A DNA stretch of 32,000 nt, from NCBI RefSeq assembly GCF_900079115.1, contig NZ_LT549890.1, forward strand, positions 630,001 to 662,000, in the 5' to 3' direction. Made by a program: the position numbers and the translations under genes. The notes beneath the pieces are model-generated. The model had not been told where the DNA came from and made no database searches. It saw nothing but the letters and a program-made list of their open reading frames with translations. Positions 1-32,000 of this stretch are shown here, piece after piece. Within the stretch, counting starts at the first letter, position 1. Every line of letters starts with the position of its first letter. The DNA comes from Saccharolobus solfataricus. GTDB taxonomy: Archaea > Thermoproteota > Thermoprotei_A > Sulfolobales > Sulfolobaceae.

Positions 1-57
1 ATTTCTAAAAGTTGGAGAACCCTTGCCTGCCCTTTGCTGTAACAAATTCTTACCCAT
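1..57 (-). CDS. rpl2: 50S ribosomal protein uL2 (L2), first 19 codons only; the gene runs off the left edge
   Basis: The reverse complement of 1..57 reads ATG GGT AAG AAT TTG TTA CAG ... = MGKNLLQQRAGKGSPTFRN, a typical archaeal L2 N-terminus. It lies directly downstream of L23, as in the conserved L3-L4-L23-L2 order. Confidence 0.7.
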   Translation of the reverse strand, partial: MGKNLLQQRAGKGSPTFRN

Positions 58-68
58 TTTATATCACC

Positions 69-314
69 TCAAAATATGCCCAATTTATGGGCTATATCAC
101 TTGCCTTATATTCTGGTGCTAATTTTACATATGCCTTCTTGTAACCTTGAGGTGTTATAACTACGTTGACTTTTACCACCTTAACGTTAAATAATCTCTC
201 TACAGATTTCTTAATGTCGTCTTTAGTATCACTCTTATCTACTATTAATGTAAGCGTATTATAGGACTCAATAAGTTTTAATGCCTTCTCTGTAGCTAAA
301 GCCATTTGAATCAT
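69..314 (-). CDS. rpl23: 50S ribosomal protein uL23 (L23)
   Basis: 81-aa ORF with the L23 pattern ([30 protein letters not shown]). Positioned between L4 and L2. Confidence 0.9.
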
Positions 315-315
315 T

Positions 316-1119
316 CTAACTCACCACTCTCTTACTTAATCGTTCGTCTAAAATCTTTATACTACTTTCGGTATAAATAGTAAGTCTACCCGGATGAGCT
401 CCGGGAGCCAAATGAATAACGCTTACGTCTTTAGCATTAACTACATCAACTCCAGCTAAGTTTCTTGCAGCCTTAATTATTGGGGAATTGCTGTCATGTA
501 CAATTATTAACGGACCTATTGGTTCCTTATACTTTCTTCCCCTCATTTTGCCCTTTCCAGCCCTTATCCTAATCCTTTCTTTCACTCTCTCTACATCATC
601 GTAAACACCTATTTTCTTTAAAAACTCTTCCACCTCACTTGTGGTTTTTAGATTAACAATATCGTCAGTTACTACTATAGGGAAACGTACTGAATCTTTA
701 AATACATGTCCCCTAGCTCTGACGAAAGCTATGTCCGCTGTAGCGCTTAGTGCACTAATTACAGCTAATCGTTTCTCCTTAACGTTTGCCTCTTCTGCAA
801 GTTTTTTGTTTACTGAGGGGGGAAATGCTAATCTTCCGCCTACGGTATTAGGTGCTAAGGCAGCTTCACCAGAATTTTTAACTCTAGGAACTCTGGCCAT
901 ACCAAGATTTATTCCAAAACTCTCAGCTGATGTCCTTTTGCCTGCATTAGGATCTCTACCTTTTGGTTGTAGCGAATGTGTAAACTCAGCTATAAATACT
1001 CTTCTTATTAGGTCTTTTCTTACTGGAAACGAAAAAATAATGGGTAATTCAACCTCTTTTATTCTATTTCCATCTTTATCCAAAATATCAGACTTCTTCT
1101 TAACTAGCTCTAAATACAT
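316..1119 (-). CDS. rpl4: 50S ribosomal protein uL4 (L4/L1e)
   Basis: 267-aa ORF with archaeal L4 hallmarks ([19 protein letters not shown]..., GGRLAFPP). Operon position is between L3 and L23. Confidence 0.9.
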
Positions 1120-1125
1120 TCACTT

Positions 1126-2181
1126 TCACCCTTGTTGACTTAAAAGGTTAACATAAGTTATCTTAGGAGGATTTTCAAAAACATAAGAAGGCCTAACGGG
1201 TTCTCTTAAGAATATTGGCCTCTTCTTTGAACCTAATATTGAGCCTTCTAACAAAACATATGTGTTCCTTACTATTCCATATCTTACAAAACCACCTGCA
1301 GGATTTATCTCTTTAGGCTCATCACCAATTTTTATAATCCTCTTATTATATTCAGTTCTCCTATGAAAACCTAACTGTCCAGGCTGAGGCGTATAACTAG
1401 GTGTTCCTAAAGATGGACCTCTAGTACCTATTTTCCTACTTCCTTTTCTATGCTTATGCCACCTAGGTAATTCTACCACACTATATCTTTTTATCACACC
1501 AGCAAAACCCTTACCCTTAGTAACTCCTACCACATCTATTAGTTGACCCTCTTTGAAAACGTCTCTAATTGTGATTTCTTTTCCTAGAATGTTTAATGCA
1601 TAGTCCAATTGTGATTTCTTTTCTCCTCCACCTATCTGAATCTCTACTAAATCTGGCGCTTTTTTACCTAATGATGGTATCTTCCTAGGTTGAGTGGAGA
1701 CCAAAAGCCTAAAGTAGACTATTCTATCTAGGTTAGATTTGATAAGATCCAACTTAGTATTAAATCTTTCATCGAACTTCTTTTTACTTTCATCATCTTT
1801 CAAAAAAGATGAAATTGAATGAATTCTTCTCGTAATATCCAAGAACTGTAAAGAGGAGGAAGACCAATACTCTGTTATTACGTTTGGTTCGCCTTTACCG
1901 TCAATTGCATAAGCTCTTAACGCCAACGGTATAATTGGAGGTACTTCTAAGACTGTAACCGGCATATATATCTCTTTACCATTAGTAGGAGAGTTAGGCC
2001 AATCGTCAATCATAAAAACGTGTGTCATGCCAACCTTATATCCTACAAAGCCTAACAATTTTGGATTCTGTGAATTTATTTGAGGCCATGTTCTAGGTGT
2101 TGGTAATAACTCGGATGATCTTTTTCTAGGTCTAAGACCAGCTGACCCACGTCTAGGTGAGGCTAACTTTCGATGACCCAT
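1126..2181 (-). CDS. rpl3: 50S ribosomal protein uL3 (L3)
   Basis: 351-aa ORF starting MGHRKLASPRRGSAGLRPRKR, with GKGFAGVIKR and WHKHRKGSRKIGTRGP motifs typical of archaeal L3. Confidence 0.92.
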   Translation of the reverse strand: MGHRKLASPRRGSAGLRPRKRSSELLPTPRTWPQINSQNPKLLGFVGYKVGMTHVFMIDDWPNSPTNGKEIYMPVTVLEVPPIIPLALRAYAIDGKGEPNVITEYWSSSSLQFLDITRRIHSISSFLKDDESKKKFDERFNTKLDLIKSNLDRIVYFRLLVSTQPRKIPSLGKKAPDLVEIQIGGGEKKSQLDYALNILGKEITIRDVFKEGQLIDVVGVTKGKGFAGVIKRYSVVELPRWHKHRKGSRKIGTRGPSLGTPSYTPQPGQLGFHRRTEYNKRIIKIGDEPKEINPAGGFVRYGIVRNTYVLLEGSILGSKKRPIFLREPVRPSYVFENPPKITYVNLLSQQG

Positions 2182-2231
2182 TCTTAATCCCCACTAATTG
2201 CTATTTCACCTATCACTCAAGCATTATAAAT

Positions 2232-2981
2232 CTAACTTAACAGAAGGTTTAGAATAGACAGAGAATAAGCTAATGCCTCTTCCGCCCTAATATCTGAAAC
2301 TCCTTGTTTAATAACAAAGTTATACGACTTATCTAAGTATTGCTTACCTAATCTTTGTAATAGATTTCCAGTTGGTGGTCCAATCATCAAGGTAAGGCCA
2401 TATTTATTGTACAAATTGGTTAGCTGTTCCTTAGCTTGTAAGGGATTTTTCCCACTCCTACTAGCAATTATAAGATTATCAAAATTAAATACCTTTTTAA
2501 AGTCTATAAACTCATTTTTTACTCCAGTATAATAGAAACCACGATAGTCGATATAACCAGCTTTTAGTGAGTCAGTAATTAAAATAGTCTTCGATGATGA
2601 ATTTAATTTCTTGTTCAGACCAAAATCACCCTTATATCCTAATCTTATCTCACCTTCAACAGCTTGTTTAAAAATAAAGTGATACGGTATCCCTAGTGGA
2701 CTCATTAAACCAACTTTCTTCAAATTACGACTAATAGGAACGTATTTTTTAAGATACGGTGGTAAAAGAGCATATTTAGTAATATCTGTAATTATTTTTT
2801 CTAGTTTTCTAGAATTTAGGGAATCTGTTATCCAGTAAATTTTATTCACTCTAAATGTAGTTGTGACTCTAAGTATAAATGAAAGTTTTAACGTAACTTC
2901 AAGAAGAGAATTTTCAACATCAAATATAGATAAAAAAAGGACAACATTTAAAGGTTTGTAACGTGGAAAAGGAAACATCAT
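2232..2981 (-). CDS. SPOUT-superfamily putative RNA methyltransferase (COG2106/DUF171-like), the conserved neighbour of the archaeal L3 operon
   Basis: The C-terminal [17 protein letters not shown] resembles the SPOUT/DUF171 terminal motif, and the gene lies immediately upstream of rpl3. I prefer the ATG at 2981 ([10 protein letters not shown]...), which forms an ATGA overlap with the ileS stop (TGA 2980-2978). The ORF-track start at 3029 would overlap ileS by 52 nt. Confidence 0.5.
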
Positions 2982-5900
2982 GTAGACTTCTTTATCCCTA
3001 TTATATAAGATTCCCCTTCTATATCCCAATCCATTGTAATATCTCCCTTAGCTTCACCTAGAATTATGTTACTAGCCCTTGTCTCACTCTTAATAAATTC
3101 CTCCCATTTCTGAATAGTTTTTACTCTTTCTTCTGGTACCTTCATGCTAATCTCAATATAATCTAAAACATTTAGTTTTAGTTGTTTCCTCATGAATTGT
3201 ATCCTCCTTATAATGTCCCTAATTAATCCCTCTTCCTCTTCACTCTCCGAAATTTCCTTACTTATAACCACAATACCCTTACTAAATTTAGATGAAATGA
3301 ATCCTTCAACTGTTTCTTCTGAGATAATCACATACGAAGCATTAAGTATTATATCAAAATTATCTATCTTAGCGACATGCTGCTTTTTATTAAGTATATC
3401 CATAGCTATTATATCTCTATTATTCTCAATATATTCTACTATTTTTGGCGACATACTCTTATATTCCTTCCCTATGATCGACCTATTCGGCTCGACCTTA
3501 TATTTACTGAAACTCTTAAATCCTTCTATTTTGCTTATTTCTATATCTTTAGCGTTTAGCATAGATATCAAGACATCTTTTATTCTACCAACCTTAGCCA
3601 ATGTATCCTCGTTTTCTATGAAGATATAAACTTTAGCCAATGGCCATCTTAATTTTATTCCAGCTTTAGCTCGAGCGTTCAACGAAGCCTCGTTTATTTC
3701 TCTAGCAACTTCAAAGGCTCTTTCCAATTCATTATCGATAAATCTCTCATCATAATTGATACTAGATTCCATTGAAACTGATTCTTTAGCATTAACTACA
3801 AAGGATTTATATATTTTTTCAGAAATAAATGGAATTATAGTAGAAGCTAATATAATCCATTGTTTTAATATATAATAAAGAATATAATACATTGCTATCT
3901 TATCTTGAGTATTAGCTTCTATCCACGCCCTTTTTCTTATTAGCCTTATGTAAAACCTACTGACATCCTCAATTAGAAAGTTTATCAAGTAATTAGTCAT
4001 TTCGTGAACCTTGTAATCCTTCATGGATTCATTTACTTTCTTTAGCATTGAGTTAAACCTTGATAATATCCATAAATCCTCTATCTTAGCATATTTTATA
4101 ATATCATCAAGAGTATACTTATCGGGTTCAAAGTTATCTAAATTCATATACATTGACGCGAAGACGAATGTGTTCCAAATTATTTGTAAATCCCTTTTAG
4201 TTAGCTCTAACGCTTTCCATGAAAATTTTGCATCTTCCCATGTAGTATTCCTAAGTAACCATAAACGTAATATGTCTCTCCCATATTTTTCAACTACTAC
4301 TGAAGGTTCAACATAATTACCTAGACTCTTATGCATTTCTCTACCTTGTTCGTCTAGCATAAATCCATGAACCAATACAGAAGTATATGGAGCTCTATCT
4401 AGTAATATTAGCCCAGATCTAAGCAAACTAAAGAACCAACCCCTCAACTGATCATGACCTTCTAGAACTAGATCTACTGGACCTAACTCCTTCCACTTCT
4501 CTTGCCAATCTTTACCTAAACTAGCAAAGAAAGCCACACCACTATCAAACCAAACATCTGCAACATCAGGGATTCTCTTAGCAACTCCACCACACTTGTT
4601 ACATTTTACCCTTACATTATCTATCCACGGTCTATGTAAGTCATTAGGGACTGGATCTATTGCTATACTCTCTAATTCTTCTTTACTCCCAACTACCATA
4701 ACATTATTACACCTTTCACAGATCCATATGGGAAGAGGAGTTCCCCAGAACCTTTGTCTACTTATAACCCAATCTCTGAGTTCCTTAACCATGTTAGATA
4801 TTCTGGATTTACCCCAATCTGGAATCCAGTTTACTTTCTCTATTTCATTGAGCATTTTATCTTTTATTTTTGTAACTCTTATGAACCATTGATCAATAGC
4901 TCTAAGTATTAGTGGAGTCTTACATCTCCAACATACCGGATAACGATGAACTATTTTCCCTTCAAAGAACAACGTATTTTTAGATTTCAAATCGCTAATT
5001 ATCGCCTTAGATGCGTCCCTAACTTTCAATCCTTTATATTTTCCACCTTCTTCAGTAAATTCTCCTCTATCGTTAACGAACATCACTACTGGAAAACCGT
5101 ATTTCTGACCTACCGTGAAATCCTCTTCTCCATGTCCAGTAGCACTATGAACTAGACCGGTACCATCAGTTAATGTGACTATATTACCAGCATCAACGAC
5201 TTGATGAAAGTCATCTAATTTAGTCTGGGCACTAACAAACTCTCTTAGGGGATGCTCGTACTTTATTCCTATTAACTCACTACCTTTATAGGTTCTGAGT
5301 ATCTTATAATTAGTTATACTTGCCTCTTTCATAACAGCTTCTACACGATCCTTTGCAATTACGAGTATCTCACCATTAACCTCTACATCAGCATAATCAT
5401 AGTCCTTATTTATCATTACAAAGACATTAGATGGTATAGTCCATGGTGTGGTAGTCCATATTAATAGATATCTGTTTTTCTCACCTTTGATTTTAAATTT
5501 GACATAAATGGAGGGATCCTCTAAGTCTCTATACTCAGACACCTCATAATCTGATAGAGTCGTTTCACATCTAGGACACCAATGCAATACTGCAGTGCCT
5601 TTATCTAGCATCCCTTTTTCATAAGCTTTCTTAATTACACTCCATGAAGAGCTTATATAAGAAGGGTCTAATGTATAGTAAGGCCTCTCCCAGTCCATAA
5701 AGACTCCAACGTTCTTGAAGTTCTGTGTCATTTTATCTGCATTGGATAATGCAAACTCTTTGCATTTATTAATGAAAGTTTCAACTCCGATTTTATCTAT
5801 AATCTCTTGCTTATTTGATATTCCAAGTAGTTTTTCAGTTGCAACTTCTATAGGTAATCCATGTGTATCATATCCTGGCTGGTCATGAACCCTTTTGCCC

Positions 5901-6139
5901 AGAACCCTCTGATAACGCAGTATGCAATCCTTTATCACCTTATTCCAAATCGTCCCTATATGAGGAGTAGGACTTGAAGGGTATGGAGGACCATCTATAA
6001 ATAGAAACTTTTCCCTTCTTTTGCTTACAATATCTTTTAGTTTATTGTAAATTTTATTCTCTTCCCAATACGAAATTATTTCTTCTTCAATCCTCTTAGG
6101 ATCATAATTACCAGTAAGGGGCTTGATAACGGCAGATAA
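2978..6139 (-). CDS. ileS: Isoleucyl-tRNA synthetase (class I; start codon non-canonical or uncertain)
   Basis: The ORF-track ORF (986 aa from GTG 5938) lacks the class I HIGH motif. The same frame stays open upstream to the TGA at 6148-6146 and encodes ...[71 protein letters not shown]..., which contains PHIG (HIGH). A KMSKS-like motif (HKSLGN), a CP1 editing domain and Zn-ribbon cysteines are present downstream. The end coordinate is set at the TTA codon 6 nt downstream of a GGTGA Shine-Dalgarno-like motif. Confidence 0.9.
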
Positions 6140-6145
6140 TTCAAC

Positions 6146-6150
6146 TCACC
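6146..6150 (-). promoter_or_regulatory. Shine-Dalgarno-like GGTGA upstream of ileS
   Basis: The minus strand reads GGTGA-GTTGAA-TTA. The composition and 6-nt spacing match the EF-2 start in this window (GGTGA-TTTCAT-TTG). Confidence 0.45.
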
Positions 6151-6172
6151 ATACCCTATTAAACTTGACAAG

Positions 6173-6180
6173 TTTATAAA
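6173..6180 (-). promoter_or_regulatory. TATA box candidate for ileS (TTTATAAA)
   Basis: The minus strand reads AATTTTTATAAACT, centred about 26 nt upstream of position ~6150. This fits the Sulfolobus -26/-27 TATA geometry. Confidence 0.4.
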
Positions 6181-6226
6181 AATTAAACTTCGTTGTCAAT
6201 TAAACTTTACATTATATACGTTCACG

Positions 6227-7237
6227 TTACATATATTTATAAATTTCATCCACCATATCCTTTAACTTAGCACTACCACCAACATCCTCCGTTAACTTAT
6301 TCCCACTTTTGTAAGTCTCTATTATCGCATTCTCTAAAGACTTTGATGCCAGAATGTATTTATTCTCCTTAGATAACTCATACATTCTACTAAGCATCAT
6401 GGAAACAGATAATAGAAATGCCGTAGGATTAGCTATCCCTTTTCCCGCAATATCAAAAGCAGCTCCATGAACTGGCTCGAACATAGATTTCCTATCTCCA
6501 ATATTTGCAGATGGTGCTAGACCTAAACTTCCCGCTATTTGGCTGGCCTCATCGCTTAAAATATCACCATAAACGTTACTAGTTACTATTACATCAAACC
6601 GAGTTGGATCTCGTACTAAATTAGCTGCAGCTGCATCAACATACATCTCCTCAAAATTCACCTTACCTTTCAAAATTTCTCTGCAAACACTAGCGAAAAG
6701 TCCGTCTGTAACTCTCATAACATTAGCCTTATGGACGCATGTAACTTTACGACGTCTCATTAAAGCATAATTTAATGCCACGTTAACTATTCTTTTAGAG
6801 GCAAACTCAGTAGTTACTTTAATAGCTATTGTGACTCCAGTAGATGTAACGAATTCAAACCCCTTATATAGATCTTCTGTATTTTCCCTGACGATTACTA
6901 AATCAACGTTCGGATATTTCGACTGAACATTAGGCAGTGATTTAGCCGGTCTAATATTAGCGTACATATCATACATTTGCCTCAATTTAACTACAACATC
7001 CATTGCGGTCTCTCCAACCGGACCTTTTAGAATCATATCCGCCTTTTCTATAACGTCTAAGGTGTGTCTAGGTAAGGCTTCACCATATTTATTTAATGCG
7101 ACATCTCCAGCTTCAACTTCAATTAAGTCTATATCAAGATTATATTTCTCTATTAACTTAGCTATAATTCTTTTACTTCCCTCATATAACTCAGGGCCTA
7201 TTCCATCACCAGGAATTACAGCTACTCGAAAAGTCAT
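6227..7237 (-). CDS. leuB: 3-isopropylmalate dehydrogenase family (beta-decarboxylating dehydrogenase; LeuB or homoisocitrate DH type)
   Basis: 336 aa. Very close to my recollection of the Sulfolobus tokodaii LeuB sequence (VIPGDGIGPE, VRENTEDLYKG, CVHKANVMR.TDGLF, NVYGDILSDEASQIAGSLG, EPVHGAAFDIAGK). Confidence 0.88.
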   Translation of the reverse strand: MTFRVAVIPGDGIGPELYEGSKRIIAKLIEKYNLDIDLIEVEAGDVALNKYGEALPRHTLDVIEKADMILKGPVGETAMDVVVKLRQMYDMYANIRPAKSLPNVQSKYPNVDLVIVRENTEDLYKGFEFVTSTGVTIAIKVTTEFASKRIVNVALNYALMRRRKVTCVHKANVMRVTDGLFASVCREILKGKVNFEEMYVDAAAANLVRDPTRFDVIVTSNVYGDILSDEASQIAGSLGLAPSANIGDRKSMFEPVHGAAFDIAGKGIANPTAFLLSVSMMLSRMYELSKENKYILASKSLENAIIETYKSGNKLTEDVGGSAKLKDMVDEIYKYM

Positions 7238-7249
7238 ATGTAAAGAAAA

Positions 7250-7837
7250 CTAGTCTAGCTTAAAACCTTTTGATCTCATCTTATTTAATATCTCCTCTAA
7301 GAGACTAGAAGTATATTGAGATGTACGCTTTATAACACTCCACTCGTACTCTAGAATTCTAACAAGTTTTTCCAAATCTTCACCTTTGTATATATCTAAT
7401 CTAGTATAATTCACTAGAAAATCAACCGAAATGTAATCTCCCCTATTATATGCTCTAGTTAAGTTAGAATTTATTTCCAAATCTAGCGGATTTATGGTAA
7501 ATATTGACGGATCAGTACTAGAAGTTTTCATACACTCAGCGTAAATGACATTCAGATTCTTGAGAACTGGAACGTTATAATCACTATCTATACTAAAGGT
7601 TAGTTTATCTAGCATGGAAAGGATGAAAAACGTTGTATCTAAGGTTACATGTATAGAACATTTATTATTTTTTTCAAGATTAGAATAAGTTAGTGTGCTC
7701 TTGTATATTTTAGACCTAAGTTCATTTGCTTCAACTATTATGCCAAGTGGTTTTATTATAGGTTTTATCCCTGAAGTACCAACTAACACTTCGTATATTC
7801 CATCATGAGGAAAGAACATTTTTAAAAACTTCTTCAT
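7250..7837 (-). CDS. Hypothetical protein, possibly DUF447 (FMN-binding split-barrel-like) family
   Basis: 195-aa ORF. The N-terminal GIYEVLVGT...KPLGI pattern loosely resembles DUF447. No catalytic motif recognised. Confidence 0.3.
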   Translation of the reverse strand: MKKFLKMFFPHDGIYEVLVGTSGIKPIIKPLGIIVEANELRSKIYKSTLTYSNLEKNNKCSIHVTLDTTFFILSMLDKLTFSIDSDYNVPVLKNLNVIYAECMKTSSTDPSIFTINPLDLEINSNLTRAYNRGDYISVDFLVNYTRLDIYKGEDLEKLVRILEYEWSVIKRTSQYTSSLLEEILNKMRSKGFKLD

Positions 7838-7846
7838 AAATGACTT

Positions 7847-9313
7847 GTGCTATTGCATTATCTAAAAACCTTATCTAATTACGGTGAAATAATAACGGGA
7901 TCGAAGAATGAAACAAAATTAGTGAAAGAAATTAGAAAAATACTAGAAGATAATAGTGACGAAATTAGATTAATCCCAATTAGAGTGCTCAATTGGGAAC
8001 AGAAAGAACTAATATTTGAATGCGAGTCAAAATTGATAGATGCCATTTCGCTACCCTATTCTTTGTCTACCGAGATTGAAGCAGATGTAGTAGATAACTT
8101 TAAAGATTGTAATGGTAGAAATTTAATTAAAGTTAGAATCCAAAATCTCTATGAAATAAATAAATTGTATATAGAGGCAGTAGAGAATAATTGTTTAGGA
8201 ATTATCTTTTCACTAGACAATGAGAAAAGAAAATTCATGATAAAGTACGGAGATCTTCTAAGTCATAAACCCAGTTATCCACCACCAATACCAGCATTTT
8301 ATGTTAAAGAGAACGATTTTCCCTATATAAAGGGTAAGTGCAGAATCTCGCTGAAAACTGACTTAAACCCTTTTGCGACAGGTTATATCGTAGAAGCCAT
8401 AAGAAATTCTAGAAATGAAAATAAAATAATACATATTACTGCACATCACGATCATTGGTTTATAGGGGAGAGAGACAATCTTTTAGCAGTAGCTTTATTA
8501 AGACAATTTAGGTCTAATATCTATGAAACCCATTTAATCTCATTTACTGCAGAAGAATCCGGCTCTTTCAATTTCTCAACATTCTCATGGTCTCACGGTT
8601 CTAGAGAATTTTTGAAAAATTACAAAAACGTTGATGATATTCTGCTTAACATCAACATGGATAATATAAGTGAGGAAAGTTTAGTTTTAAAAACTGTACC
8701 TGGACTTCTAGAACTCTCTAGAAAATACTTTAAAAACGTTGTTGAAAGTCCAGAAATTTATAGCGATGGGTATTCATACATAAAAGCTGGAATTCCAAGC
8801 ATTACAATAGAGAGTTTAGGAAATATCCACTATCATGGGGAATACGATATTATAGAAACTGATAAACCAAATGTATTTTCAAATGTAACTACAATATTAG
8901 ATACAATTAATAAAATAATTAATGAAAATATAGAGTATAAAACACATGAAATGAGAGACCAACTTAAAAACAATCTTTGGGAATTACCAGCAGAACTAAA
9001 ATCATACTTAGTGAATGTGAAGGACATACTCGATAAAAATTATACGGAGGTGTATAGAAAAATAGTAAAATTATACGGAGGCATACTAGCGTTTAATCAA
9101 CCTTATTCTAAAGTTGAATTATTTCACAAAATTAAGGGACTAAATATAGCAAGAAAAAATGATGTTTGTATTGAGGATCTAGGATGTATTAAGAGACTAA
9201 GAAATGATGAAATATATAATAGGTTTTACTTATATTATATTAATGAATTAAAGGAATTAATAACTACAGAATATATTAATCAGCTTTATTTTATATTAAA
9301 GAAATTCTTCTAA
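7847..9313 (+). CDS. M28-family metallopeptidase (aminopeptidase-like, with N-terminal PA-like domain)
   Basis: 488 aa. Zn-ligand motifs ITAHHDHW and FTAEESGS, plus a later HYHGEYD, are typical of peptidase family M28. The start is GTG 7847 (or TTG 7853), with TTTTTAAAAA about 23 nt upstream, so the mRNA is probably leaderless. Confidence 0.6.
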   Translation: MLLHYLKTLSNYGEIITGSKNETKLVKEIRKILEDNSDEIRLIPIRVLNWEQKELIFECESKLIDAISLPYSLSTEIEADVVDNFKDCNGRNLIKVRIQNLYEINKLYIEAVENNCLGIIFSLDNEKRKFMIKYGDLLSHKPSYPPPIPAFYVKENDFPYIKGKCRISLKTDLNPFATGYIVEAIRNSRNENKIIHITAHHDHWFIGERDNLLAVALLRQFRSNIYETHLISFTAEESGSFNFSTFSWSHGSREFLKNYKNVDDILLNINMDNISEESLVLKTVPGLLELSRKYFKNVVESPEIYSDGYSYIKAGIPSITIESLGNIHYHGEYDIIETDKPNVFSNVTTILDTINKIINENIEYKTHEMRDQLKNNLWELPAELKSYLVNVKDILDKNYTEVYRKIVKLYGGILAFNQPYSKVELFHKIKGLNIARKNDVCIEDLGCIKRLRNDEIYNRFYLYYINELKELITTEYINQLYFILKKFF

Positions 9314-10024
9314 TTGCTTAAGACTGGATAACACGAAGTCTGCATAAAGTTCGGCGTCCTTCACTTTACCTTCTCTGTCTATTAGCACACTAATCATATT
9401 AGCCTTCTTAGCTGCTAAACAATCTTTTACTGGTTCATCTCCCACAAAAACACACGAACTAGGCTCCACTGAAAGCTTTTCGCATGATATTATAAACGGC
9501 TCTAGATTAGGCTTTGGTCTAATACCCCCCTCTCCAGCTATCAATATCAAATCGAATTTATCTATTAAAGGAAAAGTTCTTAATCTACTACTTTTATTCC
9601 CGCCTTCTCCATCACTATTTGTAACTAGACCAAGTTTATATCCCTTACTATCTAGATATTCTATTATTTCCTTTGCATCTTCATAAGGTTCAGTTTGACT
9701 TGCAATTGACCAATACAAACTAGTCCAATCATAGAGCTGAGACTTATCTATGTGAACGATGTTTAATGATTTTAGAATATTTTCCCACCATTTATTTCTA
9801 TTATACTCTCCTTGACTATCTAATTTCCGACTTTCCTCTTCTACTAATTTTCTAATTATATTTATGTTAATCTCTTGTTGATAATTTTCCTTTATGTAAG
9901 TATATATATCCTTACTTACTGCATCTAATGCCTCTTTCGCCTTAGAACTAAAGTCAACTAATGTATCATCAAAATCAAAAAGCACTGCCTTTACATTGTT
10001 AAATAATTTGTAATTAATTGACAA
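9296..10024 (-). CDS. HAD-superfamily hydrolase
   Basis: 242 aa with HAD motif I (LFDFDDTLVDF), motif II (LVTNSDG) and motif IV (VGDEPVKD). Confidence 0.8.
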   Translation of the reverse strand: MSINYKLFNNVKAVLFDFDDTLVDFSSKAKEALDAVSKDIYTYIKENYQQEININIIRKLVEEESRKLDSQGEYNRNKWWENILKSLNIVHIDKSQLYDWTSLYWSIASQTEPYEDAKEIIEYLDSKGYKLGLVTNSDGEGGNKSSRLRTFPLIDKFDLILIAGEGGIRPKPNLEPFIISCEKLSVEPSSCVFVGDEPVKDCLAAKKANMISVLIDREGKVKDAELYADFVLSSLKQLEEFL

Positions 10025-10030
10025 TTTGAC

Positions 10031-12241
10031 TCACGACAAGAAATCTTCCACTTTTGGCAATTCTTTAGGTAACCCTTTCCTCTCTCTAATCTTAGTAACT
10101 ACATCCAGTAAGATACTATCTGGAACTGGAGCCCATCTGCTAAACTCAGTACCCCAGAATGCTCTACCTCCAGTGGAACCTCTTAGCTCACTTGCCATAT
10201 CATATGACTCCGAAACGGGGATCTCAGCAGTTATCCTAGACATGTTAGCTATTTGAGAAACATCAAGGATTTTACCTCTTTTTCTAGTTATGACTGCAGT
10301 GACGTTGCCTATAAGATCTGCAGGTACTCTTATATCTAGTTTCTGTATTGGCTCTAGTAAAGTCGGCCTTGAAGTTAAGAATCCAGCAAATATAGAGTTT
10401 CTAACTGCAGGATATATCTGTGCTGGTCCTCTATGGGCTGGATCTTCGTGTATTACAGCATCATGTAGGATAACCTTAACTCCCCTAATTGGCTCATGAG
10501 CTAAAGGACCTTCTTTCATAGCTAACCTAAATCCTTGAAGTACTGTATCCATAACTTCCCTCAAGTGCTGCACGCCACTAGTTAAATCTACAAACACGTT
10601 AACGTTTTCATCTATTGCAATAATCCTCTTAGCCTCATCATAGTCCCAACTGGCTTCATCTCTTAATATCTTTGCCATTTCTTTGCTATCCATATCCTCC
10701 CTTATCGTACCATTACTTATTAGCTCTATAGTCTTGTCATTCAAAGGCTCTACACTCAAATAGAACTTATTATGCTTATTTGGAGACTTCCCTTCAAATA
10801 CTTGACTCTTGGCTCTTATACTTTCCCTATAAACAACAATTGGCGGAGTAGTAACTACATCAATACCGTAATTTTCACGTAATAATTGTAATGATACCTC
10901 CAAATGTAAGAAACCCATTCCAGATAGCAAGTATTCTCCAGTTTCTTCATTTATCTTAACCACTAAGTTTGGATCTTCGATACTAAGCTTCCTCAATGCA
11001 TCAATCATCTTAGTTAAATCTTTAGGATTCTTAGGCTCTACAGCTATAGTAACCACGGGCTCAGATATGTAATGTAATCTTTCAAAACTTCCTTGGACAT
11101 TACTGAAACCAACAGAAATTGCTGTCTCTCCGGATCTGGCCCTGTCTAAACCTAATACTGCCGCAATATTGCCTGCTGGAATTTCCTCCGCAAGTTCTCT
11201 AGTTGGACCCATGTATAAGCTTACTTGAAGTATCCTCTGTGAAGTCTTAGCGTTAACTAACCATAATTCCTCACCAGATCTAAGGGTACCTGAGAATACT
11301 CTACCTGTTGCCACTAACCCTGCATGAGGATCAACCTTCATATCGGTTATCATAAATACTATGGGACCATTCGGATCAGCATTTAACATTGCTTTAGCTA
11401 ATTCATTATCTAGATCCCCTTTCCAGATTTTTGGAATCCTATACTTCTGCGCTTCAATAGGATTAGGAACGAACTTTATAGCAGCATCTAATAATGCTTC
11501 ATTAATGGGAGCTTGTGCGGCTAATTCTTCAAGTTTAGACTTATCAGAAGCAGTGTACGCATCAATAACATTCTTCATATTAATTCCTTTTTTCTGTGCC
11601 ATAGGTAAACTAAATCCCCATTTATCTTTTGCAGACCCAAATATCACATTTCCAGCTTGTGGATTAATCATCCATTTTTCTTTAAATTCCGGTTCTCCAT
11701 ACATATCAATTAAATTATTAACTTGTCTAATTATATCTAATAACCTATTTAACATTTCTTGGGGACTTAACTTTAGTTCCTTTACTAATCTATCTACTTT
11801 GTTTATAAATAGAATTGGTCTAACTCTCTCTTCTAAACTTTGCCTCAATACTGTCTCAGTTTGTGTCATAATTCCTTCTACTGCATCTACAACTACTATC
11901 GAACCATCTAAAACCCTTAGACTTCTTGTAACTCTTCCGCTGAAATCAACGTGCCCAGGAGTATCAATTAGATTAATGACGTAACCTTTACCCTCCGCTT
12001 CGTGATATAAACTAATGTTAGCAGCCTTTACTGTTATACCTCTCTGTTGCTCTACGTTTAAATAATCTAAAGCCAAAGCTTCGCCGGCTACTTTAGGAGA
12101 TATTATACCTGATGCTGCCAGTAACGTATCGCTAGTTGTGGTTTTTCCGTGATCCACATGAGCAATTATACCTATATTTCTAACTCTTGTTCTATCTTTC
12201 ATTAGGCTTAGAACTTGCTCTACTGTCTTATATCTAGGCAA
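10031..12241 (-). CDS. fusA: Translation elongation factor 2 (aEF-2)
   Basis: 736 aa. The GTPase motifs are [14 protein letters not shown] and NKVD. The diphthamide-site region is [11 protein letters not shown]. It closely matches my recollection of S. solfataricus EF-2. Start codon is TTG at 12241. Confidence 0.97.
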
Positions 12242-12247
12242 ATGAAA

Positions 12248-12252
12248 TCACC
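12248..12252 (-). promoter_or_regulatory. Shine-Dalgarno GGTGA for EF-2
   Basis: The minus strand reads GGTGA-TTTCAT-TTG(start). Confidence 0.55.
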
Positions 12253-12300
12253 AACTTCTTGCACTTAAACTTATTTAGACCCATATTAAAAGGTAATGCT

Positions 12301-12319
12301 AAAAAAGAGACTAAAAAAT
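12301..12319 (-). terminator. Oligo-T terminator candidate downstream of xpf
   Basis: The minus strand reads TAG-ATTTTTTAGTCTCTTTTTTA immediately after the XPF stop. The two T6 tracts are the usual archaeal intrinsic termination signal. Confidence 0.4.
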
Positions 12320-13021
12320 CTAAAGGAAATCAAATAAAGAGGTAGTTTTCTTACTATCATTATCTAAGTTAGTTTTAGAATAATGCGTCCTTAAAATTTT
12401 ATAAATATCTTCAGCTTTTTTCCTACTACCTAGTGCTTTTTCCAGTTCTGATATAGATGCATTGCAAATATTCTGTATAGTTCCAAACTTAAGTAGTAGC
12501 CTTTCGGCTAGGATAGAACCAACATTAGGAAAAGACTCTACAATGTAAAGTTGTATATCAGAAACACTTTCCAATTTAGCCTTATTATGTAAACTAATTC
12601 GATTACTCTTGTTTTCACCAAATTGGAATTTTTCAGCTATTTTTTTCAAAACTTCTGCCGTATCTTTTTTGTCCCTAGAATAAAACACTTTAACATCATA
12701 ATCAATTGTAGCAGAAATTAACGCATTGTTAATTGCTCTCCACTTTTCAGTTATCTTCCTAATATCATTAATATCGCCCTCTACGAGTAATATTGGAAAA
12801 CGATAAACCTCTGAAAGCCTGCTAATTTGGTCAAAAAACCTTTTGTCAAAAACTGAATTTACTAGATCATTTACTGATTTCCTCTCTACTGCAACATCAT
12901 CAGTTATTACATAATCAGCTACAGTAAGTTGAGAAAATATTACTGTAATTCCTAACTCCTTTAATAATTCTGGTATGCCACTAGCCTTTTCCCTATCATC
13001 AGCATAAATTCTAATTACCAT
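12320..13021 (-). CDS. xpf: XPF/Hef-family structure-specific endonuclease (short crenarchaeal XPF) with C-terminal PCNA-interaction motif
   Basis: 233 aa. Contains the ERCC4 nuclease motif (ADYVI...VAVERKSVNDL) and a C-terminal (HhH)2 region (FPNVGSILAERLLLKFG...). The terminal ...TTSLFDFL resembles the PIP motif described for SsoXPF. Confidence 0.88.
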   Translation of the reverse strand: MVIRIYADDREKASGIPELLKELGITVIFSQLTVADYVITDDVAVERKSVNDLVNSVFDKRFFDQISRLSEVYRFPILLVEGDINDIRKITEKWRAINNALISATIDYDVKVFYSRDKKDTAEVLKKIAEKFQFGENKSNRISLHNKAKLESVSDIQLYIVESFPNVGSILAERLLLKFGTIQNICNASISELEKALGSRKKAEDIYKILRTHYSKTNLDNDSKKTTSLFDFL

Positions 13022-13042
13022 AACACTAATAAGTTACTTTGC

Positions 13043-13423
13043 TTAAGCTTTTATACCTGTTTGGCCACCTTGCGGATAATACTTCGATAGCATGTCATTT
13101 ATTTTAGCCTGCAAGTCTTCTAGTTGCTTTCTTAAAATACTTTCTTGCTTCTGATAAGTCCTCGATCTGAGTTCTAACAATTCCTTCCTATCATTAAGCT
13201 CCTTTTCTACTGATGTCTTATCTGACTTAACTAATAGATTCCCAACAATCTTATAAATGGTTGCATCTGCATTGAGAACGGATAACTCTTCCAATACCTT
13301 ATTTATCTCCCTTAACTCATTCTCTATGGTAGACTTTTCTAACAATAATCTATCAAGCTGATCTTTTAACTGTTGAAACTTAGCTAGTTGAGCTTGAACT
13401 TCTGGAGGTAATTTCTCGGCCAC
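13043..13423 (-). CDS. pfdB: Prefoldin beta subunit
   Basis: 126-aa coiled-coil protein ([31 protein letters not shown]...) in the canonical superoperon position after Pcc1. Confidence 0.88.
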
Positions 13424-13655
13424 TTTTTTCCACCTCTTCCAGTGACTTTAGAATTGTATAGATCCAAAGTATATAAGAGTTCATTATAGCCCTAGCTCTT
13501 GTAATTGATGGTGCATCTATCTCAATCTGCAAAGGAGATTTCCTAATTTTTACATATTTAGTATCTATCTTTTCAATTATTATTGAATTATATATAATTT
13601 CTTGTAGTTCGATCTTATTGGAATTATCTACATAGAGCGAAATCTGTATTTTCAC
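13380..13655 (-). CDS. pcc1: KEOPS complex subunit Pcc1-like (COG2892)
   Basis: 91 aa. The pattern ...[32 protein letters not shown] fits Pcc1. The GTG start forms a GTGA overlap with the Brix stop. The 3' end overlaps pfdB by 44 nt. Confidence 0.6.
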
Positions 13656-14164
13656 GCTTCTAATATCATCTTCAAAAACTTAATATTTTTCGTAGTTAAC
13701 ATAAACAGAAGTTCACAAATATTGGTATGGATAAGCCTTGAGTTCACAACAACGTCACAATTATTTGTTAAGTTGTACATATTCATATCAACTAGAAAAT
13801 CCCTTAGAAAATCACATTCGTTTAGTTTTATGCACACATTACTATGCCCTTTTATCTGGTTTAATGATACGTTGTAGTCAGAAGGTAACGACAAACCACT
13901 TAATTTAAAAAAGTATTTTATAGAGAGGCTCTCTAAATCATAAACAATTATCCTTAGTGGATTCCCATTCTTGGCTAATACGAACAATAAATATAATGCC
14001 CCTAAATTAATAGCCCTTTCAAATATTTCTATCTTACTTTTTTTACCACGCGTAATTTTAACTGAATCTGGCAATACAAAAGTTAAAACATTTAAAAAAT
14101 TTCTTGTCCTAATACTAGGGTCTCTAGACGAAGTTATAACTATTCTAGTACGGTGTATATGCAA
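13652..14164 (-). CDS. Brix-domain (Imp4-like) ribosome biogenesis protein
   Basis: 170 aa. The RIVITSSRDPSIRTRNFLNVL...ITRGKKS pattern is typical of archaeal Brix proteins, and the gene lies between L37Ae and Pcc1. Start codon is TTG. Confidence 0.7.
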   Translation of the reverse strand: MHIHRTRIVITSSRDPSIRTRNFLNVLTFVLPDSVKITRGKKSKIEIFERAINLGALYLLFVLAKNGNPLRIIVYDLESLSIKYFFKLSGLSLPSDYNVSLNQIKGHSNVCIKLNECDFLRDFLVDMNMYNLTNNCDVVVNSRLIHTNICELLFMLTTKNIKFLKMILEA

Positions 14165-14366
14165 GACCTGCCCACTTAGAATTACATTTCTTGCAATACC
14201 ATATCCCGGAAGCTAACCTGATAACCTTACCGGTAGTCTTACAATAGGGACATTGATGTTCATCGTACCTCTTCTCCATTATTTCTTTCCACTTTTTCCT
14301 TAGAGTAGATCCATATCTAGCTCCGAACCTTCCCGAAATTCCCGTGACTTTACCCATAATTGTCAC
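14145..14366 (-). CDS. rpl37ae: 50S ribosomal protein eL43 (L37Ae), C4 zinc ribbon
   Basis: 73 aa: GRFGARYGSTLRKKW...CPYC...CKKC. Confidence 0.92.
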   Translation of the reverse strand: MTIMGKVTGISGRFGARYGSTLRKKWKEIMEKRYDEHQCPYCKTTGKVIRLASGIWYCKKCNSKWAGLAYTPY

Positions 14367-14373
14367 CTAATAA

Positions 14374-15201
14374 TTAGATTCCTAGATGCTTTTTAAGTTC
14401 TTCTAAAAGCTTAACTGCTGTTGATCTTGCTGTATTCTCAGCTTGATCAATGTCTTGTAAAGACATACTGCCCTTTCCACTCTTTTGAATCCCTACTATT
14501 TTTAGATCAGGAGTATAGGAAAAGGAAATTTTAGCATCCATTATTGATTCTTCATCCAAATCTGGATCTACTACCAAATATTTATCAACTTTTGCTACAG
14601 AAATTGTAACTACTGGATAGTTCAATGGTAATTTTCCCACAACCTCATTTTTATTAACGCTAATCCCGTTAGAATGTTGTTCTACCTTGTACACTTTAGT
14701 ATTATACAATGCTGCAACTGAAGCTAACGTGCATGCGTCTAGTACATTTCCACCATAATCCAATACATAAACATCTAGCCACACTGTCCATACGCTTTTA
14801 CCTGGTTCTATCACAAGTTTAGTTAGATCTAAAGCTTTGGAATCTCTTAAACTTCTATCTACTACTCTAGCTAATTCAATTGCATTCTCATCTGGAGGTC
14901 CAGGCTCGAAGGTCTCATAAGCTAACGGTAAAAGTTCAACGTTCACGATAAGGTTGCCTTGGTTAGGAGTATCTTCGTAAGGTTTGTCTATTTCGAGTTT
15001 GGTCCCAGCTAATACCATTGTTGTGCCTAACTTAACTAAAGCAGAACCATCAGCTTTTTTTGCGTAATCTAGTGTTATCGAAAGAGGCCTATAATCCGTT
15101 AATTTTCTTCCATCTTGCCTAATGCCTTTCTCAAAAAGACTTACTATACTTTCCTTTTTAATTATAGGTATAATATTCTGGTTTGATGGAGTAGAAGACA
15201 A
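14374..15201 (-). CDS. rrp42: Exosome complex component Rrp42 (RNase PH-like, inactive subunit)
   Basis: 275 aa with an RNase PH fold pattern (RQDGRKLTDYRPLSITL..., ADGSALVKLGTT). Follows Rrp41. Confidence 0.9.
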   Translation of the reverse strand: MSSTPSNQNIIPIIKKESIVSLFEKGIRQDGRKLTDYRPLSITLDYAKKADGSALVKLGTTMVLAGTKLEIDKPYEDTPNQGNLIVNVELLPLAYETFEPGPPDENAIELARVVDRSLRDSKALDLTKLVIEPGKSVWTVWLDVYVLDYGGNVLDACTLASVAALYNTKVYKVEQHSNGISVNKNEVVGKLPLNYPVVTISVAKVDKYLVVDPDLDEESIMDAKISFSYTPDLKIVGIQKSGKGSMSLQDIDQAENTARSTAVKLLEELKKHLGI

Positions 15202-15203
15202 CG

Positions 15204-15950
15204 CTATACACCCTCTTCTTTAAACTCTACATACTTACTTTTTAGAGCCTCTCTCTCTAAATTATATATTATATTTATACCCTTAACTGCTAGATCAAAA
15301 GCTTGCCTAAACTCATCTGGTGTCATACTACCATTTAGTTGAAATAACGTTACTTGGTTTAAAGATGGCATCATTGCAATAGGCATGTCAGCCTCTCCCC
15401 ACATATCCTCGGTTTCATTTAAATCTAGAATTATTACACCATCAGCCTTCCCTACAGCCACTCCAGCTATTAAATCCCTCATAGGAATTCCAGCATCTGC
15501 TAGTGCTAAGGAGGCGGCCATTAATGAAACTAATCTGGATCCAGCATCTGCTTGTAATATTTCAGTAAATACATCTATAGCAGTTCTAGGAAACAGCTCT
15601 ACTAAAACTGCTGATTCTAAAGCCTCTCTTATAACCTTAGAAAGCTCAATCTCTCTTCTGCTAGGTGCTGGATTCTTTCTCTCATCCGTAGAGAATGGTG
15701 TCATGTGATATCTCACTCTAAGTACTGCCCTATCTGGAAGAGATAGGTGCCTTGGATGCATCTCCTTAGGACCGTAAACTGCAGCTATAGCCTTCGTATT
15801 TCCCATTTCAAAAATTGCCGAGCCATCAGCATTTTTGAGAACACCTAATTCTATCTTTATACTTCTTAATTCATCTGGCTTTCTACCATCTGTTCGCTTT
15901 CCATCATCAAGAATTAGTTTTGGTCTCTCCACTTGAAGCATTTCTCTCAC
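15204..15950 (-). CDS. rrp41: Exosome complex exonuclease Rrp41 (RNase PH-like, catalytic subunit)
   Basis: 248 aa. [29 protein letters not shown]... matches my recollection of the crystallised S. solfataricus Rrp41. Confidence 0.95.
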
Positions 15951-16656
15951 CTAATTTTTCCTCAATGAATTGTTTTATTCTATCTGTTAATCCTTTTATA
16001 TGTGACTCATTCTCGATCTTCCTAATTGCCTCAATTAAAATTTCTTCAGAAAAGCGTGAAGGGCAAGTAGCCCATATCCTACCATTGTTAGCAACAAAAA
16101 TACTACATCCGCTTTTTGAGGTTAAGGTCTCATACATACTTTTATTCTTACCTATAACGCGTGGGACTTTAACTGGCATTATATCGATGACTATACCATT
16201 ACTTACACGCCCTAGATCCTTGCCTTTAACGGATAAGACGGGATCTATTGACCTATCAAAATTTTCAATTCTAGCTATAACATAGTCACCTACATCTAAA
16301 TATCTCCTTAAGTCCTCTCCAACATTAATAGACCTCCCTAAAAGATTTGAAGCTGGTAAGTAAGCCTTATAAGGTGCTTTTATATCAACCACCCAGCCAT
16401 AGATCTCAACGTCCTCCACTAAACCTATTACTATGTCATTAATCTTAGGATAATAAAACGAGCCTTCCAAGGGAATTACCTCAAATTGAGTATCTTTTAC
16501 ATCAAAAAGCCCAACAACTGTGGAGTAGTATTTGCTGTTAATCTTTAGTATATAAGGAGACCAAGGAATCTGAAATTCGCCTTCTGCTAATAACTCACCA
16601 GGAACTACTATTGACCTTGGCTGTAAGACAATTTTCTGGGACTGACTCATGTTCAT
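15907..16656 (-). CDS. rrp4: Exosome RNA-binding cap subunit Rrp4 (S1 + KH)
   Basis: 249 aa with S1-like ([20 protein letters not shown]) and KH-like regions. It has an ATGA overlap with the SBDS stop and a 44-nt overlap with rrp41. Confidence 0.88.
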
Positions 16657-17354
16657 CTCACTTGCAATACTTTAACTTCAACTTCTCCTTTTGTAAGACT
16701 ATTTAACTTATCTATAACGTCTTGCTGTGCACCGGCAGGTATTTCCAATTCCGCAAGTAGCGTACCATCTTCTAACCAATTGGCCTTTTTTACCTCCCCT
16801 AAGTTATGCAATTGAGATTTAACCTTAGAGCTATATTCTGATGGTACTTTAATACTAAGCAAAGCCCTTGCTATTTTAATTGGAATTATCTTAGAAATCT
16901 CCTTTACTATTTGCATAGCTTGTGCTTCCACGTCTTTGTTTAAATCGATTTGTATTCTAGCTTGTTCCATTGCCATCTCTAATCTGGTTGGCGGAATTGG
17001 CAAATTAGTTTTTGGATCAACTGCGTTCCTATGAATAAAATCAATTATTTGCTTTCTCTTAGTTTCTAGCATTTCTTTCCTTTGTTCTGCAGTTACTGGT
17101 AATTCACCTTTAAGTAAAATTTCTTTTACAATTGTCTCGAAATCGGTAGTACCAAAAACTTTTTTAAGTGATGCTGGAGACGCTTTTAAACCTTTCTTTA
17201 CGTCCTTATAAATAGTATCAGAAACCACTACATCAGAAAGACTTATGCTCTTCCCACTTCTAAAAGCTAATGCTTCTTTTGGCTTAGCTAATATCTCAAA
17301 CCTCTCTCCATGTGACTCATATTTAACTATTACATAATCACGCTCCTTCGTCAT
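16653..17354 (-). CDS. sdo1: SBDS/Sdo1-family ribosome maturation protein
   Basis: 233 aa. The N-terminal [21 protein letters not shown] pattern is typical of SBDS, and the superoperon position fits. Confidence 0.85.
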
Positions 17355-17371
17355 GAAAAAAATCCACCTTA

Positions 17372-18097
17372 TTATAACTTCTGTAAATACATATTCTTAT
17401 CTTCATTAGTCATTTTCAGAAATAACCCAGTCTGGGTTGAGGCATATCCTATTTCCACAGTATTTGGAGTTAACTTTTCATTAGGCTTTAGAGTAGCCGA
17501 TAAGGCCTTTAAAGCAAGCAATATAGTCTCTTCCACATTCAAATCCTCCTTATAATTCTTCTCTAAAAACTCAGTAGCTGTATAGTAACCCTGCCCTATT
17601 GCAACAGCTTGATATGGCATATATTGCCCACTAGGTTCAGTCATAAATAATTTAGGAACTGATTTATCTATTCCCGCAATTACTAGGGCAACGCCAAATG
17701 GTCTAACTCCTCCATGTTGTGTATACATTTGCTTAACATCAGCAACTGATTTGGTTAGATAATCAATGCTAACTGGTTCATCATATATTAACCTGTGTTG
17801 TAATGCTATATTCCTTGCATAGTCTATTAAAACTCTTCCATCAGAAGCTAATCCAGCAAAACTGCACCCTACGTGATCGTCGATTAAAAATACTTTCTCT
17901 ATGCTATCTACATCTAGTAAAGATTGAGCTTTCCTTTTCTCACTTGCAATAACAACACTAGACTTTGATTTAATACCAATTGCTGTCCATCCCTTTTTTA
18001 CAGCTTCAAATGCATAGTCTACTTGATATAGTGATCCGTCGGGCGAGAATATGGTTATTGCCCTATCATATCCCATAGCGGCTGGTCCGAACGCCAT
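17372..18097 (-). CDS. psmA: Proteasome alpha subunit
   Basis: 241 aa with the alpha-subunit signature [27 protein letters not shown]. Confidence 0.95.
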
Positions 18098-18130
18098 ATA
18101 CTATTCACTCATGAAATACTGAGTAATCCC

Positions 18131-18142
18131 TAATTTTAAAAA
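18131..18142 (-). promoter_or_regulatory. TATA box candidate for psmA (TTTTTAAAATTA); its T-run may also terminate the upstream sRNA/Pop5 transcript
   Basis: Lies 35-45 nt upstream of the psmA ATG. A GAGTGA Shine-Dalgarno-like element lies about 9 nt before the ATG. Confidence 0.4.
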
Positions 18143-18144
18143 TA

Positions 18145-18202
18145 TCGTTCAGCTCGTCGCAGAGAACATCATCGATACAGTCCGGAGCGGCTTCATCACT
18201 TT
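18145..18202 (-). ncRNA. C/D box sRNA (2'-O-methylation guide)
   Basis: The minus strand reads GTGATGA (C, 18199-18193), AGCCGCTCCGGA (12-nt guide), CTGT (degenerate D'), ATCG, ATGATGT (C', 6/7), TCTCTGCGACGAG (13-nt guide) and CTGA (D, 18152-18149), followed by ATATTTTT. The guides form a GC-rich island in AT-rich intergenic DNA. Confidence 0.75.
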
Positions 18203-18627
18203 AATCCGATTAGTTTTTTCGCCTTTTTTAAGCTACCGGTTGTCCTTCTAGGAACTATTAGAATTTTATTATTATTAATTTCCTTAGCAAAGGGTAAACT
18301 AGCTAAAACTGCCTTGTAACCTACCCTATTAGTGGATATAATTCCTTCTTGAGTATCTTCTCGATAGGTAACAACTTTGGGGTTTGCAATGTTAAGCCAC
18401 ACACTACCTAATAAGTCCTTCAAGGAGTTGCGAATAACTCTCTCTAAATCATCGCCTTTTACTTTATATTCAGAGATTACATAAAATACTATATACCTTT
18501 TAGCTCTTATTATTTTCTTATTTTTTACAATATCAACATTTAATTGTCTTCTTTTAAAATATAATACAGTTAATATAAGAATCCATAATATTAATATAAT
18601 GTCAATTATTAATTGAATTGAGTTCAT
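18196..18627 (-). CDS. rnp2: RNase P protein component 2 (Pop5 homologue); N-terminal boundary uncertain
   Basis: The C-terminal ~105 aa ([15 protein letters not shown]...[12 protein letters not shown]) align with archaeal Pop5 such as Pyrococcus PH1481. The gene lies next to Rpp30. The first ~27 aa are a hydrophobic, extremely AT-rich extension (see findings). Confidence 0.75.
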
Positions 18628-19162
18628 TCAACAACTTTATGGGATTTATTATAACAAACTTATAAGCTTCCTCTTCATCAGCTCCCAGTACAGTCAAATA
18701 ACTTATTTTGGAGATTGGACTCCAGATTTCATCAAAAGAGCTTGCATACGAGGAGAAAATAATATTAGGTATCCATTTATATGCAAACAGTATAGCGTTA
18801 TATAATAACCCGCTAGAAGATTTAAGGGAAATCTCAACAAATTTGCCATAAGATCTTAACAGATTTAGCATGCTTTTCTTAAATATTCTAATATTATCAT
18901 CATCTAATACCACAGCATTAACCCTCTTATTGATAACAGCGTACTTTAAGGCATCTATTGAAAGGGGTTTTACAAAAACCAAAACTTCCTTACTAACAAA
19001 TTGCTTCTTAAACGCCTTTTTCAGTTGATTTCCATTTTCTACTTTTATAGTAACTCTTTTTATACCAACTAAACCATCTTCACTAAAAATCGTATTATAA
19101 CCTAGCCTTTTTGCATAAGGAAACAGCTTAGAGTTTAGAATGCATGATTCGACTATTAACAA
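18602..19162 (-). CDS. rnp3: RNase P protein component 3 (Rpp30 homologue)
   Basis: 186 aa, TTG start. The call rests mainly on the conserved COG1325-Rpp30-Pop5 context and a TIM-barrel-like alternating pattern. No sharp motif recognised. Confidence 0.55.
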
Positions 19163-19577
19163 GTTTCTTTATCTCCTCCTTTATATTCTCCAAGGAAGTA
19201 TTAAACGAAATTATACATTTAATGACATCATCGCCCTCTTTAAGAACAAGTCTATGCTCAGCAATTAAATATTGTTTATCGAATCTCAAATATAACTTAC
19301 TTCCATCTATATGAGAATCTATAGTTGTAAGAATAAGCATTAGTTCTGATGTTTCAATTTTCTCCAATATTATTTTAAAAAATTGCTCCCCACTCTTCCT
19401 ATCAAATCTGTATTCCAATATAATTATTTTATTACCGTAATGACCTTGAGCAGTTGTAACATTTTTCTTTGAGTTAGAGATAAGAGGAGAGAAAAAACTC
19501 TCTATAGTATTTACTATTTTATTGTAATCCTCAGTCTCATGAATAAAAACTGAAATTATTGCTTGATTTATTTTCAT
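19128..19577 (-). CDS. COG1325/DUF54 RNA-binding protein ('predicted exosome subunit' of the superoperon)
   Basis: 149 aa. The N-terminal ISVFIHETED pattern and the position between L15e and Rpp30 match the archaeal exosome superoperon described by Koonin and colleagues. Confidence 0.55.
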   Translation of the reverse strand: MKINQAIISVFIHETEDYNKIVNTIESFFSPLISNSKKNVTTAQGHYGNKIIILEYRFDRKSGEQFFKIILEKIETSELMLILTTIDSHIDGSKLYLRFDKQYLIAEHRLVLKEGDDVIKCIISFNTSLENIKEEIKKLVNSRIMHSKL

Positions 19578-19579
19578 AC

Positions 19580-20233
<654 letters not shown>

Positions 20234-20291
20234 TTCTCAAAATACTATGCTAAGCATCTAATTAATAAATGTGTCCACTAAATCAGAACAT

Positions 20292-21497
20292 ATGATTACC
20301 ATTGGAATTATAGGAAAGACCAATGTGGGTAAAAGTACGTTTTTTGCAGCAGCAACGCTAAAAGATGTGGAAATAGCTAATAGACCATTTGTAACTATAA
20401 ATCCAAATGAAGGCATAGGATATGTAAAAGTAAAATGCGCTCATACTGAATTCAATGTGAAGTGTAATCCAAAAAATTCTATATGTATTGAAGATTACAG
20501 ATTCATACCAGTAAAACTAGTAGATGTAGCTGGATTAATACCTGGCGCTCATGAAGGAAGAGGATTAGGAAATAAATTCTTGGATGATTTACGTCAAGCT
20601 GATGCACTAATACACGTAATCGACGCAAGTGGGTCCACAAATGAAGAGGGCGTCCCAGTAGAGCCCGGATCTAGAGACCCTGAAGAGGATATAAAATTTA
20701 TAGAAAGTGAGCTAGATGAATGGTTTTATTCAATTATTAATAAAGATTGGGCTAAATTTGCCAGAACATCAGATTTATCTGGAAAAGATCTAGTAGACGC
20801 GTTATTAAGCAAACTATCCGGAGTATCTGTAAATAGATCACACATTATTGAGACTTTAAAAGTTACAAAATTGGAAAACCTAAAATTAATGCAGTGGACG
20901 GAACAAGATCTAAGAGTATTTGCTAAAACTTTACGATCAGTAAGTAAACCTATGATAATTGCTGCGAACAAGAGCGATCTACCGCAAGCTAGAAATAACA
21001 TTAGGAGATTAAAAGAGAAATACAAGTGGGCTATTCCAACTAGTGCAGCATCAGAAATGGCTCTACGGAAAGCCGCAAAAGCTGGAATAATATCTTACAT
21101 TCCCGGAGATAGTGATTTTACCATACTTAAACCATTAAACGAGAAACAAAAGAGCGCTCTAGAATATATTAGAACTAGTGTACTACAAGTATATGGAAGC
21201 ACTGGAGTTCAGCAAGCAATAAATACAGCAATCTTTGATGCGTTAAACATGATTGTAACATATCCAGTTGAAGATGAGAGAAAACTAACTGACAAAAATG
21301 GAAATGTTTTGCCAGACGCAATACTCTTAAAGAAAGGGTCTACTCCAAAAGATTTAGCTAATGCCATACATACGGAACTAGCTAAAGGTTTCTTATACGC
21401 TATTGATGTGAAAAGAAAAATGAGAGTGGGAGAGAATTATCAACTACAGAATAATGATGTAATAAAGATTGTTTCAAGTACCGCTAGACCTTCTTAG
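20292..21497 (+). CDS. Obg-family GTPase (YchF/Ygr210-like) with C-terminal TGS domain
   Basis: G1 is GIIGKTNVGKSTFF, G3 is DVAGLIPGAHEGRGLGNKFL, G4 is AANKSD, and the C terminus is TGS-like (NDVIKIVS). I prefer the ATG at 20292 (MITIGIIGK...) to the ORF-track GTG at 20271. Confidence 0.8.
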   Translation: MITIGIIGKTNVGKSTFFAAATLKDVEIANRPFVTINPNEGIGYVKVKCAHTEFNVKCNPKNSICIEDYRFIPVKLVDVAGLIPGAHEGRGLGNKFLDDLRQADALIHVIDASGSTNEEGVPVEPGSRDPEEDIKFIESELDEWFYSIINKDWAKFARTSDLSGKDLVDALLSKLSGVSVNRSHIIETLKVTKLENLKLMQWTEQDLRVFAKTLRSVSKPMIIAANKSDLPQARNNIRRLKEKYKWAIPTSAASEMALRKAAKAGIISYIPGDSDFTILKPLNEKQKSALEYIRTSVLQVYGSTGVQQAINTAIFDALNMIVTYPVEDERKLTDKNGNVLPDAILLKKGSTPKDLANAIHTELAKGFLYAIDVKRKMRVGENYQLQNNDVIKIVSSTARPS

Positions 21498-22697
21498 GTA
21501 ATATGGAACATATTTCTCTCCTTTCTCAACATCTCTATCAACAACAGCTCCTGGATAAATCCAAGCATATGCACCAATCTTTACCCCAGGCAATATTGAT
21601 ACATTAATCCCAGTTCTTACATGGGCACCTACTATTGCACCTAATTTCTTTCTACCACTGCTTACCCTTTCGTTTTTTATATTAACCTTAACTTCCTCTT
21701 CATCAAACCGCAAATTCGCGGTTATAGTTCCAGCTCCAAAATTTACACCCTCACAGATTACACTGTCTCCGACATAACTTAAATGCGGAATCTTTGCGTT
21801 TTCCATTATCACGCTTTCCTTTATCTCGTTAAACGCACCAACCTTAACGTTACTTCCTATCACACTATATGGCCTTATATACGCATTAGGTCCGATAACA
21901 GAATTTTTACCTATATAAACGGGACCCTCTATATAGGTACCAGATTTTATTATAACCCCATCTTCAATAACTACTTTACCTTTGATTTTAACATTTTCTT
22001 CGATTACACCTAGATTTCGATCCTTCTCCTTATCTAAAAGTACCTTATTAGCTTCTATTAAATCCCAAGGCCTTCCTATATCTAACCATATTCCATTGTA
22101 CGTAACTACCTTAACCTTATTTCCGATAAGATTTACAGCATCTGTAAGCTCAAATTCACCTCTACTTGATAAACTTATTTTATCAATATATGAGAAAATA
22201 TCATAGGTAAACTTATAGATACCTGCGTTAATTATATTTGACGGAGGATTCTCAGGCTTTTCGACTATTCTCACTAATCTATTTTCTGAGTCTTTCACTA
22301 TAACTCCAAATTTTCTAGGATCTTCAGACTCTCTAGCTAGAATTGCCTCCCCCTCAGTATTTACTATTTTATCCAATGCATCTTCTTCAAAAAGAAGGTC
22401 TCCGTAAATTACTAAAAATTCTTCATCTCCCTCAAGATATTTCTCGGCTGCTCGTAAAGCTGCAGCGGTACCTTTTCCTTCAGTCTGTTCAACTAGACTA
22501 ACTCCTTCAATAGTTTTGAAATAATCCTTATGGTTAGAGTTTATTACAATTATAATCTTATTTATATATTTCTTTAATATCCGAATATGCCTTAAAATTA
22601 AGGGAGTTTCAAGAACAGGAACAAAAGGTTTAGGTCTTGTATGGGTTATTGGTTCTAATCTCTCTCCTTTACCCGCTGCTAACACTACTGCTTTCAA
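21474..22697 (-). CDS. Bifunctional sugar-1-phosphate nucleotidylyltransferase/acetyltransferase (GlmU-like; ST0452 family)
   Basis: 407 aa. The N-terminal nucleotidyltransferase motif is MKAVVLAAGKGERLEPITHTRPKPFVP, followed by C-terminal left-handed beta-helix hexapeptide repeats. It closely resembles my recollection of S. tokodaii ST0452. Start codon is TTG. Confidence 0.85.
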   Translation of the reverse strand: MKAVVLAAGKGERLEPITHTRPKPFVPVLETPLILRHIRILKKYINKIIIVINSNHKDYFKTIEGVSLVEQTEGKGTAAALRAAEKYLEGDEEFLVIYGDLLFEEDALDKIVNTEGEAILARESEDPRKFGVIVKDSENRLVRIVEKPENPPSNIINAGIYKFTYDIFSYIDKISLSSRGEFELTDAVNLIGNKVKVVTYNGIWLDIGRPWDLIEANKVLLDKEKDRNLGVIEENVKIKGKVVIEDGVIIKSGTYIEGPVYIGKNSVIGPNAYIRPYSVIGSNVKVGAFNEIKESVIMENAKIPHLSYVGDSVICEGVNFGAGTITANLRFDEEEVKVNIKNERVSSGRKKLGAIVGAHVRTGINVSILPGVKIGAYAWIYPGAVVDRDVEKGEKYVPYYLRRSSGT

Positions 22698-23295
22698 CTT
22701 GTTTACCTAAATTTTCTGGTACTTTAAGCACTTTAGTTTTTTCTATCTCAGCCTTCCTTAGTGGATATATCTTCTTTGCTGCTTCAAATATTTCGTTAGC
22801 TAATCTCCCAAATACTACCTCTTGCGTAAAATCATCGAAAGAAAGTTCACTGGCTTTTTTAGATACGGTCTCATTAATTATTTTTCTAATCGCTGTTTTT
22901 TGGGATTGATGGCATTTATACGTAGTCAGAACTAATCCCTTAACCCTTACCACATAACCATCCTTAGTAGTAACATCGAATATACTATTTATTTTAGAAC
23001 TTTTTCTCCTAATTAAAGATCTTAAGTAATCCCTTGAGAGTTCATGCCCTACAAATCTTGTAATTAATCTATCCCCTTCATTACCTATAATTTTAAAATA
23101 TAAGTGGACATAAACTTGGCTGAAATCACCAGTGAGATCGTATAGAGTCGTCTCAACTCTTCTTCCTATAGTTTGAGTTATGTCGTAGGCTGGGGTAGAG
23201 CCTAGCGAAACCTCTCCAAAGGCTTTAGGCGTTATTACGCTGTACCATTTCTTCATTTTCCACTTATCCTTAATTGCTCCTCCTTTAGCTGACAT
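22669..23295 (-). CDS. rps3ae: 30S ribosomal protein eS1 (S3Ae)
   Basis: 208 aa: KDKWKMKKWYSVITPKAFGEVSLGSTP... Confidence 0.9.
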   Translation of the reverse strand: MSAKGGAIKDKWKMKKWYSVITPKAFGEVSLGSTPAYDITQTIGRRVETTLYDLTGDFSQVYVHLYFKIIGNEGDRLITRFVGHELSRDYLRSLIRRKSSKINSIFDVTTKDGYVVRVKGLVLTTYKCHQSQKTAIRKIINETVSKKASELSFDDFTQEVVFGRLANEIFEAAKKIYPLRKAEIEKTKVLKVPENLGKQVESSSVSSG

Positions 23296-23998
23296 TATTC
23301 ATCTCCTTTTCATTGTGGATTATTCTGGTATAAAGTTTTCTCAAAAAGTGCACGATGACCCTAGCCTCTTCCTCGTCCTTTACTCCCTTTATTATTGCGC
23401 GCTTTAGTGCTATATACATCTTATAATCATCATCAGACCTTTTAAGCAATTTATAAAGGATTTCAGTATATTTATCTATTAATTTTATGGATTGATCTGA
23501 AATTGTAGAAGTCTGAGGATTGGTCAATAATTCTCTATTTTTCCAAATTTCATATAATACTATGCCGACAGCATGTGAAAGATTAAGAACCGGATAACTA
23601 GGATTAGCTGGAATATAAAGAAGAAAATCGCATTTGAATATTTCTTCCCTAGTTAAACCAACGCTCTCTCTACCGAAAATTAATGCGATCTTCTTACCTT
23701 GAATTAAAGGCAATATTTCCCAAGGTCTTATGGACTTCCTTAAAATATCTCCATTATTATCTGCTATACTAGAAGTAGCTATCTTAATATCAACATCATT
23801 TATAGCTTTATCAAAAGTATTCACAATTTTAGCTTTCTCTAAGATCTCTCTCCCGCCAGCGGAAAACCTAAAAGCTTCGGAAATGTTAGCCCTTGGATTA
23901 ACTATATAAAGTTCATCAACCAAAAAATTTTTACATAATCTAGCAACAAAACCAATATTGTATTCACCCTCAGGCTCCACTAATACTACCCTTATCAT
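23285..23998 (-). CDS. trmJ: SpoU/TrmJ-type tRNA/rRNA 2'-O-ribose methyltransferase
   Basis: 237 aa. SPOUT motifs: VLVEPEGEYNIGFVARLCKNF, LIFGRESVGLTREE, IPANPSYPVLNLSHAVGIVLYE. Confidence 0.75.
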   Translation of the reverse strand: MIRVVLVEPEGEYNIGFVARLCKNFLVDELYIVNPRANISEAFRFSAGGREILEKAKIVNTFDKAINDVDIKIATSSIADNNGDILRKSIRPWEILPLIQGKKIALIFGRESVGLTREEIFKCDFLLYIPANPSYPVLNLSHAVGIVLYEIWKNRELLTNPQTSTISDQSIKLIDKYTEILYKLLKRSDDDYKMYIALKRAIIKGVKDEEEARVIVHFLRKLYTRIIHNEKEMNNVS

Positions 23999-24593
23999 AC
24001 TCCTTCACCAACTCTAATCCTATAAGTCTCTCATAACCGATAACCTTCTCGTACTTCTGTGAAATTTTGAATCTCCACTTATTAATAGCATATACTATCT
24101 TCTCTTCATCACTTAAAGAAGAATACAGAGTATAAATTCTATTAGCTTTTACAGTTTTCAAAAAATCAATAAGAACTTTACTTCCATCATTTCCACCAGA
24201 CCAGCTATACTCTATCCACTCATTATATTCCTCCACTGGTAAATAGGGAGGATTAAAAATAGCTACATCGAAATCATATTTTCTGAGACAAGACAACAAA
24301 TCGCAATTAAGAACACCGTAATAGTTTGGAGTATTATATAAATTATTAACTTTTAAGGAGCATAATGTAGATAATGTTGCATATGGATTTATATCAACAA
24401 ACACTACCTTTCCTCCCATCATTAGAGACCATATTCCTAAAATCCCAGAACCAGATCCCATATCTAAGACCTTATCTCCTTTACCTACTCTGAGTAAGCT
24501 AAGGAGAATATCAGTATCGTCAGAAGGTTCGTATGTCTGATCATTTAAACATAATCTTATCCCACGGAATTCAATAATTCTAACACTTGCCAA
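23970..24593 (-). CDS. HemK/Mtq2-like N5-glutamine (NPPY) methyltransferase
   Basis: 207 aa. The SAM motif is VLDMGSGSGILG and the catalytic motif is IFNPPYLP. The N-terminal YEPSDDTDILL is typical of Mtq2/PrmC. Start codon is TTG, overlapping ksgA by 37 nt. Confidence 0.75.
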   Translation of the reverse strand: MASVRIIEFRGIRLCLNDQTYEPSDDTDILLSLLRVGKGDKVLDMGSGSGILGIWSLMMGGKVVFVDINPYATLSTLCSLKVNNLYNTPNYYGVLNCDLLSCLRKYDFDVAIFNPPYLPVEEYNEWIEYSWSGGNDGSKVLIDFLKTVKANRIYTLYSSLSDEEKIVYAINKWRFKISQKYEKVIGYERLIGLELVKEYDKGSISGA

Positions 24594-25201
24594 GGTTTAA
24601 ATTCCCTCACCTTTAAGTCGTTATTAGAACTAAAACCACACAACTTGGAGGCCTTTCTTAGGGTTTTATTCCTATATCTACTAATACACGAAAGTATGCT
24701 ATCAACCTCCTTATCATATTCTCTTATCCTATTAAAAATTGTAATAATCGAATAGACTTTCGGACGAGGACTGAAACAACTTGGCGGAATTATGTCTTTG
24801 ATTTGTATATTATAAATGTAGTTAAGCAAAAAAGAAATATAGGTAGAATCGTTAAAAATCTTATCTACAAAATCTTTTTGCAAAATTAATGTAAGTTTAC
24901 GTATATTATTAAGTTTAATCACTTCTTTGAAAAAATCTGAAGTTATCTGATAAGGTAGAGAAGAAACTAATTGTCCCCTTAATACTGGTAAATATCTTGC
25001 ATCAGCTATTACAAGATTGAAGTTTTTCAAATACTCTATCATTTTATCATCCAATTCGATACAAATATCCGGTTCTAAAAACCTTGTAATATTTCCCTTT
25101 CCACAGCCAATCTCTAAAATGGGCCTAATCCCATTATCCACATATGAAATAAACTTCCGTATAAAATTCTCATCAATAAGAAAAACTTGTGAAAGCCTTA
25201 C
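24557..25201 (-). CDS. ksgA: 16S rRNA dimethyladenosine transferase KsgA/Dim1 (RsmA); start codon non-canonical or uncertain
   Basis: The SAM motif is ILEIGCGKGNIT and motif IV is SLPY. The conserved N-terminal block RLSQVFLIDENFIRKF (compare M. jannaschii KKKLGQCFLIDKNFVNK) lies upstream of the ORF-track GTG (25141). It sits in an open frame bounded by TGA 25213-25211 that contains no ATG, GTG or TTG. The end coordinate is set at GTA 25201, which overlaps the DUF655 stop (GTAA). Confidence 0.8.
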   Translation of the reverse strand, partial: VRLSQVFLIDENFIRKFISYVDNGIRPILEIGCGKGNITRFLEPDICIELDDKMIEYLKNFNLVIADARYLPVLRGQLVSSLPYQITSDFFKEVIKLNNIRKLTLILQKDFVDKIFNDSTYISFLLNYIYNIQIKDIIPPSCFSPRPKVYSIITIFNRIREYDKEVDSILSCISRYRNKTLRKASKLCGFSSNNDLKVREFKPWQVLELLNSVG

Positions 25202-25824
25202 TTTAGCTTTTCAATATAGCCCACATAAATGAATTGCTGCTCCAATCTTTTATTTTCATCTGGTATAAGAGGGTATACAAACAGATAGTATTTCTCTCCA
25301 CCTTGCATCTCCTTTATTATCCTCTCTACTAGTATTGAAGCTACATCCTTAACACCTATTCGGGATTCTATATCTTTAAAACTCTCAAAGGGTTTTTTCT
25401 TTCTCTCCTCCAAAATTATCCTTAAAGTCTTTTTACCAATATTTGGCAGTAACTCTAATGCATGAAGCCTTAACGTTAATGGCTCAGCTTTATTAAAAAT
25501 CTCTACGAAAACTTTTTCTTTCTCGAAAACAATTTTATATAAAATCTTAGGTAAATTATCCCTAGATACTGATGTAAGGTCTTCGTAAGAAATATGAGCG
25601 TCTACTTTAACGCTGGAATTTGAGTCTAACTCTATCTTATCCTCCGGAAGGAAATCTAAATTATAAGATAAGGGAGTTAGTTCAAGCAACAAGAAATAAT
25701 CTTCACCTACGGCTTGAATGAGAGGCTTATCCCTATGAAACTTATGCTTATCTAATGGATTACCCTCTCTCATATAATCTAAAACATAAACTACTCGCTC
25801 TCTTACTATCCTTTTTCTTTGCAA
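25198..25824 (-). CDS. DUF655/COG1491 predicted RNA-binding protein (conserved partner of RpoF and KsgA)
   Basis: 208 aa. There is an HhH-like segment (LHALELLPNIGKKTLRIILEER), and the rpl21e-rpoF-DUF655-ksgA context is conserved across archaea. Start codon is TTG. Confidence 0.65.
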   Translation of the reverse strand: MQRKRIVRERVVYVLDYMREGNPLDKHKFHRDKPLIQAVGEDYFLLLELTPLSYNLDFLPEDKIELDSNSSVKVDAHISYEDLTSVSRDNLPKILYKIVFEKEKVFVEIFNKAEPLTLRLHALELLPNIGKKTLRIILEERKKKPFESFKDIESRIGVKDVASILVERIIKEMQGGEKYYLFVYPLIPDENKRLEQQFIYVGYIEKLK

Positions 25825-25865
25825 TTCTACTTCCCTAAGTAGTAATAGATTCTAAAAGTAAAAAC

Positions 25866-26207
25866 TCAACTCTTGATGTATTTCCTAATTATATCAATTA
25901 TTTTTTGTATATCCTCAGAAGTATATGTCTTATTAGTATCCATTACTAAAATACTCCTTACCTCATCAGATGTAGTAGGACAGATACTAGCTAGAATAGC
26001 TCTAACATCTTCTCTACTTACGATATTACTTAATTCTTCAATAACCTTCTGAGCAGACTCCGCATCACATTTCTCCACACTATTTAAATAATCATAAGTC
26101 CTTTGCAATAAATTAGACGAACCTCCAGATCTAATTACATCAGTTAGTAATTTTTTCGCTACTGAATAAGGAATATAATGCTCCTCAACTATATATACAG
26201 ATGACAA
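25866..26207 (-). CDS. rpoF: DNA-directed RNA polymerase subunit F (Rpo4, Rpb4 homologue)
   Basis: 113 aa, helical. The size and the position after L21e match Sulfolobus RpoF. Confidence 0.75.
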
Positions 26208-26214
26208 ATACTAA

Positions 26215-26520
26215 TCACCCACTTGAATTAAAAGGAACTAAATGTTCCGGCCTAACAATTATCACCTTTTCCTTATCACCCAATGTAACCGAAACTAAAT
26301 ATGCTCTACCTCTTTTTCCAATAATCTTCCCTACTTTACCTTGATAACGCCTATGAGGCATACCTTGATGTACTGATGGATTTATCTTTACCACTACATT
26401 ATCACCTTCCTTATATTCAACCATTAGCTTGCTTAGAGATGGAACTGCACCCCTTTCTCTAGGACTCTTTCTTAGTAGACTCCTTGACCTAGTCCGATAA
26501 CCCTTCGAATGTTTAACCAT
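26215..26520 (-). CDS. rpl21e: 50S ribosomal protein eL21 (L21e)
   Basis: 101 aa: MVKHSKGYRTRSRSLLRKSPRERG...HRRYQGKVGKI. Confidence 0.92.
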   Translation of the reverse strand: MVKHSKGYRTRSRSLLRKSPRERGAVPSLSKLMVEYKEGDNVVVKINPSVHQGMPHRRYQGKVGKIIGKRGRAYLVSVTLGDKEKVIIVRPEHLVPFNSSG

Positions 26521-26609
26521 AATATTCCCTCATACTCATTATATACCACATAATTAAGATTTTTGTTGGAAAAACATATAAGGTAAAACTGAACTCAGTA
26601 TAATAGATT

Positions 26610-26709
26610 GCGGGGGTGCCCGAGCCTGGTCAAAGGGGGCGGACTTAAGACCCCCAAGTAAGAGATCCGCTGGCGAAGGCCTGCACGGGTTCAAATCCCG
26701 TCCCCCGCA
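26610..26709 (+). tRNA. tRNA-Leu(UAA) with a 15-nt intron at the canonical 37/38 position
   Basis: Folded by hand. The acceptor is GCGGGGG/CCCCCGC with discriminator A, and U8, A14 and G18G19 are present. The anticodon stem is GCGGA/TCCGC and the loop is CTTAAG[ACCCCCAAGTAAGAG]A (intron 26650-26664). It has a long variable arm and a T arm ACGGG-TTCAAAT-CCCGT. No CCA is encoded. Confidence 0.9.
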
Positions 26710-26763
26710 TGATAGTTCTATTCGTTCAATTTTTGGAAAAAGAGTAAATTAATACTACAAAAA

Positions 26764-27033
26764 TTAACACGAAATCCCATGATTTGACAAGTAATTCGTG
26801 ACCTCTTGTAGTAAATAATCCTTTAACTCGTTGGGACTCCAATCTGGATTTGCAAGTGGTAAAACGTCATTCAGATAATCCCTTACCATTTGCTCATACA
26901 TTGTCTTCTGATTCCTAGTTAAACCGGGATAAGCTTCAATGCAGTCATTTATTGTAGATAAAACCTTATTATACACGTTTTGTAATTCCCTAGCCCTCTC
27001 CTCAGCTTGCCTATAACCCTCTTCATAAGACAC
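26764..27033 (-). CDS. Hypothetical protein, 89 aa, acidic and helical; third gene of the orphan operon
   Basis: ORF with a GTG start 6 nt after the stop of the preceding gene. No motif recognised. Confidence 0.55.
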   Translation of the reverse strand: MSYEEGYRQAEERARELQNVYNKVLSTINDCIEAYPGLTRNQKTMYEQMVRDYLNDVLPLANPDWSPNELKDYLLQEVTNYLSNHGISC

Positions 27034-27039
27034 TTCAGA

Positions 27040-27456
27040 CTAATCAATGGCAAGTACAGCTAACTCAGCAATGGCTAATGGAAAAACTGCAGAAATCCCA
27101 GCAATAGCCTTTTTCTCCTTATTAAGGGCATCTATTATCACGCCAAATCCCTTGCTTATGTTCAGCTCCTTAGTGTAATTTGCGATACCAGCTGTAGTTA
27201 AATCAGTGGGAGGCTTAATAACGTCCAAAAAGACGAATTCTACTGGATATTGCAAATTATTACCAAGTGGCACATTAATAGCTCTTGTCGAGAAGGATTT
27301 GATTAGTCCCACTAATCCAAATTCTGAACAATAGGTCGCACAGAATTGTCTACTGAACAATGGAGCACCGATATCAATATCATTAAACTTGAAATCGAGA
27401 GTAAACGGTTGAAATACAGTTCCTACTACAATTCTTGTACAATACTCACTAGGCAT
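27040..27456 (-). CDS. Hypothetical protein, 138 aa, with C-terminal hydrophobic anchor-like segment (AIAGISAVFPLAIAELAVLAI)
   Basis: ORF with an ATG 3 nt after the stop of the preceding gene. No motif recognised. Confidence 0.55.
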   Translation of the reverse strand: MPSEYCTRIVVGTVFQPFTLDFKFNDIDIGAPLFSRQFCATYCSEFGLVGLIKSFSTRAINVPLGNNLQYPVEFVFLDVIKPPTDLTTAGIANYTKELNISKGFGVIIDALNKEKKAIAGISAVFPLAIAELAVLAID

Positions 27457-27459
27457 GAT

Positions 27460-28200
27460 TTAATTACAATTATTTAGGACCACATCAATTGGACCATTAA
27501 CCGTAACTGCAAGATAATTTGATAAACCTAACCCACTAGCTACTTGCTTAAATGAGGCCAAAGCCAGATAGATGAAAGGATATTGATCAGAAATAGTACG
27601 AAGTTCATCAGAACTCTTTGCTCCTAACGAACTCCCTATGAGCGTTTTTGAAACATAATAACTACCACTACTACCGGGATAGACTAAATCATCTATACTT
27701 CTTGGAGAAGAAAGCGTTATTTCTGATGCTAAACTTGCAATTGCAACCACTAAAGCAACACCTACTGTAGTTATGTAATCCCAAATTGCACCAAGTAGAC
27801 CTTGGCAAGATTTAAACCTAGCTGGATTGTACCATTCGATCTGTGCTGATACCCTTTTTAACGGTATAATTCCAATTTCTCCATTACTTATAAAAATATC
27901 CCTAGCCTTAGCAGGCAATTTTACTAAACCCCTAAACGCCGCACCACCTTGATATACTGCAATATTACTACCACCTATCCACACTGGTGATATTCCTCCA
28001 ATGTAATAATATTCTCCAGTATCCTCAGTCCTAATCACAATGCCTTGTCTAAAAATCTTAGTTTTCAATTCATAAGCACTTGAACTGTTTGACACGGCAA
28101 CAGCTAATATTCTTTCAGCAACAGCTATGGCAGGGTAAATCTCATACATCTTTTTGTTACCCTCTCTTTTATATTTATAATACTCTTTCAGTGAAATCAT
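27460..28200 (-). CDS. Hypothetical protein, at least 246 aa, Gly/Ser/Tyr-rich with an internal TM-like segment (LLGAIWDYITTVGVALVVAIASLA); the frame stays open for 42 more codons upstream (to 28326)
   Basis: First gene of a three-gene minus-strand operon. The upstream in-frame extension encodes PVKFHIAIGTAARISLSSILSTIGGIIGAIGASLDIAQQQCE without any ATG, GTG or TTG. Confidence 0.6.
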   Translation of the reverse strand: MISLKEYYKYKREGNKKMYEIYPAIAVAERILAVAVSNSSSAYELKTKIFRQGIVIRTEDTGEYYYIGGISPVWIGGSNIAVYQGGAAFRGLVKLPAKARDIFISNGEIGIIPLKRVSAQIEWYNPARFKSCQGLLGAIWDYITTVGVALVVAIASLASEITLSSPRSIDDLVYPGSSGSYYVSKTLIGSSLGAKSSDELRTISDQYPFIYLALASFKQVASGLGLSNYLAVTVNGPIDVVLNNCN

Positions 28201-28330
28201 CTCACACTGTTGCTGTGCTATGTCTAATGAAGCACCTATTGCTCCAATAATCCCGCCTATTGTACTTAAGATTGAACTTAGAGATATTCTGGCCGCAGTT
28301 CCTATAGCTATATGAAATTTAACTGGTCAA

Positions 28331-28344
28331 TGTTTAAATATTTT
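28331..28344 (-). promoter_or_regulatory. TATA box candidate for the orphan operon (AAAATATTTAAACA)
   Basis: Centred at ~28337, which predicts a TSS near 28311. That coincides with an in-frame ATA codon (28311-28309) of the extended frame. Confidence 0.35.
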
Positions 28345-28480
28345 CTCATAACAATAGACAGTTGATATATATACGCATTCATCCATGTAACCATTAAAAT
28401 CATGTTTAAAAGAAAAATGTAATCCTTCTGCAGTTATAATGGTAATAATTTATTACCAAAAACTTCTACTTTATTTAAGT

Positions 28481-28565
28481 GCGGGGGTGCCCGAGCTAGG
28501 TCGAAGGGGGTAGGCTCAGGCCCTACTGGTGAAGGCCTTCGCGGGTTCAAATCCCGCCCCCCGCA
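28481..28565 (+). tRNA. tRNA-Leu(CAG), no intron
   Basis: The acceptor is GCGGGGG/CCCCCGC with discriminator A. The anticodon arm is GTAGG-CTCAGGC-CCTAC. It has a long variable arm and a T arm GCGGG-TTCAAAT-CCCGC. Confidence 0.9.
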
Positions 28566-28610
28566 GTGATAAAATTTGCATACTTGGATAAACAGATAAA
28601 AATCCTAAGC

Positions 28611-28618
28611 TTTTTATG
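28611..28618 (+). promoter_or_regulatory. TATA box candidate for ahcY (TTTTTATG)
   Basis: Centred about 27 nt upstream of the ATG at 28641, which implies a leaderless mRNA. Confidence 0.4.
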
Positions 28619-28640
28619 TTCTTTCGATAAAAAACTTCCG

Positions 28641-29894
28641 ATGAGCTACAAAATAAAAGACCTTTCTCTCGCAAGTGAGGGAAAAAAGCAAATAGAATGG
28701 GCAGAAAGACACATGCCAACATTGATGGAAATAAGGAAGAGATTTAAAGCTGAAAAACCACTAAAAGGTATTAACATATCAGCAGTGCTTCACGTTACCA
28801 AGGAAACAGCAGCACTAGTTAAAACACTTAAAATAGGTGGAGCTAACGTTGCTTTAGCTGGAAGTAATCCCCTTTCAACTCAAGATGATGTAGCAGCAGC
28901 CTTAGTAGAGGAAGGAATCTCAGTATTCGCATGGAAAGGAGAAAATGAGACAGAATATTATTCCAATATTGAAAGTATTGTAAAGATTCACGAGCCAAAT
29001 ATTGTAATGGATGATGGTGCTGATTTACACGCTTACATTCATGAAAAGGTAAGTTCTAAACTTGATATTTATGGCGGAACTGAAGAAACCACAACTGGTG
29101 TTATTAGACTTAAGGCAATGGAGAAGGACGGTGTCCTTAAGTATCCTCTCGTCGCAGTAAACAACGCGTATACCAAGTACCTTTTCGATAATAGATATGG
29201 AACTGGACAAAGTGCCATAGATGGAATACTTAGGGCTACAAACATTCTAATTGCAGGGAAAATTGCAGTTGTAGCTGGATATGGATGGGTAGGCAGGGGC
29301 ATAGCTAATAGATTAAGAGGAATGGGCGCTAGAGTCATAGTAACTGAAGTAGATCCAATAAGAGCTCTTGAAGCAGTGATGGACGGCTTTGACGTTATGC
29401 CTATTGCAGAGGCCTCAAAGGTTGGTGACATATTCGTAACAGCTACCGGAAATACAAAGGCTATAAGAGTAGAGCACATGCTCAATATGAAAGATGGCGC
29501 AATATTATCTAATGCAGGTCACTTTAACGTAGAGGTGGACGTAAAAGGGTTAAAGGAGACTGCGGTTAAGGTAAGAAACATAAGACCTTATGTTGATGAA
29601 TATACTTTACCTAACGGTAAGAGAGTATACTTGTTAGCAGATGGTAGGTTAGTGAATTTAGCTGCAGCAGAGGGTCATCCTAGCGAAGTAATGGATATGA
29701 GCTTTGCCAATCAAGCTTTAGCTGTAGAATACCTAGTTAAGAATAGAGGAAAATTGGAGAAGAAAGTATACAATATGCCAATGGAGTTGGATTATGAAGT
29801 GGCTAGAATAAAGTTGAAATCTATGGGCATTCAAATTGATGAGTTAACAGAGGAGCAAAAAGAGTACTTGGAACAATGGAAATCAGGAACCTAA
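28641..29894 (+). CDS. ahcY: S-adenosyl-L-homocysteine hydrolase
   Basis: 417 aa from [26 protein letters not shown]. The NAD-binding motif is [12 protein letters not shown], and the family pattern is typical ([22 protein letters not shown]). The ORF-track start (GTG 28566) abuts the tRNA and is rejected. Confidence 0.93.
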
Positions 29895-29942
29895 AGGTTT
29901 AAACGCAAGTCTTAAAAACAGTTTTTCGGTTATTGTATATGT

Positions 29943-30016
29943 GGGCCCGTAGCTTAGCTCGGTAGAGCGCTCGGCTCATAACCGAGTGGTCAGGGGTTCA
30001 AATCCCCTCGGGCCCA
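29943..30016 (+). tRNA. tRNA with anticodon CAU (elongator tRNA-Met, or tRNA-Ile2 if C34 is agmatidinylated)
   Basis: 74-nt cloverleaf: GGGCCCG TA GCTT AGCTCGGTA GAGC G CTCGG CTCATAA CCGAG TGGTC AGGGG TTCAAAT CCCCT CGGGCCC A. The G1:C72 pair argues against an initiator. Confidence 0.88.
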
Positions 30017-30376
30017 TGAAATTTTTACTTTGAATTTGCTACTACACTGCTTGCAAATAAGAAGATTAAACCTAAGGCTAAATTAGGAAAAGATTATAAA
30101 TTAAGATTTACAAGTTTCAAATTTCAATTGGACTCTCGGAGAGGCTGAAAAATCATCCGTTAGATGTTGCCAACTATTATTTTGTGTGTTATAGAATAGA
30201 ATATTTTAAAAAGTAGAGAGTAGGCGGTGGTTAGACTAAAACTCATTGCTAAATACGATAAGATCTGTTAAATGGAAAAATAGGATTATAACAATGAGGT
30301 AAAGAGGAACTATTACCTTAAATGTCATGCATAATTGTGACCTTATCATTTTAAAAATTCTATAGGAATTGATATA

Positions 30377-30484
30377 CGCCGGGGACGGGATTCGAACCCG
30401 TGTGCCTCAGAGAGGCAGTAGGTCCCTCGCAGTAACGCTGGAAAGGTCTCGAGCCTACCCCCTTGACCGCTCGGGCACCCCGGC
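30377..30484 (-). tRNA. tRNA-Ser(CGA) with a ~24-nt intron at 37/38
   Basis: The minus strand reads GCCGGGG TG CCCG AGCGGTCAA GGG G GTAGG CTCGAG[ACCTTTCCAGCGTTACTGCGAGGG]A CCTAC, then a long variable arm TGCCTCTCTGAGGCAC, then ACGGG TTCGAAT CCCGT CCCCGGC G. Confidence 0.88.
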
Positions 30485-30516
30485 AATTAAATATATATCG
30501 ATAAAAATTTAAAAAA

Positions 30517-31422
30517 TTAAGCAGGAACGTAAATCGGATCTTTTTCTGTGGATATTTTAGTTATCTTCTGGAATTCACTTTTTATATTCTTAGGCAAACT
30601 AAACGAAATCTTATGAGAATAGCCGTCATAGAATCTTAGCTGTCCATCAATACGTTCGTTTATTTTGGAATCTACTTCATCCTCCGAAAGTAGGTCTGGC
30701 CTTACTCCTCCATAGACGAATCCCCATAATCCATCAAAGGATGCCATATAGGTGTATGAAGCTGATGCTTCCTTAAATACCTCCTTTATAGTGTTATAAA
30801 TCGTCACATATACTTCTAGAGAAAATGATGGAGATGTGGCTTGTGTTACTATGCCTCCTCTCTCATTCAATATTTCTCTTAATTTCTCATAGAACTCCTT
30901 AGTATAAAGCATATATGATGTAGAATTCTTGATTGGATCTGTTAGGTCTAGAATTATTGCATCATATTTCTCCTTTGTTTCTTTTATAAACTTTAAACCA
31001 TCAGTAATTACTAGGTTAGTCCTCTTATCCTCAAAAGCTCCCTGATGCCACTCATATAGATACTTCTTAGCAAACTCTATAACCTTCTCGTCTATATCAA
31101 CCATTACTGCTTTTTCTACAGACTTATACTTAAGAACTTCTCTAAGCGTTGCTCCTTCTCCACCGCCTAAAATTAACACACTCTTAGGAGGTTTTGTTAA
31201 TGATAGTAATAATGGATGAACTAATAATTCATGATAAATATGCTCATCATATAGTGTTGATTGCACTTTTCCATCTATGATAAGCCCTTTTCCAAACCTA
31301 GTGAATTCAACTAATGTAACATGCTGATATGGAGTCTTCTCTTCAGCTAATACTTTTTCTATTAGGTGACCGTGAAACTCATATGGCGTTTGCCATTCTA
31401 GGAGCCAATGCCAACCAAACAT
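30517..31422 (-). CDS. speE: Spermidine synthase / aminopropyltransferase
   Basis: 301 aa with motifs [22 protein letters not shown] and ILDLTDP. The ATG overlaps the L37e stop (TAATG). Confidence 0.9.
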
Positions 31423-31607
31423 TATCTTATTCTGACCCCATTAACCTTCTTATTTTGCCAGCTATATCTCCTTATCTTCTTCGTCCTTCCAAATCCACAA
31501 GCTGCACAGTAGTGCTTACTTACATTATAAGCGTTCCGGCCACATCTTCTGCATCTTATGTGAGTGTGAGATTTGTTCATCTTTCCAAAGGACGGTGTAC
31601 CTTTCAC
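31422..31607 (-). CDS. rpl37e: 50S ribosomal protein eL37 (L37e), zinc-binding
   Basis: 61 aa: [39 protein letters not shown]. Confidence 0.93.
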
Positions 31608-31621
31608 TTTAGCTCACCTAA

Positions 31622-31861
31622 CTAAGAAGTTTGTAGAGGAGAAATTAAAATTACATTATCTCCTCTTATTACTATAGTCCCTAATTTTTTACCACTACCA
31701 TCACTTTGTATCTCTTCTGAGTCTGATAGGACTAAATTCATATGTTGATCATAGCTCCTTAACATACCTCTTACTTCCTTATTTCCCTTTAGTTTGACTA
31801 ATACTAAGTTGTTTAATGACTCTGCTAACACCTTATGCGCTGTTTCTGCCAAAAAATTCAC
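31622..31861 (-). CDS. Sm-like archaeal protein (SmAP1/LSm)
   Basis: 79 aa. The Sm1 motif is [27 protein letters not shown] and the Sm2 motif is [13 protein letters not shown]. Start codon is GTG. The Sm-L37e pairing is conserved in archaea. Confidence 0.9.
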
Positions 31862-31909
31862 CTATCAAAATCATCTTGAGCCGGATTTAAAAATTATTGG
31901 GTAAAGAAG

Positions 31910-31998
31910 TCCCGCCGCGGGGACTTGAACCCCGGACCACCCGGTTACTGTCCCCTATCTACAGCCGGGCGCTCTAAACCGGGCTGAGCTACGGCGGG
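31910..31998 (-). tRNA. tRNA-Tyr(GUA) with a 13-nt intron at 37/38
   Basis: The minus strand reads CCCGCCG TA GCTC AGCCCGGTTTA GAGC G CCCGG CTGTAG[ATAGGGGACAGTA]A CCGGG TGGTC CGGGG TTCAAGT CCCCG CGGCGGG A. The C1:G72 pair is the archaeal/eukaryal tRNA-Tyr identity element. Confidence 0.88.
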
Positions 31999-32000
31999 TC

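Follow-up and report, generated by a model that had tools for sequence, protein, structure and literature searches.

The three tightly spaced minus-strand ORFs between tRNA-Leu(CAG) and tRNA-Leu(UAA) of Saccharolobus solfataricus are very probably the remains of one gene of about 515 codons that was broken by two nonsense mutations and the loss of its start codon and now decays neutrally as a pseudogene. We base this conclusion on intact homologues that are colinear with all three ORFs, on disabling lesions recognised against close relatives, and on substitutions that are relaxed or neutral compared with the flanking genes. The ORFs lie in a window of 32,000 nucleotides (contig NZ_LT549890.1, positions 630,001 to 662,000), which is the whole stretch of DNA that was analysed; coordinates are counted from its first letter.

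The three ORFs share one reading frame

The locus had been described in a first-pass annotation as an orphan operon of three genes. The ORF sizes, the minus strand and the gaps of 3 and 6 nt given there were confirmed from the ORF positions (Table 1). All three ORFs belong to a single reading frame in which one TAA and one TAG codon are the sole interruptions. The apparent gaps consist of these in-frame stop codons and of ancestral internal codons, and the "starts" of ORF2 (ATG) and ORF3 (GTG) correspond to a Met and a Val codon that are conserved in the interior of the full-length coding sequence. When the sequence was read by eye, no GGTG-like ribosome-binding motif was seen upstream of ORF2 or ORF3.

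Table 1. Features of the locus between the two tRNA-Leu genes
Feature	Position	Strand	Remarks
tRNA-Leu(UAA), intron-bearing	26610..26709	+	Rfam RF00005, 45.8 bits; missed by ARAGORN
Pseudogene	26764..28311	-	515 codons and final stop; reconstructed single frame, colinear with intact homologues
ORF3	26764..27033	-	89 aa
ORF2	27040..27456	-	138 aa
Nonsense codon TAG	27040..27042	-	between ORF2 and ORF3; TGG (Trp) in relatives
ORF1	27460..28200	-	246 aa
Nonsense codon TAA	27460..27462	-	between ORF1 and ORF2; CAA (Gln) in relatives
Lost start codon ATA	28309..28311	-	G>A on the coding strand; ATG in relatives L004 and L005 (DNA alignment)
TATA-like box ATATTTAAA, putative promoter	28333..28341	-	upstream of the ancestral start, read from the sequence
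tRNA-Leu(CAG)	28480..28566	+	resident gene, bounds the insert on the SAHH side; ARAGORN and alignment with other tRNA-Leu

In the public records the reconstructed gene is represented by three hypothetical proteins, SSO0754 (AAK41049), AAK41048 and WP_162009864. The fragments carry WP_ or AAK accessions and no pseudogene flag is set. A literature search with the SSO0753/0754 locus tags and the UniProt identifiers found no papers. The exact fragment sequences were found again on 46-94 public contigs, which excludes a sequencing error as the cause of the interruptions.

The TATA-like box is located 22-30 nt upstream of the ancestral start codon, a spacing that is typical of leaderless Sulfolobales promoters. 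Eleven related loci have a comparable A/T box equally far upstream of their ATG or GTG start.

Relatives have a single protein or lesions of their own

Single proteins of 430-550 amino acids from other Sulfolobales align colinearly over the N-terminal extension and all three ORFs. Intact homologues of this kind include P0004, P0005, P0065, P0066 and P0069. P0004 (S. javensis, 493 aa) and P0005 (494 aa) cover the extension together with the three ORFs. Sulfurisphaera and Stygiolobus have intact proteins (469-493 aa) that are colinear with the reconstructed frame, as are the Saccharolobus relatives when read through. P0003 is 90% identical and has Q and W at the two stop positions. The family HMM matched in consecutive pieces, at profile positions 8-261, 263-387 and 391-454.

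In the DNA alignment with close relatives, the changes ATG to ATA, CAA to TAA and TGG to TAG were found in the window only, and all three are G:C to A:T transitions. P0002 begins with MAVGTAAG, and at the same place the window reads IAIGTAAR; no ATG, GTG or TTG is present between the upstream stop and position 28200. The N-terminal extension suspected in the first-pass annotation is real and aligns with the homologues, but it has no start codon. Across the TAA position P0003 reads ...NNCNQIMPSEY..., and across the TAG position both P0003 and L004 read ...LAIDWSEVS..., with a W that is conserved in the family alignments. L004 has another, independent nonsense mutation, CAA to TAA at codon 243. 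In L005, +1 and +2 insertions were observed, and since this sequence comes from a short-read Logan assembly, the frameshifts may be assembly errors. The majority-rule ancestor contains no stops. An operon of three genes was therefore not borne out: there is one frame, the supposed starts are ancestral internal codons, and the relatives encode one protein or are broken elsewhere. With it fall the ideas of a toxin/immunity pair and of a multi-protein module, since both assumed three separate proteins.

The gene evolves neutrally between constrained neighbours

The lineage-specific changes in the window were 2 stop, 17 synonymous and 31 nonsynonymous, compared with 1.9, 14.4 and 33.6 expected under neutrality. 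For the L004 lineage, 1, 9 and 15 changes were observed and 0.9, 6.5 and 17.6 expected. Omega was 0.48-1.04 for the gene, versus 0.04-0.18 in eight flanking genes. When the gene was divided into segments, omega varied from 0.3 to 3.9 with small counts, and no segment was under strong constraint. Against L004, ORF1 and ORF2 gave 0.31-0.38, below 1 but from only 10-17 changes per class. For ORF3 the values were 1.0-3.9. Intact orthologues across genera are constrained (pN about 0.18-0.36 versus pS 0.70-0.76), which indicates that the parent family itself is functional.

The following history would account for the pseudogene. In an ancestor of the sampled Saccharolobus copies, a single leaderless gene of some 515 codons, transcribed on its own, would have settled upstream of L21e in the space that separates tRNA-Leu(CAG) from tRNA-Leu(UAA). 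In Saccharolobus the gene has since escaped selection, and the S. solfataricus copy has lost its start codon and gained two stops. Because of these lesions, ORF finders and annotation pipelines report three short "genes" 3 and 6 nt apart. A functional product is presumably absent, and a fragment of 229-246 aa may be translated from an internal AUG. A recombination tract at about 26520-29400 likely carried the dead gene between Saccharolobus lineages. In S. solfataricus, 8.6% of the annotated coding sequences are predicted to be pseudogenes, more than in any other archaeon of the comparison (van Passel et al. 2007, as reported in PMC8211752).

The gene is an insert in a tRNA/L21e neighbourhood

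The two tRNA-Leu genes are identical in their first 16 nt and 90% identical in their last 40 nt, and had been regarded as direct repeats that flank the insert. They are not repeats that the insertion produced. A tRNA-Leu was found upstream of L21e in all eight Sulfolobales-type loci checked, and in L004, L011, L017 and L018 it is the same intron-bearing tRNA-Leu(UAA). No partial, att-like tRNA copy was found inside the interval, where tRNA-like repeats are limited to the two complete tRNA-Leu genes. Their likeness is ordinary isoacceptor similarity, and tRNA-Leu(UAA) is a resident of the tRNA/L21e neighbourhood, outside the insert.

In Stygiolobus sp. CP850M, SAHH, a tRNA, tRNA-Leu(UAA) and L21e lie within about 930 nt, without the family gene. 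The gene was also absent from six other Sulfolobales-type L21e-anchored loci that include the upstream DNA, and no family remnants were detected in the equivalent intervals of other genera. These absences support the earlier proposal of a lineage-specific accessory insert in a housekeeping neighbourhood. In the synteny comparison suggested with it, other genera lacked the gene at this locus. The gene was probably inserted here because the site is a hot spot rich in tRNA genes.

It is possible, though on the unlikely side, that a virus or plasmid integrating at tRNA genes brought it in and was later deleted, an origin that is compatible with the pseudogene reading. The position between tRNA genes would fit, and a distant paralog (27% identity) occupies an analogous spot near L21e in Acidianus manzaensis. 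In Stygiolobus (L009), duplicated tRNA-like att segments lie about 0.8 kb away from a paralog, and at a distance of 2.6 kb there is an integrase gene with pRN1-type primase and helicase domains behind it. Other copies are near IS fragments, PaREP1, HEPN/MNT or VapBC toxin-antitoxin genes. However, the interval 26710-28479 contains neither an integrase nor a partial tRNA duplicate, the family gene being its only long ORF, and no consistent att-like or terminal repeats bound the gene in the window or in eight other loci. The Metallosphaera copy lies among housekeeping genes. Pattern scans of IMG/VR with four sub-alignments gave no confirmed relative, and neither the phages of INPHARED nor the plasmids of PLSDB gave a tblastn match to P0004. 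Archaeal plasmids are, to our knowledge, rare or absent in PLSDB, which makes its part of this null result weak evidence.

The parent family is restricted to Sulfolobales among its named members

The family comprises 62 cluster representatives after clustering at 50% identity. All named ones are from Sulfolobales, with 2-5 paralogs per genome, and include Msed_1595, Ahos_1437, SJAV_05930 and S. acidocaldarius Q4JAS7. Pfam, PHROGs and NCBIfam searches with the three ORFs and the extended ORF1 gave noise only. Nothing significant was obtained with 41 members in Pfam and PHROGs or with 10 members in PADLOC and NCBIfam, apart from a few sub-threshold matches of a single member each. The statement that the ORFs match nothing recognisable therefore stands: there is no Pfam, PHROGs or NCBIfam match for any of them and no characterised family. 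Five cysteines are conserved in the family, and no Asp, Glu, His or Lys reaches a conservation of at least 75%.

In Sulfuracidifex tepidarius, five intact paralogs were found within 16 kb. They share a core that is 100% identical and combine it with alternative N- and C-terminal modules in different ways. The relationships of the C-terminal modules conflict with those of the core. The family genes are solitary or arranged in paralog arrays, not in pairs, and no conserved gene neighbours were detected. PaREP1, HEPN/MNT or VapBC genes occur within a few kb in 5 of the 11 distinct contexts and are immediately upstream only in L008, L009 and L031. Genes of these types are abundant in the genomes concerned. 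The idea of a transposase-like selfish gene was dropped, since the paralogs of one genome have often diverged strongly, terminal repeats are missing, and no Asp, Glu, His or Lys is conserved to the 75% level given above.

Predicted structure of an intact homologue

The AlphaFold/Foldseek check proposed in the first-pass annotation was run on intact P0004. A first run with an alignment of 7 sequences gave a poor model (pLDDT 59), and its Foldseek matches were meaningless. With 41 sequences the model was confident (pLDDT 91.4, pTM 0.90) and had no counterpart in the PDB or BFVD: the best E values in Foldseek were 0.2 (PDB) and 0.03 (BFVD), with TM-scores of at most 0.25. A profile search of the PDB sequences with the family gave a best E of 0.038, which is not significant.

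The "TM-like" regions, which had led to the assumption of a membrane anchor, appear in the P0004 model as short helices and strands within a single compact fold (pLDDT 72-98), with no continuous membrane-spanning helix. The hydrophobicity of these segments is not kept across the family; 6 of the 12 members examined lack any 19-residue Kyte-Doolittle window of at least 1.6. Judged from the compact predicted fold and the lack of a conserved hydrophobic stretch, the family protein is not detectably membrane-anchored, and the anchor was given up.

The intact protein is probably an accessory protein that is soluble, rich in cysteine and not an enzyme, and its paralogs probably diversify through the exchange of modules. 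With considerable doubt we suggest that the family has a new fold and serves Sulfolobales in a new way, in biological conflict or in self/non-self interaction. Such a role would fit the solubility, the five conserved cysteines, the conserved core to which interchangeable N- and C-terminal modules are joined, and the paralog arrays, and also the location in variable regions and tRNA hot spots and the neutral loss in Saccharolobus. If it were true, the pseudogene in the window would be a fossil of such a system.

Do the fragments have a life of their own?

In principle, a gene can be split by fission so that some or all fragments persist as separate small functional proteins, here in a three-cistron operon. 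We regard this as very improbable. A usable start codon does follow directly behind each preceding stop, GenBank and RefSeq annotate all three ORFs as proteins, and the omega values of ORF1 and ORF2 against L004 are low. However, these "starts" are the ancestral Met and Val codons, no GGTG-like motif precedes them, and the sister lineages are broken at other positions, so that the fragments are not conserved. The high omega of ORF3, the neutral substitution classes and a number of stops as expected under neutrality also argue against fission, and in the P0004 model the three pieces are parts of one compact fold.

Still less credible is programmed recoding, in which the full-length protein would be made by AUA initiation and read-through of TAA and TAG. 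Programmed -1 frameshifting does serve for the expression of fucA1 in S. solfataricus (PMC1616953), and recoding has been suggested for interrupted genes (PMC8211752), but here three separate events would be required, including AUA initiation on a leaderless mRNA and read-through of two different stops, all three lesions are unshared with close relatives, which have sense codons or ATG, the gene evolves neutrally, an Rfam scan of the window detected tRNAs only, and archaeal stop-codon read-through is presented in PMC8037382 as established only for Sec and Pyl.

Consequences for annotation and further work

Given the pseudogene reading, the records of SSO0754 and the two fragments next to it ought to become one entry marked as a pseudogene, and there are no grounds to pursue an "orphan membrane operon" as a toxin/immunity or envelope module. 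On a small scale, the locus shows clearly how a gene inserted among tRNA genes can decay neutrally in parallel lineages. As a by-product, a Sulfolobales family was delineated that has a confident model without a PDB or BFVD counterpart and a mosaic paralog array in one genome. Intact members are present in genetically tractable species (S. acidocaldarius, Metallosphaera), which opens the family to experimental characterisation.

Comparison with known systems

The shared core and alternative modules of the S. tepidarius paralogs resemble mosaic or cassette-shuffled paralog families, in pattern only. Unlike polymorphic toxin-like families, they lack a recognisable toxin domain and a secretion signal, and no immunity-like gene is consistently found downstream.

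Sulfolobicins are protein toxins of Sulfolobales, described as being without wider homologues at the time (Ellen et al. 2011, as reported in PMC3387779 and PMC3718332). Like the present family, SulA and SulB are restricted to Sulfolobales, are patchily distributed and have truncated, non-functional copies in some strains (PMC3718332). They differ in that both genes of the pair are required and that the proteins have Sec signal peptides and are associated with membranes and vesicles (PMC3387779), whereas the family genes are solitary or arrayed. The family N-termini contain acidic residues, are weakly hydrophobic and do not look like signal peptides (by eye and hydropathy); the two groups were compared by description.

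The location in a tRNA cluster is reminiscent of the tRNA-targeted elements of Sulfolobales with SSV- or pNOB8-type integrases, and the L009 paralog lies near att-like segments and an integrase. Unlike these elements, the interval in the window holds one gene, with no integrase and no att duplication.

The alpha-L-fucosidase gene fucA1 offers a parallel from the same organism, where adjacent ORFs likewise correspond to one protein in relatives (PMC1616953). fucA1 is split by a frameshift and, according to that source, yields an active enzyme, whereas the gene studied here has two in-frame stops and a lost start, its lesions are not conserved and it evolves neutrally.

The closest match is to the nonsense pseudogenes of S. 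solfataricus. They show the same point-mutated coding sequence, adjacent short "hypothetical proteins", intact homologues elsewhere and relaxed selection. The gene between the two tRNA-Leu genes does not differ from them in kind; what sets it apart is that it is unflagged in the public annotation.

One disabled gene in place of three

The first-pass annotation had read three tightly packed minus-strand ORFs between two tRNA-Leu genes of Saccharolobus solfataricus as an orphan, partly membrane-anchored operon. The ORFs were found where it had placed them (see the table). As a three-gene operon they did not hold up, since the minus-strand translation from 28479 downwards is a single continuous frame through ORF1, ORF2 and ORF3, interrupted only by a TAA (27460-27462) and a TAG (27040-27042). 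The "gaps" of 3 and 6 nt are made up of a stop codon and codons inherited from the ancestral frame, and the presumed starts of ORF2 (ATG) and ORF3 (GTG) are internal codons of the relatives' protein, the Met of ...NNCN-Q-IMPSEY... and the Val of ...LAID-W-SEVSYE..., respectively. Another 42 codons upstream of ORF1 (PVKFHIAIGTAARISLSSILSTIGGIIGAIGASLDIAQQQCE) are also free of stops, and this extension contains no ATG, GTG or TTG start codon.

Features of the interval between the tRNA-Leu genes (window coordinates)
Feature	Position	Strand	Remark
tRNA-Leu(UAA), intron-bearing	26610-26709	+	Rfam match; missed by ARAGORN
ORF3	26764-27033	-	sequence of WP_162009864
ORF2	27040-27456	-	sequence of AAK41048
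ORF1	27460-28200	-	sequence of SSO0754 (AAK41049)
TATA-like box, A/T-rich ATATTTAAA	28333-28341	-	precedes the ancestral start by 22-30 nt
tRNA-Leu(CAG)	28480-28566	+	ARAGORN

A search with the extended ORF1 returned five proteins. P0004 from Sulfurisphaera javensis (SJAV_05930, 493 aa) and the metagenomic P0005 (494 aa) are colinear with the extension followed by ORF1, ORF2 and ORF3. P0003, from a Saccharolobus-like read set, is 90% identical and has sense codons for Gln and Trp at the two stop positions. The window was aligned at the DNA level with L004, a Saccharolobus MAG that shares the gene order from SAHH (S-adenosylhomocysteine hydrolase) to L21e, and with the contig L005. In this three-way alignment, the start codon change ATG>ATA (28309-28311) and the two stops, CAA>TAA and TGG>TAG, occur in the window only, and all three are G:C>A:T transitions. 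L004 has retained the ATG and carries its own nonsense mutation, CAA>TAA at codon 243, which gives rise to the 242-aa and 265-aa pair annotated in S. shibatae. Towards its 5' end L005 shows insertions of +1 and +2; as the contig comes from a short-read Logan assembly, these may be assembly errors. Majority-rule reconstruction from the three copies gives an ancestor with an intact ORF of 515 codons.

A box similar to the TATA-like one in the table is present at the same distance before the start codon in 11 related loci. Leaderless mRNAs are typical of the Sulfolobales, and the box-to-start spacing fits this. With the start codon at the 5' end of a putative leaderless mRNA, the change of AUG to AUA should prevent initiation.

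Loss of constraint in Saccharolobus

Pairwise omega between the three Saccharolobus copies was 0.48-1.04, and eight flanking genes of the same two genomes gave 0.04-0.18. By segment, omega was 0.38-0.82 for ORF1, 0.31-0.99 for ORF2 and 1.0-3.9 for ORF3; these values rest on small counts, and strong constraint was seen in no segment. Substitutions were polarised by the other two copies, and the neutral expectation was taken from each lineage's own mutation spectrum. For stop/synonymous/nonsynonymous changes, 2/17/31 were observed in the window lineage (neutral expectation 1.9/14.4/33.6), 1/9/15 in the L004 lineage (0.9/6.5/17.6) and 0/2/26 in the L005 lineage (1.7/6.1/20.2). By these counts the Saccharolobus copies evolve neutrally, and they appear to be dead or dying. 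Between genera, intact orthologues had a pN of 0.18-0.36 versus a saturated pS of 0.70-0.76; since they are constrained, the family itself is functional. Among the archaea compared, S. solfataricus is reported to have the highest predicted pseudogene fraction (PMC8211752).

Nucleotide identity between the window and the S. shibatae-like L004 is 94-99% over 26520-29400, which takes in the pseudogene, the two tRNA-Leu genes and half of SAHH at its 5' end. Towards L21e it falls to 85-91%, and past about 29500 to about 92-94%. The dS was 0.08 for the pseudogene, 0.16 for SAHH and 0.32-0.59 for six flanking genes. The stretch of about 2.9 kb at 26520-29400 resembles a tract of recent recombination through which an already unconstrained gene passed between Saccharolobus lineages.

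Probable insertion at a tRNA-rich locus

In every L21e-anchored locus checked in other Sulfolobales, a tRNA-Leu gene lies directly upstream of L21e. Stygiolobus sp. CP850M has SAHH, a tRNA, tRNA-Leu(UAA) and L21e within about 930 nt and no family member, and the family HMM found no match in the equivalent intervals of other genera. We therefore read the 1.8-kb stretch as an insertion specific to the Saccharolobus lineage, as had been proposed. Neither an integrase nor a partial tRNA (att) copy nor a bounding repeat was found at the insert. The two tRNA-Leu genes had been taken for direct repeats, and they do share their first 16 nt and 90% of their last 40 nt; this similarity is normal for two isoacceptors of one amino acid, and the genes are residents of the locus, not made by the insertion.

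At an analogous spot in Acidianus manzaensis (CP020477, L032:8001-9653), in the order spermine synthase, family gene, tRNA, L21e, we found an intact distant paralog, the 550-aa P0012 (27% identity). No genes are annotated in the 0.7 kb and 0.8 kb on either side of it. Because P0004, the closest relative of the Saccharolobus core, sits at an unrelated locus, the shared position is more suggestive of a hot spot than of orthology. In Metallosphaera yellowstonensis MK1 (L018:4830-6670), tRNA-Leu(CAG) and tRNA-Leu(UAA) upstream of L21e are also about 1.84 kb apart. This interval contains no ORF above 85 aa, no Rfam match and no detectable family remnant, and could represent a second, older insertion into this hot spot that has likewise decayed.

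Annotation of the locus

RefSeq and GenBank list the three fragments (26764-28200) as ordinary hypothetical proteins, and their exact sequences are present on 46-94 public contigs. RefSeq also has a 229-aa version of ORF1 starting with MYEIYPAI. The same gene is annotated in S. shibatae as pieces of 242 aa and 259/265 aa, and in strain B12 as a 169-aa piece. The names displayed for the S. solfataricus and S. shibatae entries carry no pseudogene flag.

A further tRNA gene at 30377-30484 (minus strand) was detected by Rfam and missed by ARAGORN, likely again due to an intron, since the match is 108 nt long. With two tRNA genes missed, ARAGORN-only counts are too low for this genome. In the stretch 28566-28640, the mechanical SAHH ORF has a GTG start directly abutting tRNA-Leu(CAG). 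The L004 homologue is annotated from the ATG equivalent to 28641 (MSYKIKD...), which is more likely the true start.

The parent family

Searching 1.84 billion cluster representatives with a profile (E up to 1e-3) yielded 62 proteins, with full-length members of 430-550 aa. Every named member is a hypothetical protein from Sulfolobales, the genera including Sulfurisphaera, Stygiolobus, Acidianus, Metallosphaera (Msed_1595), Sulfolobus (S. acidocaldarius Q4JAS7), Sulfuracidifex and Ca. Aramenus, so that among named members the family is restricted to this order. Genomes have 2-5 paralogs, in A. hospitalis two copies tail-to-tail. The contexts vary without a conserved neighbour gene: Metallosphaera copies have housekeeping surroundings, and others lie near PaREP1, HEPN/MNT and VapBC toxin-antitoxin genes, IS fragments or an integrated pRN1-like element. 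In Stygiolobus caldivivus (AP024597, L009:9996-12191), two direct repeats of a ~300-nt segment with a tRNA-like 3' part (87-96% identical, 1.9 kb apart) lie about 0.5-0.8 kb downstream of a paralog and are followed by an integrase gene (Phage_integr_3) and one encoding pRN1-type primase/helicase domains, a layout suggestive of tandem integration events at a tRNA gene. No relatives were found in IMG/VR as scanned by four sub-alignment patterns, or by tblastn of P0004 in INPHARED or in PLSDB, which is not known to hold more than a few archaeal plasmids.

Pfam, NCBIfam, PHROGs, PADLOC and PDB sequences gave no significant match. AlphaFold2 with a 41-sequence alignment produced a confident single-globule model (pLDDT 91.4, pTM 0.90), predicted to comprise an N-terminal helix, mixed alpha/beta domains and a C-terminal helical bundle. 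Foldseek returned nothing convincing (PDB best E = 0.2; BFVD best E = 0.03 with TM-score 0.24), and neither a characterised family nor a known fold could be assigned. The proposed transmembrane helices were not confirmed: the hydrophobic stretches are unconserved in the family, and in the P0004 model these regions form short helix or strand elements of the compact predicted fold. Conserved positions are mainly Gly/Pro, five Cys (38, 164, 305, 310 and the C-terminal residue), R83, Q115, N157 and S227. Asp, Glu, His and Lys stay below 75% conservation at every position, which argues weakly against a conventional enzyme.

Sulfuracidifex tepidarius (AP018929, L034:1057-16659) has five intact paralogs and one N-terminal fragment in 16 kb, arranged in part as an inverted duplication, with IS605/TnpB and DDE transposase fragments scattered among them. 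The five share a 100% identical core (alignment columns ~170-385) and combine alternative, cassette-like N- and C-terminal modules differently; their pairwise omega is 0.57-1.07, yet none contains a stop codon. Scores for the Saccharolobus/P0004-type C-terminal module are 110-158 against the P0012 group and about 100 against the group of the homologue P0065, whereas the core ranks them oppositely (~230 and ~600). As module and core point to different groups, the scores suggest that modules were exchanged among subfamilies. Together with the paralog arrays and variable locations, this gives a hint of an accessory protein of the conflict or recognition type, a reading we consider unlikely.

The single frame, the three disabling transitions, the independent lesions of the sister lineages, the neutral substitution classes and the finding that other genera lack the gene at this locus describe what appears to be an ordinary pseudogene of an undescribed family. 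A family gene, encoding a probably soluble, non-enzymatic protein, would have entered the tRNA-rich hot spot and lost constraint in the Saccharolobus ancestor, with separate decay in each lineage thereafter and presumably no functional product in S. solfataricus. Of the earlier interpretation, the accessory insert stands and the three-gene membrane operon falls; the remaining interest lies in the parent family rather than in this locus.
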